Positions 1 through 64,000 of a stretch of 64,000 nt of DNA are shown piece by piece (within the stretch, counting starts at the first letter, position 1; each line of letters opens with the position of its first letter). The notes below the pieces were generated by a model. The model ran no database searches. It was not told the origin of the DNA and saw nothing but the letters and a program-made list of their open reading frames with translations. This stretch comes from Epithemia pelagica (lineage: Eukaryota > Protista > Bacillariophyta). Made by a program: the position numbers and the translations under genes. The stretch is taken from positions 1,302,001 through 1,366,000 of the forward strand of contig OX337240.1 in NCBI GenBank assembly GCA_946965045.2, in the 5' to 3' direction.

Positions 1-597
1 ATTCATTTCTATGGAATGGTATAGTAGTTAAGTAAAGTAGTACGATGAGATTTGTCTGTAGAAAAGTAGCAAAGTAGAATGTTAACAAATAATCAGTGTA
101 CTTAATAGTAACTAAGTAAAGTAGGTGGATAAAATATGTACACTTAGAAGTAGCTAAGTATTCTAAATAACGTTTATTAGTTACTACACAGCTCTGACAA
201 TAGGACGACGGAAAATGACTCGAGAAGAAACCAACATAACAAGGAGAGCCAAACATAAAAGATCGTATGCCACGGTAGCCAAGCCTGTCTGATTGTCTCG
301 AATGCTCAAGTGTGACGGAAGTTGGCTCAGCACGGGGTTGCACTTGTCGGCCATTCAATGGTTGTCGAGCAATGGGTTTCCTGCCCGGTCTCTGACTGGA
401 AACAATGCGAGATGCAACAACCAACTGGATGGATCATTCATGAGGGAGGGAGTGAGGGGGTGTAAGGAGGTCAGGGATTAAGGACCAGCATTCTCACTAC
501 CAAGACTACAGCGCTGTTTCGTGAACCCGCTCGGATCGACCCAAACCAAATGACAAAGTGTCCGGTGTGTTAGATTGAGGGGGGTAAGTTTCATTTG

Positions 598-870
598 TGA
601 CTCCCACAGCAAACGCACCGGTCATTTTCATTGGACATTGGGGCTGCATGGCACAGGACGGGATCAAAAACTCTTCGAATTTGACTCCCACACTATGCTT
701 GCTACGGTGCCCATGCTTCGGAAAATGTATGCTTGCTCTCCAGCCGCACCAGAAACAGCATCTCTTCATATTGTGATATAGTATACACATCTCGACCTGA
801 CTCCCACAACTCTCCAGACAGCTCCATTTCGTGGGACAATTTTTAAAGTGGCACAAACTGAAAGGAGTCA
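598..870 (+). promoter_or_regulatory. Three exact copies of TGACTCCCACA plus an inverted partial copy upstream of the secreted-protein gene
   Basis: Exact 11-mer at 598-608, 682-692 and 798-808. GGAGTCA (reverse complement of TGACTCC) at 864-870. ATG at 905. Confidence 0.5.
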
Positions 871-904
871 CCATAGTGGGATCAAGTGAAAGATACTTTA
901 CACC

Positions 905-1393
905 ATGATCATGAAGTTCTTTGCTTTTTTTGTCGTTGCCATGGCCACCTTTTCTGTCGCTGTGGCCAACATTGGAACTCAGGAGGAGGGCAAGAAGGAT
1001 GATGGCCTATCGGGGATCCGTGTGCAATGTCAAAACGTGGAATGGAGTATCTTGACGCCAACCGAGCAACGCTATGCAGCTACCCAGTTGGAGGATTCGT
1101 TCCACAAGATCCACAGTCAGGCACATGGCATTCCAAAGGAGCTTTCTCATGTGACGTATGCGTCGGATCCTTCGCAAATGGGACCCTTGGTGAACTTGTT
1201 GGTTGGTTTCTGGTGGGAAGGAAATTACGGCTACTTTACAGGTCATGTCGCGTTCAAGCAAGAAACTATGACTTCCACCGAGGATGATGCGACGGACCTT
1301 GCTCTCTGGGAACGTGAATTGGAAATACTTTTGAGCAAGGGACCCTATTCCTCATTGGCTCGTGCCGACAATTGCCACATCGTAATGAATTGA
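905..1393 (+). CDS. Small secreted protein of unknown function (162 aa)
   Basis: ATG 905. Hydrophobic signal peptide MKFFAFFVVAMATFSVAVA, intronless, two Cys. The C-terminal LALWERELEILLSKGPYSSLARADNCHIVM resembles a family of small secreted diatom proteins (from recollection). Confidence 0.8.
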   Translation: MIMKFFAFFVVAMATFSVAVANIGTQEEGKKDDGLSGIRVQCQNVEWSILTPTEQRYAATQLEDSFHKIHSQAHGIPKELSHVTYASDPSQMGPLVNLLVGFWWEGNYGYFTGHVAFKQETMTSTEDDATDLALWERELEILLSKGPYSSLARADNCHIVMN

Positions 1394-1727
1394 ATGAATG
1401 CAAGAAGGAAGCAATGTTAAAAGCACACGAATAAGATACGAGTTAAGAGTAGATGCTCGGCAAGTTGCCTAGAGCCACAAACTTCGAAATGTGACTTTCC
1501 TTGCTCTTCTCAAATGGGAGTATTCCTACGAGAAGAGGAGATAGGAGTACCTAGGAGTATGATTCGTCAATACAGGCCGATAGCTATGTGCTCTGAGATA
1601 AAGTGACCGGTTAAGCGACTGCTTTTCCAATTTTCGCTCTTTCGCCGATGGTGGCAATGGTGCGAGAGATAACAACAGCACGCACACGTTGTCTCTTTTC
1701 ACCAGTATAAGAGCATTGACATACATT

Positions 1728-3134
1728 ATGGAGGTCGAACCTTATCAAATGTGTTGCCGTAAAGAATGCCTCGAACGAGAGCAGTCCAACGAAATTTCGA
1801 TATGGGAGCGACAGCAACAAGAGGATGCCGACAACGAGCAAAGTCGATTTCATCGCTCCACGAAGCATACGTCGGGGTTGAAAAGAATTCAAGGTCGTAC
1901 GAGGCAAGTCATCAAGGCCGATCCCAAACGAGCCGTTCAAAAGTATCGGCGATCTGCTGCAGAGACACCCATGGATCGAGAACATACTGGCCCTTATCGT
2001 TCACCCCATGATTTGAATGTCACGGTGGATTACCTTCTTGCACTCTTGTCCAATCATGGTATCGGTGACACCATGATCGCAAGAGGCAAACCGCTCTCCT
2101 TTCATTCGCTGGTGGAATTTGTGGAAGATCGAATCCGCGCTGTCCAAACCGATTGCGTCAAATGGCAAGGCAAGGCGAACCGAACAAGCCTTTCCGGAAA
2201 CCCCATGGTCATGGTTCAACTACAGGCAAAACTCGTGAGGGCCCATATTCTCGTGCTGTATTTAATGTACGAGCACAAGGGTTATGAAAAAACATTTGGA
2301 AAACGCGCATTGACAACAGCAATTTCTCAATTCTGGAATGAGTTCTACGAGGGATCATTTATTCATGAAGAAATGTTCCAAGAACGAGAAAACAAAAGCG
2401 AATCCTGTCATGCAAATGATAATTTACTTTGTCTTTTGGATGAAATGCTGGTGTATGATGCATTATTTTATCTTCAACAAGAACTATGCGACAAGGATGA
2501 CTCAACGGTCCAAACAGTAGTTATCGGAAATGGAGTGCTGGAGTCGTATCGATCAATGCTGTGTTCTTTTCCATATATTGCAGGGAAGCTTCACAAGCTA
2601 CCCCACTTTCACTGGGCTTTCCAATTGGTGCTGCAAGTTGGTTTGGGCCACTGGTATTCCGTTCTTCAACACTTGTCCATAGCGCCATTGTTCACTGCTC
2701 GTTCCCAACAAACCCATGCTCTGGCAAAGTGTCTTTTGGGACCAACCTTGTCCAAGTTTCGTTACAAAGCTTTGCAGGCGTACAATGTCAGCTGGAGGAA
2801 AGGAGAAAAACTTGTGGACACAGAATTGGCGCGTCTTCTACATATGGATTCCAAGAGCGCTTTACAATTTTCTCGCTCCTGTGGTTTACCCGTGACCGAG
2901 GATACTACCATGGATGGCCACACCACGACCTCGGACAACAATCAAGGCTTTGTCTCCCTCCAAAGTGTGCCCATCCACGCGTTTGAAAATGGACAACACT
3001 CTATCCGGGCAAATGACGCCTTTGTGTTTGACGGGCTGATCCAGCCGGATTCGAGGCATTTGTGGATTATGGACAGTGAAGGCCTGTACATTCCGCCGTC
3101 AAACGTTATGAAACATCTTTTGCAACCTTGGTGA
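1728..3134 (+). CDS. SAC3/GANP/THP3-family PCI-domain protein (SAC3D1-like)
   Basis: Motifs MCCRKECLERE, AVQKYRRSAA, TVDYLL and FVEDRIRAVQTD match the SAC3_GANP domain. First ATG is at 1728 (the track start at 1689 is TTG). Confidence 0.85.
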   Translation: MEVEPYQMCCRKECLEREQSNEISIWERQQQEDADNEQSRFHRSTKHTSGLKRIQGRTRQVIKADPKRAVQKYRRSAAETPMDREHTGPYRSPHDLNVTVDYLLALLSNHGIGDTMIARGKPLSFHSLVEFVEDRIRAVQTDCVKWQGKANRTSLSGNPMVMVQLQAKLVRAHILVLYLMYEHKGYEKTFGKRALTTAISQFWNEFYEGSFIHEEMFQERENKSESCHANDNLLCLLDEMLVYDALFYLQQELCDKDDSTVQTVVIGNGVLESYRSMLCSFPYIAGKLHKLPHFHWAFQLVLQVGLGHWYSVLQHLSIAPLFTARSQQTHALAKCLLGPTLSKFRYKALQAYNVSWRKGEKLVDTELARLLHMDSKSALQFSRSCGLPVTEDTTMDGHTTTSDNNQGFVSLQSVPIHAFENGQHSIRANDAFVFDGLIQPDSRHLWIMDSEGLYIPPSNVMKHLLQPW

Positions 3135-3392
3135 CTCCGTTCTTTGCTTGCTGTTTGGTATTCATGTTGCTCAGGATTGGTCTTGTCGAGTTATTGAGGC
3201 CAACTTATCGAAATCTTGTTGGGGGCTGATGGGGGAAAAGTGGTGCAGATCCGGGTTATTTCTGCACGGGCAGCCTTTCTCCTGGAATTCTCATGGATTC
3301 GGCATATCAGACCATACGGTCGCCATGGTCTCATAAAACATCACATCCAAACATTGCAACCACAGAAAATCAACAGCAAGAGACACTTAAAT

Positions 3393-3866
3393 ATGTTAAC
3401 TGAGCAAAAGCCACCTGTTCCTCCCTTCACATTTGAAACGGCCATCCAAAAGGCTCGCATGGCAGAAGATGCCTGGAATAGTCAAAATCCGGACAAGGTC
3501 AAAATGGCGTACACACCAGACTCTGTATGGAGAAATCGGTCAACATTCTTGAAAGGGAGGGACGAGATTCGAGATTTTCTCCAAGGCAAATGGGAAAAAG
3601 AACAAGAGTACCGCCTAATCAAGGAGGTCTGGGCGTATACAGGAAACAAGATTGCAGTTCGATTTGCCTATGAGTATCACAATGAGCAAGGAGAATGGTT
3701 CCGTGCGTATGGGAACGAGAACTGGGAGTTTGATGAGAATGGCCTCATGGCCTTTCGCCATGCCTCCATCAATGATGTTCCCATTCAAGAGAGCGAGCGC
3801 AAGTTCCACTGGCCACAAGGGCGTCGTCCCGACGACCACCCGGGACTCAGTGAGCTAGGCCTTTAA
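3393..3866 (+). CDS. DUF1348 / SnoaL-like NTF2-fold protein, bacterial-like
   Basis: [46 protein letters not shown] and C-terminal [15 protein letters not shown] are DUF1348 hallmarks. ATG 3393, intronless. Confidence 0.92.
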
Positions 3867-4344
3867 ATGATAGTAGATCTCTACCCCACGTGTATATAGA
3901 GTACTATAGGCTTCTTGTCGTCCCCCAGAGTCCGCGTACGGACAGCCGAACAGAGACGAGTTGGCACGACTTGTCTGCTGTAAGTGACTTGTATTGCCCT
4001 TCCTTTTTTGAATAAGATCTTGTATGTAGCGAGTACGATTTGGAAACCCAAATTTTGTTTATGGATGGCGTGCGCCCTCAATGTTTCATTTAGAGAATTT
4101 CACAACGCCGGCGATGATTGAAATTTCTAACAATTAGGGGTGTATTCTATTGCCCTTTCACAACGGTTCGCTGGCCGCGCTCTTCCACCTGCAACTCCAT
4201 CCAACACCCGCGTTCCAGAGCCAAAATCTACGTGGAATTATACGTAAACGTGGTATCTGCTGTGTTGGACGTGTTTTTCGTACATGCCAAGTCGTACATG
4301 ATCTCGCCTGGCTTTTTCCCCTTTGATGTGGCAATGTGTTTTGC

Positions 4345-4360
4345 GTGTGTGTGTGTGTGT
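4345..4360 (+). repeat. (GT)8 microsatellite
   Basis: gtgtgtgtgtgtgtgt read directly in intergenic DNA. Confidence 0.9.
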
Positions 4361-4927
4361 GAGGAAGGAGGGGAGCGAGACCGGTTTGCTTTCATTAACT
4401 CCAGCCCGTCGGCGCAGTGCGGCTTGACTTTCGCCCTTCTTGCTTGTGCCAGGCTGGTGTGTCTTGAGACCCAGACCGAGCTTATCGAATCGATCAATAC
4501 CGTCATCTAATCTTTCTATCTCTCTGTTGGTTTGTTGCGGTCACTCACAAACAACGGAGGCCATAAGGTTCAGTGGCGTTTGTATTGCCAAGAAAACATC
4601 TACGCTGAGAGGAAGGGATCTTGCTCCGCTCGCGGCGAGGCGACACCACGCCATTTCTTGAGCGTTTGTCTCTCATCCATCGCCTCCTCCACATAATATA
4701 GATCCCCCGTTGGAAACATTGGGTGTGACTTGTTTTTGTGGCGAAACAACAATCCATAGCTAAGGACACGGCAAGCTTTGGAAGCTGCTGACGTCTTTGG
4801 TGAGGGACGCTGCGATAGAGACGTTTTGCGAACAAGGTCTTCCGGGAACCTATTTGATTCTGGTACCACTTTGTGACCCTCCATTTGAATCTCAAGTTAG
4901 TTTGTTTGTTTCAAAAAAATTACAAAA

Positions 4928-7024
4928 ATGAGTGAAGCTGAAGAGCAAGCCGAACCGAAAACTTCCGAAGAAGATGTAGCAGTGAAACAAGAATCGGAAG
5001 AGACAGGACCTGAACAAGAAGGGAAACCTGAAGATGTTGAAGGGGGTGTGCCAGAACAGCAAGATGCTGAAGAACCACAGCATCCACCAGAAGCCTCATC
5101 GGATGATCCTGCTGGCAGTGAAGGAATGCAGGGAGGTGGGGAAATGACATCGGATGCACCGGGCCCTTCCGATGGTGGTGCACCAGAAGGGCAAGCCGAT
5201 GCACCCATGAATACAGAAGAGTACACAAAGACTTCCGAATCCACTGATCCTTCCTCTTCGCAACCTCCTCCAAATTCGACGGTGGAAGGTAGTGATCAAC
5301 AACCTCCTCCAGCTGGAGGAGAAGACACGCAACCACCTTCGGATCAGCCACCGCATCCTCCCTTTGGATCTCCCCCTCATGGAGGAGCAGGAGAGGGATT
5401 TCCTCCACCACCAGGGAAGGACGGGCAAGCTGCTCCTGGAGGGCATCCTACAGCACCCTTCACTCCAGGCCGACCTGGTGCAGAAGGGTCCGATGCCCCT
5501 CCCCCCTACCCACCACCGCCGGGTGGAGACGCTTCACGAGGGGGTGGACCCCCGCCTCCTCCTCATTATCCCGGATATCCTCCTCCGCATGGATCGCCTG
5601 CTCATGGCCACCATGGTTACTATCCACCGCACATGTACCCCCCTCCTCCTCCTCCGCCTGGTGAAGGAAGCGGGTCCTATCCTCCGCGAGGCTACGAAGG
5701 GCAACCTCCCCCACCACCCTATGGATACCCTGGACCTCCTCCTCCTGGCTATCCACCCTACCCGATGCCTCCTTATATGTATTCTCCCTATGGACAACAT
5801 CCGATGTATGGACAACCTCCGCCCCACCATCATCCACACCATCCACCTCCTCATTATCCGTATGGTCCTGGAGGATCATCTGATCCCAGTCGCTATCCGC
5901 CACCCCCGAATCAAGATGATCCCAACGCTCCTCCGCATTATGGCCGACAGGATGGTCGAGGCGATTCTAGAAGAGACGACAAGGCCTCTGGTCCCTACGA
6001 TGACAACGACAAGGTGGCCAAGGGAGGCGACGATGAGGATGATGACGACGGAGAAATGGGCGCGGGTGTCTCGGCGAGATTAAAAACCTACATCAAGCCA
6101 CGCATTCCGTCGACGCAAGAAGTGTTGGATCGGAGAGCACGCAAGAACGCACAATCTCGGTCGCGAGCTTCGAAACTAAGGGGGCGAATTGGTGATATCG
6201 AAAAAAAGGATGCCGAAGAACGCAACGAAGAAGAGCGGCATTTGTGGTCGCAGTACGAAGCTCGCCGTAGAAGAAAAAATGATCGTTCCAGAGAACGAGC
6301 TCTGGAAAAGAAGGAAGAGATTGATCGTATCCTCGCCAAACCTGAGAAGAAGCGGACTAAAATCGAGAAGCAGTTTCTCGAGACCGCCTTATCAGCCAAA
6401 AAACGCAAGAATGAAGGTGATCGTCTTCGAAGACAACGTTTGAAGGAACTTGGACTCTCGACCAAGGGAACTGGCGTCAAGCCAGGTGTCTCGGCCAGAG
6501 GTCCTTTACCACCACAGTATCAGCACTCGACGGCTCCACCCGGCTATGGAGGACACCACATGCCTCCTCCACCACCCGGTAGTGATATTCCCATGTCTCC
6601 GCTCCCTTCGGTTCCCCCACACCATTATGGCCATGCTCCCTATCCGCAATCTCCTGGTACTTTTGGATCTCCTGGATTAATGAATAGGGGATTCTCACCA
6701 CATCGACATGCAACTCCTGGACGACACGATCCTTCCATGCCGTACATGCCCGGTCCACAGACCTACGATGGCCAGTCGCCGGGTGGTCGGCCACTAGGAT
6801 CGCACATGTCGCTTCCCCCTTCGTCTTCACGTGTGGAACAAAGACGGAACCCGGATGGATCCATGAGTATTTCGATTGGTGGATCCAACCAGGGTGGTCC
6901 TTCCTTTGGCGGGGAGGCACCACCAGAAGGGGACAATGTGGCGGACAATGACAACGCCATGATGGATCAGAATGATGGCGAAGGAGATGATGCAGGAGAG
7001 AGGAAAGACGAAGCGACTGGATGA
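4928..7024 (+). CDS. Pro/Gly/His/Tyr-rich protein (698 aa) with a central triple basic helical repeat; putative DNA-binding regulator
   Basis: Long clean ORF with acidic N-terminus and prion-like Pro-rich flanks. The core at 6131-6445 has three RKNxx[SD]RxR motifs 44 aa apart. Confidence 0.8.
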   Translation: MSEAEEQAEPKTSEEDVAVKQESEETGPEQEGKPEDVEGGVPEQQDAEEPQHPPEASSDDPAGSEGMQGGGEMTSDAPGPSDGGAPEGQADAPMNTEEYTKTSESTDPSSSQPPPNSTVEGSDQQPPPAGGEDTQPPSDQPPHPPFGSPPHGGAGEGFPPPPGKDGQAAPGGHPTAPFTPGRPGAEGSDAPPPYPPPPGGDASRGGGPPPPPHYPGYPPPHGSPAHGHHGYYPPHMYPPPPPPPGEGSGSYPPRGYEGQPPPPPYGYPGPPPPGYPPYPMPPYMYSPYGQHPMYGQPPPHHHPHHPPPHYPYGPGGSSDPSRYPPPPNQDDPNAPPHYGRQDGRGDSRRDDKASGPYDDNDKVAKGGDDEDDDDGEMGAGVSARLKTYIKPRIPSTQEVLDRRARKNAQSRSRASKLRGRIGDIEKKDAEERNEEERHLWSQYEARRRRKNDRSRERALEKKEEIDRILAKPEKKRTKIEKQFLETALSAKKRKNEGDRLRRQRLKELGLSTKGTGVKPGVSARGPLPPQYQHSTAPPGYGGHHMPPPPPGSDIPMSPLPSVPPHHYGHAPYPQSPGTFGSPGLMNRGFSPHRHATPGRHDPSMPYMPGPQTYDGQSPGGRPLGSHMSLPPSSSRVEQRRNPDGSMSISIGGSNQGGPSFGGEAPPEGDNVADNDNAMMDQNDGEGDDAGERKDEATG

Positions 7025-7334
7025 GTGTTGAGGGATGGTCGTGGAAGGAAGGGAGAATCTCTGTCTACGAGAAGCCACGGCGGAATCGCCATGCCAGACA
7101 GAGGAGTGTCCATTTGAAAAGTGTTTGTACCTTTGTTGCTAAGATAAGACAGTGGTGTTGGGCAAGGCTTAACCGTAGTGATTAATCGTTCAGTGTTCAA
7201 AGAAGTCAATGTTTACTTGATAGAAAAAAGAGATGATGGGGAACAGCAACAATAGGCAACTAGTCGACCGAATGAGGTTTTCGACGGTCTAAGCATGTGG
7301 TTCGTCCTAGAACGATGAAAAGAAATACATACGG

Positions 7335-8138
7335 TCATTCGTCGTCGTCCATGGATAAATCGATGATTTCGCTTTCGTGTGGTCGCGGGGGTTTGCTCTT
7401 TTTCGAGAAGCGAGGCGTGGCAGTCACATCATCTGTTCTCCCATGAACAATCCGCTCGCCCAAAACCGACTTTCTTGCAACAGTCTTTTTTCGTTTTTTG
7501 CCGACTAAGCCTAGAGTGTGTTCCTTATTTGGCAAGCTGCCACGGAGATTGTCTGATTGCCTCTTCGACTTACTTCTGAGTTTATCAGAGTTTCCTGTCC
7601 AACCATCTCCAATTAAGCTTAAGTCGTTTCTTCCATTATTCTTCTCTGCACTAATGTGTCCACACTTCTCATTCGATGCACTATGAGTGTCTTTCTGTTC
7701 TGCATTTGAAGGAGCAAATCGATCAGGTTCTTGTCGAGCATCTCCCATGTCAATCACTTGTCGTTCGATTGCCTTCACACGTGCTTCCGAATTCTTTGTC
7801 ATTGATCTTATGGGAGACTTTCGAGTTTGGGGGGTTATGCTAAAAGTTTCTGGAGAGCAATAAAGGGAATCCCCCTTTTCCATGATATGATCTTTTGATT
7901 CCCGCTCTTGTTTTCCATCATCTTGGTATTGTTTATGTGACGCCATTGTATGTAAATTGGTGGTGCACTCGAAATCACCCATGTTCCTCACGTAATCTTT
8001 GGCGTCTTCCTTGGTGGCTAGAGACAATAATGGGATTTGTGTCGTTGGAGAACTCCATTGTGCAGCACTTTCACTAGCTGTCATGTGAGAACAGCATTTC
8101 ACGCCTACATATGCCATGTCGCTCTCAGTTGATGCCAT
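7335..8138 (-). CDS. Hypothetical protein with basic NLS-like stretch and C-terminal SUMO-interacting-like motif
   Basis: 267-aa ORF containing GKKRKK and ending EIIDLSMDDDE. Start uncertain (ATGs at 8138, 8117, 8084). Confidence 0.6.
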   Translation of the reverse strand: MASTESDMAYVGVKCCSHMTASESAAQWSSPTTQIPLLSLATKEDAKDYVRNMGDFECTTNLHTMASHKQYQDDGKQERESKDHIMEKGDSLYCSPETFSITPQTRKSPIRSMTKNSEARVKAIERQVIDMGDARQEPDRFAPSNAEQKDTHSASNEKCGHISAEKNNGRNDLSLIGDGWTGNSDKLRSKSKRQSDNLRGSLPNKEHTLGLVGKKRKKTVARKSVLGERIVHGRTDDVTATPRFSKKSKPPRPHESEIIDLSMDDDE

Positions 8139-9303
8139 CGCTGGTGTCGATACTTCCTGGTCGATGTGATCACTGGTAGAAGGGAAGGCAAGTTGGAATT
8201 TTGTCCGGGAGGCTGGTCCAGGTTGTCATATTGCTCGAATCGAACACGGCAACGCTTCGTGGGTATTGGAATGGGAGTCGGTTCATCCCGATGAATATGA
8301 GATTGATGAAACCGAAGGAGTACCAGATTTGGCCGTTGATCCAGATGAACAGACGCTTACGCTATGCAATTTGCGGGAGGATCCTGTCGTTGCTTATATC
8401 ACAGTGTATGGAAACGCACTGAGAGGAAAGAATGGGATTTCATTGAAGCAAGGATCAACCACAGACAAGGAGGGCCAGCAAACTCCATGTACAACGTTGA
8501 TTATTCTATGCCCGGCCTATACGTTCGCACATTTGTGCTATGTGGACATGGATGCTTCTTCTCCGTCGACAGTGATTCAAGACCTACAAATTGATTCCGA
8601 TGTGCAGGTATGGAATCGTCATACCAAACCTGATGATGAGCATGAACAGCCAATTGGGTTCCCTCTTCAGGGTGGGCCTTTCTTATGTACCCAAGGAGAA
8701 GGAGGGCATCTGACTCACTTCTTTGCAGGAAATCAACATGCAATCGATTTTCAGTGTCCCAAAGGGACGCCACTCCTGGCGGTTGGTGACGGAGAGGTGG
8801 TGCAAGCTCAAGACAAACATGAACACCTTTCAGGCATTGCTGTCTCTAACCTGTTTTCGTGGAATTCAATTCTTCTTCGGCTAGATCCTCTACCAAGTGT
8901 GCCTTTATCGTCCTCTCAATCAGGGGGGAAAGAAAAGGCCGCGGCGGACACTGAACACAATGCGACGGTTGTGGACGCATTATTCGTGGAATATGTTCAT
9001 ATTTCCTCTTGTCAGGTTAAGGTTGGAAATCGAGTTTCGAAAGGGCAGATTATTGGAACTTCTGGTGGAATTGGTAAGTAGTACGTGGATGATTTACCTC
9101 CCAAAGTGGAGTTTCCTTACCTTTTCAACCCTCCTTGACCAGGCTTTTCTCCGGAGGACCATCTCCATTTCGCTGGATACAGATCCGCAGATGATAATGC
9201 TGCAACGGTTCGTCTTCGTTTCGAAAAGCAGACTAGCAATGATGGTGAAATTTTCTATCCTCGTGCTGGGACTCGTTACAACTGTCATGGTGAAGTAAAG
9301 TGA
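8116..9303 (+). CDS. M23 (LytM/lysostaphin-like) zinc metallopeptidase-domain protein
   Basis: GGPFLCTQGEGGHLTH...HAIDFQCPKGTPLLAVGDGEV, FVEYVHI, VKVGNRVSKGQIIGTSG. GT-AG intron 9074-9142 (phase 1) restores G-FSPEDHLHF (HxH). Stop 9301-9303. Frame is open from 8170; the 5' end is unresolved. Confidence 0.85.
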
Positions 9304-9840
9304 ATGCCCTTTCTCCACCTCCATCCCCGACTTTTTCTTGGCTCCTTAGCTATTCTTTTCACCTACTCGCTGTTTTCTACGCCATTCATTGGATCCAGTT
9401 CGGCCAGCTAAATCGTGGTTTGCGTGGTACCAAAGATTGCGTTATCGATGAAAGAGATGGCATACTGTTCCCAACTTATTTCGAGCTATTGATGAAAGGA
9501 CCTATTGTTCCATAATCGGTTGAGTTTGCACACAGTATTCAATTCATGGTTCGACTTAATCGCTGACAGCCACTGCACAAAGATAGAACCAGTAAATTGA
9601 AAATATTGATCCTCTGTGAGCACAACACGACGGGATCACAAAGGTCAGAATGTCATTTCATGGGCCGAGTTCCTGTGCATCACGTCGTAAAAACATATGA
9701 ATGACAAAATCCCTTAGTTTAGTTGGATTGACCATCTCGCTCCTTCTCTTTTGTCGCTCGTGATGGACTAGAAAACCTATCAGGCACTAGAATTGTGTAG
9801 CTAGACATGTCGTAAATTGTGTTGGTATATCATGCCATCA

Positions 9841-11124
9841 TTATGGCATAAAACGGGACGACCAGAGCTCAACACCAAAGAATTGGTTCCAGTTGCGCGG
9901 TGGAGGTGCTGTGAGGGAAAGGCCTGCCAAGGGTGAGGATAACGACGGCGCCGGTGGGTGGGCGCTTTCACTACGAATACTGGCCCTCGTGTGGTCGTCG
10001 TCGTCATCCTCATGATCGTCGTCGTCACGACAAGAAGAAGCACCGAAGAGAGGTTTGGATGTTCCCAATCGCAATTGTTCTGGTAACACGAGTCGAGACG
10101 CATGCAAGGCCACCGATTGGTCCGGCAAGGGCCGTTTTGTCAAGCCACTGTCGTATCGAACATCTCCCATGACAGGACACATGGCCACTTGTCCCAGCAA
10201 GGCCCGAATCATGTGACGTCGGCCTTGATGAGTGGTAATTTGAAGAACCACATATGGTGAGGAGGAGGAGGAAGACGACGACAATATGGGCAGTTCTTTC
10301 CATGTCAGAGAGCAGACTTGCCCCTTGTCACTTGATACGCTTTGTGTGGACCAACCGGTGCGAAGAACTGGTTCCATTTGTACCGTCCGTTGCTCTTGAG
10401 GGTGTGGCAACAGAATTCCCGACAGCTTATACTCGGTTGAGGAATCTACTGAACGGTGAGGGATGGTGGACGAATCGGTACTTCCATGCAATGCCATTTC
10501 ATCGTCATGATTAATCTCCCTTGTCTTTGTGTCGTCAAGGAGATTGGAAGCCGCAATTAAGCTTGGAATATGACGAGCGTAGACAACGCAATGATAAATT
10601 TTGCGTATTTGTTGCCATTGGGTTTGGATTCGACTCGCAGCTTTGCTCGTTTTTCCGAAAAGCAAGACACCCGAACACGGTTGGTCTAGTCGATGCAATG
10701 GCAACAGAAACTGCCCTTGACTTCCTCCACCCCAGTTCTGTTCTTGACAGTATGTCAAGAGGCATTGTTTACTATTCCGTGGATCCGGTTGTTCATGACT
10801 TGTGTGACGAGTCTTGCGAGTATTGGGTACGGAATGCCATCCTGGTGGTTTGTGCACCGCCAACACATGATTGTTCGAAAACAGAATCGTAGGACGGTCC
10901 AAATGACGGGCAAATCGTCGTTCTCTTCGCCGCGAATGTTCTTCATCTCGTGCCACCAATGGTAGTGAGTATCCTTTCCTTGTAACTGGCGTGACGGGGC
11001 CCAGGATTTGAGCCTTGGTATAGTAGGACCTTCCTGAGGCACTTGGCAATGGATAAGAATGTGTTGGGGATCTACATTTCCAAGATAAAGGAGTGAAACA
11101 TGTTCTCCATTGATGCCTCTTCAT
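9841..11124 (-). CDS. RluA-family pseudouridine synthase
   Basis: Motifs KPPGW, HRLD (catalytic Asp), KIYHCVV, GRRHMIR, PVMGDVRY and ALHASRL. First ATG 11124. Confidence 0.92.
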   Translation of the reverse strand: MKRHQWRTCFTPLSWKCRSPTHSYPLPSASGRSYYTKAQILGPVTPVTRKGYSLPLVARDEEHSRRRERRFARHLDRPTILFSNNHVLAVHKPPGWHSVPNTRKTRHTSHEQPDPRNSKQCLLTYCQEQNWGGGSQGQFLLPLHRLDQPCSGVLLFGKTSKAASRIQTQWQQIRKIYHCVVYARHIPSLIAASNLLDDTKTREINHDDEMALHGSTDSSTIPHRSVDSSTEYKLSGILLPHPQEQRTVQMEPVLRTGWSTQSVSSDKGQVCSLTWKELPILSSSSSSSSPYVVLQITTHQGRRHMIRALLGQVAMCPVMGDVRYDSGLTKRPLPDQSVALHASRLVLPEQLRLGTSKPLFGASSCRDDDDHEDDDDDHTRASIRSESAHPPAPSLSSPLAGLSLTAPPPRNWNQFFGVELWSSRFMP

Positions 11125-11264
11125 CGCAATCTGAATCGGATCTTTTTTGTGCAAAAAGAGGTTGGTCGCTTTTGAAAAGTCGCTTATGGGTCGCTGTTAA
11201 TTTTCTTCTCCTCCTTTCCAAACTTTCATTTGGTCGATCGAAATGAAACCATACTCCTACAACC

Positions 11265-14216
11265 ATGTCCAGCAGCAAAAGCACTTCTGATCAAAAGCTG
11301 AAAATATTGTTGTTTGGTTCGATTGGTAGTCAGATAGAACCCTTCTGTGAGAAGTTGTTGGCCTTGCAAGCGAGTAAAGCCGGGCCTTTTGATGCTGCCT
11401 TTTGTGTTGGATCTTGTCATGTGTTGCCGTTAATCCACCTCTTGAAGAAGAAGAAGCAAGAGCAAAGCACTACAGACAAGGACAATACCTCGTTGCCACT
11501 CCCCGTATTTTTGCAAGAACCATTGGAATCCATCAACACACTTATCGATCAGGGACATGAACCAGAGAAACCAACAGAGAGTGGCGGAGGCGATTCGCAA
11601 CCAACCGTCGACGACTCACAAGAACAATCACAAGATCCTGATTTTCTTCTAAAGGTGTATCCCAATTTATATATTTTGCGAAACCAATCAAGTCCTCATC
11701 GGGCCAGTGTTTGGAGTCTCCCCATTGGAAGAAGCATCAATGGACGCAAGAAACGTGAATTGGTGGTGGCTGCATGTCCTAGTCATTTGCGATCCGATTC
11801 CGATCAAGTCAAGGAACTGATGCAAAACTTACAACACGTATCGTATCGGGGATGTGACTTGCTTCTTACTACTGAATGGCCACAGGGAATTGAAACCGTT
11901 CTAAAGAATAACAGTGCCACTACAATGTCGAATCAATCTACCCTGGCAACCAAGGCAAACGGTGACGACACGAATTCCAACCAGAACACTGGACAGCCAG
12001 CAAACATCTCGTATGATATTGCCGATATCGCTTTGCAAGCCCGTGCTCGGTATCACGTGGCAGTGGCTTCGACCCAAACTCAGACTTTTGTTCAATCACC
12101 GCCCTATGCCCATTTAGCATCCTTGACCAACACTGTTCCCATCCACCACACGGGCCGCTTCTTGGCCTTGGGATCTGTGGTAGACAATGCTACCCTAAAA
12201 CAACGGGGTGGTGGAAAATTGACCAAGTTTGTTCATGCATTGGGTTTGAAACCTTTGTTCCAAATGTCGATGCAAGAATTGCAAGAGGGCGGAAACGCGG
12301 TGCTGCCATGTCCTTTCACCGATGCTGTGTATCAAATGGATGGTTCAAATAGTAGCAAGAGGGAACCGAGAAGGGCAAACTCCGCTGGTGCCAATAGGAG
12401 TAGCGTCGGAGGTTTATCTGAAGCGAGCGCACGACGTATCTTGGCCGAAGAACAATCGAAACGTTCGGGATCTACTGTTGCAGCACAGCGTTGGGCAACC
12501 AACAACTCCCGACAGAAGAATTCACAGGAGGATGGAAATGATATTGATCCCACCAATCAAACCTTGTTTGTTCATGGACTGCACAAGGATGTTACTGGCT
12601 TATTGCAATCGAGTCGTGGAGATGCAGTCTTGTTGCGTGCCTTTCAGACCTTCCAGGCCGTACAAATTCGAAAGCCTCCCAATGCTCCGACCAGTAGCTT
12701 TGCCTTTGTCGATTTTCCATCACATGCACAAGCTCTGGCTTGTTGGAAAGATCATCGATCCAATGGTATCACCGTTTCGGGTGTTCATCTGGATGTCAAA
12801 TGGGCCAGCAACAACAAACGCAAACGCGGTAATGAGCTGAACAATGACAATCCAGATATGAATCAGAAACGCACCCGCTTGACAGAAGCCACTGCCAAAG
12901 ACTCCTCCACCGTGTACTACAAATTACCGTCGGAAATGGTCTCATCTGGAGGCAATGACCGAGGAAGAATAAGTGAGATACTGCGCGTTTGGATGGAACG
13001 AACGTTGGAAGATGCCTTGGCTCCGGCAGACAATAGTGGTGAGGACGGCGGGGAACGCATCACGGCCGCGGAGGAACCAGCCCTGCGAGTCCAGGAAAGC
13101 GTTCCAGAGAAACATGAATCGGATTCTTCTGGTGCCGTTGCCAATTTTGGCTTTTTGGAGTTTGCCTCTCATGCCGCTGCGAGTATGGCGTTGGCCACTT
13201 TGACAGGTACGTGGTTTATCATTATGAAACGAGAGGATCAACAACAACGTATCTGTGTCGTTCCTATCCATTGCTCTTGATAATATATAGGTAGCACAGA
13301 TGGCGGCTTGGTTCTTTCGGATGCGCCTCGACTACCAGGGAAAGAATATAAAGGATTACGCTTTCATTGGGGACAGGGCAAGAAAGCCCAAAACGAAAAG
13401 GATATAATTGAAGATGCTTCAGGATTCAAGTTTGAACGAAAACATTTCCCGGCGGACGCGAGGAAAGACTGTTGGTTTTGCTTGGCCAGTGACGCGTGCG
13501 AAAAGCATTTGATCACCGGCGTCTACGACAAATGTTACACTGCCATGCCCAAGGGACCGGTGCACCCAGGTCATGTGTTGCTTATACCTGTACAACACGA
13601 GGATCGAGGGGCGCTCAAGAATATTCCCGTCGCGGAGGAAATGGAGGAAATCAAGGCCAAATTATATCAACACGCTTCCTTGGCATACGATATGGACATG
13701 TTTGTGTTTGAGAGAGCGATTCAGACCAAGGGAGGTTATCATTCACACGTTCAGTGCATTCCCATCCCTAGACGTCTGGGGATTAAGCTTCAAGCAACCA
13801 TGATGACACAAGCACGAAAGATTGGAATCAATTTGCGAGAAATTAGTTCAGATCTCGATATGTCCGCGTTGGTAAACAATGACGATGAGGACCAAAAAGA
13901 AAACAGTGGCTATTTCTATGCAGAGATCGTCAACACGGCATCTTTCAAGACTTCCACGACGAGCCCTGAGATAAAGAAATTTCTGTACAAGACTTCTCAA
14001 CCAAACACGGGAGACCCAGGGAGGCAAGGAAGCTCCGCCACATTGGTTCCCCTACAATTCGGTCGTGAAGTGTTGGCTGCCGTCATGGGGAAACCTGAGT
14101 TGGCGCATTGGAAAGCCTGTGTGGCAAGCCAAGAAGAGGAAACCAAACTGGCTAGGGAAATGCGGGACTCCATCGCCAAATATATGAGCGGCAAGGAAAA
14201 CAAAGTTTCATCCTAG
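11265..14216 (+). CDS. CWF19L1: CWF19-like protein 1 (Drn1) with two inserted RRM domains
   Basis: join(11265..13206,13291..14216). N-terminal phosphoesterase-like domain (KAGPFDAAFCVG, DLLLTTEWP). CwfJ domain CWFCL...KGPVHPGHVLLIP, HSHVQCIP. RNP1-like FAFVDF and FGFLEF. Confidence 0.92.
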
Positions 14217-14254
14217 AAGTGTCTTCTCCTTCTCCTTCTCCTAGAAGTGTCTTC
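14211..14254 (+). repeat. 16-bp direct repeat tcctagaagtgtcttc spanning the CWF19L1 stop, separated by (tccttc)2
   Basis: Copies at 14211-14226 and 14239-14254. Confidence 0.85.
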
Positions 14255-14857
14255 AAGAAATACAGTGAGAACATTTGTTGTCCAGTTCTTCAGCGTGTTT
14301 GAGCTTGTGCCCAATCGAGTTGCATTTAGAAGTGCTCAAAGTGTCCCCAGTTGAAACAAATCATGCCCCTACGTGTGTTTTCCTCCTTGCCATCATACCT
14401 GGGTATACTCCTCTGGCACTATGTCATACTTCCAATACACATAGTCCATTCATTGGAGGACTTCTGCGGGAGGATATATTATGATGATAATGCATTGTTT
14501 TGTTGGGCTTCGTACGGACTACGGACGGCTGAAATCTGAAAGCGCGCAGGGGCATCTTTCCAACGAGAGTCGGCGCGTCACACTTCGACAGTATGAGGTG
14601 ACGGCGGGACAAACAGAAAGAGGAACACACTTCGACCATTTGAACAGGAACACACTTCGAACCATCCCAAATGGAACTTTAGTAACTTCCGGAAGACAGA
14701 TTAAAGTTACTGATTCGAACTGGACCATTCACCGTCGCTTTCTTTCAATTCGGTGAAGTGTTATCTTCCACCTTTTAGAAAGAGCTCTGGAACCTGTGGA
14801 AGTGAAAAACACCATATTCTGTTACGCCGCCAACTTCATCTGCTTGACGACGGCACA

Positions 14858-16528
14858 ATGCTTCGAACAAACTTGGGAGCACCCGCTTCTACTTCAAACT
14901 CTCATGGGAAGAATGCGGCGGCTTCGACTATGTCGTTGTACCAAAAGTACTCGGATCTAACCAGTGGCATTGACAAGGCGCGAAGTGAACGGACCCAGCT
15001 GGAAGACCGATTGGCAAAGCTTCAAGATGAAATCAGTCAAGTCGAACAGGCAACTCTTGATTTAGGTCAAGAAAGCATTGATTCGCGTGATGATGCTGTC
15101 CATTATTTGGAAGACACTCAAAGTCGTCTAACAGATACCTTGTCCGATTTAGAAAACAAAAATGCAAAGATGGCAAACACATGTGACATGCTGGAAGAGC
15201 GGAAAATGATTTTACGCAGAACTTTTCATGATTACCAACGTCGATTTTTGGAAGAATCCCGTGAATTTCGCAGACAGTGCAAGCGATTGAGACAGCAAGC
15301 ACGATCTGCAGGACTTCCAAACGCTTTCCAAAGTGCATTCGCGGTATCTCTTGGGGGGCAGGATTTCGCAGCTCCACTCATCTTTGATTCGATTGACGAC
15401 AATGATAGCAATATTCTCGAGCTCAGTCAAGTCGTGGAGGACTCCATTTCTAGCCGAAACAGCGACGAAATGGAGTCATTGCTTGAGACTTACAATGATG
15501 ACGTGGAGCTGATGGAAAAGCTCCAGATATATAAGTCCCAGAAGAAAGAGCTGTCGTGTCTGCAGGAAAAGGTGAAAAATGTTCAACAATTACAAAGACA
15601 AGCTGAAAATGAAAGTTGTGGGGCGTCAAGACGGCGGGACAAGTTGCAAGGCCAACTAGATCGTATCATGCTCGACAATTCAAAAATGGACCTTGAAATT
15701 CGAGAAATGCAGCGGACCACTGAAGAGGCCAAGGCTCTTGCGGAGGCATTCTCTCAACGTAGGTTACATGCAATTGAATATTGTGTCGTTCCCGCTTCTC
15801 ACCTGTTTCTTATGTTCACAGAGACGGAAGCTCCTTCATCTTCTCAAAATCAGCCGAACGTTTCGAACAAACCCTCACGCCAGTCTCGACAACCGATGAC
15901 CAACCCATATCTCAAGAAGCGGTCATATCAACACACCGAACAGAAACCATCTGACAGAAAAGACGCTTTTCAAACTCCGAGAATTTGTCCGGTGACATCA
16001 TCAGATGCTGAACCACCACACCGAGAAAAACAACGATCGTCGTTGAATCGCCGACGTCGTAATCAATTTGGATCATCCCTGCTTATCACCGGTGATGCTT
16101 TGAATGAAGATACGGTGGAACAAGAGGATTCGGCGTTAGTCATTCCACACCCCGTTAGGGAACCTCAGGGATCAGGGAGAATGCGTGTCTGTATCACGCC
16201 CACACCTACTCCAGCCCAGTCGAAAATACAAACTATGTCGAAGAACCAATCAGATGAGTCTATCAATGGTGACCGACATGCTTCTAATTCCATAACCGAC
16301 GGGAAAGAGCGCGCGGCAGGCGATCGCTGTAAGCGCGAAGACGATTTGATTGAAGGTTTGAAATTTCCTGGATATTCTTCTCCGATTGTGTTTGGCCCGG
16401 GTTCAGAGACCAGTAGACCAGCGGTATCGATGAAAAGTGAACGAGAAAAGGTCATTGAGCTACTTCTAGAAGAAAAGGATGACGAAGTTGATGAGCTGCT
16501 GGATTTTGAAGGGTTGAAGAAACATTGA
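14858..16528 (+). CDS. Hypothetical coiled-coil protein with disordered C-terminus
   Basis: Heptad-rich N-terminal half. Probable 63-nt intron 15759-15821 (gtaggt...ttcacag). ATG 14858 or a later one. Confidence 0.75.
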   Translation: MLRTNLGAPASTSNSHGKNAAASTMSLYQKYSDLTSGIDKARSERTQLEDRLAKLQDEISQVEQATLDLGQESIDSRDDAVHYLEDTQSRLTDTLSDLENKNAKMANTCDMLEERKMILRRTFHDYQRRFLEESREFRRQCKRLRQQARSAGLPNAFQSAFAVSLGGQDFAAPLIFDSIDDNDSNILELSQVVEDSISSRNSDEMESLLETYNDDVELMEKLQIYKSQKKELSCLQEKVKNVQQLQRQAENESCGASRRRDKLQGQLDRIMLDNSKMDLEIREMQRTTEEAKALAEAFSQRRLHAIEYCVVPASHLFLMFTETEAPSSSQNQPNVSNKPSRQSRQPMTNPYLKKRSYQHTEQKPSDRKDAFQTPRICPVTSSDAEPPHREKQRSSLNRRRRNQFGSSLLITGDALNEDTVEQEDSALVIPHPVREPQGSGRMRVCITPTPTPAQSKIQTMSKNQSDESINGDRHASNSITDGKERAAGDRCKREDDLIEGLKFPGYSSPIVFGPGSETSRPAVSMKSEREKVIELLLEEKDDEVDELLDFEGLKKH

Positions 16529-17052
16529 TGGGCAATCTCGACTCAGCAGATTCTCTGCCATTCGGTAGCAAGACTTCGACACGCTGTATTATAATACTAA
16601 ACATGCGTTGTTCTGATCACGATTTATATCCGAGTGTGAGTGTATCCCAATTCAAACCCAGCCATCCCAATACAAGGGAACTAGAGAATGACATCGTCAT
16701 TGCCCTTTTATTCAACAAGTCACTAAAGGGTAGGGCTGAATCATTATTTTCTGCTTCTATTCGAAGAGTTTGGGATTAGGTCGCAAGTCGCAATCCGCAA
16801 CGTCTCTGTCTCTCGCGGCTTTTCAGTGTGGGACGTGGGACGGCATTGACTATGAAGGATCACCCGGCGTTTACGGTTATTTGGAGTTTGGAGGCTGTCA
16901 TGTGCCAACCTCTCAATCTCTCGTACAATCAATACTCTCGGCACTGACTGCGCGCATGCACGTATGTCTCATTTCTACGTGACAATATATTCATCGTCTC
17001 TTCCTCACTTTTTCTGGAATATCTTGAAGGCAATAAGAAACCACCATCGACC

Positions 17053-20000
17053 ATGGACGCCAACGAACTCTTGGAAGTCCTGGAGCCTCAATTTGACACT
17101 TACCAGCGAAGTACATCAGCGCGTCGAAACAAGTCTTTCGTCGAAAATCAGGCTGCTGTTGTTTTCGAGATTACCCGGGAATTTGGAACGAAGTGGCAAC
17201 AAAATTGTGAAGAGAAACCACTAAATGACAACAACGACGACAGCGAGGATGAAGAATTGTACTCTTGTCTTTCGGAAGTTCTCGTTCATTTTTTCGATTG
17301 CGCTATATCGGTAGAATATACAGCTTCGTCGAAACATTCAATCGATGCCATTTTTGAACTGTTGGCCGCGGTGGCCTCACACAAATCCATTCTCGCACAA
17401 GAAATCCTTGACCGTGTTATTGAATGCAGTCAGGTGGTTTTAGAACGCATCCGGGCCTCCTCTTGTGAGTTCATTGGTATCTTCGTATCCTTCTTGATCA
17501 AGAACAATCAGATTGTAAAGGAGCAGAAAGACGAGCTCTTGGACCAGGCATCTCAAGCCCTCATTCCACGTATAACGGACAAAGCACAATCTGTACGTCT
17601 GGCCTTCACACATGCTGCCGCGTCCTTCTTTGGTGATTTCACCAATGAGCATGGAGAACAATTGAATGGACACTACGATGACCCAGAATTACGCCAAGGA
17701 CTGCAATGGTCTCTCCAACACGATCCATCTGTAACAACCAGAGTGGCCGCGCTTGAAGCACTTCCGGTCACGCCACAAACGACTGACTTGGTCATCTCCA
17801 GACTTCGAGATCTCAAGCCAAAAGTCCGATCTGTTGCAGCAAATATTCTTGAGAACGTTAGTGTGGTACAACTTGATGCTGAACAATGTGCTGCGGTAAT
17901 CGAAGCTGGAAGTAACAGTCGGTAAGTTTCAACTTTAACGAATTGTCGCAAAGAACTCGCAAGTTTCTGACAATTCTACCAATCTGCAGTTGTGACGCCG
18001 TGAAACAAAAGACTCGTGAAATTATTTGCGTGAAATGGATGAAAGAATTCAAATATGATCCCATCAGTTTGCTCAAGAAGATTGGTGTCGTGGAGCATGA
18101 GGAAACATGCGAGAAACTTGTTCGTATCCTTCTCAATGCCGATCAAGAATATCTGTCCAAAATCCTCCCAAGAACAGAGTTTCAGCTGTACTGGGAAGAG
18201 CTTGAGGCGGCTGGAGCTGGTCTTCTCATTCAATCGAAGAAAATCGAGATTGACTTGACTAAGCTTTTCTACGTACGAGTGAAGTGCCAAAATATATCAT
18301 CAACTGGCCGAAACACGACTGTTGACGACATGCTAACTGCCATTCTACCAGATGTCCCAACACTCTGCGAACAATTTGAGCTACACGCAATGGTTCTGAT
18401 GAAGATTATGGTAGATGGTGAGCATTCCCGAATAACTCAAAACGAAGAAGAACTTACATGTGTATGCGACAATCTCTTGCAGCTTTTCGAGTACGTCGAT
18501 TTGGAGGAGGGATCCAGAGCGCATCTGAAAGAAACCATGAAAAAAATGCTCGCGTCTGTGCTGACACCAGAAGACCTAGTCGAGGGGTGCGTCCAGGCGC
18601 TGCATCGTGTGATGGGAAACCGAGAAGACTTATTCTGGGAAGCTGTCGTTGATATTACAGAAAATCTCGACTCCAAAAGCATTGAGGGGGAAGTTGACCT
18701 TGATGAAGCCGTCATTTTGCGCATTCTCGCTATTATAGCTGTGGTATGCGAAGTTTCGACCAGCGAGCTCCGAAAGGCTGTAGAAATTCAGGAGAGATTT
18801 TATGCTTTGGTGCATCCTCCCTTGTCCCACGACAACCAGTTGGTACGGGAGGCAGCTGTCGGTTGCTTAGGGAGACTCGGTGTGTTTGTGGAACCGAAAA
18901 CATTTGACGATCAATATGAGGGAGTCATGGTGAAGCTTGCGACAAGCGAATTAGAGCCAATAGCAATTCGAATCCAATCGTTGTTTGCCCTGACAGATTG
19001 GGTCATTCTTTCTCTCCCGCCTACATCAGGAATTTTGGAGAGCCTCAAGCAAATCGTCCCGGAACTGCTGGAAGACTTAGAGACAAAGGTCGTCCGCATT
19101 GCCGCCGAGGTTGCGTTGAGACTACTGTTTTCGAAGAAAGTTCCCGTTGATGATTGGATCGCGAAGCTCTTAGTGCTATTCTTCGATCCTGTTTTGTCCG
19201 CCGACAGCGATACAATAGAAGAAGACAGCGAGGAATCCATCAGCGATGTTGGAAGCCCCGAAAGACTCCAGCAACTGCTGAGCTTATTTTTCCCTACGTT
19301 CTGTATTCGTGGTGAAACGGAAAGGGGAGCTTTTCTGGACTCTGTGTCTACGATACTGGCGTTGTACCTCGAAAAAGACAAACAAAAACGCAAACGTCGA
19401 GTTCGAGCAACACCGATATCAAAGGTGCTTGATTACGTCGTTTCTACAGCAAACGGGACGGTCAGCTCTGAAGTCAGCACCGCTGAGGCCCATATCCCGA
19501 GCGGACCTGACACAGACCCCGGTCCGTCGTTTCGAGTTGCTCTACAGCTTGCGGAATTTATATCTCAAGAAATGGATGTTTGCTCCCTTTCACTTTTGCG
19601 CTCATTGTGTAAACACCTCGGGAAAATGGAATTGGACATCGAAAGTGGGAAGCATTCGAGCCATACATCTCGGCTAGGTGACACTCTGGAGGAGTTGGCA
19701 TCAGAGCTCAACGATCAGGCGTGTGTTGAATCCATTCAAACTCTGCATGAATACATTTCGAATCTGGAGATGTCAGAGCAAGAGACAAACAATAGAGGCG
19801 TTGTCGAGATACCGGAGGAAGAGACAAACAATAACGGCTTTGTCGATGCTATGGACCGTCCACCTCTATTAGAAGAAGAGGATTCGGGAGAATCACCGAA
19901 CTCTGGTATAGAAGATACCGCGAGATCAAAGACTGAACCCGTTCTGACTGATGCAGAGAAAGAAAACGGTTTTTCGATGCGTTCACCACGTGCTACAAGA

Positions 20001-20057
20001 TCCAAGCGTAAGAAATCGCGTGAAAATGGACAGTTGACACCATTGCTGTCGTTGTAA
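17053..20057 (+). CDS. NCAPG: Condensin complex subunit CAP-G (Ycg1/Cnd3)
   Basis: join(17053..17921,17990..20057). HEAT repeats PRITDKAQSVR, QHDPSVTTRVAAL and RLRDLKPKVR. Cnd3 domain VREAAVGCLG, QLLSLFFPTF. Confidence 0.88.
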
Positions 20058-20338
20058 ATTGTAGTCGGCATCAGGGAAGGGCATGGGGCAGCCAAGAAAT
20101 CATAGTAAAAATAACTGTAGTCATATCTTCGCACTTTGGAACTACCGGTAGCTTACGTCAGGTGTACTCCGATGCCAACCAACTCAGGCACTAAAGCACA
20201 GATTGTCAAATTCAAATAAGGAGATCGTGAGAATCGTGGTAGATGGAAGCATCACTCATCGCCAAGTTCTAGGAAAAGTCATGACACAGACTATTCGTGG
20301 TTGCGAAACGACACATCTGGGGAGGATTTACGCCCAGT

Positions 20339-21394
20339 TCAAGTTTTGGCTTTTTTCGTTACGTGCAACTCTTCAACAATACCATCGTTGTCATCGTCGT
20401 CTTCTTCTTTTTCACAAGCATCAAACATAGCATCTTCCAGCAACCGCAGTTTGGCACGACGGGCTAAATAATATGAAGTACCAGACAAAGAATCCACCGT
20501 TCTACCAACGTCGAGAGAAACGTTATTTTGTGTGGTGGAAGAGGTTGGTAAGAACGGGAATGACAAAATCAGTTCAAGAACCTCTAGTGTGGACTCTGCT
20601 TGTGAAAAGATTGCGTGCTGTATTGTCTCCACTGTAGATTCATTCCAATGAACACGTTCTTCCAAGCGATCCGTTGGTATTGATGACGCTGTTCGACACA
20701 AGTCTTCAGAAGAAGTGGAAACAATTATACTCGCTTCACACACCTCATGTGGTTTTGATCGATTTGTAAAATTCGTCAAACCCACGTTTTGCTTCAAACG
20801 CTTCACCATTTTATCATGAATGACGGCTTCTTTCGCCTGCGATGCATCGTGGATTGTTTCATGGCCATTCAAAGTTGGTTGGAAGGAAGTGAATTCTCCC
20901 CATGCTCGACAAGCAAAATAAAGAGATCCTGATTTCCCTTGATTTACATCACCTTCATTACCCTGGCCAGCTGTATAGTGTTTCCAACAACATATTGTTT
21001 CCAAATTAACTATCATGTAGGGACCTTTCCAAGCAAGAACTCCAGCTAGAACTTGATTGTGTTCTTCGTCATTGTCCCTATTTTGATTTTTCACACTCGG
21101 CGAATGCTTGGACCACCACCACGGAGAGCTGGAATGATTGGTGTCGTTGTTTGGCGAATGAGGAGTCGGTGACTGATCGGGTTTCCATTCAAAGGTCCAT
21201 CCCTCCATTTGCCGCCGACAAAGTTCATCTGGCTTGTTTTCATTAATGAAGGTTGCTACAGCCGAGGTGAACGCAGTATCTTCCATTTCTAACCAACGCC
21301 CCCAACGCAAACCTGTGAGTTGTCGTTGCAGTACGCTACTGAAGTACAAGAGCGGCTTATTTCGCCCATCATGGTGTCGAATCGATGAGAGCAT
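20339..21394 (-). CDS. Hypothetical protein (351 aa)
   Basis: ATG-initiated 351-aa ORF with globular-looking segments and an acidic/basic tail. No family recognised. Confidence 0.7.
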   Translation of the reverse strand: MLSSIRHHDGRNKPLLYFSSVLQRQLTGLRWGRWLEMEDTAFTSAVATFINENKPDELCRRQMEGWTFEWKPDQSPTPHSPNNDTNHSSSPWWWSKHSPSVKNQNRDNDEEHNQVLAGVLAWKGPYMIVNLETICCWKHYTAGQGNEGDVNQGKSGSLYFACRAWGEFTSFQPTLNGHETIHDASQAKEAVIHDKMVKRLKQNVGLTNFTNRSKPHEVCEASIIVSTSSEDLCRTASSIPTDRLEERVHWNESTVETIQHAIFSQAESTLEVLELILSFPFLPTSSTTQNNVSLDVGRTVDSLSGTSYYLARRAKLRLLEDAMFDACEKEEDDDDNDGIVEELHVTKKAKT

Positions 21395-21667
21395 TCTGGT
21401 CGCAGAAAAAGACTACCTGCTCTTCGGAGGATGTACCATAAAAGACCTACTCCTCTAGTAGAGACAATGGAGGATTGAGAAGAGTATCAAAAACATGTAT
21501 AAATTTGCGGGTTGGTCAGATCCTATTACATTCCAAGGGGGATTTGAGATATGCAAAATGCATGGTGGCCAACGGAGATAGAATACGGTCTGTTTTCACT
21601 AGAATTGTCCCTTCATCCTATCGATTATACGAAAGTTGTGGATTTGCTTGTTCGGAATTGATGTCCA

Positions 21668-23470
21668 TCACAGAGGTCCACCTCCATTGATTGTCGTTCT
21701 TTGATCCCCGCTTTGTTGTTCTTCCTGTTTGCTTCCCAGGTTGGTGGGATTGTTGATGGACGATCTCCATATGAAATTGTTCTGGTTCACATCGGAACGG
21801 TAATTTTCCAAGGGCGATCCTCTGGCAGTGCGTTCGGAAATACGGGACCGCAAGGCCACAGCCATGTCGTACCCATCCGTTTTGTAAATGGCAATGTAAA
21901 TGTCTTCAAAGACAGTCTCAGCCCATCGTTGTCCGGGAAAGTCATTCGGGTCGTTTCCGTAAGGATCATCCAATTCCATATTGACATACTCAAGTCCGAG
22001 AAAGCCGTAGGTAATGAAGAACATGAGGACAAACACTTCATACGGCTGATCATTGTCCTCCGCCAACACCAAGGGCAAGGTAAAGATCCAAAAGAAGAGA
22101 AATGTTCGTGTCATTTGAATGAGCGGAAAGGGGAACGGCGTCGATACAAGTTTTTTGAGTTCATGGTACGCCGCCACAAAATCTGACACCAAACCCATCA
22201 GCTTGAGAGATTCATTTACATGCCATGGACGTTCTTGCAAAATGGTGGAATTAGTCTTTCGTGGCCACAAAACTGGAAAAAGAGATGACCAAGTTGGTAG
22301 ATTCGAGTCACGACAAAAGAGGGGAAGGCAATGAATGTGTGAGAATCAATCAAGCCACACAATGAAAACTTCTAATAAGTGATTCCATGTCCGTCTCAAG
22401 GGATAAGGAAAAGGCAATATCGACGTACTGGCTTCTCGCAAGTTGTAGGCCCAAACAATAGGAGCTCGAAAGTTTTCATCCATCCGAGTACGGGGTCCAT
22501 GGGCCAAAGTTCGAAGAACGGCAAAGTGATCTGTCGAGGGTTTGTATTCACTGGCCATACTGTCTGTGCGTGGCCCCATATCCCGTTCTGAGGGCTGACT
22601 GCCAGAGGAGAATGCTCGATCTCCATGCAGTTCCTCGACAAGAGTCGCATCATGATGTTCCACAATCAATTCTGTCTTTTCGTGCTCTCCGTCGGGAATG
22701 ACCTCCCATGTATTGACTCCCTTGGATCGGTATTCCAACGCCGCAACGGCCACGCGCAAGGTAACAATGGTCCGATAGGCTACTTCACTCCGCCACTTTT
22801 TGGCCTCCACCGACACATTTTGATTGGTTAAGATGCAGGTGTAATGAACAATTTCACGACTGCTTCGATACAGATTTGCCAAATGTTGCCTCGCTTCCAT
22901 GAAACGATTGTAAGTAATAGTGGTTCGAGTCACAATCAAGAAGGAGACCAAAATACTCATAAACGAGTGGCCCGTGTTGCTGGCAATGGTCAAATCGACA
23001 ATCTTGTGTTCGCGGAGATACCAAACAGCACATGTCACCACCAAAACAGCCAAGCACCACGGCAACACAGCTGGCCATACAGAGCCATACAATTGAAATA
23101 GCACACTAAAGTGATTTTCTCCATCGTATTCGACATCGCGCTTGAACCGGTTGCTGTGCACCTGATTGTCCCCACGTTGTTCGTGTCGTTGTGCCTTGAG
23201 GCGTTTGTTCTTCAAACTCGGTCTATCACCAACCACAAAGACGGAATTACGACGTCTACGAAGTTCTGATTGACGTTCTTCTCGTTTGCGCCGCATTTCC
23301 GCTTCTTCCGTCAAAGGCGCTCCCGGCGATAAGAGCGAAAAGTTCAGGATAGAGTTGCGAGCGCTACCCCTCCGTTGCTGAGGCAAAAGCCTTGTCCTCT
23401 CATTGTCCCCTTCAGATATTGGTAAGTCAAATTGAACCGCACTTTGATATTCGTCAGGTCTCTGCGCCAT
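21668..23470 (-). CDS. Bestrophin-family (YneE/VCCN-type) anion channel
   Basis: complement join(21668..22272,22429..23470). Motifs GSVWP, SFLIVTRTTITYNRFMEAR, PFPFPLIQM and MELDDPYGNDPNDFP. No signal peptide from ATG 23470. Confidence 0.9.
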
Positions 23471-24785
23471 GGTCGAATCTTTTGTTGTTGTTGGGTCGTT
23501 GCTATTTCCAAGGAGGAAACTGACGACGTGTGAGAAGATGAGCGGCAATACGTATCTGGGGTAAAATATCAAAATTTGAAAACTAATTCTCTGCTAAATT
23601 AGATGTCTGAGCGCTTGGTTCGAAAAAATTACGTAAAATTATATCTAATAAAAAGATAAACCGCTAGGAACTCCTAACTTTAAAATCTATCAAGGCCATT
23701 TTCACCCATTCCGAGTCGGTTGTTTTATCTTGAAAGGCCGCAATCCAGTCCCGTTGAGACAGCATTGGATCTTGGAACGATTATGGCAAAAAATGACAAT
23801 GGTTTCTTCCGAGATTGTGCAAGTTGACCATTCCTTCTTCATATTTCATATCACGCGACACAGAGGACTGTCTAGTAGAGAGAAGGTATTGGCTCCGAAC
23901 TCCTAACATCACTGGTCTGTCAAATAAGAAGCAGGTCTGTAAAACACCACCTACAACTTTGAATGACGAGGTGATGAGATAAGCGAGAGGGGAGTAACAT
24001 GAAACATAGCCTACCGTTGTCAGATTTGCAACACGCAGGGACCCTCTCTACAACTACGGATTTAAATTAAAAGATGGTAAGCAAGCCTAAGCTATCCCTG
24101 GCTGGTAAATTCGTTCGCACTACTCCTAGCTACGGTCTACGGTAGCTAGAGAGTCATGGTTCATGGTGGCCGAACAAGTGAGATGAGATGAGCGGCAATG
24201 GAGATAGACGCATTCCCAATTCCCACGATGCGGTTGCGTTAAAAAATGGTTGGTGACCGACCGTGACCGGCTTATCATGAGCGACCTATCTGCTTTATCA
24301 AGTCCATGAAGAACCATAAGCATCTTATTGCCGTTGATGACAGAATAACGAACAACGAACAACAACAAACCTTCGATCTATGACCTACTCCCTAGCGAGT
24401 AATGTTTAGTCGTGATCGTGAATGACTCGTGTTACTCAGAATGCAAAATCTCTCATTCACGACCGAATCACACTTTCGCTACTAGCTAGGGGGTAATAAT
24501 CTTCGACCACGTTCGCAAGATGTTTTGTGTCTCCATTCTCTTCTCCCTTGATGTTTTTATGGCCCCATCATCCGTCACATTCCACATTCCACCGTTCCTC
24601 ATTCATGATCAACCAGTTTGGTCCTTCATTCAAGAACTCTCTACGAGCTCGTGTATGCTAAACGTAACCAGAAGCTTTTGTTCCTAAGACAGAGAACGTC
24701 GGGAACTCTACTGAACTCGTAGATCCAAGAGGTTCATTTCTCTTTCCTTGACATTCAAATCCGATTCCTTTCAGCTCTCGAGAGA

Positions 24786-26225
24786 ATGGAAAACGATGAC
24801 AATGGCGACACACAAAGCATACACCCTCATGTTCATGGTGCCTTGTTTCCACTTCTGAATCAGATTGCACGTGATAATGATTATGGGCCCCACAGAATCA
24901 CAACCCTAACGATTGGTCATCCGGGGAGTCATTCACTGCCTTTGAATGGATGCTCCATTGATCACATTGCCTTGATTTTGAGTCATCACAAACTTTACAC
25001 AGTTACGCACCTTTGTTTGATCAATGTTGCTCTTCAGCAGAATGATACAGGAGCCATGGCATCAATGAAACAGTTTTTGGAGAATAACCAAAGGTTGACA
25101 AAGCTTACTATGTGGAGTAGTGGCATGCCTCCCATTACTTCCAACACAATGATACGAAATTTGATGGATTTGGGAGCGCCTCCAGCTGGTTCCATTCGTA
25201 GAGACCAAGAAAATACCGACTGCACAATCCTCGAGTGTATGGCGGCGGCGTTGTCGCGAAATTCATCAATCACTTCACTAAAGCTTTGTCACTACGATTT
25301 TGCTCGAAATGCAAGTGCCCTTCAAGGTCTTGGACACTTACTAGAGTCCAAGACAAACTTTAAGTCCATCGAGTTCGAAGAATGCGCCCTGGACCACGAC
25401 AATTTTGCTTCGGTGGTGAACCATGGCACTAAAACGGCTCAGGCCAAGTTCCTTGAAGGCTTGGCCATGCAATCGGAATTGGAGTATTTTGGGTTACAGT
25501 TCTGCCGCTTGAGTGACCGCACTGGAGCAAACATATTAAAGTTCTTGTCTAATCGTAGAAGGGCAGACAATTTCATGAAAAGCGACATCAAGGCGACTAC
25601 GGCATCACTGCGTTGTCTTTCGTTTTGCAAATGTGCCTCTTTCGGACGAACAACCTTTCAGTCACTCAACAACTTCTTGATGGCACAGCACGAGGAGCGG
25701 TCTTCGTCCTCGTTACCATGGACATGCCATGGTCTCGAAGAACTTGAGATCAATGTCGATATTGACCAAGTAGAGGAAGGAGACAACAATGGTCAAGTTC
25801 GTCGTTGCTGGGACGACGAATGGAGACACGACTTCAGCTTTGTTTTGAGCGAATACAATGACTCTTTGCAAAGGCTTCATCTTGTTTTGAAGGGGGGCGA
25901 CGATCGCACGGTTTCCCCACAGCTGCGTTATTGGCAGGAGCACTTAACGCTGGTAATACGAAGAAATCGTGCCATCGGGGCAGTACGGAACAGCTTCTTG
26001 CTTGCAAACAACCCTCGCGAACCAAAACGGCATTCTGATAGTTTACCAAGCCGCTGTGGGAACCACATTGGCTTGGCAGTATACGGCCAAGCCTTGGTCA
26101 AACTGATAGCAAAGAATTCCTCCACGCAAACGCAAAGTGGGCGTTCTGCACGGGAAGCTGAAATAGGACTGTCAGCCGCCTTTTTGACACTCTCCGTTCT
26201 TTTACCCAAGTTGTGTCAACGATAA
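24786..26225 (+). CDS. RNI-like leucine-rich-repeat protein of a diatom-expanded family
   Basis: Repeated LxxLxL units (LTKLTM, ITSLKL, LEYFGL, LRCLSF, LEELEI, LQRLHL). C-terminal IRRNR...YGQAL...GLSAAFLTL. Confidence 0.75.
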   Translation: MENDDNGDTQSIHPHVHGALFPLLNQIARDNDYGPHRITTLTIGHPGSHSLPLNGCSIDHIALILSHHKLYTVTHLCLINVALQQNDTGAMASMKQFLENNQRLTKLTMWSSGMPPITSNTMIRNLMDLGAPPAGSIRRDQENTDCTILECMAAALSRNSSITSLKLCHYDFARNASALQGLGHLLESKTNFKSIEFEECALDHDNFASVVNHGTKTAQAKFLEGLAMQSELEYFGLQFCRLSDRTGANILKFLSNRRRADNFMKSDIKATTASLRCLSFCKCASFGRTTFQSLNNFLMAQHEERSSSSLPWTCHGLEELEINVDIDQVEEGDNNGQVRRCWDDEWRHDFSFVLSEYNDSLQRLHLVLKGGDDRTVSPQLRYWQEHLTLVIRRNRAIGAVRNSFLLANNPREPKRHSDSLPSRCGNHIGLAVYGQALVKLIAKNSSTQTQSGRSAREAEIGLSAAFLTLSVLLPKLCQR

Positions 26226-26508
26226 CGCGATAACGCGTCTGTGAAACATATTTCATTGTTTTGGGACGAATTACCAAGCATCACCTTGTAAATTGTCTTG
26301 CATGCATGGATTACCTCATAGCGAGGTTCAACAGAGGGACGCAATGTTTCTCTATCCAAACAACTTCATAATCTAAGCTTCTATCTCCTTGCTCTACCAA
26401 CCTGCCATTTGTTTGGTTTTGATTTTCTGACGCATCCTCGCGCTTCATCTCACATTTTCAATTCGACCAATGTTAAGAATAAGGGTGAACCTAAGCTACT
26501 ATGAGAAG

Positions 26509-27882
26509 TTAATCCATCTTTCCGCTGGCAAAATATGACTTTTCATAATTGGGCAAGCGGATATGCTCAGGGTATTCGGCGGGGGCGTGAGGTTCCAAAG
26601 AGGAGGCGTAAATGTGGTCCGTCAAGTCCTTGGACGGATCAGGTCGAGGCGATTCCTTGGCTTGCAAAACTTCTGCTTGCACTTGTTTACGGATACGTTT
26701 CTCGGCCTCCTTGATTTCATCTTCGGTTGAAAAGTTGGCATCCAACAAGCATTTGCGAACAAATTCCACTGGGTCTCGAGTTGATCGCGTCAAGGCAATT
26801 TCTTCACGGTTACGGTAGGTCGTACCGGGATCAGACATGGAATGACCATGGTATCGGTAAGTTTTGGCTTCTACGTAAATTGGACCGTTGCCAGATCCGG
26901 CCCATTCCTTGGCAAAACGCATACCTTCTCGGACAGCCAAGACATTCATACCATCCAAATGAATGCCAGGAATGTGATTTCCCATTTTGTAATATTCGGA
27001 AATACTAGAGTGTCGATCAATGGAAGTTCCCATACCATATTGGTTGTTCTCAATACAAAAAATCATGGGCAGTTTCCACAAGGCCGCCATATTGGCCGAT
27101 TCCCAAATCTGGCCTTGATTGGCAGCACCATCACCGTAACAAGCCACGGCAACATTCATCTTATCGGGATGACCGGCCAATTCAGCCTTGTACTTTTGAG
27201 CAAAGGCCAATCCAGCTCCCACTGGCACTTGTGCACCGACAATGCCTTGTCCACCATAAAAATTCTTTTCTTTGGAATACATGTGCATGGATCCTCCCTT
27301 CGCTTTTGTCATTCCACCCAAGACACCGAACAACTCACCAACAACCGAGGCGACACTTCCTCCACGAGCCAAGGCTACACAATGACACCGATAGGAGGTG
27401 ATCCATTTATCGGCTGGTTCAAACGCATTTTGAATCCCCGTTGCGACGGCTTCTTGTCCATCGTACAAATGACAAAAGCCACGAATGTTGCGGGCCTTGT
27501 ATTCGTTGTCACAAGTGATTTCCATACGACGCATTGTGTACATGAGTTCAAACATGGACCACAACTCATCTTTTGTGGCAACAACCTCCGTGGCCGGTTC
27601 AGTCTCCAAATTGTGCATCTAGAAAAGTAAAAAGCAAGTGAATCCAAACATCGATCAAGCCAAATAACATAGGAAGCGAATGAGCAACAGCAACATCATG
27701 TCAGAGATTCCACCAACATTTGACGAAACAACAGAGACGTAGAACCTACGTACTTTAAAGGCTCCCGAAAGATCAAACGTAAAGGAATCTCCCGACGCCG
27801 ACGAAGACAATGAACGGACAGCATGGCTAGTTGTTCTGGGCAACCGCGGCATCGAGTCCAACAATCCTCTTCTCATCAACAT
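26509..27882 (-). CDS. PDHA1: Mitochondrial pyruvate dehydrogenase E1 alpha subunit
   Basis: complement join(26509..27618,27754..27882). Arg/Ser-rich presequence. IRGFCHLYDGQEA, YGDGAANQGQ (TPP motif), TYRYHGHSMSDPG. Confidence 0.97.
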
Positions 27883-28055
27883 GTTCTCAATCAACTTTCT
27901 CTCGTTCGTCGGCACTTTTTTGGCTTGGTCCTTTGTGCGAAAACAGCGCAATGCTTCGCGTCTTGTCATCGTCGGATTTGGATCTTTAGGTTTAAATTCA
28001 AAATCTTGAGTTTAAACTTTAAACTGCTCATCCATCACATTTTTTGGCTTTCACC

Positions 28056-31000
28056 ATGGCGACGACCAATACGACAGCCGTCGACAACAACAACAATAAG
28101 AAAAAGAAGAAATTGGCTGTTCGCCAACAAGAGGCGACTCCTCTCCCACACGATGGTCCGCTGTATCACGTTCTTCAAAACAAGCTAATCGAAAAACAAA
28201 ATGAAAATGGAGAACTTCCTGTTCCTTCATCATCTTCTTCCAGTAACCATGCGAAGGATACAACAGCATCTTCACAGCAACAACCTCAGGACGAGGACCT
28301 GGATCAAAAATGTGTGGAAATTCTATGGTTAGAAGCGAGAAATGCGTGTAAATCTTCAGGTTCCTTGTCAGGATTCCACCATCCAACGACGGGTGGTGGT
28401 GATCATCCTTCTGTTCCATCCAAGAACGACCATGACCATGCCATGGAACGAGAGGCGCTGCTGCTGTTGCACAAACTGCGAACGGCTGCACAAGTTCAAC
28501 ATCAGTTGTCAGCATTGCAATTGTTCAAGACAAAGCTCTTGCAACAACGACAACGTGATCAGCAACACCATCGACCCGACTCCGAGGGCCTCAGACACGA
28601 AACAGACCAGTCTGAAACGAATCAGGAAGACAACGACGACAATCTCAGTTGCACACACAACAAAGCAGAATCATCCGTCAGTTCCAATCTTGCGTCCGAA
28701 TCATCATCTCGTTTAGCAACTGCCTCGTTGTATCGAATACTGTTGGAATGGTCTGCCAGTGTTGAAACGCCATTGCCGTTACGCAAGAGCATTCACAGTT
28801 TACTGGATTCGTTGTGGAAAATGACAGAAGACACAAGAACTGTCACGTTGTTACCCCCTTCTCTATTGACCGCCTCATTTATTCAGGTCGTGGAATCTAT
28901 TACCAACATGGATGGAGCGGTTCCAAATGTTCTGGTGGACAAGAGTGACAAGACGACTCCACTGTCATCGTCACTGAGAGATACGTCGTCAAGAGAGTCG
29001 TGGCAAAGACCTGTACATAGTCTCGATATTCTCTTTGCCCTGTCTCAGCTGCACGATGCATCTCCTGCTCCGAATACTGATGGCAACACAACTTCTTTGT
29101 CCACTCCCAACTCGTTGAAGCAAGAGTTTCAATTATATCAACATTTTCTTCCCCGTGTTTGGCCCTTCCTTCAATGGCTGACCACGACGCATTTACTTCC
29201 TCGATTACAGCGTGACAGAGTTGCCAGATCGGCAATGGAAGAGTCACAGCCGACTCAAGAAACATTCGACGATGATGAAGTCATTTTTGAACAAGCCATT
29301 CAGACTGCGTCCTTGACGAAGTCGCTTCTTGAGTTGACCAAGGTTGTGGCAGAATCAAGCGATGGGACCCAACGGTCAGTTGGCATCCTTCCTTTGCGGG
29401 CATGTCGAACTGTGTTGTCACAGTTGACCTGGTCACTCTTGGCGTCTCCCTGGACGCCTACGGAATCATTGGTTGTCATTTCCATGGCACATGGACAGCT
29501 CCTAGCGGATAATGTGGTCGACAAAGAAGAAGATACGAGTAAGCTACCGGGTGATCTGAATCAAAGTTTCGAAGGAGAAACCATGTTCCACTGGAAGACT
29601 CTTATCGGGCGTTCGGCCACTCACAATCAAACTGCGGAGTCCCTCGCAGATCTACCTCGCGCCATTTGGCTACAAGGATTGTTGGCCGCCGCGGCGACCG
29701 ATCACGACATGTTTGATAATGAGGATAGCGCCGAAGCACAGTGCCTGGCAATTGATTTTCTAGACGAATTGACAGAGCTTGTATCGAATGCAGGGGATCC
29801 AGATGTTCGCTTGGCGGCCATAAAGGGACTTCGAACTCTGACCAATCGTTGTTTGTCGTTTCGACACGTTTGTGTCCATAACAACAAGGAGCAAAAACCA
29901 GATGGGATGGAAAAAGGCTTGGCCATTATTGTTGATCGACTGTTGGAGTGCGTGTTAATGGCATGGGAGAATCCGCCAACCCGGAAATTGGCCAATGCGA
30001 TTCCGCCACTATTTGAAGCTACGCTGGACTTGAGTTTCTCGCTTGGAAGAGAACAGCAAAAAGGGAGCACAAACAGCCCCGTTTCGCCCGATCTCCCACA
30101 GAAAACCTTTGTGTCGCAATCACTGGTGGAACGGTTTCTCCAACAACCACCGAACCGTAAAGGTCGATACAAAGCCTTGGAACTTCTCTTACCCCGAGTT
30201 GGAGCCAAACGACTTTTGGAAGCTGGCAAACAGTATCAAGCACCGCCACTAGGACCAGTGGAAGGAGCACACGACGTGACAAATGACTCCAAGAATCAAT
30301 TGTTGGATGACTTGCTAATGGGTATTGGTGAGATAGGGCACAACACAGGCCCGATTGCAGATCTATGGGCGAAACTTCTCCATGGCTTGCTTGTGGAAAA
30401 CGAGCAGGGCACTGACATGGACACATCCGCGATGGAAGGCAGCCTACCTGTTTCGTGGATTCACGTTTGGGTTCCTAGTCTGGCACAATCTTTGACTCAT
30501 CTCAAAGATTCTAAACGACGTAAACAGATTGCGTCGTTTTGCTTGCCTCGCCTTTCTATCCTGGTGGGAGGGCAAAATTCAGCAGTGGTGGCGACCGTGT
30601 TCACTGCACTCATCGACTATATCCAAAACCGTCTTGAGCCAACACATGCTGTGCTCGCAACGACCCCTTCATTGGAGCACGAAACATTTCGTGATCGTCA
30701 GTTGTGGACTGTGTGCGAAGTAATTCGATATGCCGCTGCAGAACGACTTTTCCCGCAAGGTAGTACCAACAAGACACGCCGGTATCCCAGCCTGGATCAG
30801 GTCGTCGCTACCGCCATTCCTATTGAAAGATTGAGGGAAGCTCTTTTGCACTTTTCTCCGTTGATAAGAGTTGTGGCATTTCAGGCAATGACATCAATTG
30901 TATCGACATATCCTGACAGCCATGATGGAAATGTTACCGTGATGCATGCCATCTTTACGGAAATGGAGCTTTGGAAAGAATCGCTTCCCTACGCTATCAA

Positions 31001-34000
31001 AACAGATGCCAAAGAGTACATGTCGTCACTTCTCTACTGCTTGCTTATCTTCATGGATCGCTTATGTCTTGAGGAATCACTTCGGAAAACTCCAATTGAC
31101 GCAAGTCAAACGCAGTCGATCATGCTCAACTTTGTTGTAGACTTTCTTCTCAAAGAGGTTTTCCTTCGCAAAGGTGCGTACCCCGGGACGGTGTATGTCA
31201 AAGAGACTTTTTCTCTTGCCCTTCTTGAATGCATCGTTGTATTCACTTGCCGGGAACTGGACATTGCATGGGAAAGCAAACTTCTCCCCAAAGGTGGGGG
31301 TATTTTTCATCGGAAACGGAATCAACGTGAGGAAATGGTACTTGTCGCCATTCGACAGGCTCTTTTGGATCGCGAAATTGTCGCCTCGTTGCAGTCCTTG
31401 CTCCAATCGTCATGGGATAGCACTCGAAGTTCAGCCTTCAAGATGTTGACGAATCAAATACTTATGGGGCGAACGTATGGACAGCAAGATCGCACATTGC
31501 TGTTCTCGAACGTTCAATGGGGTAGCTCACAGTACATTGAAAATCGCGCATTTTACTTAGTGTCTTCACCTCGTCAACGAGAGGCTGACACTGGAGCCCG
31601 TTCTCTCGCGTTGCTGTGTCTCTGTAAACCCTCGTTCAGTGAAAGAATAGATTATATGAATAAACTGCTGACGATACTGGACAGCAGAACGAAGGAGATG
31701 AAGATTGTTCTCGAAAAGATCCTTGCAGCTGAGCCAAATCAGTCTTCCGGAGGGCAGCTTCCGTTGGCGCATGGGATCATTCGAACTCTGCAATTTGTTA
31801 TAATGTCACCAGCGCTACGGGGAAGAGGAGAAGCGATTCCTTCGGATGTTCTTCATCGTCTTACGACAATAATGTGTAGTGCCCTACAGGTGTCGCTGTC
31901 TGTTGTTGCTGACGTCAAGGACGGGGAGCAGTTGGAGGGCCTCGAGAGCGATGGTACTGATGTCGGACACCATGAAGTATTTTCAATTAAAGGGAAAATA
32001 AACCCAGGGGCTATTGGTGCGAATGGTAAGTTCTTTTCTTCGGTCTACTCTTCTTCGTCGTCCATATCCTCGTCCTAACATTTTGGTTCTGTTACTCAGG
32101 GATCTTCGCATCAGTGTCTCGTTTGGATGACGGAGAGTATCAGCGGAGACTTGCATCACAAAGGATCATAATGGGGTCGTGGTTACTGATGAAAGAATCA
32201 TGCGCAGCTGCAGCTCTAAGTCTAACGGCAAAAGAAAACGTACAAGACCGTGTTCAAATCAATCATGTCGGTGTCTTGTTGATCAGTACACTCACGTCAC
32301 TGAAGCATACTGGAGCGGCATACGCTGCACACAATTCGTTGCAGCAGATTGCGCAACTTTGCTTTCAGAAAAAGCATCTTCAAAATTTATCAACAGCGTG
32401 GGTGGAGCGATTGCTCGCTGAGATTACGCAGACAGAAAAAGTGAGAGATTCGACACTCAGAAGGAGTACAGGGTATGGGTTGGGGTTCCTGTCGATAATG
32501 CGAGCAGATGTGTTGACTCGAAAGCCTCCAAGGCAACTCTGTCGGAAGTTGGTCTATTGTATCCTTCGTCTTGCAATGCCTTCGAAAGAATCTCTTGATG
32601 CATTAACGGAAACCATTTATGGAACTTCTTATGAAGAACACAAGTCTGTTTTCCAGTTCTCTGTGGACGCGACGGTTGACCACATAAGACCGACAAAAGA
32701 GACAGACTATAGTGTCCGGACAAGGGTGCACGCTCTGAACGTATTACGCATGATGGCTCTGGATGCTCCGTTGAGCCAAGAAGTTCAGCCATATCTTGGC
32801 GAGGCAATTGCTGTAGCCATCCTTGGTTACTTGGACCCCGACTGGGGAGTGAGAAACTCATCATCAATGGTATTTGCGGCCTGCTTGCTTCGTATCGTTG
32901 ATGCTGACAAGAATGCCGTCAACTCTGAAACGAAGAGCAGCAATGCGATAACAATTGCTGAGTTGTTCAGGTTATATCCTAGACTTCCTCAATTCTTGGT
33001 GGCTGTCCTCGGAGGTAGTCTAAATGGGAAGCTACAGGTTGAGAAGGACCTCCCTCCAATCTTACCCATCCTGATCTTGCTTTACAGAGTACAACCATCC
33101 CATTGCTCAGACCAAGATTCAGTAGCTCACTTTAATCCTTTCGTGGGACTTGTTTTCAAGTCCTTGGGTCATTCAAACTTAGCGATTCGCAAAGCAGCCT
33201 CAAGGGCACTTGGTAACATGGCATCTTCGCACAAACAATCTCCTTCGTTCGTGGAGGAACTCTATGCGAGAGCATTTCACGGGTTGAAACAGCGAAACAA
33301 CTGGAACTTCTGTCATGGATGTCTTCTAACAATTAACGAACTGATACAAGCTCACTCGGTTCATACTGAAGACTCGTGTGTTGAAGCTCTTTTCCATATG
33401 GTACAAGTTCGCTCGATACGGAAAACTCCGCCGTTGTGCCAAGCTGAAGTATTACTTGCATTGAGCAACATGCCAAACAAAGACGAAAATCATAAAGCAA
33501 AACTTGCGAAAGTTTGCTTTGCCCTGCTTTCTTCTGCAAATCCGTCTAGGTCACTCTCAGTAACAGATGTGGGATTTGCGGAAACGTCCAGGGTTGCGTC
33601 CAGCGTCGCAACAAGGGTCGTGGTGCTGAAAATGCAAGCATCAATAGTTAAGCACTGTGACTTGGAGGAAAATGACATGGTGACATTATCTTCTTTGCTC
33701 AAGTGCAAACTGTTTGATGCGCGCATCGCGAGTGTGAAAGTTTTGAAGAAATCCATTTATGGCATGATTGACCAATGTCTCGTATCAAGCGAAGTCAACC
33801 GGGAAACTGCTCGGAGAGTTTTGTCGAAGCTACACGAAACAATTTTTTCTTCATTAAACACCGAAATCAGATGCGATGAAGGCGCTCATCCTCCAACACT
33901 GCGACGACTTGCTCGATGTCTCCTTGAATGTATGGATGGAGAGCAATCATTGAATTCTGAAGTGGGACTGGGCTCCGGACTTGGTGATGTTGGTATTTCA

Positions 34001-34975
34001 CTTTGGCACTTTGACAAAAGAAAGACTGCCCTCGAGAGAGAACAAATCGTTGGGGAAAATGCAACACAGCTTCTAGGGATCGTTGCTGAGCTTCTATCGT
34101 GGGATTGTCAAACATCTCAACTACAGGGTCTTGTTGAACTAGTCAAGCAAATCAGTTCCCCAGCAGTTTCTTGGAGGCTGCGGCACTCTGCGGTTGTGAC
34201 GGTTAGGAGGTTACTTCGAAACCGTGAAGTTCCAGAGGATACCCGGGTTCCAGTTTGGAGTCTTTGTTTTTCATTACTACAAGACTCAGATGCTGACGTT
34301 CGATACGTAGCATCAAAGACCATCACCGATTTTCGAACTTCAAAGATTGTTACTCTGGTGCCCGAGCACCACCTGGTCGGCTTAAAAGGAGTATCCTATG
34401 ACTCTTTTTTGTGTGAAACACAAAGATTTGGCTTCGATACTCGGCATCGATCCTCGATGATGTACAGAGAGCTCCTGGAGAGTCTTCGGACGGGAAAGTC
34501 GGACGACATTCCAAATGTGGGAACCGATCGCAAGATTTTTGAAGCAGAAGAGCCAAATTCTTACCTCGAATGTCTTTTGTACTATCAAGCCTCTTTGAAA
34601 ATGGTATTGGATCTCCCGCAGAGAAACACCGACGACACTCAAAATGAAGTTGCACTTGAATGTTTATCGCTCTGCAACGAAATTGCATGGACTATAGCAA
34701 ACGTAGCACCAGAGGCAGCGGTTGAAATGACGCGATCCAATTCTTTGTTCCCTGGATTGCATGCACTCCTTTTAGGCTGCTCTGTTATTGTGTACATGGG
34801 AATCGGAGAAAGAACGAATGTCAATGTTGAGGCCCTCGCCAATCTTTGTCACAAGGACAGTCATCCTTTCGTTCGTGGGGCTTCGCTTGTCCTGACCAAG
34901 GCAAAGAAGGATGACAAGTCGACGTATGATGGCCTCCTGGATCAACTCTTCTTGTTGCAGCGGAAAGAAATATAG
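28056..34975 (+). CDS. THADA: THADA / Trm732 armadillo-repeat tRNA 2'-O-methylation partner (DUF2428)
   Basis: join(28056..32025,32100..34975). LKHTGAAYAA, STLRRSTGYG, RVHALNVLR and WGVRNSSSMVF are THADA/DUF2428 motifs. Confidence 0.9.
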
Positions 34976-35536
34976 CAATGAGCGTCTTTTACAGAGCAAC
35001 AGAGCTCATGAGCGAAGCCTTCCTCAGCTAAGTGCAAGAATCAAAGACCAATCCTCATCAGTTGTTCTTTCACAGGACCAGGCCACGGACACAGGTTGAA
35101 ACGAGGAGATTGTCTTGATTCTGCGATGGTGGCAGATTGTGTGGAATAGGCACATCGATGCGTGAATATGGCATGTGAAGTTGGCGATTGGGCTTGTGAT
35201 GGTGTTTTCTGCTGTCCGTTGTTCGACGGAAACAAGAGATTGGATATTTTCACTCCATTAATTTACTACTCCTTCCATACAACGTCAAATCTATTCAAGG
35301 CATCAACCATAGGTGCAGGCCTCTCCCTTTCCTATGAGATAAACGACAGGAAAATGGAATTATTTCCCTCCAAACTACTCCTACTCCTTCCTCAGTGCGC
35401 TTGCGTCGGTCATCCTAGCTATCATAGCATAGTGGTTGGTCGCGTATTTCGTTCATGCACAGCGGTTTCACAATTCACAACAATTCGAATGCTGTTTTTT
35501 TTCTAAACATCGATTTTATGTTCTCATCGCTCCAAG

Positions 35537-36538
35537 ATGTCGGCTATCGATTTCCAAAGTCTTATGAAAGCAGAACGGAAGAAGCACCACCGTGGAAGAC
35601 GTCGCCCAGAAGTCGTCGGTGATAGTCACAGCCCCATTGAAGAGCGTAGAGAGGAACAACAACGTCCCAAGTCACCAACATATCCTCAATCTCTGTCTCT
35701 GCCGTCCTCAGCATTCTTGACCAGCTTTGATCGATCCCTACATTTGGTATCCCGCGATCCCGCAAGTATCTACTATGTTCCCAGTTTTCTTTCCGGTGAA
35801 TATGAGAAGAAACTGTTAGATTGGCTCTTGACAGGCATACCCAGGAATCCAGTTGAATCCTGTTCCGACGCTCGTCATTCCAATGGCAAATGGACGCAGC
35901 TAAAATATGCTGGACGACGTGTGGCGCTGTTTGACTCTAGAATCCAACCCTTCCCAGATGCTTTAGCGAGTTTGGCCAAAATACTTTCTGACATGATATT
36001 ACTCCCTTTGATGACAAATAAGCCCGACAACCACGAAGCAACATCACCATCATCCACAACGCCAAGAAAGAACGACCTCTCTTTTGAAATTAATCACATT
36101 CTGATCAATGATTACGCGAATGCCGACGTGGGAATTTTACCACATACGGACGGACCTGCGTACGAACCGTGCACGATTACTCTTAGCATGGCCTCGAGTA
36201 CTCGTCTCGAGTTTAGCAGACGGAATCAGTACCAAGGGTTTGAGCTAAGAGTTGATGAGGACTTGCATAATCCCTCATCAAGAGAACGAAACGGCATTAT
36301 CGATCAAACTCAGCCACTTCAGGTTTGGCTCGAACCTGCCTCGTTGGTTGTGTTTTGTAACGACGCATACTCTGAGTGGCTTCATTCTATCCCAACTTCT
36401 GATTCATGCGGTACTGTTGTTGATGTGCAACAATGTCTCAATAAGAATTTGTTGGGCGAAACGAAAAGCATCTATCAAGATTCCACGGAACGTCGCGTCA
36501 GTTTAACCTTTCGAATAGCACGGCACTCATTCATATGA
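35537..36538 (+). CDS. ALKBH6: AlkB-family 2OG-Fe(II) dioxygenase, ALKBH6-like
   Basis: IYYVPSFLS, NHILINDY, GILPHTDGPAY (HxD), WLHSI, RRVSLTFR. Confidence 0.88.
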   Translation: MSAIDFQSLMKAERKKHHRGRRRPEVVGDSHSPIEERREEQQRPKSPTYPQSLSLPSSAFLTSFDRSLHLVSRDPASIYYVPSFLSGEYEKKLLDWLLTGIPRNPVESCSDARHSNGKWTQLKYAGRRVALFDSRIQPFPDALASLAKILSDMILLPLMTNKPDNHEATSPSSTTPRKNDLSFEINHILINDYANADVGILPHTDGPAYEPCTITLSMASSTRLEFSRRNQYQGFELRVDEDLHNPSSRERNGIIDQTQPLQVWLEPASLVVFCNDAYSEWLHSIPTSDSCGTVVDVQQCLNKNLLGETKSIYQDSTERRVSLTFRIARHSFI

Positions 36539-36896
36539 AGCGAAATAATGAAGTACTGCCATAAACTATGATACTTTACCCAAAGATACTAAACTGGGTA
36601 TACCAGGCGCCATATTCGTAGCATATGCTCCTTGCGTTCAGGAATGAGATACTACTGTCTATTGTGAAATCTTCATGGACATAGGGATCAGGTCTCGAAA
36701 AAAGAAACCTTGATTGGCTTTTCCCCAGCAGGGCATCTATCGAAGTCGCATTCTGCATTCTGGCAATCATTAGAGCCACCGTCAAGCCAACCTCAAGGCA
36801 ATGTCAACATCGAGCCCTGTTGGTCCCCTGATTGTTTGTTGTTTGTGTCATGGATCCACTTTTTCAATTCAGCTTTTTATTTTGGTTGTTGCAACA

Positions 36897-37691
36897 ATGG
36901 ATGTTACCACAACGATGACGAACGGCAAACCCCATCAAAGTGGTGAAGCGTCTGTGGAAGAAGTTCAGAACGTATCTTCTGCAGAAGACGAGAAAAAGCC
37001 GCGGCGTGCTCTTACGGCTTACAACTTCTTCTTCCAGGCAGAGCGCCAACGACTCCTTAACAACACGGATGGGACGCAAATGGGGGAAAAGAAGAAGCTC
37101 GGATTTGCTGGCCTAGCACGACACATTTCTTCCAAATGGAAAAACCTTAACTCGGTGGATAGGCTACCTTACGAGCAAATGGCCGGAGTAGAGAAGGATC
37201 GGTACAACCGAGAGAAGAAAGAATGGAAGAAGGCCAAGAAGGAGCGAACGAAGACACTAAAATCCAAAGGAAACGAGGCTTGCACTCCACAGAAACGCGG
37301 TGGAGTGCCTTCTCACGTCTCCACATCGAAAACTCGAACCCCAGCGGCGCGGTTACCTATAATACCATCTGAAACAGAATCGATGCCTCCTCCATTTTCT
37401 CGGAATGATGTGTCTCTTGAATCGATCCTGAATGATGCTGTCGTGGTCGGATCAAATGAAGACGTGAAGCAAGTACCGGGGAGTTCTATTCACTCTTTGA
37501 ATGATGTCGACTCCCTGATGATGGGTGATAATACCTCAAAAGATGAAGATGATATGTTGGCTACTGATGCTGGTGCCCCTCAGCAAGTATTATCGTGTCA
37601 GTCGACGAACACAGACATTCAAGCAATGCAAAATTTGGCTACTGAACTTGGGGATGATTGTGTTCAGTATGTCATCAGTCTGTTTCATTAG
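36897..37691 (+). CDS. HMG-box DNA-binding protein
   Basis: KPRRALTAYNFFFQAERQ...GFAGLARHISSKWK...YEQMAGVEKDRY. ATG 36897 preferred; 36801 is also in frame. Confidence 0.92.
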   Translation: MDVTTTMTNGKPHQSGEASVEEVQNVSSAEDEKKPRRALTAYNFFFQAERQRLLNNTDGTQMGEKKKLGFAGLARHISSKWKNLNSVDRLPYEQMAGVEKDRYNREKKEWKKAKKERTKTLKSKGNEACTPQKRGGVPSHVSTSKTRTPAARLPIIPSETESMPPPFSRNDVSLESILNDAVVVGSNEDVKQVPGSSIHSLNDVDSLMMGDNTSKDEDDMLATDAGAPQQVLSCQSTNTDIQAMQNLATELGDDCVQYVISLFH

Positions 37692-38204
37692 CTAACCATA
37701 CATTGTCGCGTGAACGGAATCGCTCACGGATGCCTTCCCATCACAGCCGACCTCGTTGAACGAAGTCGTCCAAAGAATTTTTGACCACGGTCCTTGTCGT
37801 GCATTTTTCGTAGTCTTCTCCTTTTGTGGAAGTTGATTTGGCAGGTACTTCTTCTTCCTCGATATACATGTATCTAGATGTTTTCATTTTTTAATCAACA
37901 ACCTTTCTGCTATTTTAAAAGCAGCTCTACTAAGTTATTGGTCATCCCCCGTGAAAGGTCTCGCGATTTCCTGTCACTTACTCCTATTTATTTTGTCTCA
38001 ATGTCTGTAGTCAATGAGCATCGCCTATTGACTGCCTTTTCCATCTCAAATCATATTGATTGCGTTTGGTAGTAGACATAAAGTTCTGATGCATGATATT
38101 GACTGTGTTTGTGTAGAAGACGCAACGCTGCGATGAACAGAGCACAGGAAGCAATCGGCGACCCTCTCAAAACTACAGTTGACCTATAGTAACGTCTGGC
38201 GAAT

Positions 38205-40997
38205 CTACATCATGCCGCTTGGGCTTTTCCATGTTGCGCCACGAACCCGTTGTTCCATGGGCGTTTCTTCGTGGTCATCCAAGAGTGAAGTACTGCTCCG
38301 TTTTGTTCCAACCATCGTACTTGCCGTTGTCGTACTGCTCGTTGGACCTGGCGGTGGAGGAGGAATTCCATCCAAGGTATTACTTCGCGGCTGCATACCA
38401 ACCGACGGAGGAGGGGGCACAGTATCGAGTTTGGGTTCGGCTGGGTCGCTCTCTGATGAACCTCCAAAAAATGAAGTGAGACCTGAGTAAAGTTTCGCCG
38501 GACTTCCAGCGAGTTTCAGTAGGGTTGCCGAAACACTCTGTTCAAGTTCTGTCGGTGCAGGAAGTGTTTCCATGTCCTGAGCCGACGAAGATAGCCCAGC
38601 CTTTTCTTGCGGACCAGCGACTCGAAACGGCTGCGATCCGTTCTGCATTGTGGGGACCATGGAACCACCGTCTCCGTTTGGTCGCAACGAATCCATCGAA
38701 GCCGCTGCTCCCCCATTGTCGGAAGGGTCATTTGCACCGACTTTCATGGGAGGAATAGTTGTTATTTGAACAGGATCAATGCGTGGAGGTGGGACATTGA
38801 TAATTTTTGGAGCTACATCCCGCTGGAAAGCGCTTATTGTAGGTCTTGTCATCTTTGCTGGTGCTGATGCAACATTCCCCGTAAGTATCGAGTTATTTTG
38901 ACCACCAGATGGCATAGCGCTCCCTCCACCACCAAGCGTCCCAACAGGTTCCGGGGCTGGTGGCGCCGTTTCAGTTCGAGCAGAGGCAGGAACCGGCCAA
39001 AAAGATGTTAACCAATCCGACATTTGGCTTGTTAAGCGAGTCAACGGAAGAACAGGCGGCGGTGCTGGGGCAGGATTGGGAGGAAAACTCGATGCAGTGG
39101 AAGTATTCGAGGCTCCTGGAAGAGCCGATTGGAGCCCTCCTGAAGAGTAAAGGTTCTGGTCAGGAAGAGATGTCGAAAGTGCATATGGTGACGGTGTCAA
39201 GCTTCCGTAAATCCCTGCCCCAGAGGGTTGTGACAACTGGTTTACGTCATTAAGTTGAAGCAGCCCTTGTTTTTGTTCTGCAGCTGAAAATTGTTGTTGT
39301 TGCTGTAGCAGCTGCTGTTGCAATCTTTGCTGTTGCTGCAGTTGAATCTGTTGTTGTTGCTGTTGCTGCATCTGTTGTTGCACTGCTTCTTGTTCTTGTC
39401 GTTGCATTGGTGGCTGTTGAGCAAGCCCAATGAGCTCACGAGCACTCGTCCCTCTCCAACCATTTTGCTTGGCTACTCCACCATTCAAATTGTTAAGCTT
39501 CGTAGGATATTTTCTGGTCATGTTGTCCACCCCGTTCGGCAATGGTCGTGGTTCCAGTGCGGCTGGAATTCCCCCAAGTCCCCAGTTTTCGCTCTGTTCG
39601 AGCAGTAGCCTCGTTTGCTTTAACAGACGGAACATGGATGATTCACGCTGATCTAGACTTGGAGGCAGTGGTACAAGTTCTTCCTCTTCTTCCCCATTTG
39701 GTTTGAATCGTTTGGTTTGTTGTTGTTGTTGCGGTTGTTGTGACGAATATGCAGGTGTTTGCGATGCCATGAGTCGCTTCTTGAGTGGCGGAGCCGTCGT
39801 GTCCTTGAGAGACGCAGCCAGGTTGTTTCCACCAAAGTTGAGGGCTGGAGCTGCCGCCCGCGGGGCCGCGGCTGGTGGAACCGCAGCGGCCGTGCTTCCC
39901 GCTGTGTTTCTGGTGGATGGGCCCTTATTATTACTACTACTACTGTTTGTCCCCTGAGTGGCATGGGCAATGGCAACATCGGCTAAATCGGCCAAGTTGG
40001 GTGCTTTGACCCTTCCCGAAAACTGTTCCGGTACACGCATCATGGGTGGTGGTGGTGCATCACCAGAAGAATCTATTCCCCCCTTTTTATTATTGGAGTC
40101 TTGTTGTTGTTCGCCGTCTCGTTCTCGTTCTCGAAGGCCTTGAGATGTCTTGTCGACGGCTCGTTTGTAGGAAACTTCAAACCAACTACCATCATTCTGA
40201 TTCCGGTCCAAGAACCGGCCACCCTGTTGTTCTACAGCCTGTACAATGGCTTTGCTGACGAGCAACTTGGTATGCTTTGGACACGCCCGGTAGAGAGGTC
40301 GGTTACTTTTAACCAATCGCCTAGGGAGTTGTACAAATACACAAAAGAATAACGAAACACGGACAAGATGCAAGTATGAGACTCATGTCCCATACGATCA
40401 CATATACTTCCAACAATTGGGTAGCAACATATGGGTGGTCACACATACCGATACCAATCGTTACCCGGATGGTGGTTCTGCACAAGGATCGATTTTCATT
40501 TAAAGAAAAGAAGCAGTACAAATACAAATGGTGAGGTCGATCAAGAAAGAGGGCATTCACTCTGTTTCTTTGCTCCTGGTAGTCATAAATCAAACAGAGA
40601 CAGTATCTGGAATGACATTTGGAACCATGCAATAGCCGTCACACAGACAAACAAACAGCCGTCGGAATGCCTTCCCTCCAATCTATTCCAATTATCGATC
40701 TATAAGATCATCCTGTGTCTTGCATTGTATTTGTAAAAACTGCAAACCATGCGTATTTGCACGAACGTACCGACATGCCGCCTCGTCCGCACAAGACATC
40801 CTATACGCAACAAAACCAGAGTGAGAGAAAAGGACGTAATGCGACAATATAGAATATCAATCCGGCTCTCTGGTCCAAGATATAAGATCCTCTCGAGAAG
40901 ATGCCTCGCTGTTGTTGTGACTTACCAGTTCACCAGGTTCTGTAATCCGTTCCTTGTGGTTCCCATTGTCCGCGTCATTCTCATCCGCCGACGACAT
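38205..40997 (-). CDS. DUF6824-domain protein with polyQ / low-complexity C-terminus
   Basis: complement join(38205..40320,40449..40477,40771..40800,40926..40997). Splicing rebuilds ITEPGELDVLCGRGGMSNHHPGNDWYRRLVKS, followed by KRAVDKTSQGLRE. Confidence 0.9.
39290..39420 (-). repeat. CAA/CAG-rich polyglutamine tract within the DUF6824 gene
   Basis: Encodes QRQEQEAVQQQMQQQQQQQIQLQQQQRLQQQLLQQQQQ. Confidence 0.9.
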
Positions 40998-41512
40998 TGT
41001 GAACCGAGACGCCGTCTTCTTGTCGCTCCAGTCGTTGTGTTTTTCAATTTGTTGGGAAGAAAGAGCTGCCGTGTGAGATTGGATGGTAAACTCAATGTCC
41101 AAGTGGGAATTGGGCAGAAAAAGAGATAATTGGAGGCGGCGTTCGATGTTGCTTGGCCCAATCTTGCGCTGTTGTTCTACGTTGCGTGGAAAGCCGCATG
41201 GTACGGAGAAAAACGGTTCGGGGGCAGAACTATTCTTCTTCGGGGGAAATGAAGAATGAAAACCGGAAGACGAAGCTCTTTTAACGTGAGTTGTTCCTCG
41301 GAAAATGATCTCGCCGAAAAGAAACGAGGGCGAAGATCCATAATATTTGGGAGCCTGAGAGAGTGGGGGCCATCATTCGTGTTTGTTCACAGATCGATCA
41401 CACTCCGACATCATTCGGACATACTTTAAAATTTTAAATGTGACGTCACGACAAACCGAAAAGCGACGGCTGCTCAACCAAAATCCAAATCAACTCCCAA
41501 CAGTGCTCCACC

Positions 41513-43212
41513 ATGGCGACAATGAAGAAGCCAACTGGCGAATATACAGAAGAGGACGAGGATGAAGACGAACAGGTCGATGAATTGATGGATGATGAAG
41601 ATGATGAAGACGGAGACGAGCAAGTTCGGTCAAGTATGAAGAAAGGGGTGATGCGGACCAGTGGCGTGAAAAGGGAAGACAGCCGCGAAGAGGAGGGTGA
41701 GGATGAGGCGAAGCGTCCAAACAAGGACAAGGGAGCAGTGAAAACGAGTCGCCCTCCTAAAATTTTAGAAATACCGGAACGGCCATCGAAGAGAAGCAAA
41801 CCAGAGAAGGGAGAAGATGACGACAATATTGAGGATGACGACGATGAGGAGGATGAAGATGACGATGATGAAGATGACGAAGATGATTACAGAGACGAAC
41901 AATTTGAAAGCTGGAAATCGAAAATTGATACCAAACAGCCGCCACCGGAAGCCGACAAGACACCTTCTCAGTCAACAATCGATAAACTAGTCGTCCACAT
42001 GGATGAGAATGATGATGAAGACGATGGTGATGAATCCAGCAAAGACATGTATGTCCCATTGCCAGGCTATGGTGAGCACAAAAGAGCCGTCTCGAGTGTG
42101 AAATTCGCACCATCTCGAATGATGAAAAAGGATCAGCCGACAGCGGCGCTGTGTGCTAGCAGTTCGGCGGATGGATATATAAAATTATGGAACGTGCAAA
42201 ATAGACTGCGAGGTGGAAAGGGGCAAAGACAGTCTTCCGAACGGAATCTCTTAGAACCCACGGTGACCTGTGGGGGGCATACAAGAGGAATTAATGATAT
42301 TGCGTGGAATCCGATTTCGCCTTTCCTTGCTTCTGCCTCGGATGACAAGACGGTATGTTTCGTTGGTCCTTGTGCACGAAACGGTATGTGAGGCTATCCT
42401 AACGAAATCTGCGTTTTTCATCCTGTTGTATCAAGGTGAGGCTTTGGGATATGTTGACTGGAGAAGCTCTGGTCGAATACAGAGGACACGACAGTTTTGT
42501 TTTCTGCGTTGATCAATACCAACATATGATTGTTTCGGGAAGCTTTGATGAAACTGTTAAACTTTGGGATGTACGTGCTTGTATTTATCGATCGTATTGA
42601 TGATTTTCGACTTTTCCTCGGATTTATGCTCACTTCTTCAGTTTTCCGTGGGGAAAGATTCGTTCCGGGGACTGTGTATCTACATTGCCGGCACACAGCG
42701 ACCCAGTGACTAGTGTCAGCTTCAACCGGGATGGAACTGTGGTGTGTACCGCCAGCCATGACGGGTTGATTCGATTATGGGACGTGGCAACAGGAGAGTG
42801 TCTCAAAACCATTTACGCAGCTGGCAACCCGCCTGTATGCAATGCAAAATTCAGTCCCAATTCAAAGTATGTTTTGGCTGGTACATTGATGGATGCCACA
42901 CTACGACTCTGGCCAGTCAACCGGACTGGAAGCAACTTGTGTGCGAAAACATACAAATCTGAGATGCACACCAATGTCAAATATTCCATTGTGGCCGATT
43001 TCACCCATGACGGAAATATTATAACGGGGTCCGAAACAGGAAAAGTAGTCATTTACGATCTGCAAACCGAGAATGTCCTTCAAGTGCTGGATGGCCACGA
43101 GGATGCCGTTCTCGCCGTTTCAGCACACGACAAGCTACCTTTGCTAGCGAGTGGCGCCATGATGAACGATCGCAAGGTTCAGTTTTGGGCTCCACGGAGT
43201 TTTAAGTTCTAG
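41513..43212 (+). CDS. WDR5: WDR5-like WD40 protein with long acidic N-terminal extension
   Basis: join(41513..42352,42436..42570,42658..43212). HKRAVSSVKF, SASDDKT, SGSFDETV, PAHSDPVTSVSFNRDG and NPPV...FSPN match WDR5. It may be a divergent paralog. Confidence 0.8.
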
Positions 43213-43504
43213 AGCTAACCAGGGGCACAACCTTATCTTCAATGTAACATCAGTTATCGTTCTCAAGGTTGTCGTACAAAGATACTTCTCACCGTCGTTC
43301 AAGGATGCTTCTTGAGATGGTGGAGGAGATGCCTAGGTAGCTTTTCTTATTCGCTTTTTACATATTATGAACAAGTATCTTTATAGAAAAAGGAAACGAA
43401 TTCATGGAAAGCTCACTACCTTGCTAGTCTGATGCCAGCTACCTACATGAGCAAAACATGTAAATCGATTCAGAGCAAGGGTACAACTATCGAGACAAAG
43501 GAAC

Positions 43505-44023
43505 TTAGTGGTACAAAAATGCCCAATAGTATTCTCCAGTCGCCAATGAGTAGACAGCACGACCTCCCAAGGCAAACACGCCAGCGGACCAAACGAGAGT
43601 CAAAACCAATGATTTCTTATCCAAGACATGATATTCCGGGTAGGGGCGGCCCTTTTGCTCCGATTCCAAACGTTCAAACGCCCAATCTTGAGCATTCTCC
43701 AAATAACGATCCATGTTCCCTTGCGCGACGACACGAGACACCTTGTCCGTAGCCATGAACTTCAAAACACCTTGTTCGTAGTCATCGGGGGTGAAAACAC
43801 GGCTGAAGAAAGGCTTGGGTCCACGCAACAAAAGGCTTTTCCATGGAGCATATCCTCCCTCTGGTCCTTCCTCAGGAGATGATGGACTCCACTTGCCAGT
43901 GCTCTTGTCAAACTTGGGAGCCATGGAGAGACCTGCATTGTCACGGATCGCCGTAGTCCGGGGGCACACGAAGGCCTGGACGACGCTGACCAACGCAAGA
44001 AGCAACAAAAACAATCGGTTCAT
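43505..44023 (-). CDS. Plastid-targeted protein of unknown function with C-terminal transmembrane helix
   Basis: Bipartite presequence MNRLFLLLLALVSVVQA-F (ASAFAP-type cleavage site) plus transit peptide. Core YEQGVLKFMA...AQGNMD. C-terminal TM LVLTLVWSAGVFALG. Confidence 0.8.
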   Translation of the reverse strand: MNRLFLLLLALVSVVQAFVCPRTTAIRDNAGLSMAPKFDKSTGKWSPSSPEEGPEGGYAPWKSLLLRGPKPFFSRVFTPDDYEQGVLKFMATDKVSRVVAQGNMDRYLENAQDWAFERLESEQKGRPYPEYHVLDKKSLVLTLVWSAGVFALGGRAVYSLATGEYYWAFLYH

Positions 44024-44648
44024 CGTCAAAGGAGCTGTTAGAATTACAGATATGAGGTTGGTTGAACATGTTGCGCGTTGGCGAAAGAAAGAAAGCCACA
44101 TCCGAAACCCTTTCAGTCACCGTCACTGCTCATTATTGACTTTACTATACCGATACAATACGGAACCGATGAAGCGTAATAATGCGTTCGTGTTATCAGC
44201 GACCCAAAGGCCGTGAAAAAATCGGAAATTACCCCAACTACCTATATACCTCCAGAGCCCGCAATAGGAAAAGAGACAATCAAACATGATTAGTCAAGAT
44301 CGTTACGGCAATGGACAACACTGGGAAGGTTACCGAGGTTTTCACGATCACCCCTTGCAAATCGAGCGTCAACATGAGATACGAGATACAGCAACTGGAT
44401 CCCTCCCCGTCATAGGCTCCCAAAAGAGCAAGACCAAAGAAAGCTGATACATGGGACAACGTCAATCCACTACACTTTGACAGAAGTCTACATTGGAAGA
44501 CTAACTCAACTCAATTTGAGTGCAAGCCTTCTCAAGCAAGTGACACCAAGTGTTAAATGACCACCAGGAAGTGCTCTACATCTGCATAGATACGATCAAG
44601 ATCGTCATCCGAAGACCATTCTTTCACCGTGGTATGTATATCGACTTT

Positions 44649-46346
44649 TTATTCATCTTCCATATCACTCCGCTTCACAAAACGCCCCTTGATTCTTGGA
44701 CGACTGTCGGCCAATTTTTTCCGACAATCGTACTTGATACGCTTTCTCCAAATACGCCGGGCCCGCTTGGCATGAAATCTCGCAATACGTGCTTTGCGAG
44801 CTTCCGGCAGGTAAATGCCAATTCGACCGTCCTTGTTCAACAGTTCCATGGCCATGGAGGCCGCAGCGGCAGAAGCTGCTGAGGCTGCGACTGTAACCGT
44901 TGTCGTTGTGGTACTGGATTCCGTTGTTGTCGTTGCCGTGTAGCTCGTGACCGCAGGCAAAGTCGAAGTGGCTGGAAACCCCATGGGAAGTGGAGGAGGT
45001 TGAACAGCAACTGTGGAAGAGACCATAGGTTGCGGAGGCGGTGGCACTGGCGGCTGTTGCTGCTGCTGCAGGAAAGGTGCTGGAGTGGCACTTGTCGTTT
45101 CATTCGGTTTCGTTGTCGTTGCGGAACTGCGGGGGCCCAGCCCTGGAATGTCAGAACTGGGGGCCCGGGCAGTTTCCAAGGCGCTTTGTTCGTGAATGCC
45201 ACCCTCTTGAAAACTAGAGGGGTCAAAGATTATAGATTCTCCACGAGGTCGACCAGGGTGATCTGGCTGTTCCAGACTCTCATGTGTGGAAGTTATGACA
45301 GCAGCTTCTTCTTTTGGTGGTTTGCCTGATGAGGCAGGTTCTGGAGTAGGTGTGTCTTCCAATGGAGGCAACGGTTCATCCGCACTTATTCCAAACGCAA
45401 AACATTCAAACGAGAACGCACGTCCCCTCCCACCGCCCGATGTGGGCAATGCGAGCTCCCCAACATTGGACCCCGGTTCTTCCTCTGGAAAACCCAGTTC
45501 CACAGATTCCAGATCTATTGATAGTCCCCTCATCCGAACTGGATCCTCACTTATTTTGACCTTCCGTTTCTCACAGGATGATTGATCTGGTTCAGAGGTT
45601 TTCGGTGGTTGCATTTCGGTTGAAGTAGTTGGTGGAGGAGGGTTTGGTTCGGGTGATAATGATGCTGGTAGAGGACATGGTACTACAGGTGGTATGGCCT
45701 TGATTCCATGCCCCGCCGAGGAGGAGGTGATTGTCGTTGTCGGTAATATTGGAGGGGGTTGGATGGGGGCCGATGCCAAGGGATTCGGAACCATGGAAGA
45801 TGATTTCACAATGGGAGGAAGAATCGCGGCAGAAACTCTCGAAGACCCATCTCCTGCCTTACCACTCACATCATTGACAAGTCGAGCAAGGCCAGTGACG
45901 CTGGACACCTGACTACTATCAGAGCCTTTGATTTCATTCCCCGTGGGACGTCGTCGCTTTCGAAGTCCATAGCGAGGACTCGCTGGGCCACTTTCTTTGA
46001 CTTTACTCGAGTTTAGTCCCCGAAGCGCCCCCACCGAACTACTATTACTGCTACCGCCCGTGTCTACCACGCTCTTTACTAAAGCAACCGTCATGAGTTT
46101 GCGCTCCATCTTGGCCGCGACCTCACTTTCTTCATCCGAGGTGATTTCCTCATCCTCCAGAATGCGGTCCTCCTCACGAATCAGGGCAGCATCCTCATCC
46201 GCATCGTCCTTGACTGCTGTCGCTTTGGCGGCTGCTTCGGCAGCTTTGGCCCTCGTCACTCGGATCGTTGAGCGTGTCAAGGTTGGCTGTGATGGTTGCT
46301 CCGCAAGGATCGGGCTGCCAGTGTTTTTGATTTTTTCGTCCATCAT
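44649..46346 (-). CDS. CCT-motif protein
   Basis: C-terminal RKARIARFHAKRARRIWRKRIKYDCRKKLADSRPRIKGRFVK is a CCT motif. A possible short upstream exon 46538..46554 (MEYFQR) joins through intron 46360-46537. Confidence 0.92.
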   Translation of the reverse strand: MMDEKIKNTGSPILAEQPSQPTLTRSTIRVTRAKAAEAAAKATAVKDDADEDAALIREEDRILEDEEITSDEESEVAAKMERKLMTVALVKSVVDTGGSSNSSSVGALRGLNSSKVKESGPASPRYGLRKRRRPTGNEIKGSDSSQVSSVTGLARLVNDVSGKAGDGSSRVSAAILPPIVKSSSMVPNPLASAPIQPPPILPTTTITSSSAGHGIKAIPPVVPCPLPASLSPEPNPPPPTTSTEMQPPKTSEPDQSSCEKRKVKISEDPVRMRGLSIDLESVELGFPEEEPGSNVGELALPTSGGGRGRAFSFECFAFGISADEPLPPLEDTPTPEPASSGKPPKEEAAVITSTHESLEQPDHPGRPRGESIIFDPSSFQEGGIHEQSALETARAPSSDIPGLGPRSSATTTKPNETTSATPAPFLQQQQQPPVPPPPQPMVSSTVAVQPPPLPMGFPATSTLPAVTSYTATTTTESSTTTTTVTVAASAASAAAASMAMELLNKDGRIGIYLPEARKARIARFHAKRARRIWRKRIKYDCRKKLADSRPRIKGRFVKRSDMEDE

Positions 46347-47374
46347 TTTAGCTAAAGATCTGAAAGACACAAGAAAATGAAGGGTCAGTGTGAGCTCGTT
46401 TTGGATATTGGCACTTGAGGAAGAACGCTTTCCTCAGGATGTAACAAAGATTCTGGTCAAACCAATGGAAGATTCGTTCGCCAAAATAGGTGGGCGAGTC
46501 GCAGATTGAGTAGTTTTTATGCCAGAAACAAGGGTACCTCTGGAAGTATTCCATTCCGAACAACCCAATAGAACCATGACAAAAGCCAGAGTTCATTGCT
46601 CCTCATGAAAGTCAGTGGGTAGAAAAGGACCGCCAACTAATGTAGATTATGTAGGAGAATGACTCTTTCTCAAGTAGTGTTTTCAAAAGAGAAAAGTTTC
46701 CATCTCCCCCAGCAGTAACCTGCCGGTTGATTTCATGTCATGTAGATTGTCGAGCAACTGATAGAGCTAAGGGTCTGTGGATTGACATCTACTGTCGTTG
46801 TACTGTCGGTCATACCACCGAACGAACAAAAATCCGAATCATTGGCAACCGAACCCTTTTTCATTCCACTGAGGACGCAATACAAAAGTCACAGCATTGA
46901 AATGTTGCTCACCAATTGAGTGTCTCTTTTCCTACAAGTGTTGTCCGTTTTTTCTTCTCTGTTGTCAACAAAAGAGAAGATGGAAGGTATTTTGGTTGGT
47001 GGGTTTGAGATTTTGGGTTTTCTTCGAAGAGTCGAAATGGGATTCTGACAGAAAAAAGAACTTGGTAGTGCCATGCAGTGGCACCAATGTCAACATTTCT
47101 GTAGAGTTCCGAATTGAATCCTTCTTCTTCACTGTCCTCCTTCCAGTGGACCAAACAAAAAAGTACCAACGGTAAGAGGTAAATCAGTGGCAGAGAACAG
47201 AAACAGCGCAACCGGTAACGGTCGAAGAGCAGAGCACGGTGTCGGCTGTCCGCATGACTTTTAACGGAAATAACGTAAAAAGATGGGTGGACAGACAGAC
47301 GAACCAGTGCTTCACCATCAATTCGAACTCGTCTCATTCTCAAAACAACAACATAGAATAGACTAAATGGAAAG

Positions 47375-47920
47375 ATGAGGCAACTGAAACATCACGAAAA
47401 GAAACTTTTACGAAAAGTCGATTTGTATTCCTGGAAGAATGAGGACAATATTCGGGAGGCCAAGATTTTGCGCCGGTATCACATTCAAAATCGAGAAGAC
47501 TACACGAGCTACCGAAGAATTGTGGGCATGGTGACCAAGCTCTCGGCCAAACTCAAAACCCTCAAACCAGAGGATCCCTTCCGAATAGCCATGACAGATC
47601 AACTCCTCACAAAGCTAAAAGATCTTGGTATAATCGATACAGACAAGTCCTTGGAGAAGGCCGATAAACTGACTGCGAGTGCTCTCTGCCGGAGACGTTT
47701 GCCCGTAATCATGGTTCGATTACGAATGGCGCAAACACTAAAATCTGCAATCACGTTGATCGAACAGGGACATGTTCGTGTGGGACCAAACGTTGTAACT
47801 GATCCTGCCTTTCTGGTGACTAGAAATCTGGAAGACTATGTGTGCTGGTTGGACAACTCAAAGATCAAGAGGACTGTCCAAAAGTACAATGACAAGTTGG
47901 ACGACTTTGATCTATTATAG
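47375..47920 (+). CDS. IMP3: U3 snoRNP protein IMP3 (S4 domain)
   Basis: MRQLKHHEKKLLRKVD, SALCRRRLPVIM, IEQGHVRVGP, DPAFLVTRNLEDYVCW. Confidence 0.97.
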   Translation: MRQLKHHEKKLLRKVDLYSWKNEDNIREAKILRRYHIQNREDYTSYRRIVGMVTKLSAKLKTLKPEDPFRIAMTDQLLTKLKDLGIIDTDKSLEKADKLTASALCRRRLPVIMVRLRMAQTLKSAITLIEQGHVRVGPNVVTDPAFLVTRNLEDYVCWLDNSKIKRTVQKYNDKLDDFDLL

Positions 47921-48189
47921 ATACAAGTTACTTTACAATCGTCGCGAAAGATTTCTGGGGCAGAAAGGTTTCTCTAACGGGAAACTTGGGCGCCATGGTC
48001 TGCTGTGAAGTCAGCAAACAGCCCTCTTCCGTTGCCCAATGAAGTGGTCCTGTACGACTATCTTGGTAGTTGTCGGTGATCCTCCGAATTGGATAGAATC
48101 GCATTCTCATTGCCGTTTGACTTTTGTTTCAATGGCTGGGATGTCTTCTTTTCCTTTCAGGCCTTTCAGGCTGAATTGTTCATCTTTCT

Positions 48190-49248
48190 TCATGCTTGCA
48201 AAGCATGTAGGAGCTTTTGCGACGCCTTTGCCAGAGCAAGATGACAGGAGTCACCCACTAGCTGTGCCTCTTCCACATCCCGGTTATTGATTCGAGATCG
48301 CAGGGAAGGGACACATTCGCACAGGGCAACGAGGGATTGAATCGCATAATAGCACATGTGTGGTTGACTGTGTACATGATGCATTTTCTCGAGAATGCAA
48401 GCCACCACGTCGTTGGAAAAGTTGTCGAGAAACGACCTCATATCAAGGGATTTACATTGCGAGGCAACGTGGAGCGCCTGTGAAAGGACTGCAAGGCCAA
48501 GATACGCCAAATCCGAGTCGTAAGACTGCGCCGTATCGGCAGTCGAATCATCATTGAAGGAATACCCAAACACCATGTGGGATATTCTTTCTTGAACTGG
48601 GTCGTTCGGGAAGAGGAGGCTCTTTGAGACTGTGGTGGAAACCGATAGACTGCTCTTGTTGGGGTCCGTCATGTGAAGTAATGAGAGTAAACCAAGTCTT
48701 TGTGCATCGAATCTGCGGTTGGTAATCAAGCCACAAGTAGTTTCCAAAGCATCGGCAATAGCTTCATCATCACTTCCAAATTTCGCAATGCTATCCGCTT
48801 GGTGAAGGAGCGCCTTGTTCCAGAAGCAGGGCGCTACTGGTCTCCCCCCGAGATTGGTTTCAGTTGAGCCTCGAAGGTCCCTGGCGAGCTGGTGAGAGTA
48901 GGCATGATAGGAGATGGCGTCACCACATCGCCGCTCGACTTCCACAATGATTTCGTCCGGGTTTGTATTGCATCCAAAAATGCATACAGTAAACTCCACT
49001 TGATCAAGAGAACAACACTTTGCCATGATGGGACTATCTTGGTAAGTGACCTGCACAGATAACTTCCGAAATGAATCCTGCAAAGTATCCAAAACTTGTT
49101 GTAATCTTCTGATTGGGAATCGAACTTGAAAGGGACCCAATGGATAGTACATCCCCAAGGGTGTCACCTCTGGCTTCTTCCAACCGTTCTGAAAGCTGTT
49201 GGCTTCCATCGGTGTATCCAGACTGCTGGTAGACAATGGTTTCGTCAT
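48190..49248 (-). CDS. Uncharacterised protein with KA1-like N-terminal domain and helical C-terminus (paralog A)
   Basis: DQVEFTVCIF...IIVEVERRCGDAISYH. Collinear with the 56002..57234 paralog. Confidence 0.8.
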   Translation of the reverse strand: MTKPLSTSSLDTPMEANSFQNGWKKPEVTPLGMYYPLGPFQVRFPIRRLQQVLDTLQDSFRKLSVQVTYQDSPIMAKCCSLDQVEFTVCIFGCNTNPDEIIVEVERRCGDAISYHAYSHQLARDLRGSTETNLGGRPVAPCFWNKALLHQADSIAKFGSDDEAIADALETTCGLITNRRFDAQRLGLLSLLHMTDPNKSSLSVSTTVSKSLLFPNDPVQERISHMVFGYSFNDDSTADTAQSYDSDLAYLGLAVLSQALHVASQCKSLDMRSFLDNFSNDVVACILEKMHHVHSQPHMCYYAIQSLVALCECVPSLRSRINNRDVEEAQLVGDSCHLALAKASQKLLHALQA

Positions 49249-50126
49249 GCTTTGCTCAGTGAAGATGAATGTTGGCCCGCATCAGATAATTTCGAGGACC
49301 GAAAGTCTGGTACATCTGCTTTGCCCATCGTTGGGCTGCAAATCTCGGTTGTTGTCATTTTGAAACTGCTGTTTTTGTTGTGGTCTCGGTCGCTTTTTGG
49401 ATGTTTGTGTGATCCTTTTGTGGGACAAGAGGCGAGTTGTTGTAGAACAACGAACGTCTTCTCTTGCGATTCGCTTTGTGATGCCTTTTGATTTTTGATT
49501 GGCTTCACGAAAATTCTCTTGGAGGTGTGGGTCTGGATCTGTCGTACGATTTTTGATCAAATACGAACTTTCCCCGTTCGGTTGTACGATGAATGACAAC
49601 ATGACACACATTGGAACGACATCGAGCTGCACCTTCAGAATGACAAAGATCGACCAAACCAACTCTCTATCGCTTCTGAAAATGTTATATATCACACAAT
49701 TTGTCTGCACTACCTTTCTTGGAAATCGAGGTAGTTGAAACAAGTTTGTGCGACCCAAGGTTCGGAGTCCCGCGATGCGAACCAGAATTTTGGTCATGCA
49801 CAAACTCGAACTGGATACTCGGGACTCGGGGAAGATGACAGATGACGTCACATGTCGGTGCGAACTACAAGAACTCGAACGAACTCCATTTGATTTTGAT
49901 CCCCCCCCAATAAGATATCACAAGAAATATCTATCCCCCAGCGGGGGTGAGTAATGAGGACTAGCGATAGAATACACGATTTGTATTTTCTATCTCAAGC
50001 GCAGCGTATTCGATCACGCGGGACTCATTAGCCAATGCTTGGGGGTAATGCAAGATCCACATGGCGATATATCCTTGCGAGCAATCCGCATCAAGCGACC
50101 ATGGATGAGAAAGGATCATACACGCC

Positions 50127-51347
50127 ATGACAACGCCAACACTACAGTTTACGCTCCAGAGCACATTCAATGAAGAAGAGAAGCATGCATTTCAGTTTCG
50201 ACCGGACGCCAAGAAGAAATCCGTCTTTTGGCTTGGAGGGGACCATGACGCGACGACCATTGACTCGTCCAATGAGGCTTCCTGCAGCGCAAAAAGAATG
50301 GAAATAAACATAAACTCCCCATCGCAGGCCATCATCTCATTGAAGGCTTCTTCCTCTGATAACCCACTCCCATGGGCTGTGGGTGGCTTTCAACTTGTAA
50401 GCAATGCACGCCAAGCCCACGTCTACATAACGGCAGCCCCGACAAATGCAACGTCGTCGCAGACCGAGAAGGAAGCATTTATTATGACAGTAAAGGGTCT
50501 TCCTGTGTCTCCAGAATCGGAGAGTTCGGATGACCAAAAATGGTATAAAGCTCTTTGCGCGGTTCCTGGAGGACCACGGCCTGCCGTGTCCGTCCGACTG
50601 GTCTTTGACAAGCTCTGCAATGAAGACGACAGCAACCCTCAATTTAAACTCAAATGGATGAAACTAACAGCGCGTGTTGCTTCGACAACCGATACGGGAC
50701 ATCACGGCCAACAGCCTCCTAGCCGAGGGATGCAGTCCTCCCTTTCGTTCGTCGCAGGTGGTCCACCTACTGGAGTTGGTACTATGGGAAAACAACATCA
50801 TGAGCATCGTATAGCAATGCCCCAGATTCCTGGACTGTTTGGAGGGACCGCTGGGATGAATGCTGGTCTTGCTGCAGCTTCTCCGGCTACTTTTGCCTCG
50901 TCTCCCCAGCAAGCCGAACCACTGGCAACGGCAAGCGACGTGGGCGCCGCAATGGCAGGTCTTCACTTCTCATTGAGATCAACCGAGGAGCGTATCTTGA
51001 AACAAATAGAAGCTTCTCAGGATCAATTTCAGAAGCTCCTTGTCCAGCAACAACAAAACTACTTGGCAAGTTTACAAAGGACTATTGAACAGCACCAACA
51101 GTGGATCGAACAAAAACTTGAAAATCAGCGAAACGAATTGATCGACGCATTTAGACGTGAAACTGGTACAAATGCGACGCCACACAGTCCATCCAATACA
51201 CATGCACCGTATGATACAGGACACGAATACGGCAAATCAACAGCAAAGGATGAGGAAGGAGCATCAAATGAGTCTTTGTGGCTCCAGTATGCTAAAATGG
51301 ACTTGAACAGAAACTGCTTCGACCCAGATGGCGCAAAGAGGAGCTGA
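50127..51347 (+). CDS. Hypothetical protein: N-terminal beta-rich domain (weak resemblance to PAAT/C10orf88) and Gln-rich coiled coil
   Basis: 406-aa ATG ORF. GFQLVSNARQAHVY is only reminiscent of the PAAT motif; family unverified. Confidence 0.65.
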   Translation: MTTPTLQFTLQSTFNEEEKHAFQFRPDAKKKSVFWLGGDHDATTIDSSNEASCSAKRMEININSPSQAIISLKASSSDNPLPWAVGGFQLVSNARQAHVYITAAPTNATSSQTEKEAFIMTVKGLPVSPESESSDDQKWYKALCAVPGGPRPAVSVRLVFDKLCNEDDSNPQFKLKWMKLTARVASTTDTGHHGQQPPSRGMQSSLSFVAGGPPTGVGTMGKQHHEHRIAMPQIPGLFGGTAGMNAGLAAASPATFASSPQQAEPLATASDVGAAMAGLHFSLRSTEERILKQIEASQDQFQKLLVQQQQNYLASLQRTIEQHQQWIEQKLENQRNELIDAFRRETGTNATPHSPSNTHAPYDTGHEYGKSTAKDEEGASNESLWLQYAKMDLNRNCFDPDGAKRS

Positions 51348-51689
51348 ATCTAGTCTACTTTTCCTTTTGATGAAAACGCATGATGTAGCGGCTGGCTGTA
51401 AGCTACACCCTGGTTCACCTGGGGCATACAATTATTGGCTTGAATTTTTAGTCAAGCCCCCCTAGAGCAGTGGGATTTGTTGGCCCAATTGAATGCGCTA
51501 AACAGAACCCATGGTCGTATTGATGGCAGTTCCAAGCATACAGTCGTGGTTTAGTTGGCTTCAATAAACGGATTGACTTCCTATCTTACGTGTGCCCCCT
51601 TTCTGAGTTCTTCACGAGGCCGTGATTCGGATAAGGTGTAAATGTGAATCTGTGTACAAGACTCGAAAGAATGGAAGTGACGACTGCCT

Positions 51690-54262
51690 TCAAAAGTCGT
51701 CAAGATGGACACGAACCAACCCTTTGCTCGAATCGAGTTTCACACCTACAAATGACGCACTCGGCTGGGCGGCAAAGCTGTTAGAGGACGATTTCGTCCC
51801 CTTTTTGATAGTTGATTTCTTCTTCCGACTCTTTGCAAAGGCCGTGGCAGATTTCAGGGCGCATTCATCAGACTCAATTTCAATTTGCCCGTCTCCATCG
51901 AGACATTTTCGAGTTGATACAGTGCCTTCTGTACATTCCTCCATCGAATGCAAGAATTCGACACAAATACGACGGCGTTTGCGCCATTCAGCAGCCATGT
52001 GGTCGATGCGTCGTTTTAGTTGATGCTTCGTGTGCTCATTCACTTTGAGTTGGCGCGCGTTTTCGACTTCTTCTCGAAGAGATTCAAGCAGGGCCTCGTC
52101 CTTTACAAGCTTAGTAGTGGCCTCTTCGTTGGTTGGCTCGGAAAGAAGTTTGGCAGTGGTGGCTTTTGCAGTCTGAATTGAAGTTTTCAAGAGGTCGAGA
52201 CGTTCTTTGGCTTGTGCTAAATCAGAGTAGAGCTTGCACTTCTCCTCTCCCTCAAGGCCGTTTCCATTGTTCGGCATCTGTTTGTAGTCGACGTAGTAGA
52301 GGGTGGTGTTGGAAGTCTTACCCCCTTTGAAGGAAAGTGAGCCGGAATACGGAGTGGATGATTTTGGAGATGATGCTTCCGAGTCTTGCTGCTCCTCGTC
52401 GTCACTATCAACGAAGCCAGATGAATGTACACTATCCAATGCCATATCGTCAAGGCAGGCTTTCAGAACTGGTGACGGAACGACTGCTTTGAGATCCTTC
52501 ATTATCTGGTTAGACGGTGGAAATAGCATCGCTGTCACCGCAACTCAGAAACTTACCTTGTGAACTTGTGTGATATTCATCGGACGAAATGCATCATGCA
52601 GCAGTTCAAAGATAAGTTTCTTTGCATCAGGCTTGCTCACGATTATCCGCGCATCTTTTCCTCCCATCGCTTCTGCTTGTTCTTGCCACTTCTTGTGGAT
52701 AGCCAAGGCTTCTTTTGATGGTTTTGGAGCGACCCTGTTCTTGGGCTTTGGTTCCATAGGAGTGACGTCGTTTGCATTCGAGCTTGGGCGAACATTTGAC
52801 CCTGATGAGCCTGACTGTGGAACAGGAGTCACAGTGTGAGAAGTTTTCGGATGTGGAATAGGACTATTTGCTGAAGTTTGTGGTGGAAAGGTCGGCATTG
52901 CAACTTTCTTGCGTTTCGAACACTTAGCACGCATCAAGGTCATATGTTCTTCGCTCATGAAGGAAAGAGGAAGCTCCGCCAGGTCGGGCCAACCGCCAAA
53001 GTCATCCTCCTGGCAAAAAAGGTTCAGAACGGAAATGGCACAGAAACGATTTTGTAGCGCTCGACTTACCTGGCAGTCCAAGCATGAGTACCATTTTTCG
53101 GTTGGGGCCAGATTTGACACATAGATCATGGCTGCTACATTGCGACACGACTCTCCTGAACAAACAATGGGGCACTCTTTCAGATCCTGGATCGACATTA
53201 TTTTCTTCACTTCCCATTCTTCTTCGTCGTCATCCTCCGCCTCGTCTTGCCGTGAACCGTCTTCATTACATTTGCTGCCAGAGCACTCCTCGTCATTACT
53301 GGTTGTCGAAGGAAGATCACCATCAGCTACCTCTCGTACCCTATTTTCGCTCTCCTCATCATCGGCGTCGTTCGCTTTGGTATCGGGTCCTCCGTTGTCT
53401 GGCGAACATGGAACTTCGTGGCAGTCTTTCCCATCCTGATCATCGAGCATACGTGACTTCGCTTCACCAGGGTCAACTACGTTCCTTTTATGGTCATCTT
53501 CGATGGTTTTATTCCGTGACACGTTTTCTTGATCTCCATCCATGGAGGAGTTTTGACGAACGCGGTCACTCATTGAAGCATCTTCCGGGATTACCATGGT
53601 GTTACTCGCTTCTCCTATGCTATTGGACTCAGTATTTTCATCTGCCTGATCTCCCTTCTGCTCGCTTTCTTCGAGAGAGGAAGTCTCGTGGGCCAAATCT
53701 TCCTTGGTGTTCTGGCTTATATTCATTCGTTCAGATTCTTCACTGGAAGACGGGTTGGAATTATTGGCATCATCTCGTCGCGAGTCATTCATAGACGGAT
53801 CATTTGCAGGAGTTCCTCTTTTCCCTTCGTCATTGTCAACATCTTCAAGTTGCTCGTCGTTCGATTCGCACCCTTTCATCTTTTTTGAAGGCTGTGTGAC
53901 ATGACCCTCCATTTCGGCTTCATCTTCCATGTCTTGTGGCTGCTCGTTCTCATGGCTTTTTCGCTTGGAGGACAGTGGCGTGCTCTTGGGAATCTTTTCA
54001 TCGTCTGAGTCTGACTTGTCCTCAGTTTCTGTGTTACTGGAGGTCGGTATTGATCCGTCTTGCCCTTCATTCTCATCACATTCTAAACTAGTGACAGGTT
54101 CAGGTTCAAGTTCTGGATCCTTGGATTCCTTTTTCGAATCCTGTCGATCAGCATTTCCCCCTGTAAGTCCATCATAATTCCTGTTGCCTGGGCATGCTTT
54201 GTTGTACTTACGATTTGGGTTTTGCTGGCGGTCTTGGACCTACGTGCACGTGTTGCCGCCAT
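51690..54262 (-). CDS. HOP2: HOP2 (PSMC3IP/TBPIP)-domain protein with ~500-aa N-terminal extension
   Basis: complement join(51690..52496,52557..53009,53070..54140,54212..54262), all phase 0, 793 aa. Winged helix AKKLIFELLHDAFRPMNITQVH, TLYYVD, LLSEPTNEE, EWRKRRRI, IEIESDE. Confidence 0.8.
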
Positions 54263-55088
54263 GTTCGCTTCCTTTGTCTTTGTCCCCTTTCCAGTCTGGA
54301 ATGAGAAAAGAAAGTTATGGTTTATGATTACGAGTACATTTTGCCTCCCTACGAATTCAAATATGAAATGTGACGATCCCGCGCGCGCTCCTGTCCCAGA
54401 ATCAGCTCTCATGTACGAGTAGTCCCGCAGATCAAAAAGATCCGTTAAGATCTGTTTTATCTCCAGGTCGTCGTACCATTGACGGTCTGCAAGGCGATGC
54501 AAATATCCGTACAACAGGATATCTCTTCATCGTTCAACTTTATCTGGATATTCCCCCCCGCAGATATTACAACTTGATCGACAGAGATGTAGGTCTGTTG
54601 GGAACAGCCACTCGGAATTACTGTTTAACACATCTCGATTTCACCAGGCGAACGAGACCACTACGAATACCCTCACTTGAAGAGTCAAGTGAAATGCTCT
54701 CTAGTTGTGAACTGGAGTTCTTTGCTAAGATCAATAGCGATCATTAAGACATCGAGCGGAACAACCTTGATAACATAAAGACTGAGCATCAATCTTCCCC
54801 TCGCCGACCCCATTTCCTACTGTTATCAAACTTTATTTGATGCAAACCAAGACCATCTCTTGAATTAGGTTTACCTTACTGTGCTCTATTGCAACGAAGG
54901 CCTCTTTATCGTCTCTCAATGGAAGTTTGGGGCGGGACTACAGTGCGGCGAAGCGAAGGATGATAAGAACAGTCGCATTTGGGTCACATCGCAACAACAA
55001 AACAATGTTGCCGCGCTCCGCCGCATTTGGATTTTTGATGTTGCTTTCTGAAACCTGAACTCAACTTGTGTGCATTGAAAATCAAGCC

Positions 55089-55499
55089 ATGTCTAGAATG
55101 TCTGACCGCAACTTTGCTGCAGTCACAAGATTTCGTCGTCCCTACTCTTCGCGTCCACCTGTATGGCTTGATGATCCATCGTGGAGAGGTCAACAGCTAG
55201 AAGACGACGAGGTGGATGTCAGGCGTTTCGAATCTGCCGTGGCGCCTCTCTTAGAGGAAGGAGAGCTTGATGCAGATGCAATCGTTGTAACTCCTGCAGG
55301 AAACTCATCGGTTGCTGCAAATCAAGCTGCCGAACGTAGAAGACGAGAAGAAAGATGGAATGATATTGGCCTTGATCAACTGTTGATGCCAAACGAACTC
55401 AACAATGCCAACAACACAAGCGCATCCAGCAATAATGCTTCTACATCAAACGAAGGGCCTAATAGAAGTCGAAACGATACACCTGCTAGTGCAGGCTAG
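55089..55499 (+). CDS. ANAPC13: Anaphase-promoting complex subunit 13 (Apc13/Swm1)-like
   Basis: DPSWRGQQLEDDEVDV and EERWNDIGL match the Apc13 pattern (D.W..D.L..D.I.V ... E.KW.DLGL). Small and acidic. Confidence 0.7.
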   Translation: MSRMSDRNFAAVTRFRRPYSSRPPVWLDDPSWRGQQLEDDEVDVRRFESAVAPLLEEGELDADAIVVTPAGNSSVAANQAAERRRREERWNDIGLDQLLMPNELNNANNTSASSNNASTSNEGPNRSRNDTPASAG

Positions 55500-56001
55500 G
55501 GACGGACGTATCTCACGTGGCGGATAAAGAAGAGGCCGTGCTTCGTCAACAATTTGAATCTCCTCGAAGACCCATGCAATTTCCATCCATTTGCCAAAAA
55601 AAAAAACGATCTGCATGATTATCTTCCTTTTGGAACGGAAGGTCAATACAGATGAAGTGTGCCCTCTAGCTTAGAATGCAGCGGTATACATATGCAGGTA
55701 GATGATGCCTCAAGTAAAACAGATAACTGAACTATCGTGAAATCGCTCTGGAAAAATCGTTGCTGTGGAAGCTCACGTTCTTAGCACACACTTCTCATTG
55801 CAGAGCGCTGCCTTTAGAAGGAGAAATGCTCATTGAACAGGTAGAATTTCAGCAGAATCCACGTATCATTGGAGTTGGAGACTTGATATTCAATGTGGAA
55901 CAGAATGGCGATGAAACTGAGTCTCAAAGTACTCCTAGGTTTTCTTGATTCTTTTCTTGACCTCGCTTTCAACGTAACGCCATGAATAAAGGCCCAGCAG
56001 C

Positions 56002-57234
56002 TCAAACTTGTAAAGCCAGCGACAGCTTTTGAGATACTGTTGCGAGAGCAAGATGACAGGAATCACCAAAGAGCTGAGCCTCTTCAACATCACGACTACA
56101 CACGCGAGACCTCAACGAGGGTACGCAGTCACAAAGAGCCAACATGGACTGAACTGCATAGTAGCAAACATGAGGGTGCTCTCGAAAGTCCTGCATCTTA
56201 AGTAAAATACACTCGACCAAGTCACATGGACATGCATGAAGGAAAGATTCCACGTGAATCGACTTAGACTGTGAAGCAATTTCAAATGTCTGCGAAGCAA
56301 CAATGAGAGCCATGTAAGAAAACTCGGAGTCGCTTCCAAGGCACGAGCCATCAACGTTCCGTGATGATGGTTCGTCTCCGTTGCAGACAAATTCAAATAT
56401 TCTTCGAGAGACTCTTTCTTCTTCTCCATCCTTTGGCAACAGCAAACATTTTGATGCCGCCTTTGCAACTTTGTATGAGCTTTTGTTGGGATCCGTGATT
56501 TGGATCAACGATTCCAAGCCTAGTCTTCGTGCGTCATAGCGATCGTTTGAGATCAAATCCCATGATATCTTGAAAGCTTCCGCGATATGGCTCTCGTATT
56601 CCACTTCTGTAGGAACGATGGTGTCAGCAAGCTCAACCAGCTTTCGGTTCCAAAAACAAGGTGGCACCGCCTGCCCCGAATCTTGAGAGGGCTCTACCCC
56701 GTCCAGGGCACATGTGATTCTTTGAGCGTACCGGTGAAACGAGAAAACGTCTCCGCCTCTTCTCTCAATTTCAATGACAATTTCAGAAGGGTCAGTCCGG
56801 CCTGCAAGGACATTGACTTCAAACTCCACTTGGTCCATGGACTCGCAAGAAGCTTGGATTGGACTTTCTTTGTAAACCACATGGATCGAGAGTATGCGAA
56901 ATAAATCCACTATGGTACTAAGGACGGAACTGAGTCGATTATGAGGCAATCGACGATGGCATGGGCCAAGTGGGTAGTAAGTGCCTATGCTTGTAAGGCG
57001 CGGGTCTTGCCACCCATTTCGAACGTGTGTGATACGAGGATGAATGACGACTGGTACGTCTGGTGGCGACTGTTTGTCGGTCTCATCTGTCGCTGAGTTG
57101 GTTAGCGAAGGATCTTTTGCCGTTATTCTTGCTGAGCGAAAGGCCAGCGAATGGCGCTGTTCAGGACTTTTTTTGCGCGCTTTGCATGGTCGGTGGGTAC
57201 GTTTGTGGTAATGTTTCTTGTCGTTCTTGTCCAT
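56002..57234 (-). CDS. Uncharacterised protein with KA1-like domain and helical C-terminus (paralog B)
   Basis: DQVEFEVNVL...IVIEIERRGGDVFSFH. Shares NGW, YYPLGP, PCFWN, RRLGLESL and DVEEAQLxGDSCHLALA with 48190..49248. Confidence 0.8.
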   Translation of the reverse strand: MDKNDKKHYHKRTHRPCKARKKSPEQRHSLAFRSARITAKDPSLTNSATDETDKQSPPDVPVVIHPRITHVRNGWQDPRLTSIGTYYPLGPCHRRLPHNRLSSVLSTIVDLFRILSIHVVYKESPIQASCESMDQVEFEVNVLAGRTDPSEIVIEIERRGGDVFSFHRYAQRITCALDGVEPSQDSGQAVPPCFWNRKLVELADTIVPTEVEYESHIAEAFKISWDLISNDRYDARRLGLESLIQITDPNKSSYKVAKAASKCLLLPKDGEEERVSRRIFEFVCNGDEPSSRNVDGSCLGSDSEFSYMALIVASQTFEIASQSKSIHVESFLHACPCDLVECILLKMQDFREHPHVCYYAVQSMLALCDCVPSLRSRVCSRDVEEAQLFGDSCHLALATVSQKLSLALQV

Positions 57235-57779
57235 TGTCTTTCTTGAGATTTACTATATCCTCTTGTGAAGCGAATAAGGAATGAGATGAAAGGACGATCT
57301 TTTTGTGAGACGTCGATCTGTCATGTATCCGAATCACGTTTGGAGCAGTCATATCGTACACCTCATCGTTAAATAGTGGGTTAAGTAATGATCAATCATG
57401 ATCTATTTATCAGTCGCGCAGATTGGAAATGTGAGACGCAGCAGCCAATCGAGGAATAAAAAAATAGGGAAAACACGGAAAACGAACCGAAGATCATCAA
57501 TCATCATTCAAAATTAGATGTAAAAGAGGAAATGATGTAAGGGTTCGAGTTACACACTTTTATGTTTACGGGGCATTCACTAACTCAAGTCTCGTTTCGT
57601 GCTTTTATCAGTTCGCCCAGTTCTCGAAAGCGACTTTCGGTGCCCAAGAGGGGGCGGTACTTCAGAACTTCGCCTTTCGGACACAAACAGTGTTCAAATG
57701 ATAACTTGGTCACAAAGAAGCTCGGATTCCAAAGTATGATTACAAAGTATGGCCATAATGGCTTCGTGATGCACAACAA

Positions 57780-59653
57780 CTAGTACGGCTCCAAAATGTA
57801 TTGAATTTGATCGTCGTAAGACATCGCTCCATACTCAAGTAGCACTTCAATGATTTCGTCTTCTTCATCAAATACACGTAGAGCCGCATCCAATAGAGTG
57901 TGCCACGGAAAGCAACACATATTGACATCGTATTCCATTTGGTCAACGAGAAAGTACAAGACATCGCTGTTTCTAGTTGAAAGGGCCTCTTTCACCAGTG
58001 CACATCGTTCATCCATACGGATCGTTCCATCAATGTCATTTTGTTTCATTATATCTTGGCTTGATCGGGCACCGCGTTTCGACAGGTACATCGGAATAGT
58101 TTCATCTTGGTCATAAAAGTAAAGCGCCACATCGAGAAGTGTGAAGGAAAAGTCGCAGGTCATAGAAATATTGTAACTCATCTCCTCCGCGAGAAACTCG
58201 ACAATGTCCATGTGGTTTGACTGAATAGCTGCAGAGATGATTCCGCATTGGCGACTGGGGTCCGTTATTCTTTCTGGGTGTTTTTCAGCGACGTATCGAA
58301 GTGTGTAGAGATCGCCCCTTTGAGCAAGGCCTTCAACATTTGTTAGCAATTCCCATCCATTCGGAAAATCAGCACGGAACGACGACTCCCATGGAGACCC
58401 TTTAAACGATATTAGAGACCACCTCAAGATCGGTAGGAGCACAAAAAATTATCGTCACGTACCTTCGATCAAATACGGTGGTAGTACGGCACTGTTTGGA
58501 GCAGAATCATCTGATTTTGAGTTTTCCATAGGCTCGAAGTGGACGAAGATATTAGCATAATACTTCCCATTCAATGGAAATGGTCGTCCTACCGAATATG
58601 GTGCTGTGAGTTGATGTTCTGAGACCTTTGAGGATCAATGCAAGAGACGGAACGTACCGTGAATGACTGAATGGCTCTCATAAAGAACCATGTCACCTGG
58701 CTTCATCGTGACATTAGTAGCTTTTCCATCATGTCCATAAACCTCTAATACCCAATCTTCCTCGACATCTTGATCTACGTTTATGATAGCAGACGACACT
58801 GTAGACAGGAAACGCAAGTGTTAGAATGTTCAACGAACCAAACAGTGAATCGAAAGATTGTCGTACCTAGAGGTAGCCTGTCTACGTGGGGGAGTAAAAT
58901 AGACTGGTTGTGGTACACTCGAACACCATAAACGGAGCTTCCAGAGAGCTTTTGTCCCGTCCAGTTCTCAAGCAGTGTCCGAGCTTGATTCCAAATAGCG
59001 GCGGAAAGGTTATAGCCACCACCAATCAAGTTAGAATCTTCTGTAGGAAGAATGTTGGTAGGAACAGACCAGCTGTTGTGGTAAGGAGAAGCCCCGTTAA
59101 GTTCGACAGATGTTTCGTCACGATTGTTATCCCAGAACTCCTTGATGAGTCGATACAACGATTCGGGTGCCCGAATCTTTTTGAAACCAGTTTTGGTATA
59201 ATTGACAACACTCTTTGGTTGCTCCACGTTCATCTTTATGCGGATTTTGTTCTCCGCCTCACAATTCTTGTCTCTGCTCACACATTCGGTGATGAAGGTA
59301 TCATAAACGGCTTGCTTGTCAGAATTCAAGATATCATTGGATAAATTTTGCGATGTAATGGCCCATGACGCATCATCGGATGCCGTGTATACAGGAGGGG
59401 CTGGGACTGGAGACGAGACATCCCGTCCTGTGATGAACGACTGGTTTTTTGTCCCTCCCAGGGTATCATCAATTTTGATGGGCAATTGACCAATGCTATC
59501 AAATGCTACCACTGTATCCGGAGCAAAACTTGACTCAGCTTTCGCCAACGTCTTGGTTGCTATAGTCAAGTGGAAAACAGCGCATGTTACCACAACAAAG
59601 AAAAATATACCTGGGCTACGGTTCTGTCCTCCTCGAAGCGTTTTCCTCATCAT
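57780..59653 (-). CDS. Prolyl-hydroxylase-like 2OG-Fe(II) oxygenase with C-terminal ankyrin-like repeats; membrane-anchored or secreted
   Basis: complement join(57780..58399,58463..58588,58658..58798,58867..59653), 557 aa. YGVRVY...PHVD, VSSAIINVDQD, MVLYESHSVIHGRP, ANIFVHFEP. N-terminal hydrophobic segment. Confidence 0.85.
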
Positions 59654-60181
59654 CGATACAGCAATACTTTGAGCACTTCTACACTTGACATGCCAAATGC
59701 CAACAAAAACTTGTGGACTATAGGGGATATGGAAAATATGGTGACCCGAATCGTGTGACGAAACATGAACCCGAACTACTACCAACACGAATAAGTTCGT
59801 GTTTGTTAGGCATGACACGTGCTCGATGTGAAATACATTGTCGCCGGGCTTCTCTATCATATGCTTAAAAAGGAGTATTTTTGTCACCCATCCACGCATG
59901 CTGATCTCGCGCCAGGGGACCTTCACTTCGGCCTTCCCTACATTTCGAAGAGTCCATTCATCTCGCATCCGACAAAAAAAGACATGTGGAAGCAGTGATT
60001 ATAGCTTATAGCGCCAAAGCGACGAAATTCTCTTATCTTATATGGCGTATTGAAAATATGTATTCTCCTTGTGACTTACTATCTGATGAAAACTGTGTTA
60101 AAGGGAAAATTATTTATGTTCAAAGACCGAGTACTCGGTATTGCTTTTAGAAAATCTACAACAGGAGGAGGACAATAGTCG

Positions 60182-61426
60182 TCATCGTGGATGACTACAC
60201 ATGTTGCAGATTGAGTCAATTGGTTTGTTGCGAAAAGTGCATCTGGAACAGTTCCAATGAACACCATTGTTGATTATGTTCTCATCGTCTATCGTCAGGT
60301 CGATAACTTCAACAGATGACAAGGAGGGTTGCTTAGAAGGAGCACCAGCATTTTTCTGCACTTTCGGTACACTTTTGAGACCAGGTCTCTTTCGTTTAAC
60401 CGGTTGAGGATTCGGTTGCTCTCCATCGTATTGAGCACGACTTTTCTTGGTACCTTCCATATCCATTTTCTTTGCAGGTCTTAAGTCTCCAAGAGTTGGA
60501 TCTGTTTGAATTACAACGACTTCCTCTTCATCGCTGCTTTCGCCAGATTGTGATCTATTGATTGTGCAGGGGCGACAACAACGATTTCCACGTAACCGCA
60601 TCTGTTGCTGACGGTGACGGGCCATAGCTGCTGCCACGGCTGCCTCCCGGGGGGTCATCCATTGTTGAAATTGAGAATCCCCTCCCAGCTTCTGTCCATC
60701 CAAGGCTTGTATACGAGCTGTACGGGCTGAAGACGAAGAGTTGCCGTTGGTGCCCGTACCAAGTGTATGTCCCACACCTCCAAACGCCGGCATCGAATCG
60801 GCTCCCAGGCTCAAATTAGATGACATGAGACTCGCATGTTCTTCCAGTATGTCGTCCATGAGTTTGTAGAACTGTTTATTGTGAGGCCCGTATTCGCAGT
60901 GGGCAAGTTCGTGGGCCAACGTTCCCGCTACATCTTCGTAGACATGTAATCGAGATTCGTGATTGGATTTGTTGGGATGTCGCAGTCGTAAATGAATGGT
61001 ATGGCTCTTTTTCCCACCCGACCACGTGGTCCTATTGTACCCCCATATATTGTTCGACATTTTGTGCAATTTCCGCCTTCGGTTTGGTTCGAAATCCAGT
61101 CCATCATTGCAGCAACAAAGTTCGGAAATGGAGACGACGTTGTAACAACGACGTTGAATAATAGGCATAAATTCTCGAACAACTCGTCGAAGCATTTCAA
61201 GCGCCTGCTCAGCTTTGGCCAGAGTCGGAATATGGCATACTTTGGGTGGTACAAAGGAACTGTTGGTAGCGTATTTCTGAGCAAATGTGGACTCCAGCGT
61301 GTTGAAACGGCTGTTGTTGTGGTCGCCTCTCGTAACCTTGGTGCTGCCGGTGTCGGAATCGTTACGACCACTTTCGATCCCTCCATGCAGATCTTTCAAC
61401 GTTACAGGACGATTTGACCGAGGCAT
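60182..61426 (-). CDS. WSS1: Wss1 / WLM-domain DNA-protein crosslink metalloprotease
   Basis: IHLRLR, TLAHELAH (HExxH), GPHNKQFY. SHP-like FGGVGHTLG, VIM REAAVAAAMAR, SIM EVIDLT, RanBP2 finger WNCSRCTFRN...CNMC. Confidence 0.93.
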   Translation of the reverse strand: MPRSNRPVTLKDLHGGIESGRNDSDTGSTKVTRGDHNNSRFNTLESTFAQKYATNSSFVPPKVCHIPTLAKAEQALEMLRRVVREFMPIIQRRCYNVVSISELCCCNDGLDFEPNRRRKLHKMSNNIWGYNRTTWSGGKKSHTIHLRLRHPNKSNHESRLHVYEDVAGTLAHELAHCEYGPHNKQFYKLMDDILEEHASLMSSNLSLGADSMPAFGGVGHTLGTGTNGNSSSSARTARIQALDGQKLGGDSQFQQWMTPREAAVAAAMARHRQQQMRLRGNRCCRPCTINRSQSGESSDEEEVVVIQTDPTLGDLRPAKKMDMEGTKKSRAQYDGEQPNPQPVKRKRPGLKSVPKVQKNAGAPSKQPSLSSVEVIDLTIDDENIINNGVHWNCSRCTFRNKPIDSICNMCSHPR

Positions 61427-61781
61427 GCCTTTTCATGGAATAGTGAGATCAGTTCTGAAGTCTATGCTCTTCTTTGGGAAACATTGGGAAATGGAATATA
61501 GCAGACAGAAACGACGTTTCGCTCTTGGCGCGCCGCATTTGTCGCCGCATCATGCATCTGGATTTGGCGCGGAGTTGTTGGCATCAATTTTCGACGTAGG
61601 GGTTGGCTCTGAGTGGGGCGCAACGAAACCTGTTGCCCCTCTTCGACCCTGACCACACAAGATTCCGCCGCGACGACGCCATTGCCAATCTCGATCTCGA
61701 CATCTCCCAACTTTTGGTCCCTGTTACAAAGTTGCGCCAATTCTCTCAACCCACGTATTTCTACATCAAGAGCTAGACGAA

Positions 61782-62512
61782 ATGGCGGGAGGAAGCAGTT
61801 CGTTGTCTTGCAAGGCCGCATGTCAAATGATTAGCAATGGAAGCAATGCTTCTATGGGCACGTTGATGCTCACCCAGAACGGCGACAAGGTACAAATAAC
61901 TGGGAGTTTAACAGGATTGGGTGGAAGCGCAGGCAAACGTGGTATCTCGGTTTGCACTCATGGTAATCTTTCCAGTGGGGCTCAGTCATGCGGTCCCATT
62001 TTCAACCCTTTCGGTAGGTTTCGTGCGGCTTTCAGTGGCTGGAGGCTGGAGGCAATATGTGTTTTGGTCGTTTGGAGAGAAAGTAATGTCAAACGTGGGT
62101 TTGGCGTCAAGGATAATGCCGAGCAACGTTGATGGACAATGCTAAGATTGCACTGGTGTCGCTGAATTATTTCCTTTGGGAGTTTCAGTGTTGTTGTCTT
62201 CTCTCTTATACACAAATTCGCCCTCATATTCGATCTTGTATCATTGAATCCACAGAAAAGACTCATGGAAGTCCGGAAGATGAATTGCGAATGGTGGGAG
62301 ATTTGGGAAACATTGTTGTAACAGAATCAGGAGATTCTCAAGTGGAGTTGACAGATTCTGTCATTACGTTGCTGGGACCCCATTCAATCATCGGGCGGTC
62401 TATTGTTATTTTCGCAGGCGAAGACGATCAAGGGAGAGGGGGACACGAGAACTCGTTGCAGACCGGTAATGCTGGGCCTCGAATTGCCGCTGGAGTAGTT
62501 GGACTTGCGTAG
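61782..62512 (+). CDS. Cu/Zn superoxide-dismutase-fold protein lacking copper ligands (probable pseudo-enzyme)
   Basis: join(61782..62013,62256..62512), 162 aa. GPIFNP, THGSPEDELRMVGDLGN, SIIGRSIV and TGNAGPRIAAGVVG align without gaps to the SOD1 core. Confidence 0.9.
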
Positions 62513-62791
62513 ATGAAGGTATACTTTACCCCTAGATGATCTTGATCCTATCGTTTGAGTTTCAACACTTTTACCTTTTAATATGCTACTGAGTACCCAA
62601 TCAACACTGCTGTCTGAGATTTCTTCATTAAATGTGTCTACCTGAGAAAAGCTACATTCAAATTGAATTCTGACATGCAAGTCCATGCGTCTAAGGAGGC
62701 CGTAGCTTTGGAGGACGAGTATATAATCAATATAATGGCATTTCACTGCTCACAAACCTCCGTCGAGGCGAGGCCATTGAACCTTCGCGTG

Positions 62792-64000
62792 CTACAACAG
62801 CTTAGTTACAACACCCGTTCCTACTGTCATTCCTCCTTCACGTAAATTGAAGCGCAGTCCGGGTTCTAGAGCCAGCGGGAAGATGATCTCAGCAGTGATT
62901 GTTGTGTTGTCGCCAGGCATGACCATCTCGGTGCCTTCTTTAAGCGTGATGGCCCCATTGACATCGGCTGTTCGGAAAAAGAACTGCGGTTTGTAGTTAC
63001 TCATGAAAGGCGTGTGACGACCACCCTCGTCTTGTTTGAGGCAATAAATTTCGGCTTCGAACTTTGTGGTCGTCTTGGCATAGCCTGGAGCGGCCAACAC
63101 TTGTCCCCTAGTCACATCATCACGCTTCAAACTTCGAAGCAATGCACCAATATTGTCACCTGCTTGGCCTTGGTCCAACAACTTTTTGAACATTTCCACA
63201 CCAGTGCAGGTTGTTTTCTGGTCTTTGCCCATACCAAGGACTTCCAGTTCATCACCAACTTTAACAATACCTTGTTCCACTCGACCAGTGACTACCGTTC
63301 CACGACCGGGAATCGAGAATGTATCTTCAATCGGCATCAAAAATGGCTTATCAAGATCACGAACGGGTTCTGGAATGTGTTCATCCACCGCATTCATGAG
63401 TTCCATCACTTTGTCGGCACCAATTTCTGGATCTCTACTTTCGGCAGCAGCCAACGCAGAACCCCGAATAATCGGAATATTGTCCGCATCAAAATCATAG
63501 AACTCCAAAAGCTCGCGAATTTCCATTTCTACCAATTCCAAAAGTTCCTCATCGTCTACCATGTCGCACTTGTTGAGGAAAACAACCAAATTCGGAATGC
63601 CCACTTGTTTTGCCAGCAAAATGTGTTCACGAGTTTGTGGCATGGGACCGTCAGTGGCGGCGACTACCAAGATTCCACCATCCATTTGCGCAGCGCCTGT
63701 AATCATGTTCTTCACGTAATCAGCATGCCCTGGACTGTTGACGGGAAAGGCAAGCAACATCGTAATATCGTGAGAAGGACCATGCAATGGTTATGGAACT
63801 AGCAAGTGGGTCATCAAGCGTGACAAACAAGACTTATGCCATCAGAATCTCGCGCGAGAGACGTACCAATCAATGTGACCATAATGTCTAGTGTCGGTTT
63901 CGTATTCAATATGACTTGTGTTGATGGTAATTTTACGAGCTTTCTCCTCTGGCGCCTTGTCGATGTCTTCATAAGTCATGGCTTTGGAATAGCCCTTTTC
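62792..64000 (-). CDS. TUFM: Mitochondrial elongation factor Tu, 5'-partial
   Basis: complement join(62792..63734,63867..>64000). Intron splits HIDC|[39 protein letters not shown]. The intron shows it is nuclear. Confidence 0.96.

Follow-up and report, generated by a model that had tools for sequence, protein, structure and literature searches.

Peptidases of the M23 family are regarded as enzymes of the bacterial cell wall. In a 2022 review of the group 97% of entries are bacterial and, for mammals, only the inactive LECT2 is named (PMC9662197). The known example of an M23 protein with a nuclear gene in eukaryotes is DipM, a plastid protein in glaucophytes, charophytes and mosses (PMC4015805), and an expansion of M23B genes in Blastocystis, with 29 copies in some subtypes and 0 in another, has been read as a set of lytic enzymes (PMC5608401). 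Here we describe a gene on the + strand of a diatom sequence, referred to below as the window (the whole stretch of 64,000 nucleotides that was analysed), whose product combines a family-specific N-terminal domain with a C-terminal M23 domain; no paper on this two-domain eukaryotic M23 family was found in the literature. Sequence comparisons suggest that the gene is a member of an ancient and strongly conserved eukaryotic family, rather than stemming from a recent bacterial transfer into diatoms, and that its product is a zinc endopeptidase that works within the cell and cleaves something other than peptidoglycan. To these two statements, taken jointly, we assign a slightly better than even chance.

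A spliced gene with a truncated allele

Exon 1 as present in the window (8170..9073, + strand) contains a Pfam M23 match, and a protein recovered by homology search, P0001, is 99% identical to it. A TGA occupies 8167-8169, so that 8170 marks the opening of the frame and not a start codon; the sole in-frame ATG of the exon lies at 8548 (codon 127), and homology to orthologues begins at ∼8188 (ASWNF...). The exon is followed by a phase 1 spliceosomal intron of 69 nt (9074..9142, + strand, GTAAGT...CAG), within which two allelic differences are found, and then by exon 2 (9143..9303, + strand) that encodes the end of the M23 domain with its H-L-H at 9160-9168, a conserved C-terminal tail (P.AG..Y..G) and the stop codon TGA at 9301-9303. 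A 1185-nt contig of the public run X3 (record 21) joins 8158-9072 directly to 9142-9411, skipping 69 letters with GT..AG ends, and by reaching 9411 the same spliced contig also supplies the 3' untranslated region (9304..9411, + strand). The exon-exon joint is absent from the DNA-like runs X1, X2 and X4, and from the intron-skipping contig and an uneven depth of coverage we infer that X3 is an RNA run. Orthologues are unbroken across the intron, as for example in P0003 of Epithemia clementina (GGIG-FSPEDHLHF), the nearest named relative of the window gene, and the G+C content of the gene, 47.2%, compares with 47.1% for the window. The gene is a spliced, transcribed nuclear diatom gene. A preliminary description had proposed this intron from the letters of the DNA and had noted that the H-x-H motif is completed only by splicing; both points hold, the former from the X3 contig and the continuity of orthologues and the latter from the position of H-L-H in exon 2. 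The span that it drew from 8170 is correct as a reading frame and incorrect as the start of the gene, as there is no ATG at this position and the true start is found on the other allele.

In this second allele, L001, the protein begins MGPRR... and has a polybasic leader; the 26 codons involved are missing from the window. Homology between the two begins at position 6080 of L001 (blastn of L001 against the window), and window sequence upstream of 8186/8187 is unrelated to the promoter and first 26 codons of the intact allele. The structural-variant breakpoint at 8186..8187 is defined by this blastn alignment, by the junction sequences and by forks and loose ends in runs X1-X4, and within the assembly ERZ21939226 the window-type arrangement is carried by ENA contig ctg1339l and the intact type by ctg1362l. 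A missing 5' exon elsewhere in the window was considered and discarded, as neither tblastn nor an ungapped scan of all six frames located the leader of P0001 (27 residues) in the window, the best match being 10/27 in an unrelated place. A structural variant has removed promoter, start codon and polybasic leader from the window allele, with an intact copy on the other haplotype, and the window allele is still transcribed and correctly spliced with no evident start. Such a heterozygous truncation constitutes a natural half-dose allele.

That the window copy is dead, a 5'-truncated pseudogene whose transcripts are read-through noise, is a candidate reading to which we give somewhat less than an even chance. 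Start codon, leader and promoter are missing, the TGA at 8167-8169 closes the frame, no in-frame ATG occurs before codon 127, and two conserved positions depart from the consensus, with N in place of D in G-D-R-V and I in place of V in G-Q-V-I-G. On the other hand, an uninterrupted frame of 354 codons is kept, and of its differences from the other allele 7 are synonymous and 6 non-synonymous, and the window allele is spliced correctly and is the sole one in X3 contigs at 9228-9284; the truncation may be recent, or there may be an unseen upstream exon. The matter bears on this allele and leaves the nature of the gene untouched, and either outcome is compatible with the explanation that we prefer.

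Domain architecture and the predicted metal site

All of the M23 motifs listed in the preliminary description are found in + strand frame 1: LTHFF (8710-8724), QHAIDF (8734-8751), GTPLLAVGDGEVV (8764-8802), EYVHI (8989-9003) and KGQIIG (9040-9057) in exon 1, and HLH in exon 2. The set is far beyond chance, and exon 1 alone scores 42.7 bits against the Pfam M23 model PF01551 (cut-off 28.7, E 6.6e-11), a model that is matched by 96 of 100 long family members. Pfam and a profile alignment to lysostaphin place the first part of the M23/LytM domain at 8665..9073 (+ strand), including a variable low-complexity loop at ∼8890-8980. The fold was assessed using the AlphaFold model (pLDDT 91.5) of an orthologue, P0004, 58% identical to window exon 1, in place of the joined protein of the window. 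The model has the M23 beta-sheet core, with Z scores of 13.5, 13.4 and 13.2 to EnvC, DipM and LytM, respectively, an rmsd of 2.6 across 123 residues in the case of EnvC and a Foldseek probability of 1.00. The C-terminal half is an M23/LytM zinc-peptidase domain with the full catalytic set, its zinc and peptidase roles being predicted.

The N-terminal half (8194..8664, + strand) carries the pattern WNFV..AGPGC..CN..C.T.I.LCP..F.HLC..SDVQ.W and, from the P0004 model, is a family-specific beta-sandwich. In AlphaFold models with pLDDT values of 91.5 and 93.4 it appears as a separate beta-rich domain, much as had been anticipated from the sequence. No Pfam match was obtained for it, and structure searches with the domain, both within the whole model and alone, gave best Z scores of 5.5-5.7 with Foldseek E>0.06, at the level of noise; topoisomerase VI B, a Leishmania protein and SMP-1, all with scores in this range, were not retained as relatives.

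In order to describe the metal site we use the residue numbers of P0004. Conservation across the family is very nearly complete at H191 (318/318), D201 (317/318), H261 (313/313), H292 (304/305) and H294 (305/305), and the Cys residues C31, C118, C134, C181 and C204 are conserved as well. The invariant T-H-F histidine (8716..8718, + strand; 318/318 members) is the probable first zinc ligand, and the TH motif is present as well in the nearest relatives outside of the family, P0323 and P0324. In H-A-I-D (8737..8748, + strand) both the His and the Asp are aligned by HMMER to the HxxxD of lysostaphin with a one-residue deletion, and while the Asp (D201) is near-invariant, 30 otherwise intact members have Tyr, Phe, Asp or Met where the His (H198) would be. 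The two remaining catalytic histidine positions, that of Y-x-H and the first of H-x-H, are kept, in EYVHI of exon 1 (Y-V-H His at 8998..9000, + strand, invariant in 313/313) and HLH of exon 2. The site is probably a variant of that in M23 enzymes, in which the canonical first His (now H-x2-D) is dispensable and its place is taken by the invariant His nine residues before the Asp, giving a relocated first metal ligand of the form T-H...x9...D. Conservation of H191 together with the other catalytic residues in more than 300 sequences from several supergroups follows the pattern of an active enzyme.

Distribution and origin of the family

A homology search with exon 1 returned more than 240 homologues, with E values down to 1e-200, and the architecture with both domains is present in 275 representative clusters at E<=1e-30. 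Named members come from the choanoflagellates Salpingoeca kvevrii and S. punica and the ichthyosporean Sphaeroforma arctica; others are from Polarella glacialis, Biecheleria cincta, Colpodella angusta and Paulinella micropora, from Pelagophyceae CCMP2097, Phaeothamnion, Discosporangium, Choristocarpus and Pteridomonas, and, in diatoms, from Proboscia, Synedropsis and many raphid species; centric and pennate forms are both represented. By group, the two-domain protein occurs in diatoms, pelagophytes, brown algae, dinoflagellates, Colpodella, Paulinella, choanoflagellates, Sphaeroforma and green algae, with a Chlorophyta-dominated Atlas cluster matching at TM 0.85 over 314 residues, and the family is present in five supergroup-level lineages of eukaryotes. 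Scores fall off sharply beyond it: full-length members reach at least 250 bits, the next proteins 126 and 116, and ordinary bacterial M23 proteins at most 64. A scan of 185,579 bacterial and archaeal genomes with a pattern taken from the family alignment produced 37 matches, 0 of which were confirmed by tblastn, a weak negative given the narrowness of the method. In a tree built by a quick search from 162 columns, in which bacteria are sparsely sampled and the branches to the outgroup are long, the eukaryotic family forms one clade (SH-aLRT 95) apart from bacterial M23s, the diatoms are nested inside of this clade (98) and the window species adjoins Epithemia (99).

The preliminary description had read the gene as a domesticated, horizontally acquired one of diatoms. 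This is not supported, given the spread over five lineages, the single eukaryotic clade and the native G+C content; the diatom genes are not nested among bacteria, their range is not narrow, their composition is not foreign and a spliceosomal intron is present. It had also set against its own reading the possibility of vertical inheritance across eukaryotes with a known housekeeping role, of which the distribution is borne out and the known role is not. For genome scans in general we note that a 'bacterial-type' domain together with an intron does not amount to lineage-specific gene transfer.

Cellular location, substrate and comparison with known systems

A polybasic leader is found in 192 of 252 complete N-termini (76%), and ∼19% of complete members, including those of Salpingoeca kvevrii and a pelagophyte, are without one. 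Hydrophobic N-terminal runs occur in only 4/252, so that signal peptides, which the preliminary description had already failed to see in the window, are essentially absent from the family, and the intact allele of the window species has neither an upstream in-frame ATG nor a signal peptide. Accessory domains include BTHB (3 members), which binds dsRNA in the nuclear protein FKBP25 (PMC5714180), zf-RRPl_C4 (1) and a CCCH pattern (1); such RNA-binding fusions are few, ∼5 in roughly 100 members. None of 100 long members contains a LysM, SH3b or PG-binding domain, and NCBIfam models of bacterial M23 proteins give 15-48 bits against cut-offs of 250-900. What one looks for in a secreted or periplasmic hydrolase such as lysostaphin, MepM, ShyA, DipM, NlpD or EnvC, namely an export signal, a wall-targeting module of the SH3b, LysM, OapA or coiled-coil kind and an equivalog match, was not found. 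Because signal peptides and wall-binding modules are missing and a Lys/Arg-rich leader or BTHB/CCCH module is present we infer an intracellular role, and location, substrate and the zinc-binding His are all deduced from the sequences. The protein would act intracellularly, with the nucleus or ribonucleoprotein as its likeliest place of work, and would carry out Zn-dependent cleavage of a protein or peptide substrate, for example at a Gly-rich or cross-link-like bond, and not of a peptidoglycan wall. Other uses of the N-terminus can be imagined. The Lys-rich tail could bind anionic bacterial surfaces or membranes, and the Met-Gly start of about a third of members (80/252) could signify N-myristoylation instead of nuclear import; we have not adopted the latter since only 80/252 start in this way and position 6 is rarely Ser/Thr.

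How do other explanations fare? That diatoms took over a peptidoglycan hydrolase of the M23 type from bacteria through horizontal transfer, and domesticated it to kill or manage the bacteria around the cell is improbable in our estimation. Diatoms do live with bacteria, whose envelopes the cationic leader could bind, 97% of M23 entries are bacterial (PMC9662197), and fold and full catalytic set are like those of lysostaphin and LytM. Yet the two-domain protein extends over choanoflagellates, an ichthyosporean, dinoflagellates, Colpodella, Paulinella, brown algae, pelagophytes and green algae as a single eukaryotic clade with the diatoms nested inside, it has no signal peptide or wall-binding domain, the gene has the composition of the window and the NCBIfam models of bacterial M23 proteins all stay far short of their cut-offs. 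Antibacterial action or microbiome control, the use suggested in the preliminary description, is likewise at odds with a family that has polybasic leaders or RNA-binding modules in place of signal peptides and wall-targeting domains. We attach an equally low probability to an intracellular enzyme acting on peptidoglycan-derived material, either muropeptides that are taken up or set free in the cytosol or the wall of the cyanobacterial endosymbiont in Epithemia/Rhopalodia-type diatoms. Activity on peptidoglycan or muropeptides is possible by analogy, as fold and catalytic set, the machinery being unchanged from that of peptidoglycan endopeptidases, are those of true hydrolases and lysostaphin is the best solved profile match. 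The window species is sister on the tree to Epithemia, a lineage with a walled cyanobacterial endosymbiont (PMC4015805), and in E. clementina the model P0003 is longer at its N-terminus by a hydrophobic stretch. This extension may, however, be an artefact of the gene model, the intact allele of the window species offers no upstream in-frame ATG or signal peptide, and the same architecture is found in diatoms and other eukaryotes lacking an endosymbiont of this kind; nor is there a tie to phagotrophy, since non-phagotrophic diatoms and brown algae have the family too. A non-catalytic M23 fold used for binding or regulation, as in EnvC, NlpD or vertebrate LECT2, seems to us less probable still. 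Degenerate M23 domains occur commonly, and LECT2, the sole animal member to have been characterised, is one of them (PMC9662197); in the present family HxxxD is altered to Hx2D with its His lost in 30 members, but degenerate LytM factors lose several of the residues H261, H292, H294, D201 and upstream H191 that are here (near-)invariant in over 300 sequences.

We thus return to an old eukaryotic family of intracellular endopeptidases, where the 'new substrate' offered in the preliminary description as an alternative becomes the favoured reading. A more specific version, which we put forward tentatively and consider distinctly less probable than an even chance, is that of a pan-eukaryotic active M23 enzyme that has abandoned peptidoglycan and acts as an intracellular zinc endopeptidase, probably nuclear or bound to ribonucleoprotein, with a relocated first ligand, and whose beta-sandwich and basic, nucleic-acid-binding leader would recruit it to an endogenous substrate, for instance RNA-binding proteins rich in Gly or a cross-link of the isopeptide type. 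The full catalytic set is retained in proteins that lack an export signal and in organisms that mostly lack peptidoglycan. If the proposal is true this would be the first enzymatically active M23 protein with a eukaryotic housekeeping or regulatory role, and an endogenous substrate would imply a new protease class for eukaryotic cell biology, testable in transformable diatoms.

Among systems described previously, the M23B genes of Blastocystis are a further case of stramenopile M23 genes without an assigned role. The tardigrade metalloprotease 'RvPeti' described in a preprint (10.64898/2026.10.27.762089) was considered as a relative and set aside, having a different fold and an HDD site. LECT2, a vertebrate cytokine, shares eukaryotic origin and the M23 fold (Z 9.3 to 5b0h) and differs in being secreted, single-domain and without a catalytic His, and thus not a peptidase (PMC9662197), whereas our family keeps the catalytic residues. 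The LytM factors DipM, NlpD and EnvC have the M23/LytM fold as well (Z 13.4-13.5 for EnvC and DipM); however, EnvC and NlpD have degenerate catalytic sites, DipM is a plastid-targeted protein with LysM repeats that works on the peptidoglycan of the plastid, and the NCBIfam models of all three remain far under their cut-offs for the window protein. Identity with plastid DipM was rejected, as there is no LysM domain and the intact allele, with MGPRR and a Lys-rich leader, is without the signal peptide that import into diatom plastids needs.

The nearest proteins outside of the family are P0324, one of the Pseudomonadota DUF4124 + M23 proteins (116 bits), and the 599-aa P0323 (126 bits), which occupy a weak sister position on the tree with an Atlas TM of 0.45. 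They share the Q-G-x-G-G-x-x-[ST]-H motif and a shortened x-A-x-D with Tyr/Phe for the canonical His, and are without the eukaryotic N-terminal beta-sandwich and polybasic leader, P0324 carrying DUF4124; with such long branches and so weak a link no donor can be named. The staphylococcal glycyl-glycine endopeptidases lysostaphin and LytM (MEROPS M23B) have the same fold, with Z scores of 13.2 (LytM, 2b0p) and 12.0 (lysostaphin, 4lxc), and among solved structures lysostaphin gives the best profile match, at 55 bits. Asp, Y-x-H and H-x-H are shared and the G-S-x-G-x-S-x-x-P-H-L-H-F stretch is nearly identical. In contrast to these secreted enzymes, with their SH3b wall-targeting domains and H-x3-D, the eukaryotic family is without a signal peptide, combines a polybasic leader with a new beta-sandwich at the N-terminus, has a dispensable His in H-x2-D and carries an extra invariant C-T-Q-G...T-H motif.

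Splicing of the M23 gene and the truncated allele

The feature in the window is a truncated allele of a gene for a two-domain M23 peptidase that is widely conserved among eukaryotes and whose metal site is predicted to be variant. The window exons were analyzed one by one and structural work was carried out on natural full-length orthologues. The frame of exon 1 (+ strand, frame 1) is open over 8170-9081, after a TGA at 8167-8169, and translation to 9072 gives 301 residues with the motifs LTHFF, QHAIDF, GTPLLAVGDGEVV, EYVHI and KGQIIG. Four public sequencing runs of the same organism contain the stretch and were compared over 6900-10000. Three of these (X1, X2, X4) are DNA-like: their contigs reach 509 kb, both alleles are represented and the exon joint is absent; the depth of the remaining run, X3, is strongly uneven (362, 93, 10) and one of its contigs (1185 nt) passes from 8158-9072 to 9142-9411, leaving out a 69-nt segment bounded by GT..AG, from which we infer that X3 is an RNA run. 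Because of this contig, and because orthologues read GGIG-FSPE[DP]HLHF uninterrupted across the junction, the 69-nt intron of the preliminary description (GTAAGT...CAG, 9074-9142, + strand) is correct. Exon 2 on the + strand comprises 52 codons, starting FSPEDHLHF and ending at a TGA at 9301-9303. The assignment of an M23 domain to a spliced diatom gene is likewise borne out, with all listed motifs present and Pfam Peptidase_M23 reached by exon 1 alone (42.7 bits vs a cut-off of 28.7); the best solved-structure matches of exon 1 are M23 peptidases.

The nearest database protein, P0001 (99% identity), has the N-terminus MGPRRSSNKKSKKGGKSRGSNHPQPSE fused directly to ASWNF, a leader that is absent from the whole window. 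Its locus, L001 (ENA ERZ21939226, contig ctg1362l), matches the window only from L001 6080, equivalent to window 8186, with 98-99% identity over at least 6.9 kb, and upstream of this breakpoint the two are wholly different. The DNA-like runs contain both the native leader (...GSNHPQPS) joined to 8186 and the upstream block of the window joined at 8187 to the M23 gene; in all four runs this block is also joined, as loose ends, to a third sequence. The window-type arrangement recurs on a second contig of the same ENA assembly, ctg1339l. Since both arrangements are found, the cut after codon 26 (junctions at window 8186-8187, L001 6001-6080 and locus L002) represents a structural variant in heterozygous form, for which a deletion from the window haplotype is the simplest account. 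The variant took away the promoter, start codon and first 26 codons of the window allele. The first in-frame ATG left is codon 127, at 8548. Coding differences between the alleles number 13, of which 7 are synonymous and 6 non-synonymous, with the frame intact, and the intact allele has no in-frame ATG upstream of its start. A short CCCATAT microsatellite lies at L001 5890-5960, ∼50-100 nt upstream of that start codon, and a 246-nt stretch, probably a dispersed repeat, is found upstream of the two alleles in opposite orientation (window 202-438 vs L001 1-246, 93% identical).

At five allelic sites within 9228-9284 the letters found in X3 contigs are exclusively those of the window allele and X1 and X2 carry both alleles, which reflects either biased expression of the alleles or the sampling of a different clone. 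X3 differs further at 9683-9752 by 5 substitutions and a 5-nt deletion. The depth of X3 upstream of the truncated gene equals that of the gene itself (93 vs 91; regions 7516-8187 and 6900-7499 examined), rising to 362 at the 3' end of a 698-residue Pro-rich ORF (4928-7024), and the truncated allele may be transcribed through read-through or from a promoter within the foreign upstream block. A minus-strand ORF of 267 residues (7335-8138) gave no match in a Pfam search.

Distribution and descent of the family

A word search with exon 1 returned 243 proteins, the best 120 of which have E<=1e-77; the named relatives are all diatoms, 45-69% identical over the full length including the N-terminal domain. 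Searching 1.84 billion representatives with a profile built from 50 diatom sequences gave 275 proteins at E<=1e-30, and the best 150 of these score 190-571 bits, mostly with both domains covered. Members occur in choanoflagellates (Salpingoeca kvevrii, S. punica), an ichthyosporean (Sphaeroforma arctica), dinoflagellates (Polarella glacialis, Biecheleria cincta), the alveolate Colpodella angusta, Rhizaria (Paulinella micropora), the pelagophyte Pelagophyceae CCMP2097, other ochrophytes (Phaeothamnion, Discosporangium, Choristocarpus, Pteridomonas) and centric (Proboscia inermis) and araphid (Synedropsis) diatoms, and a Chlorophyta-dominated ESM Atlas cluster superimposes on our model with a TM of 0.85 over 314/342 residues. 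When the profile was built from 35 non-diatom members, full-length proteins of the family reached 250-398 bits, followed by P0323 at 126 bits and P0324, a bacterial DUF4124+M23 protein, at 116 bits; ordinary actinobacterial M23s reach at most 64 bits, over the M23 part only. No relative could be confirmed by pattern scanning of bacterial and archaeal genomes, and none of the NCBIfam models of named bacterial M23s came near its cut-off. The tardigrade RvPeti family, considered as a relative, was rejected as unrelated. In the literature we found no description of a eukaryotic two-domain M23 family.

In a quick maximum-likelihood tree of the M23 domain (162 columns, 79 rows) the 67 eukaryotic proteins with both domains group in a single clade (SH-aLRT 95), within which 19 diatom-type rows are nested as a clade (98), with Epithemia clementina as sister of the window species (99); P0323 and P0324, on long branches, fall weakly as sisters to it (86). 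The G+C content of the gene is that of its surroundings (47.2% vs 47.1% for the window). These data do not show the diatom gene to be of recent bacterial origin, and the diatom-specific horizontal acquisition originally proposed finds no support in view of the single eukaryotic clade with diatoms inside it, the native G+C and the wide spread. The distribution would fit either vertical descent with losses or old eukaryote-to-eukaryote transfers, which are inseparable because branching within the eukaryotic clade is poorly resolved.

Predicted fold and active site

An AlphaFold model of the orthologue P0004, built from 50 aligned sequences (pLDDT 91.5, pTM 0.87), places an M23 fold in the C-terminal half, with Z scores of 13.5 to EnvC, 13.4 to DipM, 13.2 to LytM and 12.0 to lysostaphin and a Foldseek probability of 1.00. 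The N-terminal 150 residues are modeled as a β-sandwich (pLDDT 93.4 when modeled alone) that has no Pfam model and whose best structural matches are at noise level (Z 5.5, Foldseek E 0.065); it is a family-specific domain, putatively a substrate- or partner-binding module.

Conservation was counted over 321 members in P0004 numbering. C181 and Q183 (C-T-Q-G) are conserved in 317-318, H191 (T-H-F) in 318/318, D201 (H-A-x-D) in 317/318, H261 (Y-V-H) in 313/313, and H292 and H294 (H-L-H) in 304/305 and 305/305, respectively. H198, of the H-A-x-D motif, is variable (287 His, 15 Tyr, 11 Phe, 3 Asp), and 30 members without it retain all other sites. HMMER aligns H198 and D201 to the lysostaphin HxxxD with a one-residue deletion; P0323 and P0324 have the motif Q-G-x-G-G-x-x-[ST]-H in common with the family and carry Phe or Tyr in place of H198. 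The comparison of metal ligands finds Asp and H-x-H conserved and H198 variable, and H191 is the predicted first ligand in this M23 subgroup, the loop bearing H191 and H198 being the least confident part of the P0004 M23 domain (pLDDT 75-83). The window protein has every listed active-site residue, and the invariance of the site across the alignment argues for an active enzyme over a degenerate LytM factor.

Leaders, fusions and comparison with known systems

The N-terminus is complete in 252 members: in 192 of these a 15-residue stretch ahead of the first domain contains 6 or more Lys/Arg, and only 4 have a hydrophobic run, at least that of P0061 looking like a gene-model artefact since the usual MGRK start is found further in. 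In the Epithemia clementina protein P0003 (NCBI model) residues 1-27 form a hydrophobic extension, MKHRFALLVLLTKAATI..., ahead of the polybasic start M-A-P-R, which is conserved. The extension is either an artefact of the gene model or a signal peptide acquired in this lineage, whose cyanobacterial endosymbiont is walled; it is lacking from the intact allele of the window species. The only accessory Pfam domains in 100 longer members are BTHB (3) and a ribonucleoprotein-type zinc finger (1), and none carries LysM, SH3b or OapA, the wall-aiming modules of bacterial M23 enzymes. In FKBP25, a nuclear protein associated with pre-60S particles, BTHB is the domain that binds dsRNA (PMC5714180, PMC4114681). 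One member of 1206 residues begins with a C-x8-C-x5-C-x3-H pattern. Fusions are lineage-specific (P0216, P0298, P0300, P0234, P0322), involving BTHB, the CCCH-type finger of the 1206-residue protein and a class I/II aminotransferase; in the last case the gene caller may have run two genes together.

Basic leaders and RNA-binding fusions, together with the near absence of signal peptides and the lack of wall modules, suggest an intracellular location, probably nuclear or RNP-associated, and a substrate that would be other than a peptidoglycan wall; speculatively, known M23 chemistry would be compatible with Gly-rich proteins or a cross-link of the isopeptide type. The antibacterial role suggested earlier is disfavored by the near absence of signal peptides (4/252) and of any wall module in the 100 longer members, and the alternative suggestion of a new substrate is the one that we favor. 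If an intracellular, non-peptidoglycan role is true, the interest of the gene rises above moderate.

Characteristics of a secreted peptidoglycan hydrolase, a plastid DipM or a recent bacterial transfer were not found; sequence, fold (on P0004) and catalytic His residues are those of an M23 zinc endopeptidase. The present family, in which signal peptides are all but absent and the catalytic residues are kept, differs from LECT2, which is inactive and secreted (PMC9662197).

Follow-up and report, generated by a model that had tools for sequence, protein, structure and literature searches.

The window analysed here is a 64,000-nucleotide stretch of the Epithemia pelagica contig OX337240.1, and at the locus of interest three open reading frames lie on the minus strand, at 51690..52538 (282 aa), 52545..53930 (461 aa) and 54083..54514 (143 aa). 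An earlier note on this DNA had proposed that these three frames, together with an open stretch without an ATG, are joined by phase-0 GT-AG introns into a single protein of ~793 aa. Splicing the minus-strand segments 54262-54212, 54140-53070, 53009-52557 and 52496-51693 gives exactly that: four exons between 54262 and 51690 that join to 2379 nt, or 793 aa, with no stops. The parts of the gene and of its predicted product are as follows.

54212..54262, minus strand: exon 1, the least certain exon; ATG at 54262-54260, 17 aa (MAATRARRSKTASKTQI)
54141..54211, minus strand: intron 1, 71 nt, GTAAGT..ACAG, phase 0 from the model translation
53070..54140, minus strand: exon 2, 357 aa; acidic and Ser-rich, probably disordered, then the first half of a Cys-rich module
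52893..53222, minus strand: Cys-rich module, residues 324-413, split by intron 2 (alignment A5)
53010..53069, minus strand: intron 2, 60 nt, GTAAGT..CCAG; in frame and stop-free
52557..53009, minus strand: exon 3, 151 aa; second half of the Cys module, a Pro/Ser linker, a conserved helix (PSKEALAIHKKWQ..GGKDARI; alignment A1/A2) and winged-helix helices 1-2
52278..52628, minus strand: HOP2/TBPIP-type winged helix, residues 502-598, split by intron 3
52497..52556, minus strand: intron 3, 60 nt, GTAAGT..GAAG, with a TGA inside
51690..52496, minus strand: exon 4, 268 aa plus the stop TGA at 51692-51690; the remaining winged helix with its acidic insertion, coiled coil, WRKRRR motif, capping region and C-terminal beta-hairpin
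51936..52259, minus strand: coiled-coil region, about residues 605-712, with a conserved kink at SEPTNEE
51969..51986, minus strand: WRKRRR motif, residues 696-701 (EWRKRRR at 51989-51969)
51693..51752, minus strand: C-terminal extension FVGVKLDSxGxVxRV(H/Y), conserved (alignment A1/A2) and predicted to form a beta-hairpin

All three introns begin with GTAAGT, end with AG and are in phase 0. Exon 2 opens with 210 ATG-less bases (54140-53931), an in-frame Met first occurs at 53930, and the frame of this opening stretch is closed upstream by a TAG at 54242-54240; intron 1 is therefore needed, because the sole upstream ATG must be joined to the ATG-less frame. Exon 1, the least certain of the four, is placed solely by sequence signals, namely the ATG, the GTAAGT donor and a predicted basic N-terminus resembling those of orthologs (MARKSK..., MAKPNTKGRR...). 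Genomic contigs of four sequencing runs (X2-X5) carry the introns, and the contig of one strain (X5) is without 54163-54296, so that exon 1 is gone.

Intron 2 is in frame and lacks a stop, and the 461-aa open reading frame consequently runs through it; its junction fits the ortholog spacing exactly (CLDCQ-xx-DFGGWP), with no space for 20 extra residues. At the intron 3 junction the orthologs and an MMETSP transcript peptide (P0225) read ..YK|DLKA.VPSP, and the models P0015, P0024 and P0026 from other species read through an intron at this position. An alternative acceptor at 52506/52505 would shorten intron 3 to 51 nt and add three residues, for a protein of 796 aa. Exons 3 and 4 are both collinear with Seminavis robusta Sro587_g171310 (31% identity, E 4e-16 and 35% identity, E 5e-36, respectively). 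The predicted introns 2 and 3 are thus supported by collinear orthologs, one transcript-derived peptide among them, and the locus is a real single four-exon gene with a structure beyond chance.

The N-terminal part of the product is strongly acidic, with Asp, Glu and Ser making up 40% of its first 300 residues. It is followed by the Cys-rich module, which is single-copy within the window, with two in many other species, and has four invariant Cys residues (C-x4-C ... C-x2-C), an invariant Trp and the motif Q-x2-DF-x-G-W-P (alignment A5). The module of an ortholog is modelled by AF2 with a pLDDT of 94.2. No convincing relative was found in Pfam, PDB sequences, Foldseek PDB, AFDB clusters or the ESM Atlas, and none of 35 Cys modules matched zf-PARP (PF00645). 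In a Foldseek-independent PDB search the top six rows are all zf-PARP chains, with 72-76 residues aligned, although at Z 3.0-3.3 and an rmsd of about 4 Å these matches lie beneath any significance level. By inspection of the model, the order of secondary structures is apparently equal to that of zf-PARP (PARP-1 Zn1/Zn2, DNA ligase III-alpha), and a W-Y pair stands ahead of the third metal ligand, an arrangement that we take to be the one in the PARP-1 finger. The ligand pattern differs, with C-x2-C-x28-30-H-x2-C in zf-PARP and C-x4-C...C-x2-C here. The structured Cys4 module within the N-terminal extension is described in no paper that we found. It is presumably zinc-binding and may add a contact with DNA, chromatin or a partner. 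We consider it doubtful that the module or modules are very diverged PARP-type zinc fingers which sense DNA breaks or DNA structure and give HOP2-MND1 a route of its own to recombination intermediates; if they were, a PARP-like route would operate in a lineage from which DMC1 and the canonical synaptonemal-complex proteins have disappeared.

In layout the C-terminal ~300 aa resemble HOP2, with a winged helix of the TBPIP type, a long coiled coil that is probably of the leucine-zipper kind, the motif WRKR(K/R)R and a predicted helical cap. The earlier note had called the last ~280 aa HOP2-like, and both profile and fold comparisons bear this out. Among 26 ortholog winged-helix segments, 19 match Pfam TBPIP (PF07106), with a best E-value of 3.8e-6, while none matches Mnd1 (PF03962) and no rival winged-helix family is found in Pfam; among 42 C-terminal halves, 15 match TBPIP, any other family is matched by at most two, and Mnd1 by none. 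The single-sequence TBPIP matches are modest and none is shown above the Pfam cut-off of 22.8 bits. TBPIP is favoured over Mnd1 at the level of the family, that is by the orthologs; the separate exon translations from the window have no match in Pfam or the PDB (phmmer). Likewise, family profiles of the C-terminal half, the last zipper and the winged helix did not retrieve Hop2 chains from the PDB (hmmsearch), and Pfam LZ3wCH (PF18517) matched none of the 42 members.

For comparisons of fold we used an AF2 model of the C-terminal half of the Cylindrotheca fusiformis ortholog P0022 rather than of the window protein itself (pLDDT 84.8). In this model helices 137-173 and 177-242 form the coiled coil and are followed by capping helices, the ~30-aa acidic insertion between helix 3 and the wing of the winged helix has low pLDDT, and strands 312-317 and 323-327 make up the C-terminal hairpin. 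Foldseek against AFDB Swiss-Prot places HOP2 at ranks 1-8 (rat, S. pombe, mouse, human, Xenopus, Arabidopsis, yeast and Dictyostelium), with E-values of 8.5e-5 to 1e-3 and a probability of 1.00. The next match has an E-value of 0.13, and MND1 appears at ranks 21, 22 and 27 (E 0.31-0.39). These HOP2 alignments run through the coiled coil to HOP2 residues 189-226 and stop at query residue 294 or before, short of the C-terminal hairpin. TM-scores to the HOP2 models are low (0.21-0.42), which is expected because the helices are long and flexible, and is not decisive. The best match to a PDB structure is the Giardia Hop2-Mnd1 complex (4y66_F). With VIA-align the mouse Hop2 winged helix (2mh2) superimposes on the ortholog model with an rmsd of 1.2 Å over 62 of 64 residues (Z 10.4), generic winged helices being nearly equal (Z 10.2). 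In a comparison of language-model features HOP2 clusters rank first (0.88).

The WRKRRR motif points the same way. Its W, first R and fourth-position R are invariant or nearly so across 42 family members; mouse Hop2 carries EWRKRKR (PMC8528721), and Arabidopsis HOP2 has QWRKRKRM where Arabidopsis MND1 has RWTDN (PMC9957857). The earlier note had taken WRKR, as opposed to the WTDN of MND1, to favour HOP2, and the WRKR(K/R)R of the family and the RWTDN of MND1 agree with this (PMC8528721, PMC9957857). The likeness in the motifs WRKRKR and G-I-E-x-D-E-D was judged by eye against Arabidopsis rather than human HOP2 (PMC9957857). InterPro entry IPR040461 has been reported for the Skeletonema marinoi ortholog (Bilcke et al., PMC8027222). 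We conclude that the C-terminal half is a divergent HOP2, as supported at family level. An identity as MND1 is rejected, with Foldseek E-values of at least 0.31, no Pfam Mnd1 match and WRKRRR in place of RWTDN.

A search with profile A1 yields 531 proteins at E ≤0.001, and diatom family members account for all of the best 150 profile matches and all of the best 120 word-index matches listed. They include P0098, which is Sro587_g171310.1 (CAB9513363.1; E 4e-81), and P0087, which is P. multistriata VEU34315.1 (E 3.4e-95), both aligned over profile positions 2-332; from species and family, and not from the identifier, we infer that P0087 is Pmu0010180. The family received the name SIG7 in 2019 (PMC6678668), was reported to have InterPro Hop2 domains in 2020 (PMC8027222), was called M3, "a presumed distant homolog of HOP2", in 2025 (PMC12618581), and is used as "Hop2 like" in a 2026 preprint. 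Published members are Sro587_g171310, Pmu0010180, S. marinoi Sm_t00009448 and Cylindrotheca closterium Ccl_13049 (PLAZA HOM02SEM008092). SIG7/M3 is sex-induced in S. marinoi, P. multistriata, S. robusta and C. closterium, and M3 is expressed in gametangia. The S. robusta ortholog is up-regulated by sex-inducing pheromone (PMC8027222), and during sex in S. marinoi SIG7 is induced and MND1 is not (PMC6678668). Because the family has already been published as Hop2-like, the gene is not newly recognised: the "hidden" new HOP2 gene of the earlier note does not survive this literature, diatom orthologs with the same architecture having been annotated already. The window gene is the Epithemia ortholog in the SIG7/M3 family, a further example and not a discovery.

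A survey of the diatom meiotic toolkit recovered MND1 and did not find HOP2 or DMC1 (Patil et al. 2015, PMC4647503), just as the earlier note had it; the same authors considered that Hop2 may be too diverged for detection, and reported that diatom MND1 is up-regulated in meiosis (PMC4647503). The MND1 gene of this genome lies outside the window, and diatom MND1 is known from the literature (PMC4647503). Our preferred reading, to which we give a probability of roughly 0.78, is that the locus is one four-exon gene for a protein of ~793 aa, an ortholog of SIG7/M3, and that SIG7/M3 is the diatom HOP2. The C-terminal half would pair with the canonical diatom MND1 as a parallel coiled-coil heterodimer, whose paired winged helices would bind duplex DNA and which would stimulate strand invasion by RAD51, the likely recombinase because diatoms lack DMC1. 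Diatom-specific features are added to this core: the N-terminus is acidic and probably disordered, a single Cys4 module follows where many other species carry two, a further conserved helix stands ahead of the winged helix, the wing holds an inserted acidic loop, and there is a C-terminal beta-hairpin.

Mammalian HOP2/TBPIP also co-regulates transcription factors. It is conceivable, if unlikely, that the family descends from HOP2 but now serves as a transcriptional or chromatin regulator of the sexual stage, acting independently of MND1 through its winged helix and zinc module. Such a role would accord with an extension of ~500 aa carrying structured Cys4 modules that are missing from the eight matched Swiss-Prot HOP2 proteins, with the failure to detect PF18517, with the rise of the S. 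robusta ortholog in response to pheromone (PMC8027222), with the induction of SIG7 and not MND1 in S. marinoi (PMC6678668) and with the binding of mouse Hop2 to CEBP-alpha (PMC8528721). It sits poorly with the strong conservation, in centric and pennate diatoms alike, of the full HOP2 layout including WRKRKR and the MND1-pairing coiled coil, and with the retention of MND1 in diatoms that have no other HOP2 candidate (PMC4647503); the presence of M3 in gametangia is consistent with meiosis.

Less probable still is that the likeness to HOP2 is convergent or has another origin, the family then being a protein peculiar to diatoms that combines a winged helix with a coiled coil, or a divergent paralog of MND1. 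Both of these folds are widespread, the single-sequence Pfam matches are modest (best E 3.8e-6, none shown above 22.8 bits) and there are no PDB sequence matches; yet TBPIP is the sole recurrent Pfam family and Mnd1 is never matched, the top eight of eight fold matches are HOP2 from four eukaryotic supergroup-level lineages, a 100-fold gap in E-value separates them from the next match with MND1 ~1000-fold weaker, and the motif present is the HOP2-specific WRKRKR and not the RWTDN of MND1. It is very improbable that the long protein is an artefact of the gene model and that the Cys-module and HOP2-like proteins are encoded separately. Gene callers do split the locus into separate open reading frames (as also for P0001 and P0226), and splicing in this organism is read from DNA and not from RNA. 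Exon 3, however, is one uninterrupted frame that holds both the later half of the Cys module and the earlier half of the winged helix, and for this reason we reject two separate genes; moreover, annotated and transcript-based orthologs of 631-781 aa have the identical order of parts.

The reading of SIG7/M3 as the diatom HOP2 bears on a question posed by the surveys, in which HOP2 is missing and MND1 kept, namely in what way MND1 functions and how meiotic strand invasion proceeds with RAD51 alone. SIG7/M3 has already been named in the literature as the likely HOP2, with a call for confirmation. What is new here is fold-level evidence for HOP2 over MND1 in this family and a map of the diatom-specific additions (zinc module, wing insertion and C-terminal hairpin). 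In this genome the separately called open reading frames can be replaced by one corrected gene model, and the gene may serve to trace sexual reproduction in environmental data.

Compared with canonical HOP2 (PF07106 plus PF18517), the window protein shares a winged helix of the TBPIP type, a long coiled coil and a predicted helical cap, as well as the WRKRKR motif followed ~25-28 residues on by an acidic I-E-x-(E/D)-x-D-E motif. It differs in its length of 793 aa against the 214-243 aa of the Swiss-Prot matches, a size that is typical of HOP2 and not defining, and it adds an N-terminal extension of ~470 aa with the Cys4 module, a helix before the winged helix, the ~30-aa acidic wing insertion and the C-terminal beta-hairpin. 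In addition, PF18517 is not detected by sequence, and DMC1, the expected partner recombinase, is absent from diatoms (PMC4647503). MND1 (PF03962), in which three leucine zippers follow a winged helix, resembles it in general layout and gives weak fold matches (E 0.31-0.39), but Pfam Mnd1 matches no member, MND1 has RWTDN where these proteins have WRKRKR, and diatoms already possess a canonical MND1. The closest relatives are the SIG7/M3 proteins: the window protein aligns collinearly with Sro587_g171310 from the Cys module through the winged helix, coiled coil and WRKRKR motif to the C-terminal hairpin, and is of comparable overall length to the annotated orthologs (631-781 aa) with an identical order of parts. 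It differs in its single Cys module, many orthologs carrying two, and in the greater length of its acidic N-terminus.

The gene runs on the minus strand from 54262 to 51690, with a reading frame distributed over three open reading frames and an open stretch lacking an ATG.

Open reading frames, exons and stop codon of the gene (exons from reading of the sequence and translation of the joined model).
51690..52538, minus strand, ORF of 282 aa
52545..53930, minus strand, ORF of 461 aa
54083..54514, minus strand, ORF of 143 aa
54262-54212, minus strand, exon 1
54140-53070, minus strand, exon 2
53009-52557, minus strand, exon 3
52496-51693, minus strand, exon 4
51692-51690, minus strand, stop codon closing the exon 4 frame

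The earlier note proposed that these splice through GT-AG phase-0 introns into a protein of about 793 aa, and this is reproduced exactly: the four-exon join is 2379 nt long and translates to 793 aa, and all three introns (71, 60 and 60 nt) start with GTAAGT, end in AG and are in phase 0. Upstream, a TAG at 54242-54240 closes the exon 2 frame, whose first Met is at 53930, so the ATG-less stretch is real, and on this reading translation has to begin in exon 1 or at 53930. A 406-aa ORF (50127-51347, plus strand), whose C-terminus is Gln-rich and coiled-coil-like, runs towards the 3' end of the gene and stops 342 bp short of it.

The four sequencing runs covering the locus are genomic assemblies in which the introns are present. 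Intron 2 is in frame and would insert 20 residues if unspliced; the orthologues read CLDCQ-xx-DFGGWP across its site, with no space for 20 extra residues. Across the intron 3 site they read ...YK|x-LK..VPSP, and the MMETSP transcriptome peptide P0225, which begins MSQIYKDLKATVPSP, shares this junction reading. Models from other species (P0015, P0024 and P0026, from metagenome or genome contigs) have visible intron read-through at the same place, where ~30 spurious residues follow ...ITQIYK or ...ADIHK. An intron position inside the winged helix appears to be conserved across several diatoms and often mis-annotated, and the comparison of orthologues speaks for introns 2 and 3. If intron 3 instead used a second in-phase acceptor, with the exon starting at 52505, the product would be 796 aa; the orthologue reading together with the read-through models favours 52496. 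The possibility of two separate genes is rejected, as a Cys module ends, and the winged helix starts, within the single unbroken frame of exon 3.

The putative exon 1 rests on its ATG, a donor site and a basic N-terminus resembling those of the orthologues. In a contig of one run (X5, from a 2024 sample of this organism, with nine further differences along the stretch), 54163-54296 (134 bases) is replaced by TA, so that exon 1, start codon included, and the 5' part of intron 1 are missing. Either this is a structural allele, or it points to a 5' end of the gene that differs from strain to strain; the first 87 residues may accordingly be dispensable or variable.

A search with the 461-aa ORF returned 49 diatom proteins, all 'hypothetical' or unnamed, among them full-length models from Cyclotella cryptica (735 aa), Mayamaea pseudoterrestris (631 aa) and Cylindrotheca fusiformis (655 aa). 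Profile A1, built from the C-terminal halves, was searched against 1.84 billion representative proteins and matched 531 at E <= 0.001. Cluster look-up identified two relatives as Pseudo-nitzschia multistriata VEU34315.1 (P0087) and Seminavis robusta Sro587_g171310.1 (P0098; CAB9513363.1); exons 3 and 4 are collinear with the latter (31% identity, E 4e-16, and 35% identity, E 5e-36, respectively). Both mating types of S. robusta up-regulate Sro587_g171310, the orthologue of SIG7 in that species (Bilcke et al. 2020, PMC8027222). The name SIG7 comes from Ferrante et al. 2019 (PMC6678668), who gave it to a gene that is sex-induced in S. marinoi and P. multistriata (0010180.1), and a 2026 preprint labels SIG7 'Hop2 like'. 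The gene adds one more species to this described family, and the discovery proposed in the earlier note had been anticipated in the literature; what the earlier note observed is confirmed and its HOP2 reading supported, with modest novelty. The earlier note was also correct on diatom surveys: in five genomes and one transcriptome MND1 was found, and HOP2 and DMC1 were not (Patil et al. 2015, PMC4647503).

The sequence signal for HOP2 is weak in each protein and consistent across the family. The separate pieces from the window have no match in Pfam or PDB searches, and full-length orthologues match TBPIP (PF07106, the Hop2 winged helix) below threshold. TBPIP is matched by 15 of 42 C-terminal halves in Pfam (every other family by at most two) and by 19 of 26 winged-helix segments (best E 3.8e-6), vs none of the 26 for Mnd1 (PF03962). 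The last-zipper family PF18517 has no match in the family, and family profiles retrieved no Hop2 chains among PDB sequences. Language-model features rank HOP2 clusters first (0.88), which we take as a lead only. A WRKR(K/R)R motif is invariant in the family and, as previously argued, favours HOP2: mouse Hop2 has 'EWRKRKR' (PMC8528721) and Arabidopsis HOP2 'QWRKRKRM...GIEYDED', whereas Arabidopsis MND1 has 'RWTDN' at this position (PMC9957857).

An AlphaFold2 model of C. fusiformis P0022:325-655 (42 sequences; pLDDT 84.8), which stands for the orthologue and not the window protein, begins with an extra N-terminal helix, followed by a winged helix of three helices and two strands with a disordered insertion, two long helices with a break between them at the conserved SEPTNEE, short capping helices and a terminal beta-hairpin. 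In a Foldseek search of AlphaFold Swiss-Prot, HOP2 proteins (rat, fission yeast, mouse, human, Xenopus, Arabidopsis, budding yeast and Dictyostelium) take ranks 1-8 (E 8.5e-5 to 1e-3, probability 1.00), with alignments spanning nearly the whole of HOP2; the first non-HOP2 match has E 0.13 and MND1 at least 0.31. In the PDB, a chain from the Hop2-Mnd1 complex of Giardia, 4y66_F, is the closest match (Foldseek E 0.021; VIA Z 10.7). Superposition on the winged helix of mouse Hop2 gives 1.2 A, and unrelated winged helices score nearly as high, so this domain alone does not discriminate. TM-scores to HOP2 models are low (0.21-0.42), which we attribute to flexibility of the long helices. We consider the family to be the diatom HOP2 orthologue with a probability of about 0.8-0.85.

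The N-terminal extension has two parts. In residues 1-323, which are poorly conserved, Asp, Glu and Ser make up 40%. The module at residues 324-413 is marked by four invariant Cys (C-x4-C ... C-x2-C), a Trp that is likewise invariant, and a Q-x2-D-F-x-G-W-P motif. Many orthologues have two copies, of two subtypes (for example P0022:30-116 vs P0022:182-268): the N-terminal one, E.WD..RV...C.CRT..C...AV..WA.NL.P.D.W..CE.CQ..DFGGWPEG, lacks the subsequent helix with its His/Cys, which is present in the second, ..IKCS.E.C.LPAC..W.SNL.P..KWYSCLDCQ..DFGGWP..ELP....H.....KCS. The window protein has a single copy, of the second subtype. The structure of an orthologue's module is predicted with pLDDT 94.2 and pTM 0.85. 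The module has no significant match in Pfam, PDB sequences, Foldseek on the PDB or the ESM Atlas, and its sole match in AFDB clusters is the Thalassiosira pseudonana orthologue B8BX96 (781 aa, labelled 'uncharacterized protein'). A scan of 48,161 PDB chains that did not use Foldseek places six PARP-type zinc fingers on top (PARP-1 Zn1/Zn2 and DNA ligase III-alpha; Z 3.0-3.3), and a resemblance of the predicted module to these is a lead, not a finding. We found no description in the literature of the anatomy of the diatom-specific additions, or of fold-level support for HOP2 over MND1 in the family.

HOP2 pairs with MND1 in a parallel coiled-coil heterodimer whose juxtaposed winged helices bind duplex DNA and whose distal end touches the recombinase filament, stimulating DMC1 and also RAD51 (in part from PMC4647503); by implication, in diatoms a HOP2-like/MND1 pair might act on RAD51. 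The family ends in a conserved motif, FVGVKLDSxGxVxRV(H/Y) (window 51693-51752 and family alignment A2), for which a beta-hairpin is predicted (pLDDT about 88), and the Foldseek alignments to canonical HOP2 stop short of it.

What the first reader, a model, noticed from the sequence alone, without database searches (positions are those of the whole stretch)
61782..62512. Cu/Zn-SOD fold with all copper ligands lost: pseudo-SOD or re-wired metal site
Seen (human SOD1 numbering, ungapped alignment): H46S, H48C, H63I and H120F remove all four Cu ligands. H80M and H63I leave only H71 and D83 of the Zn site. C57A and C146A remove the disulfide. R143, GDLGN, IIGR, the electrostatic loop and dimer-interface residues are retained, so the fold appears maintained. 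It lacks the ATX1 domain and CxC tail of the CCS chaperone. Inference: not a dismutase; possibly a heterodimer partner or regulator of SOD1/CCS, or a soft-ligand Cu(I) binder using the new Cys48, Cys60 and Met80. It would inflate counts of diatom CuZnSODs.
Basis: partly seen in the sequence, partly recalled or inferred. Interest (0 to 1): 0.75.

Follow-up and report, generated by a model that had tools for sequence, protein, structure and literature searches.

The report
Diatom SOD1-like protein without metal ligands
This is a real, expressed diatom gene for a protein with the copper/zinc superoxide dismutase fold but without most metal-binding residues; it belongs to an old family, found across diatoms and related algae, that databases and recent papers still count as a Cu/Zn enzyme, and the ligand loss in diatoms was already noted in print in 2015.

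Summary
A two-exon gene (61782-62013 and 62256-62512, with a 242-nt GT..AG intron) encodes a 162-aa SOD1-fold protein. At the SOD1 positions it has S46, C48, I63, F120, M80, A57 and A146. H71, D83, D124, T137 and R143 are kept.

A spliced transcript contig confirms the gene model. Synonymous sites against the syntenic Epithemia ortholog are saturated while pN is 0.13, so the gene is under purifying selection.

The gene belongs to a monophyletic family across Ochrophyta (diatoms, Triparma, brown algae, pelagophytes, Nannochloropsis and others). I63, H71, M80, D83, D124 and R143 are near-invariant and the disulfide is absent. H46 and H48 were lost only in diatoms, and C48 is mainly a pennate feature.

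The family's loops are about as conserved as those of active SODs. This genome has no other Sod_Cu-fold gene, so it has no SOD1 or CCS partner. It does have Fe/Mn- and Ni-SODs.

Most likely this is a conserved homodimeric protein that is not a canonical dismutase. Its function is unknown.

Groussman et al. 2015 already noted the ligand loss in diatom "Cu-ZnSODs". A 2026 metaproteomics paper nevertheless assigns one Cu and one Zn to a family member. The gene is therefore a new member of a noted but uncharacterised group.

The parts
61670..61781 (+). 5' untranslated region, as far as the transcript contig reaches. It lies in the 355-bp divergent intergenic region shared with the WLM gene.
   Evidence: Run X4 contig record 10 starts at 61670. 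There is no ATG in 61670-61781.
61782..62013 (+). Exon 1 (codons 1-77 plus the first base of codon 78). It covers strands 1-4 and the disulfide sub-loop, and carries S46, C48, A57, C60 and I63 (SOD1 numbering).
   Evidence: Pfam Sod_Cu 26.3 bits. PDB alignment to bovine SOD. Codon coordinates.
62014..62255 (+). Intron, 242 nt, GT..AG, phase 1.
   Evidence: Spliced contigs in runs X4 and X5 skip exactly these 242 nt. The Epithemia clementina ortholog has an intron at the same position and phase (141 nt).
62256..62512 (+). Exon 2 including the TAG stop. It covers the Zn sub-loop, strands 5-8 and the electrostatic loop, and carries H71, M80, D83, F120, D124, T137, R143 and A146.
   Evidence: Pfam Sod_Cu 79.2 bits. 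PDB matches at E 1e-24 to 1e-28 with residue-level alignments.

Best explanation
The gene encodes a cytosolic, probably homodimeric protein derived from SOD1 that is functional but is not a canonical Cu,Zn superoxide dismutase.

It belongs to an Ochrophyta-wide, vertically inherited sister family of stramenopile SOD1. In this family:
- the bridging His63 is Ile;
- the Zn ligand His80 is Met;
- His120 is Lys, Thr, Phe, Tyr, Cys or His;
- the C57-C146 disulfide is gone;
- diatoms additionally lost His46, and most lost His48.

Inferred mechanism (about 50% within this explanation): the former binuclear site is filled by side chains (Ile63, Met or Lys at 80, an aromatic residue or Lys at 120). The fold would then no longer need Cu, Zn or the disulfide. 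The His71-Asp124 link, the Zn sub-loop, the electrostatic loop and the Thr137/Arg143 channel are kept because the protein still uses that channel. In diatoms Cys60, and in pennates Cys48, are added there. The channel may bind an anion, a small ligand or a partner, or carry out thiol chemistry.

The protein acts on its own, not through SOD1 or CCS, which this genome lacks.

Shown: the gene model, expression, residue identities, family extent, purifying selection and the absence of SOD1/CCS. Inferred: loss of dismutase activity, the metal-free state, the homodimer and the use of the channel.
For: - Residues at ligand positions.
- Spliced transcript.
- Selection: 77% amino-acid identity to the syntenic Epithemia ortholog, with pS 0.83 (saturated) and pN 0.13. 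The intron position is the same and the WLM / Sod_Cu / EF-Tu gene order is conserved.
- Family signature: in 142 full-length members I63, H71, M80, D83, D124 and R143 are near-invariant, while positions 46, 48 and 120 vary by clade. Lys80 and Ser83 variants exist, which argues against a fixed metal-ligand set.
- Phylogeny: the family is monophyletic (SH-aLRT 99). It branches like the species tree and is sister to canonical stramenopile-type SOD1s.
- Loop conservation: mean pairwise identity is 0.76 (family) against 0.77 (canonical) in the Zn sub-loop, and 0.73 against 0.77 in loop VII.
- Fold: SOD1 structures at TM 0.8-0.89.
- AlphaFold confidence: for the ortholog P0002 it drops in the two metal-binding loops (66-75 and 48-65). 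A canonical control with the same alignment depth scores 88-98 there.
- Homodimer: model score 0.79 against best control 0.00. That mark was reached by 21 of 30 proteins solved as pairs and 0 of 23 solved as single chains. The runs agree in 100% of contacts and partner pLDDT is at least 88. The interface is the SOD1 one, but the pass may come from memory of solved SOD1 dimers.
- No partner in the genome: no other Sod_Cu-fold locus. Two Fe/Mn-SOD and three NiSOD loci are present.
- Protein-level expression of a family member in natural Fragilariopsis populations.
Against: - No activity or metal content has been measured for any member.
- The electrostatic loop, Thr137 and Arg143 are conserved as in active enzymes. 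This could mean that some catalysis on a small anion persists.
- Non-diatom members keep His46 and His48 across many classes, which hints at a residual metal or catalytic role there.
- His71 is invariant and Met is a good Cu(I) ligand, so a single re-wired metal site is not excluded.
- The lower AlphaFold confidence may reflect the alignment used rather than real disorder.
- The fold and dimer predictions used the Epithemia ortholog, not the window protein itself.
Confidence: 0.7

Rival explanations
1. It is a soft-metal, probably Cu(I), binding, buffering or chaperone protein. The site would be re-wired from His71 and Met80, plus Cys60 and Cys48 in pennate diatoms.
For: Met80 is near-invariant and His71 invariant across the family. 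C60 occurs in 71 of 77 diatom members and C48 in 46 of 77. The window protein has all of them.
Against: No ligand set is shared by the whole family. C48 is N, H, T or A in centric diatoms and some pennates. C60 is Ala or Gly outside diatoms and bolidophytes. Position 80 is Lys in several diatom members and 83 is Ser in some.
Confidence: 0.17
2. It is still a superoxide dismutase, or a related oxidoreductase acting on a small anion, with a non-canonical catalytic centre in the preserved channel.
For: Thr137, Arg143, Asp124 and the electrostatic loop are conserved at the level seen in active SODs.
Against: All four Cu ligands are absent in the window protein. The positions that would have to carry a new centre (46, 48, 120) differ between clades. 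The genome already has five other SOD genes.
Confidence: 0.08
3. It is a heterodimer partner, decoy or regulator of SOD1 or CCS. This would resemble CCS domain II or the poxvirus SOD-like decoys.
For: SOD1 dimer-interface residues are kept, and the predicted dimer interface is the SOD1 one.
Against: The genome holds no other Sod_Cu-fold sequence, by HMM or by protein search. There is no ATX1 domain and no CxC tail, and no HMA match lies near the only Sod_Cu locus.
Confidence: 0.03
4. It is a decaying relic of SOD1 with no function.
For: Catalytic residues are lost.
Against: The reading frame is intact and the mRNA is spliced. Synonymous sites are saturated while pN is 0.13. Family-wide conservation equals that of active SODs. 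A family member is detected as protein in the field.
Confidence: 0.02

Closest known systems
Eukaryotic Cu,Zn superoxide dismutase (SOD1; Pfam PF00080)
   Same: It has the same fold (TM 0.8-0.89 and 45-49% identity to solved SOD1s). The length, dimer-interface residues, Zn sub-loop and electrostatic-loop motifs, D124, T137 and R143 are the same. Like SOD1 it has no targeting peptide.
   Different: All four Cu ligands and two of the four Zn ligands are replaced, and the C57-C146 disulfide is absent.
Diatom 'putative Cu-ZnSOD' transcripts lacking canonical His ligands (Groussman et al. 2015, PMC4460010, S12 Fig); Fragilariopsis 'CuZnSOD' of PMC13754022
   Same: It is the same family. Only H71 and D83 are conserved among the ligands. 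The quantified peptide DGSSSCGPIFNPFGK occurs in family member P0222, which has S46, C48, C60, I63 and M80.
   Different: Those papers treat the proteins as Cu/Zn SODs. They do not report that the family extends over Ochrophyta, that ligands were lost stepwise, or that SOD1 and CCS are absent from a genome carrying the gene.
CCS (copper chaperone for SOD1), domain II
   Same: It is an SOD1-like domain with missing metal ligands and an SOD1-type interface.
   Different: It has no ATX1/HMA domain I and no CxC domain III. No SOD1 client exists in this genome. It is far closer in sequence to SOD1 than CCS domain II is; that last comparison is from my own knowledge.
Inactive SOD-like proteins: Bacillus subtilis YojM and the poxvirus SOD homologs (from my own knowledge, not tested here)
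   Same: These are precedents for Sod_Cu-fold proteins that lost Cu ligands and dismutase activity.
   Different: Their origins are unrelated.
Cu-only SODs (fungal SOD5 type; from my own knowledge)
   Same: They are SOD1 relatives with an altered metal complement.
   Different: Cu-only SODs keep all four Cu histidines and lose the Zn site and the electrostatic loop. This family shows nearly the opposite pattern.

Membership tests
Cu,Zn superoxide dismutase (SOD1) | Sod_Cu beta-barrel fold and sequence homology | tested here: met
   PF00080 on both exons. PDB phmmer E down to 1e-28. Foldseek TM 0.8-0.89 for the ortholog model.
Cu,Zn superoxide dismutase (SOD1) | Cu ligands His46, His48, His63, His120 | tested here: not met
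   Ser, Cys, Ile and Phe at these positions.
Cu,Zn superoxide dismutase (SOD1) | Zn ligands His63, His71, His80, Asp83 | tested here: not met
   Only His71 and Asp83 remain. Position 63 is Ile and position 80 is Met.
Cu,Zn superoxide dismutase (SOD1) | Intrasubunit disulfide Cys57-Cys146 | tested here: not met
   Both positions are Ala.
Cu,Zn superoxide dismutase (SOD1) | Superoxide dismutase activity | not testable with these tools
   Needs an enzyme assay on purified protein.
CCS copper chaperone | N-terminal ATX1/HMA domain with MxCxxC | tested here: not met
   No HMA hit on the protein. The eight HMA matches in the genome lie on other contigs, most in ORFs of over 1000 aa, and none is near a Sod_Cu match. 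Only 355 bp separate the start codon from the neighbouring gene.
CCS copper chaperone | C-terminal CxC domain III | tested here: not met
   The protein ends at GVVGLA followed by the stop codon.
CCS copper chaperone | An SOD1 client in the same organism | tested here: not met
   There is no other Sod_Cu-fold locus in the 60.5-Mb genome.
Ochrophyte ligand-deficient SOD1-like family (diatom 'other homologs' of Groussman 2015) | Ile63 and Met80, His71 and Asp83 kept, no C57-C146 disulfide | tested here: met
   Signature table of 142 members including the window protein.
Ochrophyte ligand-deficient SOD1-like family (diatom 'other homologs' of Groussman 2015) | Placement inside the family clade | tested here: met
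   The window groups with Epithemia inside the raphid pennate diatoms. The family clade has SH-aLRT 99.
Cu-only SOD (SOD5 type) | Four Cu histidines kept; Zn site and electrostatic loop lost | tested here: not met
   The Cu histidines are absent and the electrostatic loop is present.

The most novel reading that the evidence does not exclude
Across Ochrophyta the usual 'CuZnSOD' is not a Cu/Zn metalloenzyme. It would be an ancient, abundant SOD1-derived protein that has filled in its metal sites and acquired a different activity in the preserved Arg143/Thr137 channel. In diatoms this could be thiol-based chemistry at Cys60, with Cys48 added in pennates. If so, SOD inventories of diatoms and brown algae, and the Cu and Zn quotas computed from them, need revision.
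Probability: 0.4. Interest if true: 0.65.

Novelty: new member of a known kind. Interest (0 to 1): 0.5.

Why it matters
Diatom, brown-algal and other ochrophyte genomes are annotated as having a Cu/Zn SOD. One search shows such names in Nitzschia, Fistulifera, Ectocarpus and Triparma.

Evolutionary arguments about metal use have been built on this annotation, for example that pennate diatoms prefer Cu-ZnSOD to FeSOD (PMC4460010). Quantitative Cu:C and Zn:C estimates have too (PMC13754022, which assumes one Cu and one Zn per monomer).

If the protein binds neither metal canonically, those inferences need correction. An abundant, ancient protein of major primary producers would also be without a known function. 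It would be a natural example of an SOD1 fold stabilised without metals or the disulfide. That is relevant to SOD1 folding studies.

Tried and rejected
- CCS identity: rejected. There is no HMA domain, no CxC tail and no SOD1 client.
- Pseudogene or decay: rejected.
- Numeric dN/dS: not obtainable. Synonymous sites against Epithemia are saturated (pS 0.83), so only pN 0.13 and pN/pS of about 0.16 are given.
- Cys48-Cys60 and Met80 geometry: could not be measured, because structure prediction returns no coordinates (one search shows no model file).
- Literature by accession numbers (XP_002183988, EEC44657, CBJ25614, D7FW94): no paper found.
- Searches for biochemical work on algal CuZnSOD or for a pseudoenzyme description: nothing relevant found.
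- Ectocarpus copper-stress paper: it mentions only Fe-SODs.
- Joined (spliced) window protein: not sent to any search, fold or complex tool. The exons were searched separately by reference. The joined sequence was used only inside scripts, for alignment, trees and codon counts. The Epithemia ortholog P0002 (77% identical) served as proxy for the fold and dimer predictions.
- The search of protein representatives and the protein-atlas search: not used. The word searches had already settled the family.

Full report
**Gene model and expression**

The finding's interval holds a two-exon gene on the + strand. Exon 1 is 61782-62013. A GT..AG intron spans 62014-62255 (242 nt, phase 1). Exon 2 is 62256-62512 and ends in TAG. 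The product has 162 residues.

The exon junction reads NPF-E-KTHG. This is identical to the junction in the NCBI-annotated ortholog of Epithemia clementina, P0002.

Reads confirm the model. A 2094-nt contig of run X4 carries the same organism label as the DNA runs that hold the window. It covers 61670-62012, skips exactly the 242 nt and continues from 62255. A metatranscriptome contig (X5, a close relative) shows the same joint. No ATG lies between 61670 and the start codon.

The protein starts directly at the first strand of the barrel, with no signal or transit peptide. I therefore infer a cytosolic location.

**The observation**

Both exons match Pfam Sod_Cu, at 26.3 and 79.2 bits.
- replaced: H46S, H48C, H63I, H120F, H80M, C57A, C146A;
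- kept: H71, D83, D124, T137, R143, GDLGN, IIGR and the electrostatic-loop motif;
- new: a Cys at position 60.

There are two corrections. The interval includes an intron, and the N-terminal 40 residues need two small gaps against bovine SOD.

**Not lineage-specific decay**

The Epithemia locus L009 has the same gene order (WLM protease, SOD-like gene, EF-Tu) and an intron at the same position and phase. The two proteins are 77% identical. Synonymous sites are saturated (pS 0.83) while pN is 0.13. This shows strong purifying selection, although a numeric dN/dS cannot be given.

**Extent of the family**

A word search with exon 2 and a profile search recover the same type of protein from:
- pennate and centric diatoms;
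- Triparma;
- brown algae;
- Tribonema, Chrysoparadoxa, Fibrocapsa and Phaeomonas;
- pelagophytes;
- Nannochloropsis.

Among 142 full-length members, I63, H71, M80, D83, D124 and R143 are near-invariant and the C57-C146 pair is absent. The former Cu positions vary by clade:

| Clade | Position 46 | Position 48 | Position 120 |
|---|---|---|---|
| Most non-diatoms | His | His | Lys |
| Brown algae | Arg | His | Thr |
| Pelagophytes | His | His | Phe |
| Centric diatoms | Ser | Asn or His | Tyr or His |
| Pennate diatoms | Ser | Cys | Tyr, Phe or Cys |

Cys60 appears in bolidophytes and diatoms. A few members have Lys80 or Ser83.

**Phylogeny**

Trees show the family as one clade (SH-aLRT 99). 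Its branching follows the species tree: Triparma is sister to diatoms, and centric diatoms branch before pennates.

The family is sister to canonical, fully liganded stramenopile-type SOD1s. One of these, P0239, comes from a Triceratium transcriptome that also holds a family member, P0167.

The simplest reading is an old duplication of SOD1. H63, H80, H120 and the disulfide were lost first in one copy. H46 and H48 were lost later, in diatoms. The canonical copy was then lost in most lineages.

**Constraint on the loops**

Mean pairwise identity is 0.76 in the family against 0.77 in canonical SODs for the Zn sub-loop. For loop VII it is 0.73 against 0.77. The taxon sampling of the two sets differs, so this comparison is approximate.

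**Structure and dimer**

These predictions used the Epithemia ortholog as proxy, because the joined window protein has no reference.
- AlphaFold gives an SOD1 barrel with mean pLDDT 82.7. Confidence is low in the Zn loop (66-75) and in the electrostatic loop (48-65).
- A canonical control with an alignment of equal depth scores 95.9 overall and 88-98 in those loops.
- Foldseek finds only SOD1s.
- The homodimer model scores 0.79 against a best control of 0.00. That mark was reached by 21 of 30 proteins solved as pairs and 0 of 23 solved as single chains. The runs agree in 100% of contacts, and partner pLDDT is at least 88.
- The predicted interface is the SOD1 one. The pass may come from memory of solved SOD1 dimers.

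**Genomic context**

The 60.5-Mb genome has no other Sod_Cu-fold sequence, either by HMM or by a canonical SOD1 protein query. The eight HMA matches lie on other contigs, most in ORFs of over 1000 aa, and none is linked to a Sod_Cu match. There is therefore no SOD1 and no CCS. That removes the partner/regulator idea.

Two Fe/Mn-SOD loci and three NiSOD loci are present. Superoxide removal does not depend on this gene.

**Literature**

Groussman et al. 2015 (PMC4460010) state that in most diatom Cu-ZnSOD transcripts only His71 and Asp83 are conserved, and that full ligand sets occur in four species. They nevertheless score these sequences as putative Cu-ZnSODs. The core observation is therefore published at family level.

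A 2026 Science Advances paper (PMC13754022) quantifies the 'CuZnSOD' of Fragilariopsis kerguelensis with the peptide DGSSSCGPIFNPFGK. It assumes one Cu and one Zn per monomer. That peptide occurs in family member P0222, which has S46, C48, C60, I63 and M80. The paper does not mention ligands.

Public names for family members include 'superoxide dismutase [Cu-Zn]' and 'CuZN SOD'. I found no biochemical study of any member.

**Interpretation**

The protein cannot build the canonical binuclear site. The positions that would have to carry a new centre differ between clades. The surrounding loops and the Arg143/Thr137 channel are nevertheless conserved as in active enzymes.

I consider it most likely a functional protein that is not a canonical dismutase. 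Its metal sites would be filled by side chains, and it would still use the channel. A re-wired Cu(I) site, or residual catalysis, remain possible and need biochemistry.

The gene is a further member of a noted but uncharacterised group. What this work adds:
- the family extends across Ochrophyta;
- the ligands were lost stepwise;
- SOD1 and CCS are absent from a complete genome that carries the gene;
- there is a direct link to a recent metal-quota calculation.

Noticed in passing
window 60182-61426 (-): A WLM-domain metalloprotease gene (PF08325, 94.8 bits) with a C-terminal RanBP2-type zinc ribbon. It is transcribed divergently from the SOD-like gene across a 355-bp spacer. The same neighbour is present in Epithemia clementina (L009).
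   Followed up: partly
window 62792-63787 (-) and beyond: An EF-Tu gene convergent with the SOD-like gene. The listed ORF starts at TTG and matches the GTP_EFTU profile only from position 75, so an upstream exon is expected beyond 63787. The X4 transcript contig runs from the SOD-like gene into this gene. This suggests overlapping 3' ends, or transcripts merged during assembly.
   Followed up: no
window 62906-62939: Runs X1 and X2 show a depth spike and loose ends. Three short, high-depth contigs match only about 33 nt inside the EF-Tu coding region. They probably come from other tuf genes (organelle, symbiont or bacteria) that share a conserved stretch.
   Followed up: no
window 61787, 61959, 62347, 62434 and the intron: Run X2 carries the same organism label as the window's source but differs at 11 bases and one 1-nt deletion within 1.7 kb. 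In the SOD-like gene there are two synonymous changes and two replacements: H60Y, which is the residue seen in Epithemia, and E108D. The 61959 C>T change is also seen in X4 and X5. None of these changes touches a former ligand position.
   Followed up: partly
protein P0001 (window 62132-62509): The public protein collection holds a 126-aa prokaryote-style gene call that reads through the intron into exon 2. Many metagenomic 'Cu-Zn family superoxide dismutase' entries are similar exon-2 fragments with spurious N-termini.
   Followed up: partly
proteins P0239 and P0167 (Triceratium, MMETSP1175): One centric-diatom transcriptome holds both a fully liganded canonical SOD1 and a member of the ligand-deficient family. 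The two forms can therefore coexist, if neither is a contaminant.
   Followed up: partly
G000 C4:1825710, C2:104040, C2:153836; C8:3569502, C7:3607414: The genome has three NiSOD-like loci and two Fe/Mn-SOD loci.
   Followed up: no
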